Assembly: GCA_013416795.1 (NCBI GenBank)
Contig: RQSC01000032.1
Coordinates: forward strand, 580,036 to 644,035
DNA length: 64,000 nucleotides
Source: Prasinococcaceae sp. CCMP 1430
Taxonomy: Eukaryota > Plantae > Prasinodermophyta
Direction of reading: 5' to 3'
Shown here: positions 1 to 64,000 of the stretch, in pieces
Position numbering within the stretch: the first letter of the stretch is position 1
Layout: every line of letters begins with the position of its first letter
Made by a program: the position numbers and the translations under genes
Notes under the pieces: model-generated
What the model was told of the DNA's origin: nothing
The model's input: the letters and a program-made list of their open reading frames with translations, nothing else
Database searches by the model: none

Positions 1-613
1 AGTACAACGACGCGGGGGCCGAGACGGCCGCCATCTTCGCGGACGGCGCGGCGGACGTCGAGGTGGCGTGTCCGGGGACCGGCGGGGTCGGCGGCGGCGG
101 CGGGAGCGGCGGGAGCGGCGGCGCGGACGGCGCGGACGATGGCGGCGGCGGGAGCGGTGGAGGGCGCGGCGGAGGGCGCGGCGGTGCCGACGGCGACGAG
201 GGCGGCACGCACGGCGCCCTGCTGCGGCGCGAGGTGCACCGCGACGAGGGCGGCGACGGGTCCGACGAGGATGGCGCCGGCGCGTCGGGGAACGGCGGGG
301 CCGGCGACGAGGGGCTGCTGGCGGGCCTGCTGAGCAACGGCGACGCCGAAAAGGTGTGTGTTTCGGCGTTTGGTTGGTTGGTTGGTTGGTGGGTGCTTTT
401 TTTGGTGTGTTTTGTGTGTGTGTGTGTCATTGTGTTGTTGTGTGCACGCCCGCGCGCTGACATGCGCTGCCGGCGCGCGCGCCACCAGGCGAAGTCTGGC
501 GTCGGGCGTGTGCTCAACCACGACGCGATGGTCGCCGCTGGTCACGACGCCGACGGCGACGCGAGCGTGCGAGCGCGCGCTGCGGCCGCGCGCGCCGAGG
601 CGGACGCGGCGGC
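1..613 (+). CDS. Hypothetical Gly/Asp-rich protein fragment, open at window start and broken at the N at 614
   Basis: Open frame with GC-rich third positions (YNDAGAETAAIF...GLLSNGDAEK). Candidate intron 354-488 (AAG|GTGTGT, CTGAC, CAG|GCG) keeps the frame. Confidence 0.35.
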
Positions 614-614
614 N

Positions 615-1148
615 CTGCCGCACACCCACAGGGGGGCGCTCAGCCCCTCCTCTCGAGCGCTCGCCCGAGGACGCCCTCGATGACGCGCCTGTTCTCGTCG
701 CTGCCGCACACCCACAGGGGGGCGCTCAGCCCCTCCTCTCGAGCGCTCGCCCGAGGACGCCCTCGATGACGCGCCTGTTCTCGTCGCTGCCGCACACCCA
801 CAGGGGGGCGCTCAGCCCCTCCTCTCGAGCGCTCGCCCGAGGACGCCCTCGATGACGCGCCTGTTCTCGTCGCTGCCGCACACCCACAGGGGGGCGCTCA
901 GCCCCTCCTCTCGAGCGCTCGCCCGAGGACGCCCTCGATGACGCGCCTGTTCTCGTCGCTGCCGCACACCCACAGGGGGGCGCTCAGCCCCTCCTCTCGA
1001 GCGCTCGCCCGAGGACGCCCTCGATGACGCGCCTGTTCTCGTCGCTGCCGCACACCCACAGGGGGGCGCTCAGCCCCTCCTCTCGAGCGCTCGCCCGAGG
1101 ACGCCCTCGATGACGCGCCTGTTCTCGTCGCTGCCGCACACCCACAGG
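615..1148. repeat. Tandem array of an 86-bp unit, 6 full copies plus a partial, copying the 3' end of the nagZ-like gene
   Basis: Unit CTGCCGCACACCCACAGGGGGGCGCTCAGCCCC...GTTCTCGTCG starts at 615, 701, 787, 873, 959 and 1045, with a partial at 1131. Copies look identical by eye. Confidence 0.95.
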
Positions 1149-1760
1149 CGCGAGGGCCCGGCGCCCTCCCCCTCCTCCGCGGGCGGCGCCGGCTCGACGT
1201 AGGCGGCGTGCAGCGCGTCCACGCGCGCGACCGCGGCCAGCAGCGTCGCCTCGTCCACCTCGCCGGCCTCGACCGCCTCCGCGATCGCCTCGATGGCCTC
1301 GAGCTGCTTTGACTCGGTGTGGCACACGAGGAACATGTCGACGCCCGCCTTGAGGCCCTCGACCACCGCGCGCCTCAGCGTGTAGTGCTTGGTGATGGCG
1401 CCCATCTCGAGGTCGTCCGTGAGCACCGCGCCCCGGAAGCCCATGCGCTCGCGCAGGTACGAGATGGCGGGGGCCGACATCGACGCGGGGAGCGGCTTTG
1501 TGGAGGGCTTGGGCTCGCCGCGGGCCTCCCCCTCGAACGCGGGCGCGAGCACGTGCGCCGCCAGCACCGCCGCCACGCCGCCCTCGACGGCCCGCTCGAA
1601 GGGCGGCAGCTCCACCTCCTGCAGCCTGCGCATGCCGTGGTCGAGGGTGGGCAGCTCGACGTGCGAGTCCACGGCGGTGTCGCCGTGCCCCGGGTAGTGC
1701 TTGGCGCACGCCGCCACGCCGCGCGCCTGCATGGCGCGCGCGAACGCGGCGCCGGCCGTG
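1070..1760 (-). CDS. nagZ: GH3 beta-N-acetylhexosaminidase (NagZ-like), 5' part missing
   Basis: Motifs [14 protein letters not shown] (KHxPGHG plus the D-S-H loop) and [10 protein letters not shown] (nucleophile Asp). TGA stop at 1070-1072. Similarity stops at about 1760, where fibrillarin begins on the opposite strand. Confidence 0.85.
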
Positions 1761-2544
1761 CGGCGGCGGACGCGGTGGTCGTGGCGGCGGACGCGGTGGG
1801 CGCGGCGGCGGACGCGGCGGCGGTGGCGCCAAGGTCATCGTCGAGGGGCACCGCCATGACGGCGTCTTCGTCGCGCGCGGCAAGGAGGACTCGCTTGTGA
1901 CGAAGAACCTCGTGCCCGGCGAGTCCGTGTACGGCGAAAAGCGCATCTCGACCGAGGCGGAGGGCGCCAAGACCGAGTACCGCGTGTGGAACCCCTTCCG
2001 CTCAAAGCTTGCGGCGGCCATCCTCGGCGGTGTGGACAACATCTGGATGAAGCCGGGCTCCAAGGTGCTGTACCTTGGCGCGGCGTCGGGCACCTCGGTG
2101 TCGCACGTCAGTGACCTCGTGGGGCCCGACGGCGTCGTGTACGCCGTCGAGTTCTCGCACAGGCCGGGGCGCGACCTCGTCAACATGGCCAAGAAGCGGC
2201 CCAACGTGGTGCCCATCATCGAGGATGCGCGCCATCCCATGAAGTACCGCATGCTCATCGGCATGGTCGACTGCATCTTCGCCGATGTCGCGCAGCCCGA
2301 CCAGGCGCGCATCGTTGCGCACAACGCCTCCTTCTTCCTCAAGACCGGCGGCCACTGCGTCATCTCCGTCAAGGCGAACTGCATCGATTCGACCGTCGCC
2401 GCGGAGGTCGTCTTCGCCTCCGAGATCAAGAAGCTCCAGGAGGAGAACTTTAGGCCGCTGGAGCAGCTCACGCTCGAGCCGTACGAGAGGGACCACGCCG
2501 TCGTCGTGGCCGCGTACAGGGTGGCAAAGAAGAAGAGCTCGTAG
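1761..2544 (+). CDS. FIB1: Fibrillarin rRNA 2'-O-methyltransferase; start codon and part of the GAR domain missing
   Basis: GGR repeats followed by [39 protein letters not shown] and [11 protein letters not shown] at 2542-2544, then TGTAA at 2575. Confidence 0.97.
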
Positions 2545-2909
2545 GCGCACCCACCAACAACACACACACATACATGTAACTTCTTACCCCCCGACCCCCC
2601 CCCCCCCCCCCCCCCGCGCGCGCGCGCACGCGTGCACGAAAGCGCGCGGGCAGACTCGTGGGCTGCGCCTCGCTGGGACGTCCGAGGGAGCAGCGCGCCA
2701 ATGCGCGGCGGCGGCGCGGCCGCAGCCCTCGAGCCCGCCGCAGCGAAACGCCGCAGCGGGCTTTTCGGCGGATGGAGGCGCCGTTTCAGAAGTAAGGAGG
2801 CAAGCGAACGAATGCAATCGAGATCCGGCTTTTTTTACGCCTCGGCAACAACAGCGGTGCGGCGCTGCAGGCCGCCACACCGCGCGCGGAGGGACGCCCG
2901 CCCGCCACC

Positions 2910-3583
2910 ATGTCGTACGTTGCGCGCAGCGCCGATCTCGCTGCCCCCCTCCCTCTCTCTCTTCTTCACCCGCGCGCGCGAGCGAGCGAGCGCACTCCCG
3001 TCCCGCCCTCCGCCCAGTGCCGCTGGGCAGCGCGGGCGGCGTTCGATTTAGGGTTGGGGCGCTTGGCGCCGCAGGCGTGGGCGCGCTCCATGCGCGGCCA
3101 CAGCCGGCGCAGGCAAGGGTAGCGAATGGCGGTTGGCAGCTGCGCCGCTGGCATGCTGAGCGCGCGATGCCGCCGTCGCGCAGCGGCGACGTGCGCCGCA
3201 CCATTGCGGCCGCGCGTTGTACTGTGGTGCTCTGCACGCGGCCAAGCGGGATTTTCCGCGCGCACCTGCCCCGGCTGAGTGTGGCCGCTGACGCGCAAGT
3301 CGCCGCTCCACCGGGCCCGCGCGGCCGCTCCCTGCCCCCTCTCGCCCGCTCATGGCGACTCCGCAGCGACATCGAGGAGGAGGAGGATCCCGTGTGCCCG
3401 AAGCCGGAGGTCGAGGAGGCGTGCAAGCCCAAGTGCATCAACGCGCTCATGGAGTACGAGGCGTGCGTGAAGCGCATCGAGTCGGACACCACCGGCGAGG
3501 CGCACTGCACCGGCCAGTACTTCGACTACTTCAGCTGCATCGACGCGTGCGCGGCCAAGCCGCTCTTCGACAAGCTCAAGTAG
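2910..3583 (+). CDS. QCR6: Cytochrome bc1 complex hinge subunit 6; exons 2910-2914 and 3367-3583
   Basis: EEACKPKC...CVKRI...HCTGQYFDY...C pattern. ATGTC|GTACGT donor and CCGCAG|C acceptor splice to MSDIEEEED. Confidence 0.9.
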
Positions 3584-3656
3584 TGGGGCAGCGGCTCGGG
3601 CGCTCGCGGGCCGCCGCGCGCGCCGGCGCGCGCNTCAGCGCTCCGCGCCGCGGTAG

Positions 3657-5074
3657 GCGGCGGCCGCCGCGCGGTGCGCGGCGCTGCCGCGAGGGAGTGG
3701 CGCGGCGGCACGCGCGGTGATGGCGCCGTTCGGGCCGCTCGCTTTCCTCCCGGCCACGCTGGTGCACACCAACGAGCTGCTCGTGCACCTCGGTGACGGG
3801 CTGTATGTGGAGCGCACGGGCGCGCAGGCCGCTGCGGTGCTGACGCGCAGGGAGAAAGCGCTCCGCGAGGCCGTCCGCGCGGCAGAGGCGGGGGCGCGAG
3901 ACCTGGGTGCGCAGTTCGATGCTGCCGAGGCGGCCGCTGCGGGTGCCACTCGCGAGATTATCGAGGAGTGGGATGAGGCGACGCACGGCGACGCTGCGCG
4001 TGAGGCGCGCATGGCGCAGAATGCACAGAGGGTCATCTGCGAAAAAGCTGAAGCATGGGCACAGCAGCGCAAAGCCAAAGCCAGGGAGGACGACTCTCTC
4101 TTCGCCAGGATGGCCGAGCTTGAGCGACTCGAGGCGGAGACTGACATGGACGAGGCCGCAGATTCTCACGCAGAAGTGCGCGCTGTGGACAGCGATGACG
4201 AAAGTGATGAGGGTGAGGTCGACGAGCGCATCCTGGCACAGCGCCTGGCGGCGCTGGATGCGCTTGGGGTGGAGCAAGTTGCGACAGAGGGGAAGGAGGC
4301 ACGCGGCGCGGCCGCGGATGGCGGAATGGGGGGTGCCGCTGGCAACACCGTCGGCGGTGGCGGGCGCCTGGACGTAGCCGATGCCGCGCCATTCCCAATC
4401 ACAAGCGCCGCGGATGTCGAAGCGTTTGCCGAGTACAAGCAGCTGCTTGAGGGCGACACGGCGCAGCCCATCAAGCCTCCACGAGTGCAACCAGAGCCGG
4501 CCCAGCGCGCGCCTGCGACGGATCCCTCCGGCGGCGTAGCACCGCCCAAACCCAGCAGCCCCTTCGACTACAGCAAATGGGACCACCTCGAGGGCATGAC
4601 CAGCGACAGTGATAGTGGCGATAGTGATGATGAGTCCGACACTGGCAGTGACAACGAGGGGCTGCTGGCAGCACCGGCAGCGCAGCCGCCGACGCCGCCG
4701 GCCGAGCGTCGGCCAATGTCGATGTTCAAGCAGCAGCAGCGGAGGCGGCAGGAGCGGCACGACGAACAGGTACGTATTCCGCCGCGATGTGCTGCACGCA
4801 CCCGGCCACCCGCGTGCTCGCGGGCGCTCACACTGACTGCGTGTGAATTGCACACATGCACACGCGCTCTTGGCGCCGCCAGCCCCTCATCCAGGAGATG
4901 CCGCTCGTGGAGGAGAGTGGCCCCGCATCGATGGTCGTCAAGGAGCGTATGCCGCGTTCGCGCGCCGGCGCTGCCCCGACCGTGGCAGACAATGATGGCG
5001 CGCGCCGGAAGCCAGTGAGCCGCTTTCGCGCCGAGCGCCAAGACCACTACACACCGTGCGAACAACTCGACTAG
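3657..5074 (+). CDS. URI1: Unconventional prefoldin RPB5 interactor (URI/Bud27-like), 5' end lost near the N at 3634
   Basis: VMAPFGPLAFLPATLVHTNELLVHLG prefoldin alpha motif, acidic middle, C-terminal KPVSRFR URI-box-like motif. Intron 4770-4882 (GTACGT...CAG). Confidence 0.8.
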
Positions 5075-5347
5075 ATGCTGGGCACCTGCTCGTCCGCACT
5101 CTACGCGGCACGCACACACGATGGGGGCACACCGCACACGCGCGGGCTACACAGGCCGCGTCGAACCGCCGCCTCAAGTTGTGTGACAATCATTTTGTGT
5201 GTAGTTATGCGTGGACAGGTGTGCGTTGCCGCGGCGCTATCTGCTGGCGCACCCTCGCGCCAGGGAAGCACCCTGCGACCCCTGCGCCAAGGCCCTCGTG
5301 GCTCGGGAGCATCCGCACAGTGCCGGCTGTATAGCCTTGGGCCCGCG

Positions 5348-6660
5348 TTAGTTGGCTATCTTCATCTTGCGCTTCTCGCACATGCCCTTGAGCACCTCCT
5401 TGTACGCTGGCGCGTTGATCTTGGCCTTCTTGCAGTACAGCTTGACCATCTCGCGCCACCTGGCCTTGCACTGCGTGCCCGTGCGCCGCTTCATGAGGGT
5501 GTCCCAGGTGACCTGGCCCTCGTCGCCGGGCGACGTGCGCCACATCGCGCGCAGCAGCTCGTTTTCCTCCTTGAGCGACCACTCGGAGTCGTTGGCAGCG
5601 AGCTTGGGCGCGATGTCGTTGTACCACTTCTCCAGGCACTGCGTGAAGGTGCGAGTGCCCATGCGGTCCGATATGGCCGTCCAGTCGATCTTGTCGCGCT
5701 GGCGCTGGTTGGACGCGTTGAGCAGCACGGTGGTGCTGTTGGGCTCGAGGGTCTTGCCCTGGCGCGCGAGGCTCTCCTTCACCAGCTGCTCGAGCTTGGT
5801 CTTTTCATCCTCCGACCAGCGGCCCTTCTTGCGGTTCTCACCGAGCTTGATCTCGCGCCACTTGTTCGCAACGGCCTTCTCGTTGCGCTCGAGCTGCGCG
5901 CCGATCACGACCCAGCTCGGGCGGCCCGACGACTTCTCGACGAACTTGCGGAGCCTCTCCTCCTCCTCCTTCGTCCACTTGCCCTGTGGGCGCGTGTATC
6001 CCGGGTGTGCGTGGTCGAGCGTCACCACAGCGGACGCGCGAGCAAGAGCGCCGAGCGCATGTGTCAGCGCGTGTCGGTGGCGCTGGCGCGCGCGCAGCGA
6101 CCGTCGAGCGGCGCGACACACGAGTGCAGACGCTCGCGCTCGCCGACGCATTCGCGCGCCGCACCTTGTAGTTGAACTGATCGAACTTGCGCTGGGCGCG
6201 CTGCAGGCACGCCTTGGCGCAGCGCCCCGGCACGCCCTCCGCGAGTTGTCCCCACGCGCCCACAGTCTTGCTGCCCTTCTTGAGAAGCGAGCGGATGCCC
6301 TCGTCGTTCGACGGCATCCCCTTGTCCTTCAGAAAGTCCACGATGGCCGCCTTGAGCGCATCGTCCTCCTCCTTGGAGAAGCGCTTGCCCTTGAGCGCCG
6401 GATCAGACTGGCCTCCCCACTGGCGCTTCTTGGCCCCGTCAACGCCGGTGGATGCGCTTCGCTTGCTCGCCCCCGAGCCCGCTGCGTCATCCGCGCGTTT
6501 GCGCTTCTTGGGCGGCGCGCTGTCCTTCTTCGCCTGGGCCTCCTTGGCCTTCTTGACGGCCTCGGCCGCCTTGGCCTTGGCGTCCTTGTCAGCCTTCTTC
6601 TTCTTCGCGTCCTTGTCGGCCTTCTTCTTCTCCTTTTCTTTCGCCTTGGCAACTACGAGT
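5348..6660 (-). CDS. Multi-repeat Myb DNA-binding protein (DMTF1/TTF1/Reb1-like); start unresolved
   Basis: Myb repeats KRFSKEED, GKWTKEEE, GRWSEDE with WTAISDRMGTRTFTQCLEKW, and WSLKEE. Lys-rich N-terminal region. Intron 5984-6164. Confidence 0.8.
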
Positions 6661-6849
6661 GCGCGCGTGCGCGTCAGCCGCGGCATGGGCGCGGCGCACA
6701 CGTGCGCAGCACGCACGCAGTTTGCGCCAAGCGCCGGCGCTGGCGGCGTGCGGGCCAGGCCGGCGCCCAGCACTGGAGCGCATCGGCGCATCCTCGCGCG
6801 AGGCCAGGGATCGACGCGAGCCCTTCCTTCCCTCCGCATCCCCCCGGCC

Positions 6850-7829
6850 CACACCGCGAGCGGCTCCACAGCGTCGCCCCCAGCGAACGCCCGGATGAGG
6901 TCCTCCGTGGACGCCTTCTGGTGCTGCTTGCCGTTGCCGCCGATGAAGACGCGCTTGATCTGTACGTATTCGCGCGATATCGTGCGCATGGAGTTAATGA
7001 GCACGTCGAAGCACGTCTGGTCGGCGGTGCCGATGTCGAACCAGCAGCGCCCCCAGTGCTTGTCAAACTGGTCGGTGAGGTGGGGGCGAGGATGCGCGCA
7101 GTCAGCGCACGCGAGCGAGGGCACGAGCAACGGCGAGCGCGTGCGCGCTCGTGCTCGGGCGCGACCACGGCGCGGCCTGCTGCGCGGCGCGGCACACCTG
7201 CGGGTCCTTGAGGTCATGGAAGTGCGCGTCCAAGGATGCAGCCGCATGGTCACGGTCGTACGCCAGCGTCGCGAGCGAGTCGGAGACGGCCTCCGTCTGG
7301 GCGTTGGTGGCGTTGAAGCCGCCGAGGTTGCCCAGGATGTACCACGCCTTGAACATCTGGTCGAAGCAGTTGCGGTGCTCGTCATTGAGCGGCTCAGCGC
7401 ACTCGAACTCGATCCACAAGTCGAAGGGATCAAAGGGCTCGAGAAACTTGACGTCCATCTCCACGTCTGCGCCTCCACGCGGGCGCAGGTGCTCGCCCTG
7501 GCTCTCCTCGAAGCGCGCCTTGATCTTCGCCTCGAGCTCGGCGTTGCTCTCCGTGCCGTCGAGGATCGCCTGCAGCTCGGGGTCGGGGCTGTCGCCGCTC
7601 AGCTGCTCGCGGAAGATGTCGTGCCACGACGAGTACTCCTCGCGCGCGCCGGCGCCTTCACCCCCTGCCGGCCGCACGCTGTCCCACGCGGCGGCGCCCC
7701 CGCCGCCGCCGCCACCCGCCGCACGCGCCACCAGGGTCAGCTTGCTCAGCGCTGACGGCGGGCACTCCCCCGACCTCTGGAATGTGGTCAGCTGCCCGTA
7801 CAGTCCCGACAGCACTGGGCCCAGGTGCG
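6850..7829 (-). CDS. DUF3531-family plastid/cyanobacterial-type protein; start lost at the N at 7830, stop not identified
   Basis: FDPFDLWIEF, WYILGNLGGFN and WGRCWFDIGT...DVLIN motifs. Intron 7068-7197. Transit-peptide-like leader ending LVARAA. Confidence 0.8.
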
Positions 7830-8359
7830 NAAAAAAAAAAAAAACGCCGCCGTCCCCCCACGGGAGAGCCCACGTGGGGGACTTTGCCCGCGCCTCCAAA
7901 CCATCGAAAGTACCTTAACCCAAAACCCGATACCAACCCTAACCTGCCTGGCCATTGCGGGGGAGATGACGGCCGGCCCAGGCGGCGGCGATCGCCGTCG
8001 CCGCCCCAGGGCAGCCACCGCCCCTCGAGCCGCGGCGGCGCGCGGCCGCCATCGCCTTCGATGCTCTCACAGGTGTGTCAGGCGCTCTGTCACTCCCGGC
8101 CGCCCTCGCGCGCCGGCGCCAGCGAGTGGTCGACGCCGCGCGGCCCATGGCCAAACGCATCGCGCCACAGCGGCAGCCGGCCATTGAGACGCGGGTCCGC
8201 AGCCAGTGTGGTGACGCGCGCGGTGGTGGTGGTGATGCGTGCGTGCATCATAACAACATTCCATGTTTGCAATGCGAATGGCGCGGGGCGCCCAGACCTC
8301 GATGCAGGCGCGCCTGTGCGCGCACGCGCGGGCGCCGCGCACAGTACGCGCCACTCCAG

Positions 8360-9487
8360 TCAGAGCTCCTTTCGGAGGATGACGGTCCGCGCGCGCCCCT
8401 CGATGCCGTCCAGGCACATGCCGCGATTCCGCGCGCTTTGGACGCTCTCCTCGTCCTCGAGCACGAAGCCGCTCGCCTCGTACGCGCGCTGTGCGGCCTA
8501 TGCACGCGAGAGCAGGGCGGAAGGGTGGGTGTTCGGGGGGAAGGGGAAGGGGGAGGAGCGGACGAAGAGCATCGCACGTCAGAGTCAGGCGCGTGGACGT
8601 TCGCCAACTTGCGTGCGGGCGTGCGCGCGCGCTCTCATACCTCATTGACGTACAACGCATGCACATAAAGCGCCTCTGCACCCATGCCCCTAGCTGCGTC
8701 CGTGGCGGCCTCGAGCAGTTGCTGTCCCACGCCGCGCCTGCGTGCCGCCGCGGCAGTGCACACGTTGGAGAGGTATGCGCGCCGCCCTTGAGCTCCGGAC
8801 GTACCAACTAGCGGCTGACCTCCGAGAACGTCAGTGAGCTCAACATCGATGGAACCCACAATAATCTCGCCCGCGGTGTCACTGTCGGTAGCAGAGAGCT
8901 CCTCTAGCAGCGCCTCCTCCGCCTCGTGACCCGAGACCGACTGCGGTGCGCGCGCGCGTTGGTGTTAGAAACGCCGACACCAGAGAAGAAGGGCGGGGCA
9001 CAACAGACGCGCACGAGAAGGGAGGCTCGCACGCAGCGCGCACACTCACCTCGCAGGGCACAGCGGCCACGAGCACGGCGTACGCGTTTTGTGGCACGCG
9101 CTCAGCTGTTTCCTCCCTAAGTCGCTTCAACTCGCTCTCAGCCTTCTGCTCCTGCTGGCGCTGGCCCGCGAATGCGCGCTCGGGCGGGTACACATAAAAC
9201 GCACGGGCGCGCATCCACGCGGCGGCGGCGAGCTCGGAGTCGCCGTTCGCGGGGCGAACTTGCACGCCCTCAAGCGGCTTGGCTTTCGGGCGCGCCGCCT
9301 CGGCCGCGTAGCGCGCCTGGTGGAAGCCCTTGTTGTTCTCGCGCGCGTAGCGCTCCCTTGCGGCCGCCTCGGTGTCAGCGGCGGCACGCGCCGGCACACG
9401 AGAGCACGTGCGCGAGCGGCCGCGAGGGGCCGGGCCAGGCGCGCGGGCGCCCGCCGTCGCAACCCGTAGCGCGGCTGCCGCCGCCAT
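8360..9487 (-). CDS. GNAT-family N-acetyltransferase, probably plastid-targeted, spliced
   Basis: AYLSNVCT...RRRGVGQQLL acetyl-CoA motif and AQRAYEASGF motif B. Ala/Arg-rich leader from ATG 9487. TGA at 8360-8362. Confidence 0.85.
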
Positions 9488-9591
9488 TCGCGGCGTGTGC
9501 GGGCGTGTGGCCCCGTCTCGCCGCCGCGCCGCGCACCTGCGCCGCCGCCGCTGTGTGCACCTCGCCAGCGGGGCCACAAAAACCTACACAT

Positions 9592-9599
9592 AAACCCTA
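9592..9599 (+). promoter_or_regulatory. Telo-box-like AAACCCTA between divergent genes
   Basis: Exact motif in the AT-richer spacer between the GNAT gene (-) and a hypothetical gene (+). A function is inferred from plant telo-boxes. Confidence 0.4.
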
Positions 9600-9843
9600 T
9601 TTACTCTTATCCAAACCTCAAATATGTGCATGCGCGCTACCCCAAACATCCACTTTCGGAAGCAGTGCTGCAGTCAACGGATCGCGGTGCGTTCCCCGGC
9701 GCGCGAGCGCGCGCCCGACCGCAACAGCGCGCATTGGGCGGGGTGCGACCGAGCGGGCGGGGACGGGGATAACCGTGGAAAAGGGGCGCCGTGGCGCCAC
9801 ACCCACAGCCGCAGCAGGGCGCGCGCGCGCTCGGCGCGGCGCG

Positions 9844-12257
9844 ATGCAGCAGGTGGGCCTCGGCACGAGGCGGGCGGACAGCGCTACAGCGCAGGCGCGC
9901 CGCGCGGGCGACGCTGCTGTGCGAGCGGGGCGCCTTCCCGATGGCAAGGAGAACGTGCACGAGGCGATCGAGGCAAAGGTCGCCACGCTGCGCGTGGCGC
10001 ACCGCGTATCATGGAATGAGGGCGGCGAGGTGGCGCGCGACCAAAGGTACTTCCTGACTGCCAAGGGTTCCTTCGAACGCGCGGCGCTTTCCACCTCGGC
10101 CAACCGTCGCTTCCACTTGGGTCTCGACTCGGTGATGTCCATCGACAAGCCGCTGAGCGTCGATACCAGTGCGCCTGTGACGAGGCCGGGCAGCGCCAAG
10201 CCGTACGTACCGCCGGTTGACTCCGAAGAGGTCGAGCGCCAGCGCGAGCGGCTGCGCGTGCTCGTCGCACGCAGGGAGGAGGCTCGCGCGGCGCTCGCCG
10301 CTCGCCGCGAGAAACGCGAGGCTTCGGGCGTGCGCGCCGCACCCAGGCCGAGCTCGTCGTCGCGGCGCGTGGGGCTTGGAGCGCGCGCTGGTCTTCCTGA
10401 CGCGCGCGGCCGCTGCGAGGCATCTGCCGTGCCCTGCGTCGCAATGCCCTTCAGCGACGCTCGTGGGCCAGCATTGGGCTTGCGCAATCCTCGCCCTCAC
10501 AACGCGCAGCCGCCGCCTTCGCTACGCGCGTTTCCGCGCCGGCACAACCGGCCCGCCTCTGCGCTGAGTGAAGTGGTGGAAGCCATCGGGTGCGAGTACG
10601 AGGAGGGTCTGACGGGAGGCTACGCCGCCGAGCAGCGGCGGGCAGGACCAATGCCGGCAGAAGAGCGCTCAAGTTTGCTGAGCACCACGCGTGGTCATCC
10701 TGGCCACGCGCATGGCTGGAATGCAAACGCGCAACCCAAGACGTGGGACTATTGGCACAAGCATGCCAAGGGATCGTTTGGGCGCGCGCTGATGCAACTG
10801 CCCGAGGGCTCGGTGCAGAGGCAGCGCCTAAAGGGGCTGCTGGAGCGCGAGGCCGGACGAGGGGCGCTCGTAGGCTATCAGGTCCGAAATCGACGCAATG
10901 AAGAGGCAGCGCGCGCACGACGCGCTGCGCTGAGCCGCTCGGCCTCACGCTCCGCGCTCGCCTGGCGCCGCGCCGCGCGTGAAGCGCTGGAGAGGCGCAC
11001 CGAGCGCGTGGTACAAAGCACCTCAGCATTTCCGCGTGCCAATGGATTTGCGTCGCATGGGCCACTCGGCCGCAAAGGCCACGGTGCTGGCGCGGGAGCC
11101 GCCCGGCCGTCGAGTTGCCCTGCGGGGAACTACCGGGCCGTCTCGAGGGGGGGCCGGGTCGAGGAGGTAAGTGCTGAGCGCTCGCCCGTTTGCAAGCCCG
11201 CGCATTTGCAAGCCCAGTCGTGTGCGCGTGGCAAGCTCGGAGCGCGCGGCTTGCTCGTACGACCAAACCTGTGGTTGCATGTCATCGAGACCTGACACTG
11301 ACAGATTCGCACTGGCAGAAGCAGATGGGCGCACCTGTGCCCACGCCGGCCCTCATGGCTCGACGCATGTCAGCTTCGGCGATCCCGGACCTTCTCGGCG
11401 CCTGCGCTCTGCGCCAGAGTGCCTCAAGTCCTCGCGGTCCCGAAAAGCTCGACGGAGTCTCGGCTGCAGACATCGCGGAAGCAGCCAAAGTCCTGACGCA
11501 GGCGCGCCTCGGCTCGGTTGGAGGCAGGACGTCCGCCCGTGGGCTCCCGCGAAGCGCGCGACCGACGGCGCCTCGCAGTGCCAAAGTGGAGAAGGAAGCG
11601 GATGAGCTCGAAGTGCGGAGGCGCAGACCGTCCACCGCACTACCGCAGCATTTGTATCGCCAAGCAGCGGAGCGTGTGGCGGCGGAGCGGCGCGTGCCCG
11701 TTGGCCCCATGCACGCACCGCAGCGGTCTTGGAGCGCGGCGGCAGAGGTGCAATCGCCACGCCAGGTCCAGAACAGTCCAGCAGAGCTTGCGCTGGAGGA
11801 ATCTAAAGCCTTCGAAGAGCTTGACGAGGGCCTCATCATCGACGACGATGAAGACGCCGAAGCAGCCATCGTCGAAGCGGCGATCGAGAAGGAGGTTGAA
11901 TTGTACACGCATCGCTGCTCACAGGGCAGGGCGGGCACGCACAGAGGGGCAGCCGCGGCGCTTCAGCCGCAGACGCGGCCACAAAGACCGGGCTCCGCAC
12001 TCGGGTTTGGCAACCTCGCTCATCGCACGCCACCCTCGGCGGAGCGCGCGCGCGGGCTCGCAGGCACGATACGCGCAACCAGTGGCCCTACCCCAGCAGT
12101 CCCAGCGCTTGAGCTCGATGGCGCAGAGATAAGCGCCACCGCTGCGGCAGCAGCCGCAGTGAGCAAAGCCTTTGCGTCGCAGCCTCTGCGCTTGCCTCCC
12201 CAGTGGCGCGCGGCGCCGCCGCCGCTGCTTGACAGCTCAGACTCAGACGAAGGGTGA
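9844..12257 (+). CDS. Hypothetical spliced protein with a coiled-coil segment
   Basis: Long protein-like frames 9844-11166 and about 11296-12257, with a GAG|GTAAGT donor at 11167. No family recognised. Confidence 0.45.
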
Positions 12258-12475
12258 GGATCCATAATATATCCAAATCAAAGCTGCTCCGCACACACGC
12301 ACGATGACGGTCCGTTGCGCGCGCGCGCACTCGCTCACCGATGTCGTCCGCATGCCAAGCTCCGTGGGTGCCCAGCATGGTGGGTCGAGTACTTGCACAA
12401 TCCCAAGGTCTCGTCACGGTACTGAAGTAGTCATTTACAGAAGAGCCGCGCCAGCCAGCAGCGAATTCAACAAAA

Positions 12476-13200
12476 TCATACAGACAGGAGCATGGGGGGT
12501 GGTGGGCGGGTGGGGGTGAGGAGGGCTTCATCGTCGAGAGGGGTGGCCAAGAGAGAGTTATTCCTCATCGAAGCTGAGGATCTTGCCTCCACCGATGAGG
12601 TTTTTATTGCGCCCTGAGGAGGTTCCGAGCGGGCGGGTCGGGCGCGTGCGGTCAGCGGCGCACATTCGACGGCCGGCGGCGCTTTGGGCAGCGCGCGTGG
12701 AAGGCGGCCTCGACGGCGCCTTCGACTAAAGGTCGCACCTGCAGAGGAAAGCTCCTTGGCCGCCTGGCCGTTCGCCATGTAAACAGCTGGGTCGAACCCC
12801 AGGCCGTTGATCTTTGCCGCGCCCTCCTTGCGACGGGCAGCAACGGCAGCGTTGGTCTGCGGGAACCCGGGCTCAATCGTGTCGAGCGCGAAGGGGGCCT
12901 CGCGGGCGGCGCCGATTCCGTACGAGCGCTGTCCAGCCACCGTACCGATGGGCGTCACGAGATTGGTGAGAGCGTCAGCGGGCAGGGTGGCGTGCATGCA
13001 GTCGCCGCCTCCCTGTGGCCATGAGAGCCATCACGCGCACGGGGGAGCGTCGCACCTTTCCCTGGCGAGGCTGCGCCATGTCCTCGGGTTGCGCGCTGGC
13101 ATCCGAGGAGTACAGAAGCGTCTTCATCGACGACGCGTGGCGGTTGAAAATCTTCTTGCCGCCGGCGCCCGCGACGGGCACGTCGTTGTTGAGGCTGCGT
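12476..13200 (-). CDS. Hypothetical spliced protein
   Basis: Protein-like segments GKKIFNRHASSMKTLLY and MHATLPADALTNLVTPIG... can be joined by a short AAG|GTGCG...CACAG| intron. Boundaries uncertain. Confidence 0.4.
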
Positions 13201-14225
13201 GCGACCGGCGGGGGTCCGAGGCGGAGCCGCGGCGGGGGATGCGAGTGATTTGGATGGGGCGCCAGCAGGACGGCGGGGGCGCCGCGCGTCAGGTGACGCC
13301 TGCAACTACCAGGGCGGCCGCACGCGCCTTGGCCAGCCAAGGCCGCAGGCGCGCACGCGATCCGGCGCTTGTCGCGCTCACAGACCCCAAGGGCGCGGCG
13401 CGCGCGTCCGCCTCTCCGCCCCGCGGTCGATCGCATCTCCGCGCTGCGGTGCGTTCGCGCGCGGCGCGCGATCGGACGTAGCGCCGACGCTGCGACTGCC
13501 CCTAAGTCTGAGCGCGCGTCCCGTTCCGTCGCCCGCCGGCCCCCTCCCCGCCCCCTTTCCAGCGCGCACCCGCCCAGGACCACACACGTCGCATGCACAC
13601 GCGCTGGCACACACACCGTTGTTGGACGTGGTATGCGCGATGATCCATCCAGCCGGCTCGGCCCGCGCGCGGTCAAAGCTGTGCATCGACCGACCGACCG
13701 GGGGAACTCGGGGGAACCAACCCGTTACGTCCCGGAGCATGTGCCGGGCACACCCGATCGCAGATGTGATCTGGCCACCGCCACCCTTCCGAACGTCCGA
13801 CCGACGCGACGCCGCATCGCATCCGATCAAACCTGCGGGAACGAAACTCGTTTCTTCCGTATACAAATGCACCTCGTGCCGTGTGTCAACGTTTGCATTG
13901 TTTGGCATTGAAAATGTCGTAAACCCTAACCCCAAATGCGTCATGGGGTTGTGCGACCCGAGGTCATCATCAAGAGACGGAGATCTTTTTGTGGGGGGGC
14001 GGACGGTCGGACCGAGCCGCGCGCGCGCGCCGTTCGAAAGCGCGCGCCGCGGCGCAAACCGCCCCATCGAAACGCACCTTTTTCGCGCGCCCCCGCGCTC
14101 GCGGCGTTTCCCGCCGGCGCGCGACGCCGCGATACCACGCGACGAGCCCTTGCAAATTTCAAGCCTTTGGTTTTTTCCCCCCTTTTTTTTTCCGGGCGTC
14201 GCGCGCGCGGCGAGGACGCACTTCC

Positions 14226-14420
14226 CATCAAAATCAGAGGCGCCTTCCGGATCGTTTCCCGGAGTTTTCCGCGTTTCGTTTGCCCTCTCTCTCCTTTGTT
14301 TTGAAAAATGCAGTATTATTATTTTCCTCACATCAAAATCAGAGGCGCTTTCCGTGTCATTCCCCGGAGTTTTCCGCGTGTCGTTTGCCCTCTCTCCCCT
14401 TTGTTTTAAAAATACAGTAA
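14226..14420. repeat. Imperfect direct repeat, two copies of about 90 bp with a 105-bp period, in an AT-richer non-coding island
   Basis: CATCAAAATCAGAGGCGC...GGAGTTTTCCGCG...TCGTTTGCCCTCTCT...CAGTA at 14226 and 14331, differing by scattered substitutions and one indel. Confidence 0.9.
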
Positions 14421-14925
14421 TTGTCCGCATCGGCGCGAAGCGTTTTTTTTTTTCGAGGTGCGCCCACACAACCGATTTAACGACGAACAAACCAACGAAT
14501 CAACCAACGAACCAACCAACGAAACGGGGGAAAAAAACGTTTGACCAAAGGCGGCCGAAGAACAAAAACATTCCCGAAGTGTTTGACTTTTCCCCTAAGT
14601 GTTGGAATAACCCCTGACTCCCAAAAAAATTTCTGAAGTGTTTTCACCCTTACCCCCTAAGTGCCCCTTAAGTGTGTAGACACGCCCATCCGAAGGCCGC
14701 ACTTTGAAGAGCTCGTAACCCAAACCTCCGCGCCCCCCCCCCACGCGGCCCGCGGGAGCGTCGACGCGCCCGTCACCAATGCGTTCTGATGAACATTTTA
14801 AACCCTTGTATGAATTAACCTTAAAAAGGCCGCCCGAGGCGCCGCCGGGTCCGCCGCGCCGCGCCGGGGAACCGCGCGGCAGCGGCCGTGGCTGCGTGCG
14901 CGCGTCGGCGGCGGCGGCGGCGCGC

Positions 14926-14984
14926 GTGTGTGTGCGTGTGTGTGCGTGTGTGTGCGTGTGTGCGTGTGTGTGTGCGTGTGTGTG

Positions 14985-15047
<63 letters not shown>
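14926..15047. repeat. (TG)n microsatellite with CG interruptions
   Basis: Directly visible TG dinucleotide run. Confidence 0.97.
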
Positions 15048-15049
<2 letters not shown>

Positions 15050-15253
15050 ACCCGGTGTCCGTAAGCGCCCGAGTCGGCGCTCACTGGACCCCTTCGTGCG
15101 GCGCGCCCCGTGGCACACGTTGCCGCAAGCGCGAGGGGGCTCCACTGGCTGGGGACCAACTTCGTCGGCAGCGCAGGCGCCAGCTCCGCCGCCGGCGCCC
15201 CCGCCGCCGTGGCCGGCAACTCCGGCCGAGGCGGCGGCGACCGCGGCAGCGCC

Positions 15254-17134
15254 ATGCCGAACTTCGCCCTGCTGCAAACGGAGGACCGCGCAGAGCCGCT
15301 CAACTTAGCCCTCTCGGCCAATGCCGAGGTGCGTGGCGTGCAACGCACCATGGTCGAGGCATGGGCGCTCGCGCACGACGCGTTCTTCGACGCGAGCCTT
15401 ACCGGGCAGGCGTGGGGCTCGGCGCTTGAGGGCGCGATGCGCCGCGCCGCGCACGCGAGCACCGCCTCCGAGGCGCATGCTGTGCTCGACGGCATGATGG
15501 CATCGCTCGGCGACAGATATTCGCGCGTGCTCGTCGCGCCTGACGCGGAGGCTTTCATGTCGCGCGGCAAGAAGAACTTGGAGGGCGTGGGCGTGGTGGT
15601 GCGGACGAACGCGCGCCAGGACGCAGCCATCGTGCTGGCGCCCGTGGAGGGCGGACCCGCCGCGGCCGCGGGAATCAAGGCGGGAGACATCATCACCGCA
15701 GTCGATGGGACGCCCGTCAACGAGCTCACCGCCCAGGGCGTGGACGTCGCCACGAAATTGCGGGGCGAGGCAGGCACGGCCGTGCGACTCACGGTGGACA
15801 CGCCACGAGACGCCGGCGTGGGCGGGGTGGTCAGCCGCGACGCCGTCGGAGCGGGCGGATCCATTCGCGCTGGCGGGGTCGCCCATGCGCGCCCAAATGC
15901 GCGCCCACGCGAGCTCTCGCTGCGGCGGCGCCGCGTGAGGATGCGCGAAGTGGTGTCGCGCGCCGTCTTCGTCCCCAAAGTGTCCGCGCCGCGCACCGCC
16001 GCGCACAGGCACCGACACAAGCTTGGATACATCCGCCTCTCTACCTTCGGGGAGAGCGCCGCGGCTGAGATGAGCGCCGCCATCGAGCGACTGAGCGCCC
16101 GTGGGTGCGATCACTTCGTGCTTGACCTCCGTTCGAACAGCGGGGGCCTCGTAACGGCGGGGCTCCAGACCGCCGCGCTGTGGCTTGACGGGGAAACCAC
16201 AGTGGCGGCCGTCTACGGCAGGGGTGGCTCAGCGCAGCGCGTGGACACGCCGCGGCAGATGGTCGCAGCGACGCACGCGCCGCTCGCGGTGCTCGTCAAC
16301 AAGGGCAGCGCATCGGCCACTGAGATCGCCACGGCGGCACTGCAGGTGAGCGCGCAGTGCGCGTATCGGCGCTGTGTCAAACGCCTTTGACTGCGCCTGC
16401 GCGCGGTGTCAAACGCGTTCCGTCGCTGGCCGCTTGCTGACTGCAGCGCTGCCGCAGGACAACGAGCGGGCCGTGGTCGTGGGCGAGCGCACGTACGGCA
16501 AGGGGCGCATCCAGGAAGTCTTTGACCTTTCAGCGGGTTCGAAGCTCTTCCTCACGGTGGCTACGTACAAGTCGCCGGTGCACTTCCATCCCATCGACGG
16601 CGTCGGCGTCGCGCCAGACATCAAGTGCACGGTGACGCCCAGGCGCGTGATGGCGCTTGCGCAGTAGTCCGCTTCGCTCTGACGGCGTGCGAGCGCGCGC
16701 GCGCGTCGCGCGGGTTTCGAGCAGTCGTGCTGACACTCGAAGCTTCCTCTCGGCGCCCCGTCCTCCTTCCCATGCCATGCTCTACTGCAACGCAGGGAGA
16801 CGCTACCTGCGGCAGCCGCGCGTGCGGCGGCGCTGGCGCCGCCCACCATGGATCACATCGCGCGGGCCATGCGTGGGGGGGAGAATGGCACCGCCCGCAA
16901 GCTCACGCGCGGGACGGGCCTCGCCGCGGAGGTGCTGGCCGACTCGTGCGTGCTCAAGGCAGAAGAGACGTGCGTCGCGCGGCTTCGCCCAGCCCTTGCG
17001 TGCGTTCTCGGTGCCCCGCGCGTCCGCGCGCCTGCAAGTGCGCGGGCTGACACGGATCCGCGCGCGACATTCGCAGGCTCGTGGGCAAGATGGACGCTGA
17101 GACGGCGGGGGTGACTAGTAGCCGCGACGTCTGA
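15254..17134 (+). CDS. ctpA: C-terminal processing peptidase (S41, D1-processing CtpA family) with PDZ domain; start and last exons approximate
   Basis: GVGVVV...[25 protein letters not shown], catalytic SASATE and TYGKG. Intron about 16346-16457. Downstream segment [13 protein letters not shown] resembles the plant CtpA C-terminus. Confidence 0.88.
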
Positions 17135-17180
17135 GAGGCGCGTTGAGTGTGCACGAGAGCGATCAGATGTGTGTAGAGAG

Positions 17181-18630
17181 TTAGAAAAGGCTGCCCTGCA
17201 CGTCCACCTCGTTGGCCCAAATGTCCTCGTAATTCTGCCTCTTGCGGATCACGTGCAGCGTCTTGTCTCCGCCCACCATGACCTCGGCCGCCTCGGGGAA
17301 GGAGTTGTAGTTCTTCGTGGACATGCCAGCGCAGTAGGCGCCGGAGCCCTCCATGACGATCAGATCGCCCACCTCCGCGGCGCCCAGCGCGCGCTCGGTG
17401 ATCACCTCGGGCTCGTCGGGCGCGGGCGTCATGAGGTCACCCGACTCGCAGCAGTGTCCGACAACCACGTACGACTCGTCGCCCTCGGCGGCGGTGCCGC
17501 CGTTCTTCACCAGCACGATAGGGTGCTGCGCGCCGTACAGGCTCGGGCGGAGAACCTCGGTCATGCCAGAGTCGAGCTGCGCGGGGCGGCGGGTCAGCAT
17601 GCGCCGCCTCAGGTCGCGGCGCGGCAGTCACACGCCAAAGCCGCGCGGCGTGAGCAACTTCTTTTCCATCCGCGCTCTGCCTCACCTTGATGAAGTTGTG
17701 GCCCTCCGCGCCCGTCGACACCACGTCCTGCACGGCGGTGACGAGCGCGCCCGCGTTGGCCAGCAGGAAGGTGCCCGGCTCGATCTCGAGGGCGAGCTCG
17801 CGGCCAGTCTCCTCCGCGAACGCGCGGAAGGCGTCGGTGACCGGCTCGCCCACCACCTGCAGGTCGGTGGACGCCTCGTACGACATGCGGCCCACCTTGT
17901 AGCCACCGCCCAGGTTGAGGTGCGTGACGTCGGGGAACTGCCTGCACAGGTCGAGGCTCATGCCGGACACCTTCTGCCACACCGCCGGGTCGGAGCCCGA
18001 GCCGATGTGCGTGTGGATGCGCACGACCTTGAGGTCGTGCGCAGCGGCGATCTCCTGGCATTCCGGGAGGCTCTCGTGCCAGATGCCGAAGCTGGACGAC
18101 GGGCCGCCCACGTTGGTCTTGCCGGTGCCGCCCGAGCCCAGCCCCGGGTTGAAGCGCAGGCCGACCTCGCCGCCGGGGAAGGCCGCGCCAAAGCGGCGGA
18201 GCTGCTCCAGCGAGCACGCGTTCACCTTGACGCCCAGCTCGACGAGCTCCGCGAAGAAGTCCGGAAGCTCCTGCGTGGAGAGCGAGATGTTCTCCGGGGG
18301 CACGCCCGCGGCCATCGCGCGGCGCACCTCGTAGCCGGAGGAGGCGTCGATGTGGAGGCCCTCGTCGTTGAAGAGCTTGAGGATGGCCGCGTTGGGCGAC
18401 GCCTTCATCGCGTAGCGCACCGTCAGGCCGTACGCGTTGGGGAACGCGAGCGCCTTCTGGGCCTGCGCGCGCAGCGTGGTCGCGTCGTACACGAACGACG
18501 GCGTGCCCGCGCAGCCGCGCACAGCCTCGGCGAGCTCGGGCGTGAGGAAGCCGAGCGTGTCCTTGGCGCCGGCGGTCGGCGGGCTCGCCGCGATGGCGGC
18601 CGCGGACACGTCGCGGCTGCCGCCGGCCAT
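17181..18630 (-). CDS. lysA: Diaminopimelate decarboxylase
   Basis: PLP-lysine motif [30 protein letters not shown] and GAYCAGM. Intron 17577-17685. Confidence 0.95.
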
Positions 18631-19350
18631 CCTCGCGGTGCGCGGCGCGCGGCTGCGCCGCGCGTGAGCCGCTCGCGACGGTCCTCGCCGCGCTCATCGG
18701 ACGCGAGGCTGTTCCCGCCGGGAACACCCACGTGCAGTGTGGCGCGGGGCGGCACCACCGCGCGGGAATGCCTCCCGCTCGCCCCTCCACCCTCGCTCGC
18801 CCGCGCGGCGGCGCCACACGCCCCTGCCGCCGCCGCCGCCGCCGCCGGGATTCGATTCAGGTCCGCCCGCTCCGGCCTGCCGCGCTTCGAATCCCCTCCG
18901 TGGGTGAGGCCCGGGGCGACCCCCTATTTCGTCAAACCTTCCTCCGTGAATGCGAGACCATCCCAACTGATACCCGGTCTTGCCGCCTTCGACACCCGGT
19001 CTGTGCGCCGGTCCCAGCCGCGGATTCGTCCGGGTTCCGCAGTCCCCGCCGCGCGCGCACTTTCCGCCTCCGCCGCCGCTTCCGCCGGCGGGCCCCAAGG
19101 TCGCGGGAAGTCGCGCGCGAAATTGTGCCGCTCCGAATGTTCGAATGCATCCTCTCGTCAGCGATCAAATAGACAGTACTTAAAAAAACAGCCTGCGGGA
19201 GCGCGCCCGGCAGGTGCGGGGCCGCCGCGGTGCCAATGCTCACGGGCCCGACCAACGCGCCGCATCCATTTAGGGTAGGACAGACCCCTAACAATACAGT
19301 ATTGATTTTTAAATTGTTTATGATTAGATTTATGAACCCTGACTATCGTT

Positions 19351-21116
19351 GTGTGGCGATGCGTTTTGACACGCGCCTTATCTGCTTCGTGCGGCGGCGG
19401 CTGCCGGGGTGTGTGCCACGCGGGCGCGGGCCAGGCCACAGCGGGCGCGCCTCGCGCGAGGCGCGCGCCTCCTCGTGCCGCTGCGTACGCGACGCGCGTG
19501 CGCACAGCAGCTGCGGCGACGCCAGCGCCCGCGGCGCCCGCTGGCGACGCAGACGCGGAGGAGGATGCGCCATCGCGTGCGGGCGTCGGCGCTATTTTGA
19601 GGTATGCGCTGCCATCCGTCGCAGTGGCGACCGGCGCACCTGCCAACACGATGATCGACTCGCTCGCTGTGGGGCTGGCATCCACCACGAGCGACCTTGC
19701 CGCGCTCGGCGCCAACGGGGCGGTGTTCAACTTCATCACGTACGCGCTCACGGGCCTCTCTATGTCGACCCTCAGCCTCGTCGGCGCGGAGAGGGAGAAA
19801 GGTGGCACAGCGGTTGCAGCAGATGCGGAGCCGGTCGCCAAGCTCGGTGCCGAGGGTGACGGCAGCGGCGCGGCGCGGCGTCCTCTGTCGCAACGCAGCG
19901 GCCAGATCGTCTGCGTGGCGTTGCTTTTCGCGTTGTTCCTAGGCGCGGCGGCCACCGTGTCGCTGTGGTGCCTCGGCGAGCGAGTGCTGCTACTGGACGA
20001 TCCTGATGCGCTCGCGCGCGCGGCCTCGTATCTGCACGTGCGCGCGGTCTCGCTCCCCGCCGTGCTGCTCACGATGGTCGCCAACAGCGCGCTCTTCGCG
20101 CAAAAAGATTCGGTGACGCCCGCTCGTGCTGTCGCCGCGTCTTGCGCACTCAACGCGGCGGGCAACGCGCTCAACGCGTTCTTGTTCAAGCAAGGCGTGG
20201 CAGGCACCGCGTGGGCGACGGTGGTTGCTGAGGTTGCCGTCGCGGCCATCATGCTGCGCGCGCTCGCGCGCAGCGGCGCGTACGCGCTCCCAGTGGGCGG
20301 GGTCGCAGACGACGGCGGCGAGTGGAAGGCACCGTCGCTGGGGACGTTTGCGCGCTTCGGGGCATCCGCAGCGCCACTCTGCGCAATGTACGTGCTCAAG
20401 AATCTGTGCTACTTAATCATTCAGTCGGCGGGGGTGTGTCTCGGAGTCGTCAAGACGGCGGCACACCAGGCAGTTTGGGCGGTCTGGGCACTCTGGTGCG
20501 TATGCGCGACCACCTCCCTCCCCTTTCCTGCGTCTGCGATGCCCGCGCGCGGTGCGTCTCACGAGCGTGCGTTCACTTTCTGGTTGCATGCTGACAGCGG
20601 CGTTCTCGCGCGTGAAGCACCTTCTGCACCACGCCATTCGAGCACACGGTCCTCGCCTTCCTTCCGGGCGCGCGCGGCGACACGCGCGAGCGCGCGCGCC
20701 TGCTGCGCACGATCCTCGGGCTATCCACGAGCTTCGGCCTGACGCTCGGCGCTCTGGTGGCCGCGTTGCCCCACGTTGCGCCGTGGCTGCTCACGCCCGA
20801 CAGGGCAGTCTGGGAGGCGATGCGGGTGACCAGCCTGCCCGCCATGCTCGCGCTGGCGTTGTGCGGCTGCGAGATGGCTCTCTCTGGGGCGCTCATTGAG
20901 CGCGGACTCTTTCGAGCCCAGACTGCCGGAATGCTGCTCACTCTGGGCGTCACCGTGGCGTACTTCTACACCCAATGGGCGGCGCTCGACATCGGCGTGG
21001 TGTGGTGGGGGGTCGCGCTCTTCTTTTTCGCGCGAACCTCGTTCTCCGCCCTGTGGCTGGCGCTGTTCGGCCGGGCGAGAGACCGCGGCGCCCGAGGCGC
21101 CGCCGCGCCCGCGTGA
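19351..21116 (+). CDS. MATE-family transporter (EDS5/DTX46-like, probably plastid); start unresolved
   Basis: ILRYALPSVAV...MIDSLAVG, LAALGAN, YLHVRAVSLPA, GVAGTAWATV and AAHQ motifs with many TM segments. Intron 20496-20617. TGTAA at 21139. Confidence 0.88.
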
Positions 21117-21259
21117 TGAACTGCGACGGCGACACTGTTGTAAGATATGTAGCGGGACGCGCAAAGCCTCGGAAGTTCGGCGCGCTGAGTGTGAGCCGCG
21201 ATGCTTTGTGGTACACCGCCGAGGCGGTTTATCATTACAGAATTGCGGGGTTCGAGCTC

Positions 21260-22621
21260 TCACGCGAGCAGCTTGACCGAGCGCTTGTGGAGGTTCTGAG
21301 AGGTCCCCAAGCGTGTGCGTGGCGCGCGAGCAGCGTGTCAGCGTCAAGGCCGATGGCGCGCTAGCAACCAGCTGGCGCGCGCATGCTACAGCGCGCATAC
21401 CTTCACCACCTTGCCGAGCGCCTCGATGGTTTCGAGCGCCGCGGGGTAGAGCTTGTCCTCGACCACCTCATCGAAGACCACGAGGTTGCCGCTGCCCTGG
21501 TCGAGCGTGCCCTTGAGCTTGTCATCCAGGATCATCTGCGACAACTTCTTCTCCACGGCAGGCAGGGGCAGGTTGATCAGCTCCGCGAGGTGCGAAATTT
21601 CAACCTGGCTGAAGGGCTCGATGAGACGCTTGAGGTTCTTCTCGAGCATGGTGTCGTAAAGCGCGCCCAGGTGGGTCTTGAGCACGGGGTCGCCCGTCAG
21701 GTGCTCTGCGTAGGTCTCGAGCGCCTTCTCGAAAGCGGCCAGCGAGCGCTCTGTGAACGCGTCCGCGACTGCCTTGAGCGAGTCAACCTGCGGGCCGGCG
21801 TACTTGAGCGCGTTTTTGGTGCTAATGATAGCGTTGATGTCCTCGGTGTTGGCGCCCATCACCTTGCACAGCAGCATGTACTTGAGCGCGCGCACGGCGT
21901 TGGTGGAGTCCTCCAGGGAGCTGAATTGCTCGAAGGCCTCGAAGAAGTACGAGTACGCCGTGCGGAAGTCGCCCTCCTCCGCGCCGACGATGCCGGTCTG
22001 GGTGTCGAGCTGCGCCTGCATGGACGGAGGCACGTAGATCGCGTTGGCCGCGGTGCGCGCGGCGGTCAGGCCCGCCTTTGACTTGGGCATGTTGCGCAAC
22101 GCCAGGTGCGCGCGGCTCTCCAGCAGGTGGATCTCCACGAGCTGCGCCTTGTCGTCCAGCCGCTTCACCTCTGTGAGCAGCGACGTGAGCAACGCAAGTG
22201 CGGGCTGGTAGTCCTTCGCGTCGAGCTGCAGCGACGCCAGGCGCGTCTCCACGCGCTGGCGCAGGAAGGTGCGCTTCTCCGCGGAACTCCACTCGCGGAT
22301 CTCTGTGCACAGCGCCACCTGCAGAGCCACCGTGCCCGGGATCTGTGCCACCATGTCGAGCAGCATGCGCACGATCTTGGCGGTCTTCGCCTTGGGCACG
22401 GTCGCGAAGAACGGCCGCAGCTCGGCGAGCAGCGCGCGGATCGGCTCCCCCTGGCCCTCCTTGACGTACAGCGCGCCGAGCTTGGCCACCGCGTCCTCCT
22501 TGGCCTTGATGGCGTCCGCGCCGCCGGCGCCGGCGTCGCGCACGACCGCGAGGTAGGCGGCCGCGGCCGCATCCGGCGGGAGCTCCGCCGCTCGTGCCAC
22601 CTGATCCTCGAGCGACGCCAT
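21260..22621 (-). CDS. RPN6: 26S proteasome lid subunit RPN6; exons 22621-21401 and 21295-21260
   Basis: PKAKTAKIVR, KRTFLRQR, KRLDDK, TAYSYFFEAFE and EKKLSQMILD motifs. The spliced end reads GKVVKNLHKRSVKLLA*. Confidence 0.97.
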
Positions 22622-23103
22622 CGCCGCGCGCCCCGCCGCTCCGCCGAGCGACGTGGTCCCACAAGGGATACAACTACCACTCGCGGTGTAGCGCGACCCC
22701 GGCCCCGCCCTCATGGCTCGCGGCGCGCGGGGCCTCGCGCGCGCGCGCGCGCTCGAAATTAGATCTCGCAGGACAAAACGCAGCAAACAAAACGCGAATG
22801 AATCATCCAATGCATTTCCGGCCTTTTCGCGGGGTCGAAGTCGAATGAACGCGCGCGAGATGGCCGACACAGCGACAGCGGGAGCGTTCCGCTCCGCTCG
22901 GCGCACCGCCGGGGCGGCTGGGATGTGCGCGCGACCGCGCGGCCCGTGCGTGCGCCCCCGCGCGAGAGTTCAGCGGCGGCAGCGGGGAGCTGTCCAAGTC
23001 GTGACACGAGGCGTGTCCGTCGGATCCCAACGTACAAAAACTACCGCTTTACCTTGCAGGCGCCACGGCAGCGCCCCCCCGCGTCATGTCAGCACGGCGC
23101 CCC

Positions 23104-25365
23104 TCACGCCTCCTGCGCAACCTTGGACTCGGGCTTGGAGTCGTATGCGCCAATGCCGTTGAGCCACGGGAACTTCTCGTCTCGCATCGCCTCGAACTCG
23201 GTGATCGCGTCGTCCTGCTGCAGCGTAAGTCCGATGTCATCGAGGCCGTTGAGGAGGCAGTGCTTGCGGAACTCGTCAACGTCGAACTTGATCTCCTCGC
23301 CGCCCGGTCGGCGCACCACCTGCGCCTCGAGGTCCACCTCGAGTTCCTTGCCCTCCTCCGCGTCGGCCATGAGCGCGCGCACGTCGTCGTACGGCAGCTT
23401 GATGGGCAGCATGCCGTTCTTGAAGCAGTTGTTGAAAAAGATGTCCGCGAAGGACGTCGAGATCACGCAGCGGATGCCGAAGTCGTTGATGGCCCACGGC
23501 GCGTGCTCGCGCGACGAACCGCAGCCGAAGTTGTCGCCCGCCACCATGATCTTCGACGACCGGTACGGTTCGCGGTTGAGCACGAAGTCGGGGAGTTCCT
23601 CGTTGGTTTCGGGGTCGTACCGCAGCTCGTAGAAGGCGCTCACGCCCAGGCCAGTGCGCTTGATCGTCTTCAGGAACTGCTTCGGGATGATCATGTCCGT
23701 GTCGACGTTCTGCAGGTCGAGCGGCGCCGCCACGCCCTTGAGCGTGGTGAACTTGGGCATGCCGCTGGCGCCCTCGACAGCGCCGGCGCCAGCCGTCGCC
23801 GGCTTGGGAGGCAGCACCACGGGCTCCAGGAAGGACTTTGAGTCCGTGGGCGCCTCCTCCATGGCCGCAAGCGAGTCGTCGTCAAGAAGCTCGCGCACGT
23901 CGGTGAGCGACCCGGTGACCGCCGCGGCGGCTGCCATGGCGGGCGACACGAGGTGCGTGCGCCCACCGTTGCCCTGCCTGCCCTCGAAGTTGCGGTTTGA
24001 GGTCGACGCGCAGCGCTCCTGCGGCAGCAGCTTATCAGGGTTCATCGCCAGGCACATTGAGCAGCCGGGCTCGCGCCAGTCGAAGCCAGCCTCGACGAGC
24101 ACCTTGTCCAGACCCTCGGCCTCGGCCTGCTCCTTGACGAGGCCCGAGCCGGGAACGACCATCGCGTACACGCCGTCAGCCACCTTGCGGCCCTTAGCCA
24201 CAGCGGCGGCCTGCCGGACGTCCTCGATGCGCGCGTTGGTGCACGAGCCGATGAAGACCTTGTCGATGGACACGCCGTTGAGATCCTCCCCCGCGGTAAG
24301 ACCCATGTAGTCGAGCGCGCGCTCCATGGCGGCGGCGCGCTCCGCGCTGGGCGCGTCCTTCGGGTCCGGCACGGTGCCCGTGATGGGCGCGACGTCCTGC
24401 GGCGAGGTGCCCCACGTGAGCGTGGGCGCGATGTCCGCGGCGTCGATCTGCACCTCGATGTCATACTCGGCACCCTCGTCGCTCGCGAGCGAGCGCCAGT
24501 ACTCCACCGCGCGGTCCCATTCGGGGCCCACGGGCGGCGCCAGAGGCCTGCCCTTGAGGTAATCGAAGGTGATGTCGTCCGGGGCAACCATGCCCGCGCG
24601 CGCGCCGCCCTCAATGGCCATGTTGGACATAGACATGCGCGCCTCCATGCTCAAGCCGCGCACGGCAGAGCCCGCGAACTCGATGACGGCGCCGGTACCG
24701 CCGGCGGTGCCGATGATGCCGATGATGTGCAGCACGACGTCCTTGGAGCTCACGCCGGGCGCGAGCTGGCCGTCGACGCTCACGCGCATGTTCTTGGAGC
24801 GCTTCTGCAGCAGGGTCTGCGTTGCAAGGACGTGCTCCACTTCGGAGGTGCCGATGCCGAACGCCAGCGCGCCGAACGCGCCGTGCGTGGCAGTGTGCGA
24901 GTCGCCGCACACGCACGTCGAGCCGGGCAGCGTGAAGCCCTGCTCGGGCCCGATGATGTGCACGATGCCCTGGCGCGCGTCGTCGAGGCCGAAGTAGGTC
25001 AGGCCGAACTCTTTGACGTTTTCTTGCAGCGCCATCACCTGCGTGCGGCTGTCCTCCTCCTGGATGAAGCTCTCCACGGTGGTGAAGGATGAGCGGTCGC
25101 TGGTGGGCACGTTGTGGTCGACCGTGGTGAGCGTGCAGTCGCGCCGGCGCACCGGCCGGCCGGCGTTGCGCAGCCCCTCGAATGCCTGCGGCGACGTCAC
25201 CTCGTGCACCAGGTGGCGGTCGATGTACAGCAGCGCGGTGCCATCGGGGCTCGTGTTGACCACGTGGTCGTCCCAGATCTTGTCGTAGAGCGTGCGCGGC
25301 GCGCCGTCCGCGCCGGCGGCGGCGCGGGCGGCAGCTGCGCAAGCGCTGCGCGTGCCGCGTGCCGT
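23104..25365 (-). CDS. LEU1: 3-isopropylmalate dehydratase, large and small subunits fused in one ORF; N-terminal leader unresolved
   Basis: [39 protein letters not shown] and [12 protein letters not shown] (LeuC), then a linker, then [14 protein letters not shown] and [11 protein letters not shown] (LeuD), all in one uninterrupted frame. Confidence 0.97.
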
Positions 25366-25978
25366 CTACGCGCGGCCAGCGTCTCGCCGCCATCAAATCG
25401 CATTCGGCGCGCGCACACATGTGAAGGCAGCACCGCCGCGCGCCGCCGTCGTGCAACGCAATCTCGGGCCAGCGGGCGAGGGCAGATCACGCGCACGCGG
25501 GACGTGGCGGTGACCTCGCACGCAATTGAACGCAAACCCTAAATATGTGCCCTTCGAAATTTCGCATTGGGGCGGGCGCATACGAAGTGACAACTGCACC
25601 ATCAGATGTACTGTAAGGAGGCTTCGTACACACGATTCCCGTGGCACATGCGACCGTGGCGCGCCGGGCCAGGCGCCTCAGGCCGCGCCAAGACAATGCA
25701 AAGCAAAGAGATACTACATTGCCAGAGTGGCCAGCGGCGGCGGCCCGGCGGGCTGGCCACGCTTGCTGCGGGGCGGCCGGACGGACGGAGGCAAGAGCGC
25801 CCCGAACTCTCGGAGTGCGCGTGGCGCGCGCCCCACACTCGGGTGCCAATGCTGCCCGCTTTTCCGAAATCGTGGCACAACACGACCTCGTCTCCCAATC
25901 ATCCCAACCGAAGCGCAGAGCCGGGCTCCACACAGATCAGTTGATACTCGTCAGCACCTTCTCCACAGACGCACGCCA

Positions 25979-27781
25979 TCACGTGATCGAGGAGGCCGCG
26001 CCCGGGGCCACCGAGGACGACTTGCGCCGAGCGGCGAGGAGCTCCCCCGCTGTCTCTAGCGATAGTGGCAGCGAGGAATGTCCGCGCGAAAATGCCCCCA
26101 TCACGGCGTCGTGCACTCCAAGCGTCGGCATGCTGTCCTCAACCGTGCTGGCGTTGCCGTCTTCGTGGCCGCGCTCATCGCTCACGTTGAGGCCTGCCCC
26201 GGCGTGCGCCCCGACATCGTCTGTGCCGCCTCCCACCACAGGTGGTCCGCCGGAGAGGACCATGCTGCCATCGAAAAGGTATGTGGTCGGCCCATTTGTG
26301 TCCTCGTCAGCGAAGCCTGTGACGTCCACGCCGTTGCTGCGCTTCTCCACCTGAAGGTGGCCCACATCGTCCGTCAATTCGACGCTGCCGAGCGCCGCCT
26401 GGCCATGGCTGTCATTGCCAATGCCCGCCGCGGGCTGTGGGGGTAGCTGCGCGACGCAGCGACGCTTGTAGCGCGAGCGGCGCAGCGCTGCCGCAATGCA
26501 CAGCATCGCGGACGCGCAGAGTGTGCCGCCGACCAGTGCAGTTGGTACGATCCACGCGGCGACGGTCGCGGACCCATGATCCGATGCTGAGCCCGATGCC
26601 TCGCTCGACTGCACGACGACGGTTGCGCCTGATAGCTCAGACAGCTCAGGAGGTGGCGGGGGCGGAGGCGCCATCACAGGCGGGGGCATTGCGTCTTGTG
26701 CAGGTGTTGGGGGTGGGGGCGGTTGCACCAAGCATTCGCCGCCGTCGTAGTCGAATTCAGAGCAGTTCAGGTCAATCGACGCAGCCCCGAACCTCACTGC
26801 CTCCGCGCCCCCGTCATCGCAAAGGCCATTCGTCGTCCACGCGAAGCGCAGAAAGTCGGGGAAGCATCGCCGTGCGCAATCGGCCGAGCTGCGCGCGCCT
26901 GCGGAGGTGCACAGCTCTTCGCCGTCGAGTCCCGGCTCTGAGCCACCCGCCGAGCCTGAGCTAGCGCCATCTTGCTCCTGCTCTTGGTCGCCGCCGCCGC
27001 CAGCACCACTAGCGCTTCCAGCACTCGCGCTGGGCTGCCCACATGGCGGTAGTGCCGCCTCCACGCGCTGCGTAAGAGGCGCGTCCGGGCCGGCGATGTC
27101 ACTGTGGTTACTGCCGTTTCCGCCTGCGGAGGCGAGCGTGCCGAAGCTTGCGGAAGTGATGCAAACGCTCTCTCGCGACGCATTGAAACCTGTCGCCATC
27201 TCCAGCAAAACAAGGACGGGTCCCGTTGTTGCCGGCTGCGACTGGTCCGCCGCTTGGGGCACTCCTCCCGCCGCGTCGTCGCCACCAGCCTGTGAGGAAG
27301 ACGCTGCAGCCGCTGGCGTCGATGCCGGCGGGGGCGCATTGCTACTGTTGGTAGCCGACGCTTCTGCGTTCGGCGGAATTGGCTGCGACACCCCCGGCAG
27401 GCTCAACGAGGTCACCGTGCCTGTGGAGGGCTCGAACGAGACGAAGATCCGGCACGCACCAGCCAGCCCGGCACCTGCAAATGTAAGAGGTGCGGGCGCT
27501 GTGAATTGGGATGAGGGGGCAGCCGGGACGTCTGTGCCCTCGCTGTCCACCCCGAGTCCTCCCGCCGTGTCGGACTTTCGTACTGACACTACCAGGCTGA
27601 AGTTCCACACCGGCACCGTGCTCTGCATGGCCACGCCGATGACGCCCGAGTGCAGCTTGCCAGCCTCCTTCGAAGCTATGAAAGGGTTCAAGGAGAGCGC
27701 GATGGCGGCGACTTCCGCATCGCCGCCACTGGCCGCGCCCGACCCCGAAGGGGCTGGCAATGCAGACGTCGGCGACGACAT
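25979..27781 (-). CDS. Single-pass membrane protein with an LNR/Notch-like Cys module and a Pro-rich stalk
   Basis: C...NGLCDDG...LNCSEFDYDGGEC, poly-Pro runs, hydrophobic span VAAWIVPTALVGGTLCASAMLCIAAAL followed by RRSRYKRR. Confidence 0.55.
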   Translation of the reverse strand: MSSPTSALPAPSGSGAASGGDAEVAAIALSLNPFIASKEAGKLHSGVIGVAMQSTVPVWNFSLVVSVRKSDTAGGLGVDSEGTDVPAAPSSQFTAPAPLTFAGAGLAGACRIFVSFEPSTGTVTSLSLPGVSQPIPPNAEASATNSSNAPPPASTPAAAASSSQAGGDDAAGGVPQAADQSQPATTGPVLVLLEMATGFNASRESVCITSASFGTLASAGGNGSNHSDIAGPDAPLTQRVEAALPPCGQPSASAGSASGAGGGGDQEQEQDGASSGSAGGSEPGLDGEELCTSAGARSSADCARRCFPDFLRFAWTTNGLCDDGGAEAVRFGAASIDLNCSEFDYDGGECLVQPPPPPTPAQDAMPPPVMAPPPPPPPELSELSGATVVVQSSEASGSASDHGSATVAAWIVPTALVGGTLCASAMLCIAAALRRSRYKRRCVAQLPPQPAAGIGNDSHGQAALGSVELTDDVGHLQVEKRSNGVDVTGFADEDTNGPTTYLFDGSMVLSGGPPVVGGGTDDVGAHAGAGLNVSDERGHEDGNASTVEDSMPTLGVHDAVMGAFSRGHSSLPLSLETAGELLAARRKSSSVAPGAASSIT

Positions 27782-28090
27782 GATTCCCTCGCACACACGT
27801 CGCGGGCCTTCCGTTTTAATTTTTGCCCAGGCTGGCTGTCAGCCCCCTGGCAACCTCGGCGGCGGAGTCAGCGCCCGTCTGCTCCCCGTCGCCCGGCCAC
27901 TCGCGCGAGAGGGCAGGTGGCTGGAGCGCCGCGGCGGGACCGTGCGCCGCGGCTACCGGCGCTGGGCGCAGCGGCGCGTCCGCTGCCGCCCGCCGGAGGG
28001 GCGCGAGCCGAAGCACGGTTGAAATTGCTGCTGCTTTCGCGAGTGACCGCCTCCGCCCTGGCCGGACGGCGCCGCATGATCATCACTCCG

Positions 28091-28593
28091 NNNNNNNNNN
28101 NNNNNNNNNNNNNNNNNNNNNNNNNNNNNNNNNNNNNNNNNNNNNNNNNNNNNNNNNNNNNNNNNNNNNNNNNNNNNNNNNNNNNNNNNNNNNNNNNNNN
28201 NNNNNNNNNNNNNNNNNNNNNNNNNNNNNNNNNNNNNNNNNNNNNNNNNNNNNNNNNNNNNNNNNNNNNNNNNNNNNNNNNNNNNNNNNNNNNNNNNNNN
28301 NNNNNNNNNNNNNNNNNNNNNNNNNNNNNNNNNNNNNNNNNNNNNNNNNNNNNNNNNNNNNNNNNNNNNNNNNNNNNNNNNNNNNNNNNNNNNNNNNNNN
28401 NNNNNNNNNNNNNNNNNNNNNNNNNNNNNNNNNNNNNNNNNNNNNNNNNNNNNNNNNNNNNNNNNNNNNNNNNNNNNNNNNNNNNNNNNNNNNNNNNNNN
28501 NNNNNNNNNNNNNNNNNNNNNNNNNNNNNNNNNNNNNNNNNNNNNNNNNNNNNNNNNNNNNNNNNNNNNNNNNNNNNNNNNNNNNNNNNNNNN
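28091..28593. other. Assembly gap (N run)
   Basis: Continuous Ns. Confidence 1.
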
Positions 28594-29583
28594 AGGGCGG
28601 AGGATGCGCTGAGGCAGCTGCACGACGAGGGGCGCTACCAGCGCGACGTGTGGTGAGGTGCACGCGCCTCGGTACGTCGGGCGTCGCTGCTTGTATTTCG
28701 ATTTCAATGGCCCGAGCATGTGGCATTCTTTCCTTGACGGTCGATCCGCCCACCCCCTCACCCTCTCTCTCGCGGAGGGCGGCGCGGGCGTGCGCGCGGC
28801 GGCGGACATTGAGTCGCGGCTGGCGGCGGCGGTCGCGGACGAGGATTTTACCCTCGCCGCGCGCCTGCGCGACGAGCTCAAGGAAATGCGCGCCGATGCG
28901 CAGATCGCGGTGCTGGAGGCGAACCTGGCGTTCTACGAGGTGCGCGCGCGCGCGCCCCCTTCCCACACACACCACACACCACACGCACCACACACAAAAC
29001 GCACACACACACCCTCCGCCCGCGCGCGCGCACGCACTCCTCGGCTCCAGTGCTGACGCTGCGCCTGCGCGACGCTGTCGGGCGCCCCCCGTGCCTCACC
29101 CTCGGGCAGGCGTTCGCGAGTGGGGACCCGAACGCAATGGCCGAGGTGTGGGCGCAGTCGGCAACGGACGCGCAGGTGGTGCACCCGGGCGCGGCGTGCA
29201 TCGCAGGCTGGGCAGACGTGGACGCGTCCTGGAGGGCCATCTTCGGCGGCAACGGCAGCGGCGCGCCTGTGGTGTCCTCCATCGACGTCACGGATGTGCG
29301 CTGTGTGGTGCCCACCGATGCCAACAGCGCTGGTGGGGAAGTGCTGGCCTTCGTCACGTGTGTGGAGAACCTGGCGGGCGAGGACGGCCGCGGCGTCGGC
29401 AGGGCCGTCGCCACAAACATCTTCCGGAGGTGAGGAGCGCACCGCGAGCGCGCGGCAGTGCGCGCATGCAGATGCAATCGCCCGCACAGCGCTGACGCCG
29501 CCGTGCCACCCTGTTCGCGCAGGGAGGACGATGGTGCGTGGAAAATCCTCCACCATCACGCAAGCCCGTTCATGCTGGGCTAG
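28594..29583 (+). CDS. UVR-motif plus SnoaL/NTF2-like protein, 5' end in the gap
   Basis: AVADEDFTLAARLRDEL (UVR), EANLAFYE|AF, VHPG...GW..V..SW, FVTCVE, ATNIFR and WKILHHHAS, joined by GT-AG introns. Confidence 0.85.
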
Positions 29584-29768
29584 GGCACGGCCTACTAGTC
29601 GGCGCCGTCCTGAGCTTGGTGCGCGCATGGGCGCGCGAGCGCACCCTCACTCCTGCGAGCTCGTTTGAATTAATCGCCGCCGCTGTGCGATCTCAGTCTC
29701 GCATGCTACGGACTCCTACAGCGCGAGCCGTCACCGCGCCGCGGCGCGCCGCTGAGGCGCGCAGCATG

Positions 29769-30781
29769 TCACCTGTCGGGCAGGCCGTACGGGTACGGCA
29801 CTCTTTCGGCGTGGTACCATATGCGCCCGACCCACTTTTCTGCCCCCGTGCCACCGTCGAAGAGCTCGCCCTCTGCAGCGCCCTCGCAGCGACGTGAGCA
29901 CGAGGTGTCAGCGCACGGCGTGCATGCGCTCGCGGCCGCGCTCGCACTCGTGGGGAGCGCACGCAGCGCTCGCGCTGCGCCCGACCATGCTCTGTGCGCT
30001 CGTCGAATTGGCCGTCCGCCCCTGCCGGGAAAAAGAGCAGCGCCTGTCCCTTCTGCGGATCGACGTCCACCCCGATGCGGCCGAAGCGCGTCCTGCCTCC
30101 GGCTCCGGGCGGCACGTCGTTGAGGTAGCACAGCAGCGTCGCCAGCGTCTGGCCACCCCTCGCAGCGTCCTCGTCCCCCGCTGCGCGGTTGGCATCGAAG
30201 TGCGGCGCGAGGCGAGCATTTTGCGCGTATCGTATGACCGTTGGTGCTTCGAACCTGTCGCTGCTCGCTCGCAGCAGCGCCTCGGCGCGCTCCACTAGAG
30301 CGTCGTCCCCCCCACCCTCCGCGCCGCCGTAGAGCGTCGTCGACTCGGATGTGCGCAACTCGGAGAGCCCGCGTCGCCTCCACGCGAGCCACGCGCCCAC
30401 ACCCACGCATGACACGGCCATGCCGGAGGCCCACGCTCCGAGGACGGCCCCAAACACATCTACTGCGGAAACGTCCCCCGCGCCCATCGCGCTCAGTCCG
30501 CTGTTGAGCGCGGGGAACGCGTACCACGCCGCCGGCCCGCCGGCCGCAAGAGACAGCAGCTCCTTGGCATCAGCCGTCCAGCCCGCGTACGCGACAGGCG
30601 ACCGCTCGAGGCCCTTGGCTCGCGCGGCAGCCACGAGGGAGTCGCATTCGGCGGGCGTGAGGAAGTCGTCGATCAGGTAGACGTCCGGGTCCGCGTGCAC
30701 CTGTCGCAGGCCCGCGGCGCCCTCGTCGATACTGATGCGCTCGACGCGCGCCGCCGCTGGCGCGGCCGCTCGCGCGCGCAC
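29769..30781 (-). CDS. Prolyl 4-hydroxylase-like Fe(II)/2-oxoglutarate dioxygenase
   Basis: VYLIDDFLTPAEC, HFD, TLLCYLND, PQKGQALLF, then H|EG...EKWVGRIW after splicing. Confidence 0.85.
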
Positions 30782-32204
30782 GCGTCGCTGTAGGCAATTG
30801 CTGCAGATCTTCTGTTATTCACGTCTGTCGTTGTTTGTTAGCAGGGGGAAGACGTGACCGCCTGGTGGGGCTGGACGGGGAGGCGGAGTGTGTGGGTGGG
30901 CGGCCTGGGAGGCCAGGGAGGCGGGGCGGCAGGCGCCGGCGCTGGCCACAAACCCTCGGGTTACGGTTACGAGTGAAAATGCTCCACCGCTGCATACGGT
31001 GGGGTTTTGTCAGGAAGGGTTCTCATGTACATTTAGAGTGAATGCTTTCTGACTGCCGACTCGGAGACGAGCAGGTTGAGCTGCGCCGCAGGTCGGTGGC
31101 CAACGCCCGCGGGAGCTCGCGAGCGCCTGGCACCGAAGCGGAGTAGCACGAGGTGCACCGCCCCGGCGCACCCCGCCGCCCATGCCCTCGTCCCTGTCGT
31201 CGGTGTGGCTGCCTCCGCTGCTGCCGCCTCCCTCAAGCGCGCCGCGCCCGCGCGCGCGCCCGTGCGGGCCGGGGTCCTCAGGGCCGGCGAGCGTGCCTGT
31301 GCGGTTGGGGAGGCCGCATGCTTGCAGCCACCCAGCAATGGCACGCACGCTCGGTGCGGCGCCCAACCTGCCCGCCCCCTGAGTCGATGCACTGTCGAGG
31401 CTCGCTAGCACACGCCCGGTCGCTCGCCCGCGCGCTCGGGGGGGGGGCAGCAGCCACAACGTGCGCGCGTGCGCATGCAGCCGACTATGTCTATGCTCAC
31501 TTGCACTGGCGTACCGGGGAACTGTCATACGTCGAGCGTGCTCTAGGGCTGGAGCGCCAAGGCGCATGCGCGGGCGCACGAGGGCGCGCGCCCTCGCACC
31601 CCTGCCGCCCGCCTCGTGTACCTCGCCCCTGTTGCCGTTACCGCCGTGAGTGTGGTGGTCGCCGAGGCTGCCGGCAGCGCCGCGCTGCGCGCCGCCTGCT
31701 TGATAGCGCCCGGCTGCTTCGTGGCGCAGTGGGCGGCCTCTTTTTTTCACTTTTTTTTTCGGGGGGGCCGCGCAGTCGCAATTTTTCCCATGAAGAGTCT
31801 CCCGTGGTCATTTTACATTACACATTACAAACAAGCGCATTGTCGCTCTGTGGCGGCGACAGGTCGTGGGCGCCGCGTGTGCGACAGCGTGCACTCATTC
31901 CGTACGCATACGCATGCATGTGGCGCGCCACAGAGCGCGCAGCAGGCGCGCCAGGGGTGGGCGGGGGTGGACGCAGGCGCGCGCGTGGTTGGGGGGGGAG
32001 TAGGTGGGTGGGGTTGGCGGAGGGGCTAGACGCCCCCCCGGGCGCTGCACGGCTGCGGGGCGCAGGGCCACCTCCGCGCCGCGCGCCCCGGGCGACCTCG
32101 CCGCGCAGGCCCTGTTCTCCGAACCCCTCCTTTTTTTTTTTAATCCGCGCGGCCAGCTCGCAAAGGCGCAGGCTGGTGCAGTGCGTGAATTCGAAGCGGG
32201 CGGC

Positions 32205-34255
32205 ATGGCCGACACGGCGGCTGTGCCCGTGCGCGCGTCCAAGCGCGCGCGTCGCCAGGCGAGCAAGCTGAGGTTCGCCGAGGAGGAGGTCGCCTCGAGG
32301 GACGAGGAGCGCGAGCTCATGCAGGCGCTCAAGATTTCGCGCCGCATGGCCGAGTCGGTCGCCAGCGGCGCTGACAAGAACTTCGACGCGCTCGTGGCGG
32401 CGCCGGTGTTCCATCTGACAGAGGAGGAGTTCGCGCTGGGCCCAGCGGCCTACGCCGCCTCCATCCGCGATAAGGCGGAGCAATACGGCATATGCCGAAT
32501 CGTGCCGCCAGCCTCGTGGAAGCCCCCCACCGAGCGCCCGCCGGAGACGCGCAAGCTCGAAACCAAGTTCCAGGAGATCAATGCCATGTCTGAGGGCCAC
32601 TTCTTCGGCGAAGGCAAGCTGTACACCGCCAGCGAGTACGAGGCGATGGCCAAGGCGTTCGAAAAGACATGGGACGAGAGCCATGCCAGGAGTAGCGGTG
32701 GGCGACTGGCGGCTGACGGCTCCGGGCTGTGCGAACCGCTCGGCGATGCCGAGAGGGCGCGCGCCTTCGAGAGGTGGTTTTGGGACGTCGTCGACACCGA
32801 GGCGGAGACGCTCAACGTCGAGTACGCCAACGATCTCAACACGGCGAGCGCCTTTCCCAAGAGCGGAGAGTACAGCACCCACCCTTGGAACCTCAACAAC
32901 ATCCCGCACCACGAAACAAGCCTGTTGCGATTCATGGGCGAGCAGGTGCCCGGCATCGACGCGCCGTGGGTGTACTTGGGCATGCGCTTCAGCACGTTTT
33001 GCTGGCACACTGAGGACAACTGGATGTATTCCATCAACTACAACCACACGGGCGCCCCAAAGCTCTGGTACGGCGTGCCCGGCAGCGCGGCGCCGCTGCT
33101 GGAGCGCGCCATGAAAGAGGCCATCCCGTCGCTGTTCGAGGCCGACCCCGCGCTGCTGCACAAGCTGGTGACGCTCATGCCGCCAACGCGCCTCAAGTCG
33201 TTCGGAGTGCCCGTGGTGACCACCCGCCAGAGGGCGGGCGAGTTCATCATCACCTTCCCGCGTTCGTACCACGCCGGCTTCAATGAGGGTTTCAACATGT
33301 GTGAGGCGGTCAACTTCGCGCCAGTCGACTGGCTGCCTTGGGGTGGCGAGAGCCGGACAGAATACCAGAAGATCAGCAGGCCCAGCTTCCTGAGGTTCGA
33401 GGACATGCTCTTCCACTACGCCGCGTTCCTCAAGAACACGTCGCCGAACGGCATCGACAGCCACGTGGGCGACCTTATGGGGGCGCAGCTGCGAAACGTC
33501 CTGCGGGAGGAGACGCTCGGCCGTGAGGCCGCGTGCCGCGATGGCACCGTGCGTAGCCGGCGCGTGCGCGGCGCGCACTTGGGCGCGGACAGCGTGTGTG
33601 TGAAGTGCAAGACACCGCTGTGCATGTCCGCCATCGTTGCCTCGGAGTCCCTCAAGATCGGGGCGGGCGGACATAAGGTGAGGATGACCTGCGTGCAGCA
33701 CGGCGCCGCGCTTAAGGTGCCGCCGGCCGAGCGCACGATGCTCTACACGCACGACCTCGGCGAGCTCGGCAAGGCCACCGCCGGCTTCTTGGGCGAGATC
33801 AAGCGGGACGGGCCAGAAAAAGGGCGAACACTGGACAATCTCAAGGTGCGACGCGAGCGACGAGCCCCCACGCCCTCGTGCGGTGCTACAAGGCCCGCAC
33901 ACGCGCCCCGCTCGCGCGCTTTCGCGGGACCTGTCGAGCTTCGTAGCTGACGCCGGCGTGCACGCGGCCGCCCGTGCCGCCTCCCTGCCACCCCATCCCG
34001 CCACAGGCTGGCGTGTCGCACTCGTTTCGAGTGGGCTGGCGCGCGCGTTCGGCGGCGTGGGTAGCTCGTGCGAGGGCTGCGCTCGAGCGCGGGGCTGGCA
34101 ACGTGCGGGAGCTGTGCGAGGCGGCGGAGGAATTCGAATGGGGAGGGGCCGACATGCAAACCGTGCGCAACCTGGTCGCGCAGCTCAACGCCAGAAAAGC
34201 CGGCCACATCCACCCCGGAGCGCTGCCTGTGCCCATGGCGAGGCCGCGGCCCTAA
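32205..34255 (+). CDS. JmjN-JmjC histone lysine demethylase (KDM5/JARID-like)
   Basis: APVFHLTEEEF and YGICRIVPP (JmjN); WNLNN, FCWHTEDNW and YHAGFN (JmjC iron ligands intact). Intron about 33847-34006. Short PLU-1-like tail (AEEFEWGG). Confidence 0.93.
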
Positions 34256-34404
34256 TACGGGGCGACGCGCGTCGCTCCAAGCGCATATGTGCGCTCAGGG
34301 CGGCGCTCGTGTGGCGTGCACATGCTCGCCACCACTGGCAACGCTTCCCCGTCGAGGCGCCACCGTTGATAATTACACCGAGTTGCATTGCACGCGCGCG
34401 CTTG

Positions 34405-35268
34405 CTAGGTCCTGCTGGCGCGGCTGATCTGCGAGTAGGCCTCCCACAGCGCGATGGATGCACTGGTGGACAGGTTGAAGCTCCGGAAAATGTCGGTGTT
34501 GAGCATGGGCAGCCCGATCTTGCGTTCGTCACCGATGCGATCCTTGATGTCGGTGAGGCCGCACTCCTCGTTGCCAAACACCAGGACAATGTCCTCCTCG
34601 GGGGGGATGGCCGCAAAGTCAATGTCCAGCAGGGACTCATCGCCATACTTTGTGAAGAGGAGGCGCTGCCCCTGGGGTCCCCGCTCCAGAAAGTCGTCCC
34701 AGTCGTCGTACAACTTGGGCTCGACTGGCGGTGCCCACGCGCGAGCGTTGGGGAGAGGGAGTGGGTGCGCGCGCGCGCGCGTCAGCGCACGCGGCGGCGC
34801 GCTACTAGGAGGACGCATGCCCGCGGCCCGCGCGACATTCCGCGCCCGCGCGCCCGCGCACGCCTCACCTGCGTCCCAGTAGTCGAGGCCAGCTCTGCGC
34901 ACTTGCTTCTCGTCGAGGCTGAATCCGAGCGGCTCGATGAGATGCAGCTGCGCACCGAAACCCAGGCATGTTCTGCCGATGTTGCCGGTGTTCCAGTGTA
35001 TCTTGGGCGTGAAGAAGACGCAGTGCAGCCGCGGCGTCCCGTCGGGAGACACGACCTGCTCAACTCCGCGCGTGCCGTAGCCGAAGGGGCCCAGTCCGTC
35101 GCGGCGGATCTCCACGTGCTCGCGTTCTTCACCAGCGCTGGTGCCGGCGCTGGCGGAGCGGACGCGGGCGCGCGCCGCGCGGATGCGTCGCGTCCCCCGC
35201 ACCGGCACACCGCCGGAGGCCATTCGTGCGCCCGCCGCCGCCGCGCGCGCGGCAGCTGCGGCAGCCAT
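34405..35268 (-). CDS. trmL: SpoU/TrmL-family tRNA (cytidine/uridine-34 2'-O)-methyltransferase, probably organellar
   Basis: PKIHWNTGNIGRTC, LHLIEPLGF, RRAGLDYW, VFGNEECGL and RSFNLS motifs. Intron 34725-34868. Ala/Arg-rich leader. Confidence 0.92.
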   Translation of the reverse strand: MAAAAAARAAAAGARMASGGVPVRGTRRIRAARARVRSASAGTSAGEEREHVEIRRDGLGPFGYGTRGVEQVVSPDGTPRLHCVFFTPKIHWNTGNIGRTCLGFGAQLHLIEPLGFSLDEKQVRRAGLDYWDAGEACAGARARNVARAAGMRPPSSAPPRALTRARAHPLPLPNARAWAPPVEPKLYDDWDDFLERGPQGQRLLFTKYGDESLLDIDFAAIPPEEDIVLVFGNEECGLTDIKDRIGDERKIGLPMLNTDIFRSFNLSTSASIALWEAYSQISRASRT

Positions 35269-35270
35269 AG

Positions 35271-36032
35271 NNNNNNNNNNNNNNNNNNNNNNNNNNNNNN
35301 NNNNNNNNNNNNNNNNNNNNNNNNNNNNNNNNNNNNNNNNNNNNNNNNNNNNNNNNNNNNNNNNNNNNNNNNNNNNNNNNNNNNNNNNNNNNNNNNNNNN
35401 NNNNNNNNNNNNNNNNNNNNNNNNNNNNNNNNNNNNNNNNNNNNNNNNNNNNNNNNNNNNNNNNNNNNNNNNNNNNNNNNNNNNNNNNNNNNNNNNNNNN
35501 NNNNNNNNNNNNNNNNNNNNNNNNNNNNNNNNNNNNNNNNNNNNNNNNNNNNNNNNNNNNNNNNNNNNNNNNNNNNNNNNNNNNNNNNNNNNNNNNNNNN
35601 NNNNNNNNNNNNNNNNNNNNNNNNNNNNNNNNNNNNNNNNNNNNNNNNNNNNNNNNNNNNNNNNNNNNNNNNNNNNNNNNNNNNNNNNNNNNNNNNNNNN
35701 NNNNNNNNNNNNNNNNNNNNNNNNNNNNNNNNNNNNNNNNNNNNNNNNNNNNNNNNNNNNNNNNNNNNNNNNNNNNNNNNNNNNNNNNNNNNNNNNNNNN
35801 NNNNNNNNNNNNNNNNNNNNNNNNNNNNNNNNNNNNNNNNNNNNNNNNNNNNNNNNNNNNNNNNNNNNNNNNNNNNNNNNNNNNNNNNNNNNNNNNNNNN
35901 NNNNNNNNNNNNNNNNNNNNNNNNNNNNNNNNNNNNNNNNNNNNNNNNNNNNNNNNNNNNNNNNNNNNNNNNNNNNNNNNNNNNNNNNNNNNNNNNNNNN
36001 NNNNNNNNNNNNNNNNNNNNNNNNNNNNNNNN
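35271..36032. other. Assembly gap (N run)
   Basis: Continuous Ns. Confidence 1.
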
Positions 36033-36599
36033 GGCGGCGGCGTCCCCCCGCCGGCCGCCCCCGCCCCCGCGTGAGCGAGCGCGCGCTGCGCCCACCTCAT
36101 TCATTCCGTGTGTACAACAATGTTCCATAGCCTCATCAATCAACATCTCTGCGCACGCGCCGCGCGCGCGCGCCGCGAGACCGCGCGCGCAGGCCTGTTT
36201 CATCGATGGTGATGGTATGTACCATCGGATGCTGCTGTACAGAGTATGCAGCATATCATGCATGCGTTGGCGCGCGGTGCATCCAAAATTCCGAATGTCT
36301 CAATATTTGTTCGGCTTCGTTGGGGGTTGGGTGGGGGTTGGGTGGGGAGGATTTGATTTGTCATCACCATCGAATATCGTATCTGCCGCGGGCCCGACGC
36401 CGCGCGAAAATGGCGGGAAAACGCGCGGAGACGGGGCGCGCGCGCCACCTCGGGGGCGCGCGCGCGAGCGCGGCGGTGCGGCTCGAACGGCGGCTCGCGC
36501 GGCGGCTCGGGCGGTGGCGCGCGGGCGGGGAGGTGGTCCCGAACCGAGGGAGGCGCCTCGCGCGATGCGGGCGCCCGCGACGCCGGCAGCGAGTTCGTC

Positions 36600-39068
36600 G
36601 CGCTCGGGAAGGAGAGCGCCGCGCACACGGCGGCACGCGAGGGCGCGTTCTGGCAGGAGCGCGCCGCCTTTGAGCGCGCGGCCGCCGACGCGGGGCGCGC
36701 CGCCAGGAAACCCACGGTCGAGAGGCTCGCAGAGTTCTGCGCGGCGGCTGAGAATCTCGACGGCGCCGGGGTTGCGATCGGCAGCGCAGCCGCATCCGCG
36801 CAGGGCCTTCCGACCGCTGTGACGATCTGCGGCGGCATCAACAGCGTGGACGCGCCGGCAGTCGCGCAGCTCTGCGAAGCGCTCCGCGCCCGCGGCCACG
36901 CCGTCGCATCCGTACCCGCTCGTTCTCTCCGTGGCACCAATGCATCGGGTGCCGGCCTCGCCGCGCTCCTCAGGCTCTCGGGCACGTCCATGCTCGCGGG
37001 CGAGAGGGCCCTGCGCGAACAGCAGGCCGCGCACCGCACAAGCGCGAGCGGCGACAAAACGGACGCCGCGGAGGCTCGGGCCCCTGCCAGCGCCGCTGCT
37101 GGAGGCGCTTCGAAGGGCAGGCGCAACGGACGGAGCACGCGCTCGCCCGCGCCAGCCCCTTCCGCCAAGAAGAAGAAGGATGGCAAAGCCGCCGACGGCG
37201 CTTCCGCCGACACAGCGCGTCTCGAGGAGAAGCACTGGGTGACTGGCGGCATGTGGGACGTGTCTTCCATCGCGCGCTGGCGCGCAGCCGAGAAGGGCGG
37301 CCGCGGCGCGCTGGTCTGGGTTCTGGACGGCACAGAGCGGCTGGATCCGGACGCGCTGACAGACCTGCTGACGCTGCTGGCCGACGCGCGCGAGCACCGC
37401 GGGCTGCCCGTTTGCGTCATTACGCTGCTGCAGACGAGCGCCGGCACGCTTCAGCAGGTGCTGCCTGCAGCGACCGCGCAACGTCTCGCGCCCACGGTCT
37501 TCTCGTTCGCGACGCCCGCACAGTGCGTCAACGCGCTGCTCGAACGCACGTTGCTCGCGACGGCGCCGGGGGCGTCAGCGGCTGGGGAGCAGGGCGCCGG
37601 CACCTCCCACGATGCCCCGGCGCTGCTGGCGCCCGTGCTCGGCCTGAGCGGCGCGTGCGTGCACGGCCTCCAGCAGTCCTTCATATGCCACCATTCGCTG
37701 GCATCGTACGTTGAGCAAGTGTGCGCCACTGCGCGTGCGGCACATTTCACGTCGCACCCGCTCGCATCGCTCGCTGCGCCGGCGGCGTGCGCGTCGAAGA
37801 GCGCGCTGCAGGCGGCTATCAAGGCAGCACCCGCGGCGGCCGTCGCTGCGCTCGCCAAGGAGGCGCGCGTGGGGGCCAAGGCACTGCCTGGCGCGCTGTG
37901 GGAGATGCTCGAGCGCAGGCGTGCTCGCGCGCTCGCGTTGCGGTGGGTGGCTTCCTGCGGATCCGCGTCCCTGCTCGAACTGCTCGTTGCGGTCTCAGAC
38001 GACGGCGAGGAGGACGACGGGGATGCGGATGCAGGGGAGCCGCGTGGCTCTCAGGAGCTGAGGGACGCGGTGCATGCGCTACGCGCGATGGGCGCTCCGG
38101 GCGGGCGTGCCCCTGGCCAGGCCGAGAGAGGTGGGAGAGGCGACGGCACGGGCGCGGACGCGCAGGCGCGCTTGTCCCAGCTCATGGCGGTGCTGCGCCA
38201 ATGGGTGCGCGTGCCCGCGCCCGCTCAGGTCGAGGCCCATGTGGAAGCCGCCCGCACGCTGCTCGCCGAGGCAGAGCGCGCTACGGGAGCGACGGCGACC
38301 GCCATGGTTGGCGCGCCCGACACAGCCCAAACAGCCGAGATGGAGAAGGTGGCGGCTGCAAGGCGCGGACGTGGCAAGGCTGCGGCCTCCAAGGGCGGCA
38401 AGAGTGGCGCCAAGGCCGGGGTCAAGGCCGCGGCTGCATCGAAGGGGGAGGATGCTGCTGCGACGACGACGGCGCTCCGTCCGAAGGACATCGCAGATCG
38501 CGCTGCGGACCTCCTCTCTGCGGTGGGCCGCGCGCACATGCTCAGCGCAGACCCGCTGGAGGGAGCCCTGGGCGCGGCATGGCGCTTCGACGGCTGGCAG
38601 ACGGTTGCAGACGCTCTGCACCCGGCACCTCGCTCGCGCGCGATGGCTCACATGGCCGCGGGCGCCCCCTCCGTGAGCGCGCGCGGTGGCGGTCGCAACG
38701 GCGGCGTCCGCCCGCTGGCGTCTGTTGACTGCGCGATGGACGACACCGCCATGGCCTGGGCACTCCTGTCCGCGCATGGTGAGAACGCGAGCGTAGCGAG
38801 GTGGTATCGTGAGATGTGCCATGTGTACATCAAAGGAGGCCAATGTGGGGCGCAGTCTGGACGCGGCCGTGGACGGAAGCGCAAGGCGGCGACTGCGACC
38901 GAGGCAAGCGAGGTGGATGACGCCCTGACGGCGCTCGCTGCGCGTGACCGCGCCACGCTTCAGGCGAGGTTCAGTCGCGCTGCCGGGGAGCTGCAGCTGA
39001 TGGGGGCTATTCGCAGCGCGTCCAAGCGGTCCGACACAGTGCAGAGGCTCGTTTTCGACGCGATGTGA
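36600..39068 (+). CDS. ORC3: Origin recognition complex subunit 3; start codon unresolved, frame open upstream of 36819
   Basis: LPTA, VLDGTERLDPDALTDLL, LQQVLP, HFTSHPL, RWYREMC and C-terminal ARFSRAAGELQLMGAI...VQRLVF match remembered ORC3 motifs. Confidence 0.8.
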   Translation, partial: ALGKESAAHTAAREGAFWQERAAFERAAADAGRAARKPTVERLAEFCAAAENLDGAGVAIGSAAASAQGLPTAVTICGGINSVDAPAVAQLCEALRARGHAVASVPARSLRGTNASGAGLAALLRLSGTSMLAGERALREQQAAHRTSASGDKTDAAEARAPASAAAGGASKGRRNGRSTRSPAPAPSAKKKKDGKAADGASADTARLEEKHWVTGGMWDVSSIARWRAAEKGGRGALVWVLDGTERLDPDALTDLLTLLADAREHRGLPVCVITLLQTSAGTLQQVLPAATAQRLAPTVFSFATPAQCVNALLERTLLATAPGASAAGEQGAGTSHDAPALLAPVLGLSGACVHGLQQSFICHHSLASYVEQVCATARAAHFTSHPLASLAAPAACASKSALQAAIKAAPAAAVAALAKEARVGAKALPGALWEMLERRRARALALRWVASCGSASLLELLVAVSDDGEEDDGDADAGEPRGSQELRDAVHALRAMGAPGGRAPGQAERGGRGDGTGADAQARLSQLMAVLRQWVRVPAPAQVEAHVEAARTLLAEAERATGATATAMVGAPDTAQTAEMEKVAAARRGRGKAAASKGGKSGAKAGVKAAAASKGEDAAATTTALRPKDIADRAADLLSAVGRAHMLSADPLEGALGAAWRFDGWQTVADALHPAPRSRAMAHMAAGAPSVSARGGGRNGGVRPLASVDCAMDDTAMAWALLSAHGENASVARWYREMCHVYIKGGQCGAQSGRGRGRKRKAATATEASEVDDALTALAARDRATLQARFSRAAGELQLMGAIRSASKRSDTVQRLVFDAM

Positions 39069-39312
39069 TGCGCGCGCACGCTGCGCTCTGTCGCGGCGCT
39101 CGCCACGCTCGCGCGTGCGGTCGAGCGCATCCCGCCATCCCGCGCTCCGTACAGTCAAGAGTCTCTGAGACGCACAGCCTTAAGCTCCAACGCGCCCACG
39201 TGCGCCTGCGCCTGCGAATGCGAAGCGCGCCGCAGCTGCGAGCGCGCGCGGCATCGCTCTCGGCGGCATCGTCCACTGTGCGCGCGCGAACATAGCTTCG
39301 GGTCGCACCGCA

Positions 39313-40682
39313 TCAGGTGCACGCGGGTCGAGCGGCTCTGCCGCCGCCGCTGCTGCCAGCAGCTCTGCCGGCGGCCGCATACGCCTGTGACGCTTCCTCT
39401 CGCTGTCCCTCTTGCGCTTCTTGGCCGCCGCGCCGCCGCTCTTGCTCCTCTTGGATAGGCCGGGTATGGTTCCCCCCAACGCCTCCATTGCCGCGAGCTG
39501 CTCCGCCCACCGCGCGTTCCACTCCTCCTCGACAGCCGCGCACATCTCTACGATCTCATCGTCCTCGTTGTTGTACAGCCTGCAGTTGGCCCACACGCGT
39601 TCCACGTCGGCAAGCGCAGCGGGCACGTCCTTGTGGCGGTGCTTGCTCAGCCGCTGGCGGATGGTGCCCAAGTCGATGGGGCGTGCCACCACGTCGTAGT
39701 AGTCAGTCAGCCCCAGCTCCTCGACGGGCACGGGCGTATTGAAGGGCTCTGCGTCCTCGTGCGCCATGGTCGCGTCGAGGGCTTTCACGAAGAAGGGACG
39801 CCACTTGATGCTACCACGGGTGCCGCCTGAGGGGCGCGCTCTGCTGCCGCCGCCGCCGCCACGGTGCTTCGCTGGCCGGCCCGGCGAGGCGTAGTCGTCG
39901 TCGTCGCCGCCGTCGTCGTCGTCTGCGCGCGACGCAGAGGCGAAAATCATGGCGGTGGTGTGCACGCACGCAGGCATCAGCGAGCTGCAGGCATAGGGAC
40001 GCGAGGCGCTAGAGTACGTATGCGCACGCGCGCTGCGCTCGCGCAAGCGCGTTGTGCTCACCTCCATCGTCCTCTTCGTCCTCCTCGCCGCCATCGTCAT
40101 CTCGATCTTCCTCACGCGCGCCTGCCACGGCGCGCCCTCCCCCGCCTGCACCTTCCTCGCGCTCGGCGGCCCCCTCTCCAAAGTCCTCGTCGTCGGGGGC
40201 GTGCGGGTCGTAGTAGGGCCCGAGTACCGTGGGCCGCCCGTACTGCGCGAGCCCGTTCTTGGACCACGTGTCTCGGAAGTATTTCTCGACGGTGTCGCAC
40301 GCGGCGTTGACAGGGTGCGCGGGGTGGTTGTACGTCCGACAGTTCGACCACACGCGGGAGACGTCTGCGAGGAGGGCCATTGCGCTCCGGTACTGTCCGC
40401 AGTGCCAGGCGCCGTGAGTCAGCGAAAAGGGCGCTTTGGGGCGTCTCGTCGCCTTTCGGGGCGCGGGCTCCCCGCGCAGCGCCGCCCTCTCACCTTTCTG
40501 TTGTCGAGCTTCTCGAGCACCGTGCCGAGGTCCATGGGCTGGTCGATGACGTCGAGGTAGTCTGGGAGTCCGTCTGCGACCGGATCGACTGGCTCGCTGA
40601 AATACTGCTCGGCGTCTTCATGCGACATTGCGCGCACCACGCAGCGCCGCGCGAGCTTCTCCCAGTCGCCTCCGCTGGGCAT
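39313..40682 (-). CDS. Tandem double-bromodomain protein; 3' end uncertain
   Basis: FSEPVD...PDYLDVIDQPMDLGTV...NCRTYN and FNTPV...DYYDVVARPIDLGTI...NCRLYN. Introns 40393-40493 and 39923-40061 keep the frame. Confidence 0.88.
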
Positions 40683-41062
40683 GGCGACCGCGCGGGGCCG
40701 CGGGCTCGGAGGCCCCCGTCGTCGCGGAAGAAGAGCCCCCCCCACACCTTCCTTCCCCCCCTTCCGCCCCTCCGCTGGGCTGGCCCTCCTGTGGGCGCTA
40801 CGCCCGCGGCATGTGGCACGGGGGGGCGGCGGCTGCGCTGGTACCCCCCAGGCCGAGCAGAGGCCCGCCCCCCCCTTTTTTTTTTTTTTTTGGCCGCCGC
40901 GCTCAGGCTTGCGGCGAGTGATGGAGCTGGCTGATAGACTGCACCACCGGCACCGGGCTGTCGCGCCACAGGGTAGCACCGCCGCGGCCGCCACCCTGCA
41001 TTCCGAGGCAGCTGCCGGGACTGAGTACAGGGAGAGAGGAGAGGAGAAGCTCGTGCGTTGCG

Positions 41063-41742
41063 ATGGTGGCGCTGCCGAAGCTGCCGCGGCTGGCTGAGCT
41101 TGACGCGCCCGAGGCGGCGCGGGGCGCAGCCATCGGCGCCGTTCTGGCGTGCACCCCGCTGCTCTTCGTGCAGGTACGAGGGAGGGCTGCGTGGGTGCGC
41201 CCGCGTGTGTGTTGGGGGGAGCGCGGATGCCGTGTTGCATGCATTGGTGGGCGCTGCTGACAACCTTCCCGTATCACCTCCCCGTCCATGCTCGTGTCTC
41301 GCTCGCGTGTTGTCCGGTGAAGACTTGGGTAGCGCTCGCACTGTACCCGCTGCTGAAGCGACTGGGCTTCGACTTCAACCTGCCCATCTGCCTGCTGGCG
41401 AACCAGCTGAACAACCCGCTCACCGCCTTCCCGCTGCTGTATGCGATGTGCTGGCTGGGGGCGCACGCGCTAAACGCAGTTGGATGTCCCGTGGCGGACG
41501 TGTCGTATGCGGCGCTGACGGCGAGGCTAGTAGCCATCGAGGCCGCTGCAGACGGCGACCTGACCGCCCGATTCGTCGAGAGCACGCGCTTCGTGTTCCT
41601 GGAGCTGGGAACGGCCGCAATGGTCGGCGCGGTGCTGGCGGCGGCGCCCGTCGCCGTGGCGGCGAGCTCTGTCACCGGCTGGGCGGTGCGGCGAGCAAAA
41701 CGGGCGGCGGAGGCGGGCGGCGCGAAGAAGAAGGCGGAGTAG
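41063..41742 (+). CDS. DUF2062-like membrane protein
   Basis: ARGAAIG...P...Q|TW.AL...N.P...ANQLNNPLT..P pattern. Intron 41174-41322. Confidence 0.7.
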
Positions 41743-41823
41743 AGTAGAAGCCGAGGCAGGGGAGTGGGTGGCTACTGTACAAGATGCGTTATTACGACAT
41801 ATACATCAGGCGCTCGTAAGCCT

Positions 41824-43000
41824 TCATGACTGCCCCAGGGCGGTGCGCACTGCGAGCGTGCCGCCCTCGCTGTGCAGACGGCCATGCCTGGGGCGCAGCA
41901 TCTGGCGGCCCATCGGCCCGTCGCCCGTCGCAACCTCGTGCTCCTCGCCGTCGAGGACCTGCGCCCTGCACACAGGACACGTCGGGCTGACGTTCGTGAG
42001 CCATCTGTCCACGCATCCCGCGTGCATGCTGTGGCCGCACGGCAGGTCGCGCAACACGTCACCGTCCTCGAACTCCGCCAAGCATATGCTGCATTCGAGG
42101 CCGAGTGGGCTCGGGAGCGCGCCGGCGCGCGCGCTCGTGCGCTCGCGCTGGTCGCCCGTTGCGCTCGAGGCCGCACAGGCTTTCGCGTCCGAGTCGACGG
42201 CAGTGCCGTCCGTCGACGTCTGCGCAGCGCCGTACTTGTGCGTGGGGAGCCTGTTGACGGACACCCTCCTGAGCTCGCGAGCCGCCTCGAGGTGCATGTT
42301 TGCGGCTTCGTCCACTTCGTCGAGCGCGCGCGACAGCGTGTCCACGAGCGAGATGATGCGCAAGGCCACCTCGCGCGGCGCGTCGGCGGCGGACTGCCCG
42401 CGCACACCGGGACCGCCCGCAGCATAGCCCTGCGCGGTCTGCAGCGCTTCCCATCCGCGAATCGCATCGTCGATCAGCCACAGCGACTGCAGGCGCCGCG
42501 AGATTGGGGCCTCGCCGGCGGCTTCGGCGGCGGCGTTGGCGGCGGCGGCGGCAACGACGGAAGCTGCGGCGGCGGCTGCCGCAACGGCGGGGCCAGCGGC
42601 GTCCCATGGCAGGCCCGCTCGGCGCTCGCCCGATGCTCGCACGGCATCCTCGTCGCCCTCTGGCCGCATAGGCTCGGCCGCTCGAACCGCCGGCGCGACT
42701 GCAACGGCGGCGTGCTCGGCTTCGCCTTGGGGCGCGGCCTGTAGCGCGGTCGGTCGGTCGCGCGCTCGCGCGCTCGGCTCTGGCCGCACGGAACTGCTGG
42801 CCACGCGAGGCGTCCTGAAGCACGCGCCGAGGAGCTGCCGCAACCATGAGCGGCGCGGCGGCGCGCTGTCTCCCGTCGCGTCCGCCTCGCGCTGGCGCTC
42901 TTCGCGCTTGTGCTCTGCTTCCCAGCGGCGCTCGAGCGCGAGGACGCGCTGGCGCGCCAGCCCGAGCTGGCGCGAGCTCGTGCCCGAGCGTTCCACAGCC
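41824..43000 (-). CDS. RING-H2 E3 ubiquitin ligase; start not found
   Basis: [32 protein letters not shown]...TCPVCR. Confidence 0.85.
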
Positions 43001-43245
43001 AGCGCCGGCGCGTCCGCCTGCGCCAGCGCGCGAGCGCCGGGTCGCGCGCGAGCGCCATGCGCTCCGCGCGGCGAGGATCTCTCTCTGCGGCGGGCGCGGG
43101 CGTTGCCCACCGTCGCCGCGCTCCGACTGCGCGCGAGGGCCCGCCGGACGACACCGCGCCCGGGCACGCTTCGCTCTGGCCGCTCGCAGTGCGCTGACGC
43201 GCCCTGCGCACGCCGCGCCTCGCCCCACCCGCCGTTCTGCGGCAG

Positions 43246-43870
43246 GACGTGCATCGCCGTCGCCGGCGAGCGCTTCGTGGTGGTGGCGGCCGACACGCGC
43301 ATGAGCAGCGGGTTCAACATCCTGACGCGCGACCACCCCAAGACGCTGCAGCTGAGCTCGCACTGCGTGATCGCCACGTCGGGCTTCGACGCCGACGCCA
43401 AGGCGCTGCAGAAGCACCTCAAGGCGGACCACATCGTGTACAAGCAGAACCACGGCAAGGAGATGGGCTGCGTGGCGGCCGCGCAGCTGCTGTCGCAGAC
43501 GCTGTACCACAAGCGCTTCTTCCCGTACTACACCTTCAACCTGCTGGCGGGCCTCGACAAGGAGGGCAAGGGCGCCGTGTTCACCTACGACGCGGTCGGC
43601 AGCTACGAGCGGACCAACTACAGCTGCCAGGGCACGGGGCGCGCGCTCATCGAGAGCGTGCTCGACAACCAGCTCAAGCTGCCCAGCCCGCTGCTCGTGC
43701 CCAAGCAGGAGAGCGCGTACGGCGGCTCGGAGGAGGACGCCATCGACCTCATGAAGGACGCCTTCGCGTCGGCGGCGGAGCGCGACATCTACACGGGCGA
43801 CGCGGTGCAGATCGTGGTCATCAACAAGGACGGCACGCGCACCGAGACCATGGAGCTCAAGCGGGACTGA
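43246..43870 (+). CDS. PBF1: 20S proteasome subunit beta type-1 (beta6), first coding exon not visible
   Basis: [34 protein letters not shown] and ERDIYTGD motifs. Preceded by CTGAC and a CAG acceptor at 43245. TGTAA at 43895. Confidence 0.96.
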
Positions 43871-44870
43871 GCGCGCGGCCGCCGGCGGCTCCTCTGTAAT
43901 GAATACACCACACGCGCGCACGAGCAACCGCAGCTCGCTCGTCGCCGCGTCGGCCAGGCGGGCGCTTGCGGCGTATCGGCGTGTGCGGAAGGGGGGTGTG
44001 AGGGCGCGGGTGCGGGGGTCGCAGGGCGTCGGCGACGTTTGCCGGGGCGCCCTGTCGTGGGCCGCTCGCCCGGCGCGTCCCCGACGCTCACGCCGACGCT
44101 CACGCGGCTCTCCCGTGGGTCTTTTCATTCTCTTTTTTAAATTCAAGAAACCCGCGCTTTGAATGCTGGCACTCTGCCCCATCGACATCGAATTCATCAG
44201 TGCGTGCGAGTTCCCACATATATCTGTCGTATCACTTCGCATTCGAAAAACGCAGGCCGGAACGGGCGACGCGGGCGCGCCCCGCGGCGCCTCCCCTCCG
44301 GCGCGCCGGCGGTCGCCGAGAAAAAACCGCCGCGCCCCCGCCGGCGCGAGGCGCGCAGAAAGCCTCATCAGTCGGGACCGGCGCCGGGCCGGCCGGACCT
44401 CCATGAGCCAATGAATGGATGGGTGTGGATGGGTGGGTGGATGGGTGGGTAGGAGCCTCTTTCTTCCCAAGATGGATCGATCCGCGGGTAACAGAAGAGC
44501 TCCGCGCACTCGCCAGCAGCAGCAGGAGCAGCGGCAGCAGCAGCTGCAGCAGCAGCAGCGGCAGCGGCAGCAGCAGTGACTGACGTGGCGATCGGATCGG
44601 CAGTTCTCCAGGCAGCTTCTTCGCGCTGTGCTTCCGGACGGACGCAGTGCACACACACACAGACAGTGTCTTCATAGTCAGCCTTCGTTCTGTCTGACGG
44701 CGCGCGGGCGCGCGCGCGCGCCGCGCCGCCCTGCTGGCCCGAAGGGGGAGAACGATGGGGCGGGAGAGCGCGCGCGCGTGGCGGCGGCGGCGAGTGCGCG
44801 TGCGGGCCTCGCCGCGGGCAGGTGCGGCGGTGCGCGGCGGAGCCCGCGCCGCGCCGCCCGACCGACCGAC

Positions 44871-45557
44871 CTACGCGTGATCGAGCTCGTCGATGAGCTC
44901 GGCGAGCAGCCGCACGGGCATGCCCATCACCGAGTCGAGATCGCCCTCGAGGCGCGCGACGTGCGGCCAGACGAGCTCGTGCTCGCACATCAGGCCGCCG
45001 GCGCACTTGAAGACGTCGCCGGACGCCACCAGCGCGTCCACGGAGTCCGCCGGGAGGGCGCCGAAGTGGATGGTCGCGACGCTCACGCCGCACGCCCGCG
45101 GGCCGTCGTCCGCGCCGAGCCTCTGCACGGCGACCGACCCCACGGTCGACGGCGGCTCCCGCTCGTACCTCCCGATCATTGCGCGCGCCTCGGCCTCGTC
45201 GAGCGGCTTCTCGAGCACCTCCCTGCCACCCGCGGCGCCGCACACCACCACCTGGTCGCACGCCACCAGGAGCGCCCCCTGCGCAGCGAGCTGCTCGCAC
45301 CGCTCCCTCCCGAGCGCGTCGGCGGCCTTGGCGGCGGCCGCGTCCGCCTTGGCGGCTGCGAGCGCGCGCACGAGCTCCTCCGGCGTGTCCCGCCGGATGG
45401 CGCGCTCGTCTATGGCAGGCGCCACGGTGCCGGCAAGTTTCACCCCCGCGTGCGATAGCACCTGGCGCCTGAACGGCGACGAGCTGGCAAGCACGATGGG
45501 TGGCAGCGCGGCCGGCGCGGCGCCCGGCCGCGCGGGCGCGACGCGTGGCGGCGCCAT
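44871..45557 (-). CDS. Maf-family nucleoside triphosphate pyrophosphatase
   Basis: IVLASSSPFRR, IDE, AAAKADA, ACDQVV, EKP, KCAGG and DSVMGMP motifs. Confidence 0.92.
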   Translation of the reverse strand: MAPPRVAPARPGAAPAALPPIVLASSSPFRRQVLSHAGVKLAGTVAPAIDERAIRRDTPEELVRALAAAKADAAAAKAADALGRERCEQLAAQGALLVACDQVVVCGAAGGREVLEKPLDEAEARAMIGRYEREPPSTVGSVAVQRLGADDGPRACGVSVATIHFGALPADSVDALVASGDVFKCAGGLMCEHELVWPHVARLEGDLDSVMGMPVRLLAELIDELDHA

Positions 45558-45801
45558 GTACGGCGGCGGCTACGGCTACGGCTACGGCATGCCCATCACG
45601 CCCTTCGGCTTTGGCTTCTCGCCGTTCGGCTTCGGCTTCGGCGGCGGCGGCCTCTTCCAGCTCTTTGTGCTGTTCGCGCTCTTCAACTTTGTGAGCTCGG
45701 TCGTGCAGGAGATCGGCGAGGGCATCGAGGACAAGTTCGACAACGACGACGACGATCGCCGCGGCGGCAGCGGGAGCGGCGGCGGGGACTACTTCGACTG
45801 A
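45556..45801 (+). CDS. Small Gly/Phe-rich membrane protein or C-terminal fragment (resembles plant At5g57345-type proteins)
   Basis: YGYGYG...PFGFGFSPFGFGFGGG, one TM segment and an acidic tail. TGTAA at 45875. Confidence 0.55.
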   Translation: MYGGGYGYGYGMPITPFGFGFSPFGFGFGGGGLFQLFVLFALFNFVSSVVQEIGEGIEDKFDNDDDDRRGGSGSGGGDYFD

Positions 45802-46176
45802 GACCTCGGCGCGCATGTCACCGTCGGCGGGCTGCGCGCGCGCGCCGCGCCGCCGGATTTTCCTTTTTGATGAATGTAAGCTGCGTGTTGAGCGAACAGA
45901 GAGAGTGTTACAGCACAACGTTGGTGTGAGCGGCGTGCACGGCACGCCGCCCTCCTTTGGTACAAGCGAGCAAGCCCCGGCGGTCAGCCCGGCGGACGGA
46001 TGGACGACGGAACAGGACAGAACGGAGCGGGGCGCGGCGGCTGAGCGCGACGCGCGCGCCCGGGTGGACCAGGCGCGGCGTCCGGGCCACCTCAGAAGTG
46101 GTGTTGGCCCTGCGACGCGAGCGACGTCCTGCGGTCGCGGAGGCGCCTGGAGTGCAACGGCGCCTGGCCGGTCGCG

Positions 46177-47859
46177 TCAGCGCGGGGCGCCTTTGTACGC
46201 GATGCTCAGCGCGCGCTGCGTCGCCTGAATCCGGCCGAGCACGCTTCTGGTGTCGCTCACGCGCTTGGCGATGGCCGCGAAGGAGGGCGCACCCTTCGCC
46301 ACACCCGCGGCGACCGCGTCCGCCCCCGCCTGCGGCGCGCCGAGCCCTCGCCTGCGGCGGCTGCGCCCTCCGTTGCCGCACGCGCGCGCCGTGTTTCCGC
46401 TCATGGCCCTCATCACGGCCTCCTCCTCCTCGACGTTGGCCAGCGCCGCCCGGACGCGCTCCGTGATGGTGGCGCCGTCGAGCCCCGAGCGCTCGCTGCT
46501 GTCGCGCGGCCCGCGCAACATCGCGGTGCCCATGCGCCCCGGCGCGTGGTCGACCCGCTGCTGCAGTGCCTTGACCTGCTCCTTGAGCTTTGCGGTTTCC
46601 CCCTCCAGCCGGTCGATGGCGGCCTTCTGGCGCGCCTGGACGACGCTGCCCACCATGCGCTCGCGCCGGTTGTCGGCCTGTGCGCCCTCGAGGCGCTGGC
46701 GGTAGCCCTCGAGCTCCATCTTCAAAGAGTCACGCTCGCGCACGTGCGCCTCGCGCGCGGCCTCGAGCTCGCGCGTGAGATCTTCCGCACACTTGGCGGC
46801 ATCCTGGCGCTCTCGGCGGTGCACCTCCCCGATCGACTGGGCGTTCTCCGACAGCGTGGCCGAGCGCGTGGACTCGCGCGTGAGCTCCTCGTTGCGGCTG
46901 CGCAGCTCGTCGCGCAGCGTGTTGGTGAGCGCTTCGAGCTGCTTGATGCGTTTTGCGTCGTCCGCGCTGGATTGCGGCTCGTCGTACAGCATGGAGAGCT
47001 TCTCCTGCGCGTACCGCTCGGCGTCGCGCAGCGTGTCGGCCTCCGTGCGCAGGCGCCCGACCTCTACCTGCGCGCGCGCCAGCTCCGAGCGCAGGTCGTC
47101 GACCACCTTCTGCCACCGCAGCGCCTCGCGCTCGACCGCCTCCTCGGCCATGCGCGCTTGCTCCTTTGCACTGGCGGTGGCGAGGTTGGCCACGCTGGTG
47201 GCGTACGCGCCCCGTTGTTTCTCGACGGCCTGCTCGTACGCGCTAGCAACCACCCCCACGCGCTCGCGAAGCCGCCGCTCAGTCGCGAGCTCCTCCTGGT
47301 CCGTCCAGCGCGCGTGCTCGAGGCGCACCTTGCCCTCAACGTGGCACATGTGGCTGCGCGCCGCCTCCAGCGCCTCGCGCACCTCCTCCACGGAGGACGC
47401 CAGCGCGGTCACCTGCAGCAGCTCAGACTGATCGGTCTGCGTGCTCGCGGTCGCGAGGACGGACTCGGGCAGGTCGGCCGACACCCCCGGCGGCGGGCCC
47501 GCCCATCGCAGCAGCGCGCTCGGCGTGCTGCGGGCGTGTCGACGGCAGCGCCCATGGCCGTCCTCGCCCGCCCCGTCTGCCACACTCTCGGGCGAGAGCG
47601 CCTCAGCGTGCGCTCGCATCTCCGCCCTCTGCCGCGGCGTCGCGCCCCCGGCGATCTCAGGCCAGAACGGGGCGCCCGGGCCCGCGGCGGGCACCCCCCC
47701 GCCATCCTCTCGGCGCAGGCGCTCGAGCTCGGCCTCTAGGGCGGAGTTACAGACCACGTGCGCGAGGACTTCGCCGCGCACCTCGCCCCCGCCGCCGCCC
47801 TCGACCTCGTCGAGCAGGCGTCCCACCCGCTCGGGCGCCTTCTGCGCCGTCCCTGCCAT
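46177..47859 (-). CDS. Hypothetical coiled-coil protein
   Basis: Long Glu/Arg/Ala-rich heptad region in a clean frame from ATG 47859. Confidence 0.6.
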   Translation of the reverse strand: MAGTAQKAPERVGRLLDEVEGGGGGEVRGEVLAHVVCNSALEAELERLRREDGGGVPAAGPGAPFWPEIAGGATPRQRAEMRAHAEALSPESVADGAGEDGHGRCRRHARSTPSALLRWAGPPPGVSADLPESVLATASTQTDQSELLQVTALASSVEEVREALEAARSHMCHVEGKVRLEHARWTDQEELATERRLRERVGVVASAYEQAVEKQRGAYATSVANLATASAKEQARMAEEAVEREALRWQKVVDDLRSELARAQVEVGRLRTEADTLRDAERYAQEKLSMLYDEPQSSADDAKRIKQLEALTNTLRDELRSRNEELTRESTRSATLSENAQSIGEVHRRERQDAAKCAEDLTRELEAAREAHVRERDSLKMELEGYRQRLEGAQADNRRERMVGSVVQARQKAAIDRLEGETAKLKEQVKALQQRVDHAPGRMGTAMLRGPRDSSERSGLDGATITERVRAALANVEEEEAVMRAMSGNTARACGNGGRSRRRRGLGAPQAGADAVAAGVAKGAPSFAAIAKRVSDTRSVLGRIQATQRALSIAYKGAPR

Positions 47860-48484
47860 CGAGCCGCCGCGGGCCCTTCGCAGCTGCGCCGACGCCTGCG
47901 GCGGCTGCAGGCGCGGCCTCGCCTCCCGCCTTCTCCTCCTCGACCTTCGGGTCGCGGCGGGTCGCGGCGCGTCGCATCGGCCGAGCGCGCCGCCGCGCCC
48001 CAAAAGCGGACCGCCGTGCCACTGTAATTGATATTGACGGGAGCGACCGTTACGATGGGCCCGATCGGACGCACGAGAATCGCCATCATCGCACCAATCA
48101 AGCAATCAAATTGAATCATTCGAATTGAATCAATCAATCAGTCAATCAATTACAGTCTGTAATATGGCCTCCCTCTCTCTCTCAGAGTCTCTCTCTCTCT
48201 CTCTCTCGCACGCGCGCGCGTGCCCCTCCGCCCCCCCGCCCCGCCCGCCCGCCCTGACAGCACCAGAGGCCCTCGCAGACCAGCTCCCAGCTGTAGTCCG
48301 ACCCTAACAGGGCCGCCCTCGTGCGCGTCGGCGCGCCCGGCGTCGCGCGCGCTCCGCGGCGCGCAGCCTACCTCTCCTGCCGCCCAGGCGCTGACACGCT
48401 ACCGCCGGCGACGCGACGCGCGCGTCGTCGCCGCGCACCCACCTCGCACCGCGCCCCCTCCCACCCGCGCCCTCGCCGCTGCAG

Positions 48485-48598
48485 CTTCCGCTCTCGCTCT
48501 TGCGCACCGCGCAGGGCCACCCCATGCTCATCGAGCTCAAGAGCGGCGAGACCTACAACGGCCACCTCGTCGCGTGCGACACGTGGATGAATCTGCAC
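48485..48598 (+). CDS. LSM4: LSM4 (U6 snRNA-associated Sm-like protein), N-terminal fragment only
   Basis: [38 protein letters not shown] follows a CAG acceptor and breaks off at 48598. Confidence 0.9.
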
Positions 48599-48605
48599 CG
48601 CGGGC

Positions 48606-51600
48606 GCCGACGCCGGCGCCGGCGCCAAGAGGAAGAAAGGTCGCATGTGGGGCAAGGCCGGGATGATGGCCAAGCTCGCCGCGCGCGCCAAGCTCACCGC
48701 CGAGGCGCAGCAGAGCTCGGCGCTGGAGCAGGTCCTCGACGTGGCGCGCGGCGCGGCGACGGACGAGTCGCTGGTGGGCGCCACGCGCGCCCACGCCTTC
48801 GAGGCCGCCATGGACGCGCGCATGGTCGAGTTTGAGCGGCGGCGCGACGCCCTCGAGGCGTCGATGCGCGAGCGGCACGCCGAGCAGTACCGCTCGCTGC
48901 GGCGCCACTTCGACGACGCGCAGGAGAATCTCGTGACGGCGTCGCCCGCCGTGGTGGCGCTGCGCCGGCGGCAGGCCGCGCTGGTCTCCCAGAAGAATTA
49001 CTCGGAGGCCTTCGAGCATCTCAAGGCCATCAAACGCGCCGAGCGCGACGCTGCGGCGTCGCACAAGGCGGCCCACCAGCGCGAGAACGAATCGGCGCTG
49101 GAGAAGCTGCTGGAGCAGCAAAGGTGCGAGCGAGAGAACTTCGCCGCCAAGGTCAGCCAGGAGCACGAGAACCTCGCCGCATTCAGGAGGGAGAGGCTCG
49201 CGCAGCTGGCAGGGGCGGCGGGGGCGCAGGACACGCTGCAAGACATTGCGCGCTACCATGCGCGACAGCAGCAGATGCAGCACATGCAAGGCGGCGGGGC
49301 GATCGGGGCTGCGCAGGTGGAGAGCGGGCAGGAGCAAGGGCAGGGACAGGGACAGCAGCAGCAGCAAGGCGACGAGCATGTCGCTGAGCGGAGCCCGAGC
49401 GCGGGCGCGGGCGCGCATGCTGCCCCCGCGCCCGCCGTCTTCGGCTCAGTGGGGCAACCGTTTGGCCCGCCGTCCTCCGCGAGCGCGTCCGCGGTGTCGG
49501 CGATGCTTCGTGGGCAGCAGGCGGCTCGGGCGCCGGGTGGGCCCGTTGGGAATGCCCCGGCCATTTTGCCCGCGACTCACGCGTCCGCATCGCAGCTGCC
49601 CGCCGCTCCGCCGCTGTGGTCGTTCAGCCCCGCCGCTGGCGCGTCGGCGGCGCCGCCACCTCCACCCGGAGTCGTGTCTGGCGCGATGGCCAGCTGGGCG
49701 CGTGGCGAGGCGATGGCCCCCGGCCGATCCCGCGCTGCGCTGTCGCCTGCACCTCTGGGAGGCACGCGCTCCTTGCCCGCAGCGTGGCAGCCCGACGTGG
49801 CGCTGCAGCGCACGCGCGGCCCAGATGCTGCGCCCATGCAAGCCGTGGCTGGCGCCCTGACCACCGCCGCTCAGCTTCTCAGCGGCGGCGGCCCCGTCGC
49901 GCCCGGCCTGGCTGCCAGCGCGTTCATGGGGATGGCAGGAGCGTCGAGCAACCTGCCGCGGCAGGGCATCGCGTCGGAGCCACCCATGCCCATCTTCTGG
50001 CGAAACGCCGAGGCGGCGGCCAAGGCGGCCCACGCAGAAGGCAGCGGCGCGCCGCCCGAGCGGCACTACAAGCTGCGCTTTACGGGTCGTGCCTTCCACG
50101 AAGTCGACCACGCGTCTCTCACAGAGGGGCTGGTGGACACGTTTGGTGCTCTCTTCCGCATTCCGCGCGAAGGAGTGCGCGTTCGCCTCAGTGCGGGGTC
50201 CGTGCTTGCATCTGTGCGCCTCAGTGGCGTGCCCGGCGGCGTCGTCTTTGCGTGCGCGGACGTGCAGGCCGCGCTGGAGGGCTCAGCGGCGTCAGCCGTG
50301 GCGGAGCTCGCATCGCTCGGACTTCGGGTCGCGGAGGTGTACACCGCGCCAGCGCGCACACACCAGCCTGCTAGCGCGCACGCTGGCGCCGCAGATAGCG
50401 TGGATGGCGCCGCCGGCACCGCCGGTGGCGCGCACCTTGGCGGCGGCGCTGCCGCGTCCTCGCCGGATCTGCCCGCGACCACGCCTGCTGTTGCCGGCAC
50501 TGCCTCGCAGGACGAGCCCGGCGGTGATACCGGGGGCGCTGGCGACCCCGGCGGCGCTGATGGTGAAGCCGCTCGCGTTGATTCGCCGAGTGCGGATGGG
50601 AACGATGCACAGGAAGACGCGCCGCCGGCTGACGAGGACGACACTGAAGACGAAGATATTTGGGACGAGGATATGGTGCCCCTCTCCGCTCGGCAGTCGG
50701 GCGGAGGCAGCGAAAAGCAGCGGCTCGCTACTCTCGACCTGGCACGCGTTCAGGCGTTCGTGCAAAGGACAGAACCGAGCAAGGCCGCTCTCGCACGAAA
50801 GGAGGCTGCAAAGAAACGATTCGTCGGCGCGATCGGCACTACCGCCAAGATGGCCGTCGCCGCGAGGGCATTCGGCGCGGCGAGGGCGGCGGGGAAGTCG
50901 AGGCTGGCCAACGAGGCTAGGGAGAGCGCGGGCACAACTCAGGCGGCGTCGCAGGATGGCAGGGCGGAGGCTCCGGACGCCTCGCGGCCGTCATCCCTTC
51001 GCGATAAGTTCAAGGCCCGCGCGAATGATGTGCGTCAGGGGGCGCGCGTGATGATGGCAATGCGCAGCGCGGTCAACGAGCGCAGCATGGTGGCAGTCGC
51101 GCCGAGTGAAACGAGTCCGGGCACCGCCGGATCGGACTCGGCGTCGCGCACGAGCACGCCTGGCTCAGACGCGGCGTTGGTGGCCGCCGCCGAGGCGGAA
51201 GCGGCTCAGGCGCTCGCCGATGCAGCTGCCGCCGAGGCGGCTGCGGCGGAAGCCAAGGCGCAGGCAGCCGCGGCGAAGACGAAAGCGCTCGCGCTCGCTG
51301 GCGGCGGCTCGCCGCCCGCGTCGTCGACGGAAATGGCGGTGGCAGACCGCGGCGCATCCGGCAAAGCGTGGGCTAGAGCGGCCACCAAGATCGGTGCGTT
51401 GTCCAAATTCAGCATGGCCGGCAAAATGGCAGAGCCCCAATCCGACAAGGTGGGAAAGACCAGTATGGATGACGTAGCGAAAGCCAAGGTCCTGGCCAAC
51501 AAGGCCAAGGCCAAAGCGGCGGCGCTGGCGCCTTCGAAACCCTTCAGCACGTCCGACATCAGGGTGCTGTTTAGCTACGCGCGCCACAACAAGTACCATC

Positions 51601-51881
51601 AGCTCAAGGACCTCCTCGAGGCGGGCGCACCGGCAGATCCGCGTGACAAGTTCGGCAACACGCCGCTCATCATCGCGTGTCAGAACGGCAATGCGCGCGT
51701 GGCGAAGGTGCTCATGCGCCACGGCGCCGACATGGACAAGGCAAACAAGCAGGGCAACACGGGCCTGCACTACTGCGTTGCGTACGGCTTCAACGCGCTG
51801 GGTGACCTCCTCATTGCCAAGGGCGCCAGCGACAAGATCCTCAATAGCCTCGGGTACAATGCATACGAGGGCATCAAGTGA
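48606..51881 (+). CDS. Large protein with N-terminal coiled coil, low-complexity middle and C-terminal ankyrin repeats; 5' end missing
   Basis: [24 protein letters not shown] and FSYARHNK ankyrin motifs. The frame is open upstream of ATG 48645 as far as the LSM4 junction. Confidence 0.8.
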
Positions 51882-52025
51882 GGCATTTGCCAATCCAGTA
51901 AACGACTCCTCACACGTTCTGCACGCGCACCGCGTGTCGCCGCGCCTCCTCGGCGACGGGCGGCGTCGAGCGCCACAGCGCCGGCGGTGTGCATTGCGCA
52001 GCCACGCGGCCGACGCCCCGCTGTG

Positions 52026-54114
52026 ATGGGCCTCGACAGTGCGCCGCCCGGGGAGGGCGGTCGTGGGCGCGGGGGCCGCGGGCGCGGAGGTGCCGCCGCC
52101 GACGGCATGGACTTTGACGTCGAGCGCGAGGCGTCGCTCGCCGCGGCCGAGGCGTTCGGCGGCGCGGTCGCCAGCGGCCACTGCGCGCTGGTGGGCCGGC
52201 CAAACGCCGGCAAGAGCTCGCTGCTCAACGCCGCCCTCGGGGCCAAGCTCTCAATCGTCACGCACAAGGCGCAGACGACGCGAAACTCGGTGCTCGGCAT
52301 CTACGACGACGACGACGCGCAGGTCGTCTTCGTCGACACGCCGGGCGTGCTGCGCCGCGAGGCGGACCTTCTGGACTCGCGCATGAACAGCTACGTGTCG
52401 CGCGCTCTGCGCGACGCCGACGTCGCGGTGTGCATCGTCGACGCAGCCGACGCAGCCGGCGTCGACTTCCGCGACGCCGCCGGCATTCGGCGCCATCGCA
52501 ACGACCGCGGCGGGCGCGGAGGGCGCGGGGGGCGCGGAGGCCGCGGAGGCCGCGGGCGCAGAGGCCGCGGGCGCGGGAGCCGAGCTGATGTTGCCTCCGC
52601 TGCGAATGTCACCGCTGCCTCGACCGTGACACGCGCAGCCGCGACTGCAAGCCCTGCTCCGCCTGCCGTGCATGATTGGAGCGGTCTGCCCGCCTCCACT
52701 GATGACATCGTCGCCGCGCTCGCTGCGCTCGGCGATGCCGCAAGGGACGCGTCTGCGGCTCCTGTCGATCTCCCGGGCGTGCTGCAGCTTCCCGCGCCTG
52801 GTACCGTGCGCCCCCCTGGCACGCGCGCCGAGCTCATTCGGAGGGGCTTTCACACGGAAAAGGCAATCGCCGCGGCCAACGATGGCGAGCTGGCCGGCAG
52901 CGCAGATGCCCGCGCCAAAGCCGACGAGCACCAAAGCGGCCGTTCCGCGCGCGAGCCGCTGCGCGTGGTTCTCCGCGCTGCAGGCCACACCTTCCGCGCG
53001 CAGCAGGCTTCCCCTTCTGAGGGCCCGGCACGCCCAGTCCAGGAGGCGGTATATCGCGGGGCGCTCGCGTGGCTCGAGCAGCGCGGGCGCGCGCACCTGC
53101 GCGGCGATGAGCCGTGCGTACGCCTGCCGCCCCCGCAGCTACCGGCGTGGCCCGCGCCTGCTGCGGTCTCACCATGGGCCGGAGTCGGCAACGCGCAAAT
53201 CCTGCTCCTGGACTGGGACGACGGTGTGTTGCGCGGTCTTCCTGCTGGTGGCAGCGTAGCCGCCGGCGGCGGCGATTCCGCACTGCGGTCGTGGCTCGCC
53301 GGGTTGCCGCCCGGCGCGCCAATCGCGCTCGATGCCGAGTGGCGCTGGGACCACGCGCTGCGAACCCACCGGGGCGCCGCGCTGCTGCAACTCGCACCGC
53401 TCGACGAGCGGCTAGCACCACCGATCCTCATCCACATACGCCAGTGGACGTGCGAGGGAAGGCCACTCAGGCCGTTCCCGTCCGACCTGGTCGAAGCGCT
53501 GCTTGCGAGGCAGTGCGTCGTGTGGGGCGCCGGGAAGCCAGGGACGGGCGATAGGAAACACGTTGCGCGCACACTCGGCGTAGACGAAGACGCGGGGCGA
53601 CGAGCCAGCGGCACCGACGACCTCACAAGGCAGCTCGCAGGTCTGACCACGGACGACAGTGCGGGTGCTCCATCTCGGGACCCCTTTGGCTGGCTCGAGG
53701 CGCAGGAACTCGTACACGTGCGATACCCAGCGCTCAAGGGGCCGCAGGGTGGGGGCACCGGCATCGGACTGGCGGCCGCCGCGCGCATGTTGTTGGGCGT
53801 GGACCCGCCGAAAGACGCCTCCATGCGCAAACGCGACTGGTCAAAGCAGCTGGACGAGAGCGCCGCATACTACGCTGCGCTCGACGCGGTTCTCATTGGT
53901 GAGGATGGCATGCGGTGTGCGCCAGGGAGCGCGCCGCTCAGGCGCTCGCGCGCGCTCGCAGCGAGTGCCTATGAAAGCGGCTGCTGGCTAACCCGGCGCT
54001 CTCGCCTGCACCCGCGCTCTCGGAACCACCGTTGCAGGGCGCATCTTGAGCGCCATGCTCCGCGACAAGGAGCACGTGCCCCTCCGCGGAACGCCCTGGC
54101 CCGCGCAGGCGTGA
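52026..54114 (+). CDS. ORF joining an Era-like GTPase N-terminal half, an RGG tract and a DEDD 3'-5' exonuclease-like domain
   Basis: [10 protein letters not shown] (G1), AQTTRN (G2), FVDTPG (G3). Later [24 protein letters not shown] and DW...YAALDA. Intron 53899-54037. Confidence 0.7.
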
Positions 54115-54303
54115 GGCGGCGTAAATTCCCCGAAGCTCACGTGGACGGGTGGGTGCGCGCGCGGCAGCTCACCGGTGCGAACGCGGCGGCGGCGCAGCAC
54201 GTGTACCATGTACAATAAAGTGTCATATGTGTACGTGAGAAGGCGCCGCCCTCGCACCCGCGCAGCGTCTGGCGGCTGCTCGCTGCACCGCGGCGCCCCG
54301 CGC

Positions 54304-56303
54304 TCAGCGCTTCAGCCCCTCCAGCTTCACAGCCGGCTCATACGGGCTCGGGATGACCACCTTCAGGGCCGGATCGAGCTTTCCGAGCGCGGCGTATATC
54401 GCCGGCATGGGCGGCGGCTTGATAGCCGGCTCGGGGATGTCTCGCACTGTCCGGGCACCCGCCGCCAGCGCAGACGCGCACGTCAGCGCGCGAGCGCGCG
54501 AGGGGTGCGCGAGGGGATCCGGGCGTGCCCCCGGGCACCCACGCGCCTGGCCTGGGGTCCTCGGCGCCCCTGTGCGCGTGCGCTCCGCGCGGACCGCGCG
54601 AACACAGCTGCGCGCACGCACCATACGCGATCTTTCCGTCCTGGTCCAGCTCATAGAAGGAGATGCCCTTGACCCTGCGCGCGCCCTCGCCCATGCCCAG
54701 GTCCACCTCCCAGCAGAACGCACACGCGCTTTCGCCGTCCGAAACGCGCTCGACGACGAACGTGAGCCCCGGGATGTCGAACTCGCGCAGGAACGCCTCA
54801 ACGGCCGCCTTTCCTAGGAAGGGCTGCTCGTAGTTGAAGTCCTCGTAGCGGACTCCGTCGGAGAAGAAACGCACGCTCTCGTCCACGACGCTCGCGCCCG
54901 AGCCCTGCACGTCGCACCACAGGTAGCGCACGACGTCCGAGCAGGCCGTCGGAGTGCGGCGTTCGAGCGCCCCTGCGGGCCTCGCGTCTGCGGTGCCCCC
55001 GTCGCCCGCCTGCTTCTCAGCAATGGCCTTGAGCAGCTTGGCGGTGGCTTCCCCGGGCTTGAAGAGCGGCTCAACGCCGACGCGCACGTACTGTATGCGT
55101 CCCTGGTCGTCGACCTCCAAGTAGAGCGTGCCGCGCAGGCCGCGGCCCGACACGCCCTCGCGTGCGCGGTGGAAGGTGAAGCCCGAAGCCCGCTCGCCGT
55201 CGGCGATGCGCTCGATGGCGATCGTGGCGCCGTTGCGCTCGTCCTCGGCCTGCGCCGCGGCGAGGTGGGCGTACACCGCCTGCGACCCCCTGAGGGGCTC
55301 TTCGAGGCTCATGTCCTCCCACACGACGTCGGGCGCGCACGCTGCGGCCACGCGGCCGGCGTCCCACGCGCCGCACTCGATGCAGTCGCACCACTCACCG
55401 CCGCCGTCGCTGCAGAAGGTGCGTCGGATGCGCTCGTCCGCGCGCGACACGTCGGGCGCCGCGGGCAGGACGAAGGGCAGCGCACTGCTGCCGCCGGACC
55501 CCTCGGCGCCCTGCCCGCCGTCCCACTCAGGCGGCGGAAGGCCCTTGCCGCTGAGCATGCACATCGTCAGGTGAAGCAGAAGGCCCTTGGAGGCGCGCGA
55601 GAGGCGTTGTGAGCGAAAGGCCGCAGGGGGCAGGGGGGGGGCGGGGGGCAGCCGCGTCAGCGCATCGAGCGCGCGCGCAGGCGCCGCCGCCGCCGCGCGC
55701 CCGGGGCGCGCGCTCTCACCGGCGGACCCGTGAAGTTCGTGAGCAGCACGCTCGCCCGGACGAGCGGCACGTCCCTCCTGACGGCATCCAGCCAAACCCA
55801 TCGTCCAACGAAGAGGTCCCACGCAAGCACGTGCGCCCACTCCTCCGTGACGAAGTTGGGGTTCTCCAGCATGGACTGGAAGCTCTCGAGGGGCACGTTG
55901 CGGAGCGCGCCTTCGGCCGAGAAGACGCCCGCGAACTTGGCGAGCTCCTCCGTTGCGTTGGGCTGGCCGAAGCCAATGGCGTCCACCCAGAAGTGGACGC
56001 CCGCGCACGCGATCGGGAACCACAGCGGCGTCATGAGCGCGCGCGTGACCGCTGCGCGCGGCGCGACCGTCATGAGCGTCCACGGCAGCTGCGGGAAGAA
56101 TGTGGCAACGCTGAACGCCAGCGAGATCTCGGGCAGCACGCCCGGCGGCGCGACGACCCCCAACGCGTCCGCGAGGTTCGCCGCACGCGGCGCGGCGCGG
56201 CGCGGTGCGTGCGCCGGCCGCCTCCACCACGCGCCGCGCGCCGCGCCGCCGCCGCGAACGCACCCTTGACGGGCTTGCCGACCTTATCGAAGAGCGACGG
56301 CAT
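54304..56303 (-). CDS. ABA4/DUF4281 membrane domain fused to two SnoaL/NTF2-like domains
   Basis: EWAHVLAWDLFVGRWVWLD...TGPP|GLLLH (ABA4). WED...P..G and RYEDFNYEQPFLG, KGISFY and VRDIPEP (SnoaL). Introns 55586-55719 and 54447-54621 are in frame. The 5' start needs a frameshift or an unseen intron. Confidence 0.85.
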
Positions 56304-56899
56304 GGCTGCTTGGGGGGGGGGAGGGTGAGCGTGCGTACCGGGCGGGCGTGGCGCGCACTGTGCCCCGCGCGCCCGGCACAGTGCGATTCTTCGCCCCGGC
56401 TGCGCTCCGCTCCGCCACGCCGCGCCTGCGACCGCCCGCCCCCCTCTCGCCCGCCCCCCCCGGGCGACGTGTGGCGCGCGCGCGCCGCGCCGCTGCCATC
56501 ATTTCGGATCGCGTGGCGCGGCGAGGCGCCACCGGTCGGCCAGTAGTTATTCAGCAGTGCATCCGCGGGCGCGTACCCGTACACCCCGCACCCGACGGAC
56601 GGGCACCAGCCGCGGCGCCCCGATCGGAGCAGGTCCCCGCAGCGCGCGCGGAGCGAGCGAGCCCGAAACCGAGACCTGAAACCCTCTGCGGCCGCGGCCA
56701 ACCAACCAAAATCCAAACTGCGCGAGCGCGATGCCGCGACCGCATTCGCGGGGTGCGCTGCCTGTGCCTGAAAGGGCGGCGCGAACGTGCCGACCAAACC
56801 TGAATCTGAGAATCTCCTGAATCGTGCTGATCATGTTTGTCACGCCCAATCGCGCTCGCGCCGCAGCGCGCGCCGCGCGAGAGGCGGGAGGACGCAGCA

Positions 56900-57031
56900 G
56901 TACGAGGGCGGGTGCTGGCGCCACACGCCGCGTACGCAGACGCCTTCGGCGACGCCGCGCCGACGGCCGCGGCGTTCGCCGACGCCTTCAGGTGCGTGAG
57001 AGCGCGGGACAGCGTGTGTGTGTGCGTGTGC

Positions 57032-57062
<31 letters not shown>

Positions 57063-57480
57063 CGCATGTGTGTGTGTGCGCATGTGTGTGTGCGTGTGCG
57101 CATGTGTGTGTGCGCATGTGTGTGTGTGTGTGTACGTGCGCGTGTGTGTGTCTGCGTGTGCGTATGCGTATGCATGTGCGTGCATGTGTGTGTGTGTGTG
57201 TGTACGCGTGTGCGTGTGTCTACGTGTGTGTTTTGAAGTCTGTGCACGTCCGTGCGTGTGTGTACGCGCGCGCGCGTGTGCGCGTGCGAGCGCGCTGACA
57301 ACCCGATGCGGCGCCCCCCGCCCCCCCGGCGCTCCTGACCTTCAGGGCGGACGCCGACGGCGCCACCGAGGCGCTCATCGGCGGCCTGGGCGCCGCGCGC
57401 TGGGAGGACTTCCAGCGCGAGGCGCACGCGCTCAAGCTGCGCGCGGACGAGGCGGAGGCGAGGGCGGAGGCGTCGCCGCC
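56900..57480 (+). CDS. Hypothetical gene fragment containing a microsatellite-filled intron (56991-57343)
   Basis: TTCAG|GTGCGT donor and CTGAC...TTCAG| acceptor give the continuous frame AAFADAFR|ADADGATEALIGGLG...WEDFQREAH. Confidence 0.5.
57011..57290. repeat. Compound (TG)n/(CG)n microsatellite, intronic
   Basis: Directly visible. Confidence 0.95.
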
Positions 57481-57800
57481 GCCCCCCTCCGCCGCGCGGC
57501 CATCCTCGCGCGGCCGGTCGCGCGCGGCGCTCCGCTCGCTCCCCTTGCCCCCCTCGCTCCCTTCGCCGGCCCGCTCGGCGCTGCCGCGTCCCTCCAGGCG
57601 CGCGTCGTCTTCCCCATCGTTCTCTTTTTCCATCTCCTCCTTGTAGCCCTCCACGAAGGCCTTGATGGTGTCGCGATATGTCTCGGGCGGTATGGACGCC
57701 AGGCGCAAGAAGGGCTGCGCAGCGGCCGAGGGGAAGGCGGTGGCGCCGGAGGTGCCAGAGGCGCTGGAGGCGTCGCCACCCGCGCTTCCGCCGGCGCCAG
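57480..57800 (-). CDS. Internal fragment of an unrelated hypothetical gene, inverted relative to both neighbours
   Basis: Coding-like frame QPFLRLASIPPETYRDTIKAFVEGYKEEMEKE with GC-rich third positions. No independent start or stop seen. Confidence 0.4.
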
Positions 57801-57829
57801 CGCTCGCGCTCGCGCCGGGGGCGGCGGGG

Positions 57830-60800
57830 GCGGCCGGCGGCGGCGATCTGGACGCGGCGGACGGCGTGCAGAACGGCGGCGAGCGGTACGCCCGCGCAGA
57901 GCTGGGGTCCCGCGCCGTGTACTCGTGAGGGAGTGGCACCAACTACCAGCTGGGCACCGGCCTGTCCTCGGTCGAGAGCGTCCCGCAGGAGGTGAGTGGG
58001 CTGCGGGGCGCGCCGGTCGCGCACCTTTCGGCCGCAAAGTATCACAGCGCGGCAGTCACCGCTCGCGGAGAGCTCTACACGTGGGGATGGGCGCGCGGCG
58101 GCAGGCTCGGGCACGGCGCCGAGCGCGGCGACGCGGCGGATGCGCACGCGGGAGCTGGCCGGGGAGGAGAGGCGGCGGTGGTGCTGCCGAGGCTCGTCGC
58201 GGCGCTCGCGCGCGTGCGCGTGGTGAGCGTCGCGGCGGGGAAGCACCACACGCTGGCCATCGTGCGGAGGCCGATGGACGCCGGCGACGGCGCTAGTGCC
58301 GCAGCGTGCGGCGAGGTGTGGTCCTGGGGCGGGAACGCACACGGCCAGCTGGGCGCTGGCGGCGCGCCGTCCGCGGACGAGGCGTGCCCAGTCCCCCGAC
58401 GCGTCGAGCGCCTGCGCGGGACGCAGTGCAATTGCGTGTGCGCCGCGAACAAGCACAGCGCGGCCGTCACGGTGGCTGGCGCGCTCTACACCTGGGGTTC
58501 CAACGCCTCGGGCCAGCTCGGCTACACCACAGCGCCGGCGGGAGCGCCTGCCACGGCCCCGAGGGCGGTCGACGCGCTGCGAGACAGGCGAGTGACGCAC
58601 GTGTCGACGGCGAAGCACCACACGCTCTGCGTCGCTGGGAGCAGGGACGGCGGGGGTGCGGGCAGGGGCGTGGCAGACGCCGCCGCCGCGGTGCTCATGG
58701 GCGGCGGCGATGGCGGCGGTCTGACCGGTGGCGTCGCGAGCGCTTCATTCGCGGCGCCCGCGCCCGTCGGTGGGAGCGGCGGAAGCGTCTTCCACTTTGG
58801 TCACGGTCGCCCCGCCCCGCGGAGGCTGCTCCTGTGGCGCGCGATGCCGGACGGCACACGCCTGCGCCTGCGCGTGAAGAGCGCCGCCGCCGGTGCCGGC
58901 CTGAGCGCCGCCCTGTGCGTGGGCGGCTACGCCATGTACTGGGCGAGCGACGACGTCGGCGGCCGCGACGGCTCGGTCGCGAGCGCGGAGGTCCCGCTGC
59001 GCGGAGCAGGAGACGAGCGCGTGCAGGCCGTCGAGGTCGCCGCAGGGAAGACGCGCATTAGCGTGACGACGGAGAGGGGGGACGTGTGGGTTGTTGCGCT
59101 GAGCGACGAGGGCGCGGCGCGGGGCAGGCGCCCGCGTGGCGGGGCCTCGCAGCACGCCAGTGCCTTCTGCTCCTCTCCGGGGAGGAGCGCAGGCGCCGCG
59201 GCCGCCTTCGGCACGTCCCCCAACGGGCGCGGCGGCGGCGAGCTGTACGTCGGCAGCCCGGGCGGGCACGAGAACGGGGCGTCTCGGCAGCAACGCGCGG
59301 CGGAGCCGCCCTCGGTGAAGGTCGAGCGCGTGCCCCGCTTGCGGGGGGTGATCAAGCTCGCCGTGGGTGAGAAGCACAGCCTGGCCTTCACGGCTTCGCC
59401 CGCGCTGGTGGTGCCAGACGCCTACGCCCGCGCGCGGCGACAGGCGGCCGCCGGGCCGCGCGTTTCGATTGCGACCGGTGCCGCGCGGGGCCGATGCGAG
59501 CGCGCGCGGCTGGGAGGCGATGCGGGAGGCGCCACGTGCTCGGCGGACGGCGCCGCGGGGGACGACGACGAGTCGAGCGAGGCCGAGGGGGACGGCTGCG
59601 GCGGTGGAGGCGAGGAGAGTCGGGTTGCCGGTCTCCAGGAGCGAGCTGGACGCGAGGCGCGGCCATCATTTGACCCCCCGCCTCTGAAGTCCATCGCCGC
59701 CGCCGCCCTCGCGGCGCAGGCATGCCCATCCAACCTCCCCTATATGGCGGAGACCGCTGACGCCGTTGGCCTGGGCAGCATCCGCGAATGGTGCATGGAA
59801 TGCGTGGCGCAGCAGTTCGAGATGGTGCTGCTGCACGGCGGCACGGCACTCTACGAGGTCGTCAGGGACTCGCCGCTCTTCGCCGCAATGTTGGAGACCC
59901 ACTGCGCCATGCGATGGCCCGACGCGTCGCAGTCAGCGCGGGACGCCGAGGCCGACGCGATTGCCGGCGCCGCTCAGGGCACGCTCGGCGCGAGCGACGC
60001 GGACACCGGGGCTGGTGCGAGTGCTTGCGCGGTCGCAGGCGAGAGTGGCGCGCCTGCTGTTGCCGAGCCCGAGGCCGGCTTGCCCCGCGCTCTGCACACC
60101 GTGCGCACGAAGATTGCTCGCATCGACGAGCTCGAGGCCCTCTTCGTGTCGGGGGTCACGCTGAGTGAGGACCAGGTTGCGCAGTGCGCTCAGCGCGCCG
60201 ACCTGGAGACCGCGCTGCGCGTGCTCATGATTGAGGCCGAGGCCGCCGGGCGGATGGACCTGCTCATTCCTGCCGGCGACGGTGGTGGTGCCGCAGACGA
60301 CGCGCAGGCCACGGGGCCCTCCTGCTCGTCGGGATCGCCGCACAGCGGCAAGGGGAAGGGCAAGGGACAGGGCAAGGGCAAGGGAAAGGGAAAGGCGCGG
60401 GGCGGTGCGGGCCAGCACGACCGCGAGCGCGAGCGTGGTCACGACGCGGCGTGGTTCGACCACCGCGGGAAGCAGCTCACCGCCAGCGCCTCGGCCTCGA
60501 GCGCCTCCCCCCAAGTTTCGAAGGCGGCCCTGAAGAACAGGCGCAGGCGGAGCAAGGGGAAGGCCACCACGGTCGACGGCGTGCTGGCCGCGGACTCTGC
60601 CGCGGATGGCGGCGCGGCGCCTGCCGCCGACGCATCGAGCGTAGTCGCGGATTCGGCGGGCATCGCGAGCCCCTCGGCGAAGGCGGGCGCCGCGCGCGTC
60701 GCCTCGGCCGGCACCGCCGAGGCGTCGCCGCCGGCGTCGCAGGCAGCACCGCGCGATGTGGCTTCGCGTCGCGCCGATCTCCCTGAGCCCGCGGACGCCG

Positions 60801-61504
60801 GCACCCCCGCCTCGAGGCGCAAGCAGCCGCGCAAGCCGAAAAAGGGCGGCCTCTCCATGTTCCTCAGCGGCGAGCTCGAGGGTGCCCAAGCGCGACCGAC
60901 TGCCGCCGCTTCGACGCAGCGGGCAGGCCCTGCCTCCAAGGCGGGGTGGGGCGCCGCCCAGGCGGCGCCCACCCCCGCGCCCCGCTCTCCGCACGCCCTG
61001 CCGGCGCACTCTCCGCCGATGCGTGCCACCGCGACCGCGCGAGGCGCGCTGGGAGCGAGCGAGCGCCCCTCTTCCGTGGGCTTCCGCGACATTCAGCAGG
61101 CGCAGGCTTCCAACGAGGCGAGCGCCACGGCGGTGCGCGCCGCGGCGCGGGCGACGGCATCGCCGCTCGGGCCCGCCCCTTCCAACGCCGGCGCGGGCGG
61201 TGGAGGCGGCAGCGGCCTGAGCCTGGCCGACTTCATGCCGGGCGCGCGGCTCGCCGCGGTCGGCGGTGGCGGCGGCCCCAGCGGGGGGGGTGGCCGCGTC
61301 ACCCGGGGAAGCGGGCCGCCTGGGGCGTCGTCGTCGCCCGTTGGGGGCGCTGCTGCCAGCCCCGGCTCGTCGTTGAGCGCGATCATGAGCCAGCAGAGCA
61401 AGCAGCGCCAGCGCGACAGCGCCACCACGTGGGGGTCGGGAGGGGCCGCCGGCGGCGCGCTCGCGGGGGTGAGCGCGGCGCGGGCGTGGCGACAGTTTTC
61501 GTAG
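57830..61504 (+). CDS. RCC1-repeat protein (IBtk / plant ankyrin-RCC1 type); N-terminal ankyrins absent, in-frame TGA at 57926
   Basis: VYS*GSGTNYQLGTG, SAAKYHS, YTWGWARGGRLGH, AAGKHH, YTWGSNASGQLG and VGEKHSL repeats. C-terminal GGLSMFLSG and SLSAIMSQQ. TAG at 61502-61504. Confidence 0.88.
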
Positions 61505-61726
61505 CCAACCAACAAAGGAAAGGTCATCCTCTTTCATCAAAGCGAGTTCTCACCTTTGCTTCCCTTTGCCCCCAGTACATTTGCGCCGCATGCGCGAGCG
61601 AAGCGTTGCGAGCGCAGCGCGGGCGCGCAGTGGCAGCTCGGTTCGGCCCTCAGCGCCGGGGGGAGAGCGCGCGCCTCGGCGGGCGCTACGCGGCCGCGGC
61701 GGCAAGGNCCGCCACCGGCATTGCCA

Positions 61727-62400
61727 TCAGCCGACAATCTCGAGCGCTTTCAGCGCGGCGTCGCGTGAGCGCCGGTTGCGCCTGCAGAGGTCCTTGAACT
61801 CTACGAGGGCGAGGTACAGCTGCCTGCCCGGCGTCTCCGGAGCGCCCTGCGCGGCCGCGTCAGCGCACACCTTGAACGCCGCGAACAGCGCCTCCTTGTC
61901 TTTGGCCTGCGCCACCGCGTCGGGCGTGCGTGCGATGACGGCCTGCGCCCAGCCGCAGATGTGCTCGTGGCAGAGCGTGCTCAGCGCCGCGAGCACGTCG
62001 GTGATCTCCGCCACGCGATACTCGGGCACGGCGCCGGCGACGCCGGCGAGCAGCTGCCGCAAGAGCGCCGCGCCCACGGGGGCCAAGGCTCCCACTACGA
62101 GCGGCGCCGCCTCGGGCATGTGCTGCAGCAGGCGTCCGCTGGGCGAGCGCAGCGACGGCGCCAGCGGCACCTCGAGCAACGACGCGAGGAACGCGTACAG
62201 GCTCGTGCCCGCATCGCGGTGCTGCACGTTGGCGCCGGCCGCCGCGCTCGCCGTGAGCCGGGCGAGCGGGGCACCCTCGCGCAGCAGGAGGCCCGGCGCG
62301 TGGCGCAGGGTGACGCTCGACAGCAGGAACGTGTCGTCCGCGAGGTAGGGGTTGGCGTTGAAGGCCGAAGGGACCGCCCGCGCGCCCGCCGCCGGCCGGC
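61727..62400 (-). CDS. C-terminal fragment of a transportin-SR/TNPO3 (MOS14-like) importin-beta
   Basis: DDTFLLSSVTLRHAP and the terminal EFKDLCRRNR resemble the plant transportin-SR C-terminus. Only about 220 aa are present. Confidence 0.6.
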
Positions 62401-62839
62401 GCCGCCGATAGTTCGTCGCCCCTGTATGTTGAACCCTAATACCATGTAACCTCAAACACGCGCATCCTCCGAAGCGTACCCCGGACCCGTCCGCGCGCGC
62501 CGCGCGCGCGCGCGCCCGCCGGCCTGATCCTCAGATTTTTGGATCGGGAGCAATCTGCGGCGAGCGCGCATTTCGGACGCGGGCGTTTCGGGCGGAGGCG
62601 GGACGAACGCAGTGCGGAGGCGCCCTCAGAAACGCGCTTTCGGGAGGGGGGCGCGTGGCGGGCGCGCGCGCGCGCGCTGCGGGGCAGGGGAGCGCGCGCG
62701 GAGCAGTGGGGGGGGCGAGGGGTGGCACACAGCGCGCCCCCCCCTCCCTCTCCACCCACTCCCCCCCTCCTCCGCTCCCGCCCGCCTTTGTGTAGACGCG
62801 ATGGCGTCGGTGGTGACGGCGCGCTCGGCGCGCGCGGCC

Positions 62840-63891
62840 GCCTCGCTCGCCGAGGCCTTCTGCCTGTCCGCGAGGAGGGACGCGGCGAGGGCCGCGTCCT
62901 GTTCGGCCCGCAGCGAGCGCTGCATGGCCACCTCGGGGGGCGCGTCGGCCTCGGCGCGCGCGATGGACTCGCGGCGGCGGCGCTCCGCCTCGATCGCTCG
63001 CTCGACCGTCGCCTCGTACGAGCTGTGCAAGTTCGAGGGCAGGCCGTGTCCGCCGTCGCCGTCAGCATTTGGGGCACAGTGGTCGAGCATGGCGGCCTCG
63101 AGCATGCGCGCCTCCTCGGGGTCGACGCCGAGCGCCTTGAGCACCTCGGGGTTCAGGCCGCCGTCCGGAGGCAGGGCGGCCGTGCCGTCGACGCGCAGCC
63201 CCTCCCCCGAGCCGCCGGGATCCGCGCCGCTGGGCGGCTGGAGGGGCGGGTTCGGCGGGCGCTGCAGGGACGGGCCCGAGCCGACGTGTCGGAGGGACGC
63301 GCCGGGGGCCGCCCCGCCGGCGTCCTGAAGCGAAGCGGCGACTAGGCCGGGGGCCGCCCCGCCGGCGTCCTGGAGCGAAGCGGCGATGGCGGCGTTGAGG
63401 TCGCGCTCCGCGTCGGCCTCAGGGGTGCCCTCGTCGGCGGTCAGGTCCACGAAGGCCGACCCGACCTGGGGCTCAGGCCGCTGCTGGCGCGCCGTCGCGA
63501 GCGCGAACGCCTCGGCGTCGCTCATGAGTTGGTCTGGGTCGTCGCCGCCCCCTTGCTGCTGCTCGTGCTGCTGCTGCTCTTGCTGCTGCTCTTGCTGCTG
63601 CTGCCGCTGCTGCTGGCGGTGGTGGTGGTGGTGCTGCTCCTCCTCCTCCTCCTGCAAGGGTGGTGGCGGCGGGTCGAGCTGGTGCTCAGCGGCGGGGCCT
63701 CCCGCCTGGTCGAGCACGTCCGCGCCCCCGCCTTCGAGGTACAGCTGCGCCGCCACCTCGAGCGACCAGCCGTGCGCGGCGAGCACCCGCTCGGCTTGGC
63801 TCGGCGCGGCGCCGGTGACGGCGCTGAACGTCGCCACGAGGTCCGCTCTCGCGGCTTCGGCGGGAACGTCCTCTGCTGCGGATGATGCCAT
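62840..63891 (-). CDS. Plant UBX-domain (PUX8/9/13-like) CDC48 adaptor, UBX domain not present
   Basis: UBA-like N-terminus (ATFSAVTGA...LAAHGWSLEVA), UIM-like DLNAAIAASL, EEARMLEAAM and LRAEQD...ASLLADRQK. Confidence 0.7.
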
Positions 63892-63951
63892 TTTCTTGGG
63901 AGGGGGGGGGCACCCGGGTGCGACAGCCGGTGTGGCGCCGTTGGGGCGGCG

Positions 63952-63963
63952 GTGTGTGTGTGT

Positions 63964-64000
<37 letters not shown>
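63952..64000. repeat. (TG)n microsatellite running off the window end
   Basis: Directly visible. Confidence 0.95.

What the first reader, a model, noticed from the sequence alone, without database searches (positions are those of the whole stretch)
54304..56303. ABA4 neoxanthin-biosynthesis domain fused to two SnoaL/NTF2-like domains
Seen: the ABA4 signature (WxHxLAWDLFVGRW...GPxGLLxH) is completed across a canonical phase-0 intron and continues without a stop into two tandem SnoaL-like domains, the second ending across another in-frame intron. The splice support makes a mis-join unlikely. Known: plant ABA4 is a stand-alone plastid membrane protein needed for neoxanthin formation from the epoxy-carotenoid violaxanthin, and the NTF2/SnoaL fold includes ketosteroid isomerases and epoxide hydrolases/cyclases. 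Inference: a candidate multi-domain carotenoid-modifying enzyme, possibly for lineage-specific xanthophylls, or a pointer to ABA4's partner protein. I cannot tell from here whether the fusion is already reported in other algae.
Basis: partly seen in the sequence, partly recalled or inferred. Interest (0 to 1): 0.7.

Follow-up and report, generated by a model that had tools for sequence, protein, structure and literature searches.

The report
ABA4-like membrane domain fused to two NTF2 domains
A green picoalga gene really does join an ABA4-like plastid membrane domain (the family needed for neoxanthin in plants) to two ketosteroid-isomerase-like domains, and the same parts occur as separate genes in diatoms, so the soluble part is a testable candidate partner for still-unassigned xanthophyll steps.

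Summary
The window is Prasinoderma coloniale. The gene lies on the minus strand and is the annotated model PRCOL_00005254 (P0001, 486 aa, 100% identical).

Confirmed:
- An ABA4-like domain (PF14108, E 3e-27) runs across a phase-0 GT-AG intron into two SnoaL_2/NTF2 domains.
- The second NTF2 domain finishes across a phase-1 GT-AG intron.
- The stop codon is at 54304.

Not confirmed: the ATG at 56303 is in a different frame from the ABA4 exon, so the 5' end is open. The annotated start at 56073 cuts off the first membrane helix.

The fusion is real. Relatives encode it as one uninterrupted reading frame in marine metagenome contigs. It occurs in Pycnococcus, in unnamed green picoeukaryotes, and in algae with bipartite plastid signals. 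In diatoms the two halves are separate genes.

The second NTF2 domain matches ketosteroid isomerase (Z 14). The tandem pair matches the two-domain polyether epoxide hydrolases Lsd19 and MonB best. Both domains keep an invariant Asp at the position of the isomerase's catalytic base.

My best reading is a membrane-anchored acid/base enzyme acting on epoxy or allenic xanthophyll end groups. This is inferred, not shown. I found no land-plant relative and no paper on this architecture.

The parts
54304..54446 (-). Last coding exon. It holds the end of the second NTF2 domain ('V RDIPEPAIKPPP...') and a C-terminal helix, with the stop TGA at 54306-54304.
   Evidence: Translation; tblastn of P0036 residues 451-488; it matches residues 440-486 of P0001.
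54447..54621 (-). Intron 2: 175 nt, GTGCGT...ACAG, phase 1. The split codon G|TG encodes Val440.
   Evidence: Sequence. Uninterrupted relatives read 'IAYVRDIPEP' across the junction.
54622..55585 (-). Large exon. It holds the end of the last ABA4 helix plus the invariant 'SGKGLPP' junction (55532-55585), NTF2 domain 1 (about 55004-55447, Asp209 codon 55315-55313), and most of NTF2 domain 2 (54622-54952, Asp367 codon 54841-54839).
   Evidence: AF2 model, (pLDDT above 90 over both cones).
55586..55719 (-). Intron 1: 134 nt, GTGAGA...CCAAG, phase 0. It splits the ABA4 motif 'GPP|GLL'.
   Evidence: Sequence. Relatives read 'NFTGPPGLLL' without a break.
55720..56220 (-). ABA4-like exon: membrane helices 1-3 and the start of helix 4, plus a presequence-like stretch. 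The motif 'EEWAHVLAWDLFVGRW' has its His codon at 55833-55831. Coding in this frame is supported up to about 56220.
   Evidence: Pfam PF14108. tblastn places P0006 residues 1-145 at 56154-55720, and the first-exon peptide of relative L001 at 56220-56080. GC by codon position is 0.66/0.49/0.91.
56221..56303 (-). Unresolved 5' end. The ATG at 56303-56301 opens 'MPSLFDKVGKPVKG...' with coding-like codon usage, but in another frame. A TAA sits in the ABA4 frame at 56286-56284.
56339..56502 (-). Alternative first exon, weakly supported. An ATGATG at 56502 lies in the ABA4 frame. It would need a 117-nt GT-AG intron at 56338-56222.
   Evidence: There is no codon-position GC periodicity here (0.80/0.83/0.85), which argues against it.

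Best explanation
One nuclear gene of Prasinoderma coloniale encodes a plastid protein with two parts. The first is a four-helix ABA4-like membrane domain. The second, joined through the invariant 'SGKGLPP' junction, is a tandem pair of NTF2-fold domains of the ketosteroid-isomerase / limonene-epoxide-hydrolase type.

Proposed mechanism (inferred): the membrane domain takes a xanthophyll from the bilayer and presents one end group at the membrane surface. The hydrophobic cone of an NTF2 domain then carries out a cofactor-free acid/base rearrangement. The invariant Asp (Asp209 in domain 1, Asp367 in domain 2) would act as the proton-shuttling base. Conserved Tyr, Ser/Thr, Asn and Arg residues would polarise the oxygen.

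Chemically suitable reactions are:
- opening of a 5,6-epoxide to an allenic or allylic alcohol (violaxanthin to neoxanthin, or the 6-hydroxy gamma-end group of prasinoxanthin-type pigments);
- a neighbouring isomerisation or dehydration of the allenic end group.

Shown here: the architecture, its conservation, the folds, and the conserved Asp positions. Inferred: the substrate, the catalysis and the topology.
For: Gene model and domains.

The fusion is a single uninterrupted reading frame in relatives: P0036 in Tara scaffolds L001-L004, P0047 and P0130. Eleven full-length fusions align colinearly with an invariant junction.

Folds:
- The AF2 model has pLDDT 83.5 and pTM 0.73, with both cones above 90.
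- The top Foldseek hits are the two-domain polyether epoxide hydrolases Lsd19 and MonBI-MonBII (E about 1e-10).
- Domain 2 matches ketosteroid isomerase at Z 14, rmsd about 3 A over 115 residues.
- Profile-to-PDB alignments put the invariant Asp of both domains on the isomerase's Asp38. Limonene epoxide hydrolase is the best hit of domain 1.
- The Asp, the Y-x-D-x-N motif and other polar residues are invariant in both fused and free modules.

Split forms in diatoms, both with plastid signals.

Literature: the diatom DUF4281 homologue affects fucoxanthin synthesis (Shen 2022, as cited in PMC9499517). Plant ABA4 is needed for neoxanthin but has no shown activity (PMC8770946; PMC12317632). The neoxanthin dehydratase, the 9'-isomerase and the prasinoxanthin enzymes are still unknown (PMC11857680).
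Against: There is no expression, localisation or enzyme data.

Sequence matches to solved enzymes are marginal (E 0.02-0.1).

The isomerase triad is incomplete. Asp99 is replaced by Thr271 or Ser427. Tyr14 is Leu in domain 1. In domain 2 Tyr339 lies only next to that position.

The Lsd19 match has low TM (0.33) and rmsd 17 A, so the way the two domains pack differs.

I could not inspect model coordinates, so pocket geometry and the interface with the membrane domain are unknown.

The NTF2 fold also serves as a plain ligand binder.

DUF4281 proteins also occur in what look like bacterial, cyanobacterium-type forms (P0117, P0119, P0120; no names on record), so the family may not be specific to epoxy-carotenoids.

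The ABA4-like fold has no informative solved relative.
Confidence: 0.45

Rival explanations
1. The NTF2 pair is not an enzyme but a carotenoid-binding or facilitator module. It would take a xanthophyll from the ABA4-like domain and hand it on, for example to light-harvesting proteins or to another enzyme. Alternatively it would steer the product of a partner enzyme.
For: The NTF2 fold is a common small-molecule binder. An NTF2-like protein (FoTO1) steers the product of a membrane P450 in taxane synthesis without shown catalysis (PMC11580873). The C-terminal domain of the orange carotenoid protein is an NTF2-fold carotenoid binder (my own knowledge, not tested here). The isomerase triad is incomplete. 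Plant ABA4, NSY and NXD1 give no neoxanthin in E. coli (PMC12317632).
Against: An Asp buried at the catalytic-base position is invariant in both domains across fused and free clades, together with a Y-x-D-x-N motif and a conserved Arg. That pattern is more typical of enzymes. The nearest solved structures are enzymes.
Confidence: 0.3
2. The protein acts on another plastid lipid, such as a prenylquinone, sterol-like compound or apocarotenoid, and not on xanthophyll end groups.
For: PF14108 includes short forms that look bacterial (P0117, P0119, P0120). The free two-SnoaL module is also found fused to glutaredoxin, DUF1499 or EF-hand domains, which hints at wider roles.
Against: The only functional data for this family concern carotenoids: plant aba4 mutants and the diatom DUF4281 protein. 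All named carriers are algae. The ones I can place from my own knowledge make violaxanthin-derived pigments.
Confidence: 0.15
3. The fusion is an annotation or assembly artefact that joins two neighbouring genes.
For: This is a draft assembly with N gaps, and the 5' end of the gene is inconsistent.
Against: Relatives carry both parts in one uninterrupted reading frame on independent metagenome contigs. The junction 'SGKGLPP' lies inside a single exon of the window. Intron 1 splits the ABA4 domain itself, not the domain boundary.
Confidence: 0.02

Closest known systems
Plant ABA4 (At1g67080; Pfam PF14108 ABA4-like / DUF4281)
   Same: It belongs to the same Pfam family (95.8 bits). It has four membrane helices and the shared His...Asp-Leu-Phe and Gly-Pro-x-Gly-Leu motifs.
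   Different: Plant ABA4 is a stand-alone protein of about 220 aa. Here the domain carries two NTF2 domains. Its nearest stand-alone relatives are diatom DUF4281 proteins (43-48% identity). Orthology to plant ABA4 was not tested, because no plant sequence was at hand.
Diatom DUF4281 / ABA4 homologue (Phaeodactylum; Shen et al. 2022, Algal Res 65:102728)
   Same: It is in the same subfamily in the tree (support 96). Most of the aligned diatom proteins still end in the 'GKGLP' junction motif. They are plastid-targeted.
   Different: In diatoms it is a separate gene, and the fusion-type two-SnoaL module is encoded elsewhere (Corethron P0142). I did not have the Phaeodactylum sequence itself.
Lsd19 and MonBI-MonBII polyether epoxide hydrolases (PDB 3rga, 4rzm, 9kw6)
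   Same: They have two NTF2-fold domains acting together on epoxides of a lipophilic chain. They are the best Foldseek matches (E about 1e-10).
   Different: Identity is 15-18%, TM is 0.3 and rmsd is 17 A, so the domain packing differs. They are bacterial and soluble, with no membrane domain. Their catalytic pairs were not compared.
Ketosteroid isomerase (Comamonas testosteroni; PDB 8cho, 6uae)
   Same: Domain 2 superposes at Z 14 over 115 residues. The invariant Asp of both domains aligns with the catalytic base Asp38.
   Different: Asp99 is Ser or Thr here. Tyr14 is not matched in domain 1 and only approximately in domain 2. The isomerase is a homodimer of single domains, not a tandem.
VDL1, the algal neoxanthin synthase (violaxanthin de-epoxidase-like)
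   Same: It carries out the kind of reaction proposed here, violaxanthin to neoxanthin (PMC9499517).
   Different: It is an unrelated lipocalin-type protein. It is reported absent from algae with primary plastids, so green algae still lack an assigned enzyme.

Membership tests
ABA4-like / DUF4281 (PF14108) | Match to the family profile above the curated cut-off | tested here: met
   95.8 bits against a cut-off of 27, covering profile positions 2-121 of 127, from the first exon alone.
ABA4-like / DUF4281 (PF14108) | Four-helix membrane core with conserved His, Asp and Gly-Pro motifs | tested here: met
   The AF2 model of relative P0036:1-160 has pLDDT 94.8. His99, Asp104, Asp114, Gly134 and Pro135 are invariant across fused, diatom and bacterial-type members. 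The window sequence is colinear with it.
ABA4-like / DUF4281 (PF14108) | Orthology to plant ABA4 and a requirement for neoxanthin | not tested
   No plant ABA4 sequence could be brought in by reference, and there are no functional data.
SnoaL_2 / NTF2-like superfamily (PF12680) | Profile match and alpha+beta cone fold, present twice | tested here: met
   60.8 bits in two stretches. The model shows two cones with pLDDT above 90. Domain 2 reaches Z 14 to ketosteroid isomerase.
Ketosteroid isomerase | Catalytic Tyr14, Asp38 and Asp99 | tested here: not met
   The Asp38 position is kept (Asp209, Asp367). Asp99 is Thr271 or Ser427. Tyr14 is Leu in domain 1. In domain 2, Tyr339 is adjacent to the Tyr14 position only by residue counting.
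Limonene-1,2-epoxide hydrolase | Tyr53/Asn55 water-holding pair and the Asp-Arg-Asp triad | tested here: inconclusive
   Domain 1 aligns to PDB 5aif at E 0.018. It has Trp at the Tyr position and Asp at the Asn position. I infer that domain 2 has Tyr365 and Asp367 at these positions, from the parallel 'W-E-D' and 'Y-E-D' motifs. The Asp-Arg-Asp triad was not covered by the alignment.
Lsd19/MonB tandem epoxide hydrolase-cyclases | Two NTF2 domains in one functional unit with acid/base pairs | tested here: inconclusive
   The tandem architecture is shared and these are the best Foldseek hits, but TM is 0.33 and rmsd 17 A. Catalytic residues were not compared.

The most novel reading that the evidence does not exclude
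The fused NTF2 pair is the missing catalytic subunit of ABA4-type xanthophyll enzymes. In green picoalgae the fusion would be the neoxanthin synthase, or the epoxide-opening enzyme of the prasinoxanthin branch. In diatoms and their relatives the split pair would be one of the still-unassigned steps, for example neoxanthin to diadinoxanthin. ABA4-like proteins in general would then work as membrane substrate-presenting partners.
Probability: 0.15. Interest if true: 0.85.

Novelty: new variant of a known kind. Interest (0 to 1): 0.6.

Why it matters
Several steps of xanthophyll synthesis have no assigned enzyme:
- how plants and green algae make neoxanthin;
- which enzyme gives the 9'-cis form;
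- which dehydratase makes diadinoxanthin;
- how prasinoxanthin arises (PMC11857680).

ABA4 is genetically required in plants but has no demonstrated activity.

A conserved fusion, and in diatoms a split, of an ABA4-like domain with an enzyme-like NTF2 pair gives a concrete, cloneable candidate partner. It also gives point mutants to test (Asp209, Asp367). In addition, the family fits the known pattern of carotenoid genes shared between prasinophytes and algae with red complex plastids (Frommolt 2008, cited).

Tried and rejected
- **RNA evidence.** The mRNA and its 5' end are unverified.
- **Other DNA copies of the 5' end.** The two Tara contigs with near-identical sequence stop at window positions 56199 and 56029. 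An exact 30-mer scan of JGI metagenomes found nothing.
- **Joining ATG 56303 to the ABA4 frame.** No GT-AG intron of normal size works. Only a 38-nt GT...AG interval (56259-56222) restores the frame. The other introns of this gene are 134 and 175 nt.
- **NXD1 as the fused partner.** Rejected, because it is reported as cytosolic (PMC8770946). Its sequence was not compared.
- **Land-plant relatives of the SnoaL module.** None appeared among the named hits or nearest clusters in the profile search of 1.8 billion proteins (564 hits; the best 150 listed, without names), the word search, or the Atlas.
- **Solved relatives of the ABA4 fold.** Only generic helix bundles turned up (Foldseek E above 1; VIA Z 8).
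- **Pigment correlation.** Not possible, because most carriers are unnamed metagenome contigs.
- **Joined spliced protein.** I did not type or build it. Exons were searched by reference. Whole-protein work used the stored database copy P0001.

Full report
**What is there**

The window has about 70% G+C and contains two N gaps and four single Ns. The finding lies on the minus strand. A protein search with the large exon returned a 100% identical database protein, eukprot PRCOL_00005254-RA (P0001, 486 aa). That protein carries both PF14108 and PF12680, which identifies the organism as Prasinoderma coloniale.

**Gene model**

Reading the minus strand and translating the pieces gives this layout:

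| Piece | Coordinates | Notes |
|---|---|---|
| ABA4-like exon | ends at 55720 | ends '...LLTNFTGPP' |
| Intron 1 | 55719-55586 | 134 nt, GTGAGA...AAG, phase 0 |
| Large exon | 55585-54622 | 'GLLLHLTMCMLSGKGLPP', a linker, then both SnoaL domains |
| Intron 2 | 54621-54447 | 175 nt, GTGCGT...ACAG, phase 1 |
| Last exon | 54446-54304 | TGA at 54306-54304 |

- Pfam scores the first exon at 95.8 bits for ABA4-like. It scores the large exon at 60.8 bits for SnoaL_2, in two stretches.
- The piece lengths add up exactly to P0001.
- tblastn of two relatives whose genes have no intron at these places breaks at the same coordinates.
- Codon-position G+C is 0.66/0.49/0.91 in the exons and flat in the introns.

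**The 5' end is not as stated**

- The ATG at 56303 is in a different frame from the ABA4 exon.
- The annotated model instead starts at an internal Met (56073). This removes the first membrane helix, which all relatives have.
- A 68%-identical relative from Tara Oceans scaffolds (L001) has an upstream exon encoding 'MACLQARRAAPLLARPRPRARARAPRRLCASAGVVAPEGVLP'. A 254-nt intron follows, and then 'EMSLLF...'.
- The window encodes the colinear 'RPAHAPRRAAPRAANLADALGVVAPPGVLPEISLAF' without interruption in the ABA4 frame, from 56220 downwards.
- Upstream of that, the ABA4 frame meets a TAA at 56286-56284.

There are three possible readings of the start:

1. ATG 56303 is the true start, and the draft sequence has a one-base error between 56262 and 56221. 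In favour: 'MPSLFDKVGKPVKG' has coding-like codon usage, and the assembly has single Ns and gaps.
2. There is a 38-nt GT...AG intron at 56259-56222. This would give a presequence of nearly the same length as in the relative. It is far shorter than the other introns.
3. There is an upstream ATGATG at 56502, with a 117-nt intron at 56338-56222. Against this, the stretch shows no coding periodicity.

I rank them in that order, but I cannot decide between them. The independent contigs stop short of the region. A metagenome scan found nothing.

**The fusion is real and conserved**

- Eleven full-length proteins from at least eight 90%-identity clusters align colinearly over both parts. Their junction 'SG[KR]GLP' is invariant.
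- P0036, P0047 and P0130 are each encoded by a single uninterrupted reading frame. They lie on gene-dense marine metagenome contigs from many samples.
- The named carriers are P. coloniale and Pycnococcus provasolii.
- An ESM Atlas cluster of 65 ABA4-like proteins, mostly Chlorophyta, matches the tandem in shape.
- Four further fusion clusters (P0024, P0128, P0129, P0132) begin with a signal peptide followed by an 'AF'-type motif. From my own knowledge, this marks algae with complex red plastids.

**Split forms**

- The closest stand-alone relatives of the ABA4-like domain are diatom proteins from Thalassiosira, Cyclotella and Fragilaria, and a protein from the raphidophyte Chattonella. They are 43-48% identical and carry signal peptides with 'SAFAP'-like motifs.
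- Most of these proteins end a few residues after the same 'GKGLP' motif.
- In a tree of the ABA4 domains they fall in one well-supported subfamily with the fused forms (support 96). They sit unresolved next to the red-lineage fusions.
- In a tree of the two-SnoaL modules, all fusions form one side of a branch with support 99. Three other sequences sit on that side. Two are truncated fusions. The third is a complete stand-alone transcript of the diatom Corethron hystrix.
- The other side holds 22 free two-SnoaL proteins. This free type includes proteins from Aureococcus. Named relatives from Chrysophaeum, Prymnesium and Chaetoceros also turned up in the searches but were not placed in the tree.
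- Some free modules carry glutaredoxin, DUF1499 or EF-hand domains instead.

This is a classic fused/split pattern. It argues that the two parts work together.

**Folds and residues**

- The AF2 model of P0001 has mean pLDDT 83.5 and pTM 0.73. It shows two alpha+beta cones at residues 194-289 and 333-444.
- The best Foldseek matches are the two-domain polyether epoxide hydrolases Lsd19 and MonBI-MonBII (E about 1e-10). TM is low at 0.33, so the packing differs.
- Ketosteroid isomerases follow. Domain 2 superposes on them at Z 14, rmsd about 3 A, over 115 residues.
- Profiles of each domain against PDB sequences give marginal E-values (0.02-0.04) but consistent alignments:
  - The invariant Asp of domain 1 (Asp209, 'VVWED') and of domain 2 (Asp367, 'YEDFNY') falls on the isomerase's base Asp38.
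  - The isomerase's Asp99 is Thr271 or Ser427 here.
  - Limonene epoxide hydrolase is the best hit of domain 1.
- These residues are invariant in both the fused and the free clades.
- The ABA4-like domain, modelled on relative P0036 at pLDDT 94.8, is a compact helical bundle with no informative solved relative.
- I could not read model coordinates, so pocket and interface geometry are untested.

**Interpretation**

Established knowledge from papers:

- Plant aba4 mutants lack neoxanthin, but no activity has been shown for ABA4 (PMC8770946; PMC12317632).
- The algal neoxanthin synthase VDL1 is absent from algae with primary plastids. The diatom ABA4 homologue influences carotenoid synthesis without being tied to neoxanthin (PMC9499517).
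- The neoxanthin dehydratase, the 9'-isomerase and the prasinoxanthin enzymes are unknown (PMC11857680).

The reactions in question are cofactor-free proton shifts with epoxide opening or water loss. That is the chemistry NTF2-fold enzymes perform.

- My best reading (about 0.45) is a membrane-anchored acid/base enzyme for xanthophyll end groups.
- A non-catalytic binding or product-steering role is the main rival (about 0.3). The NTF2-like FoTO1 of taxane synthesis is a precedent for it (PMC11580873).
- A non-carotenoid lipid substrate remains possible (about 0.15).

**Novelty**

- Full-text searches found no paper that mentions ABA4 or DUF4281 together with SnoaL or NTF2. None links NTF2-fold proteins to diadinoxanthin.
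- The proteins are present in public databases only as 'DUF4281 domain-containing' or 'hypothetical'.
- No land-plant relative of the SnoaL module was seen. However, most hits are unnamed.
- I therefore rate it a new variant of known kinds, and of moderate to good interest as a testable lead.

- The joined spliced protein was never typed or assembled. Exons were searched by reference. Whole-protein steps used the stored database protein P0001.
- No sequence here resembled human DNA.
I took it only as a reason to keep an assembly error in mind for the 5' end.

Noticed in passing
window 28091-28593 and 35271-36032; single Ns at 614, 3634, 7830, 61708: There are two scaffold gaps (503 and 762 N) and four single Ns, so the window is draft-quality sequence. 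This bears on the frame problem at the 5' end of the gene.
   Followed up: partly
window 57013-57288: A long imperfect (TG/CG)n microsatellite lies about 700 nt upstream of the gene. It creates long spurious reading frames on both strands.
   Followed up: no
window 51987-54113 (+ strand): A convergent neighbour gene ends about 190 nt from the stop of the ABA4 fusion gene. Its translation looks like an Era-type GTPase N-terminus followed by an exonuclease-like region (my impression only). It has a probable intron near 53900-54037.
   Followed up: no
P0121, P0016 (glutaredoxin), P0122 (DUF1499), P0173 (EF-hand): The free two-SnoaL module occurs fused to a C-terminal glutaredoxin, DUF1499 or EF-hand domain in other marine algae. 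This hints at redox or calcium control of the same module.
   Followed up: partly
P0277 (Chloropicon roscoffensis), P0224 (Chromera velia), P0246 (Hemiselmis virescens): These are single-domain relatives of NTF2 domain 2 that keep the Y-E-D motif. The Chloropicon protein has a hydrophobic C-terminal tail that could be its own membrane anchor.
   Followed up: no
L001 332-458 and 459-712: The relative's gene is annotated as starting at 'MSLLF'. In fact it has an upstream exon encoding a transit-peptide-like sequence, followed by a 254-nt intron. The stored protein P0036 is therefore N-terminally truncated.
   Followed up: yes
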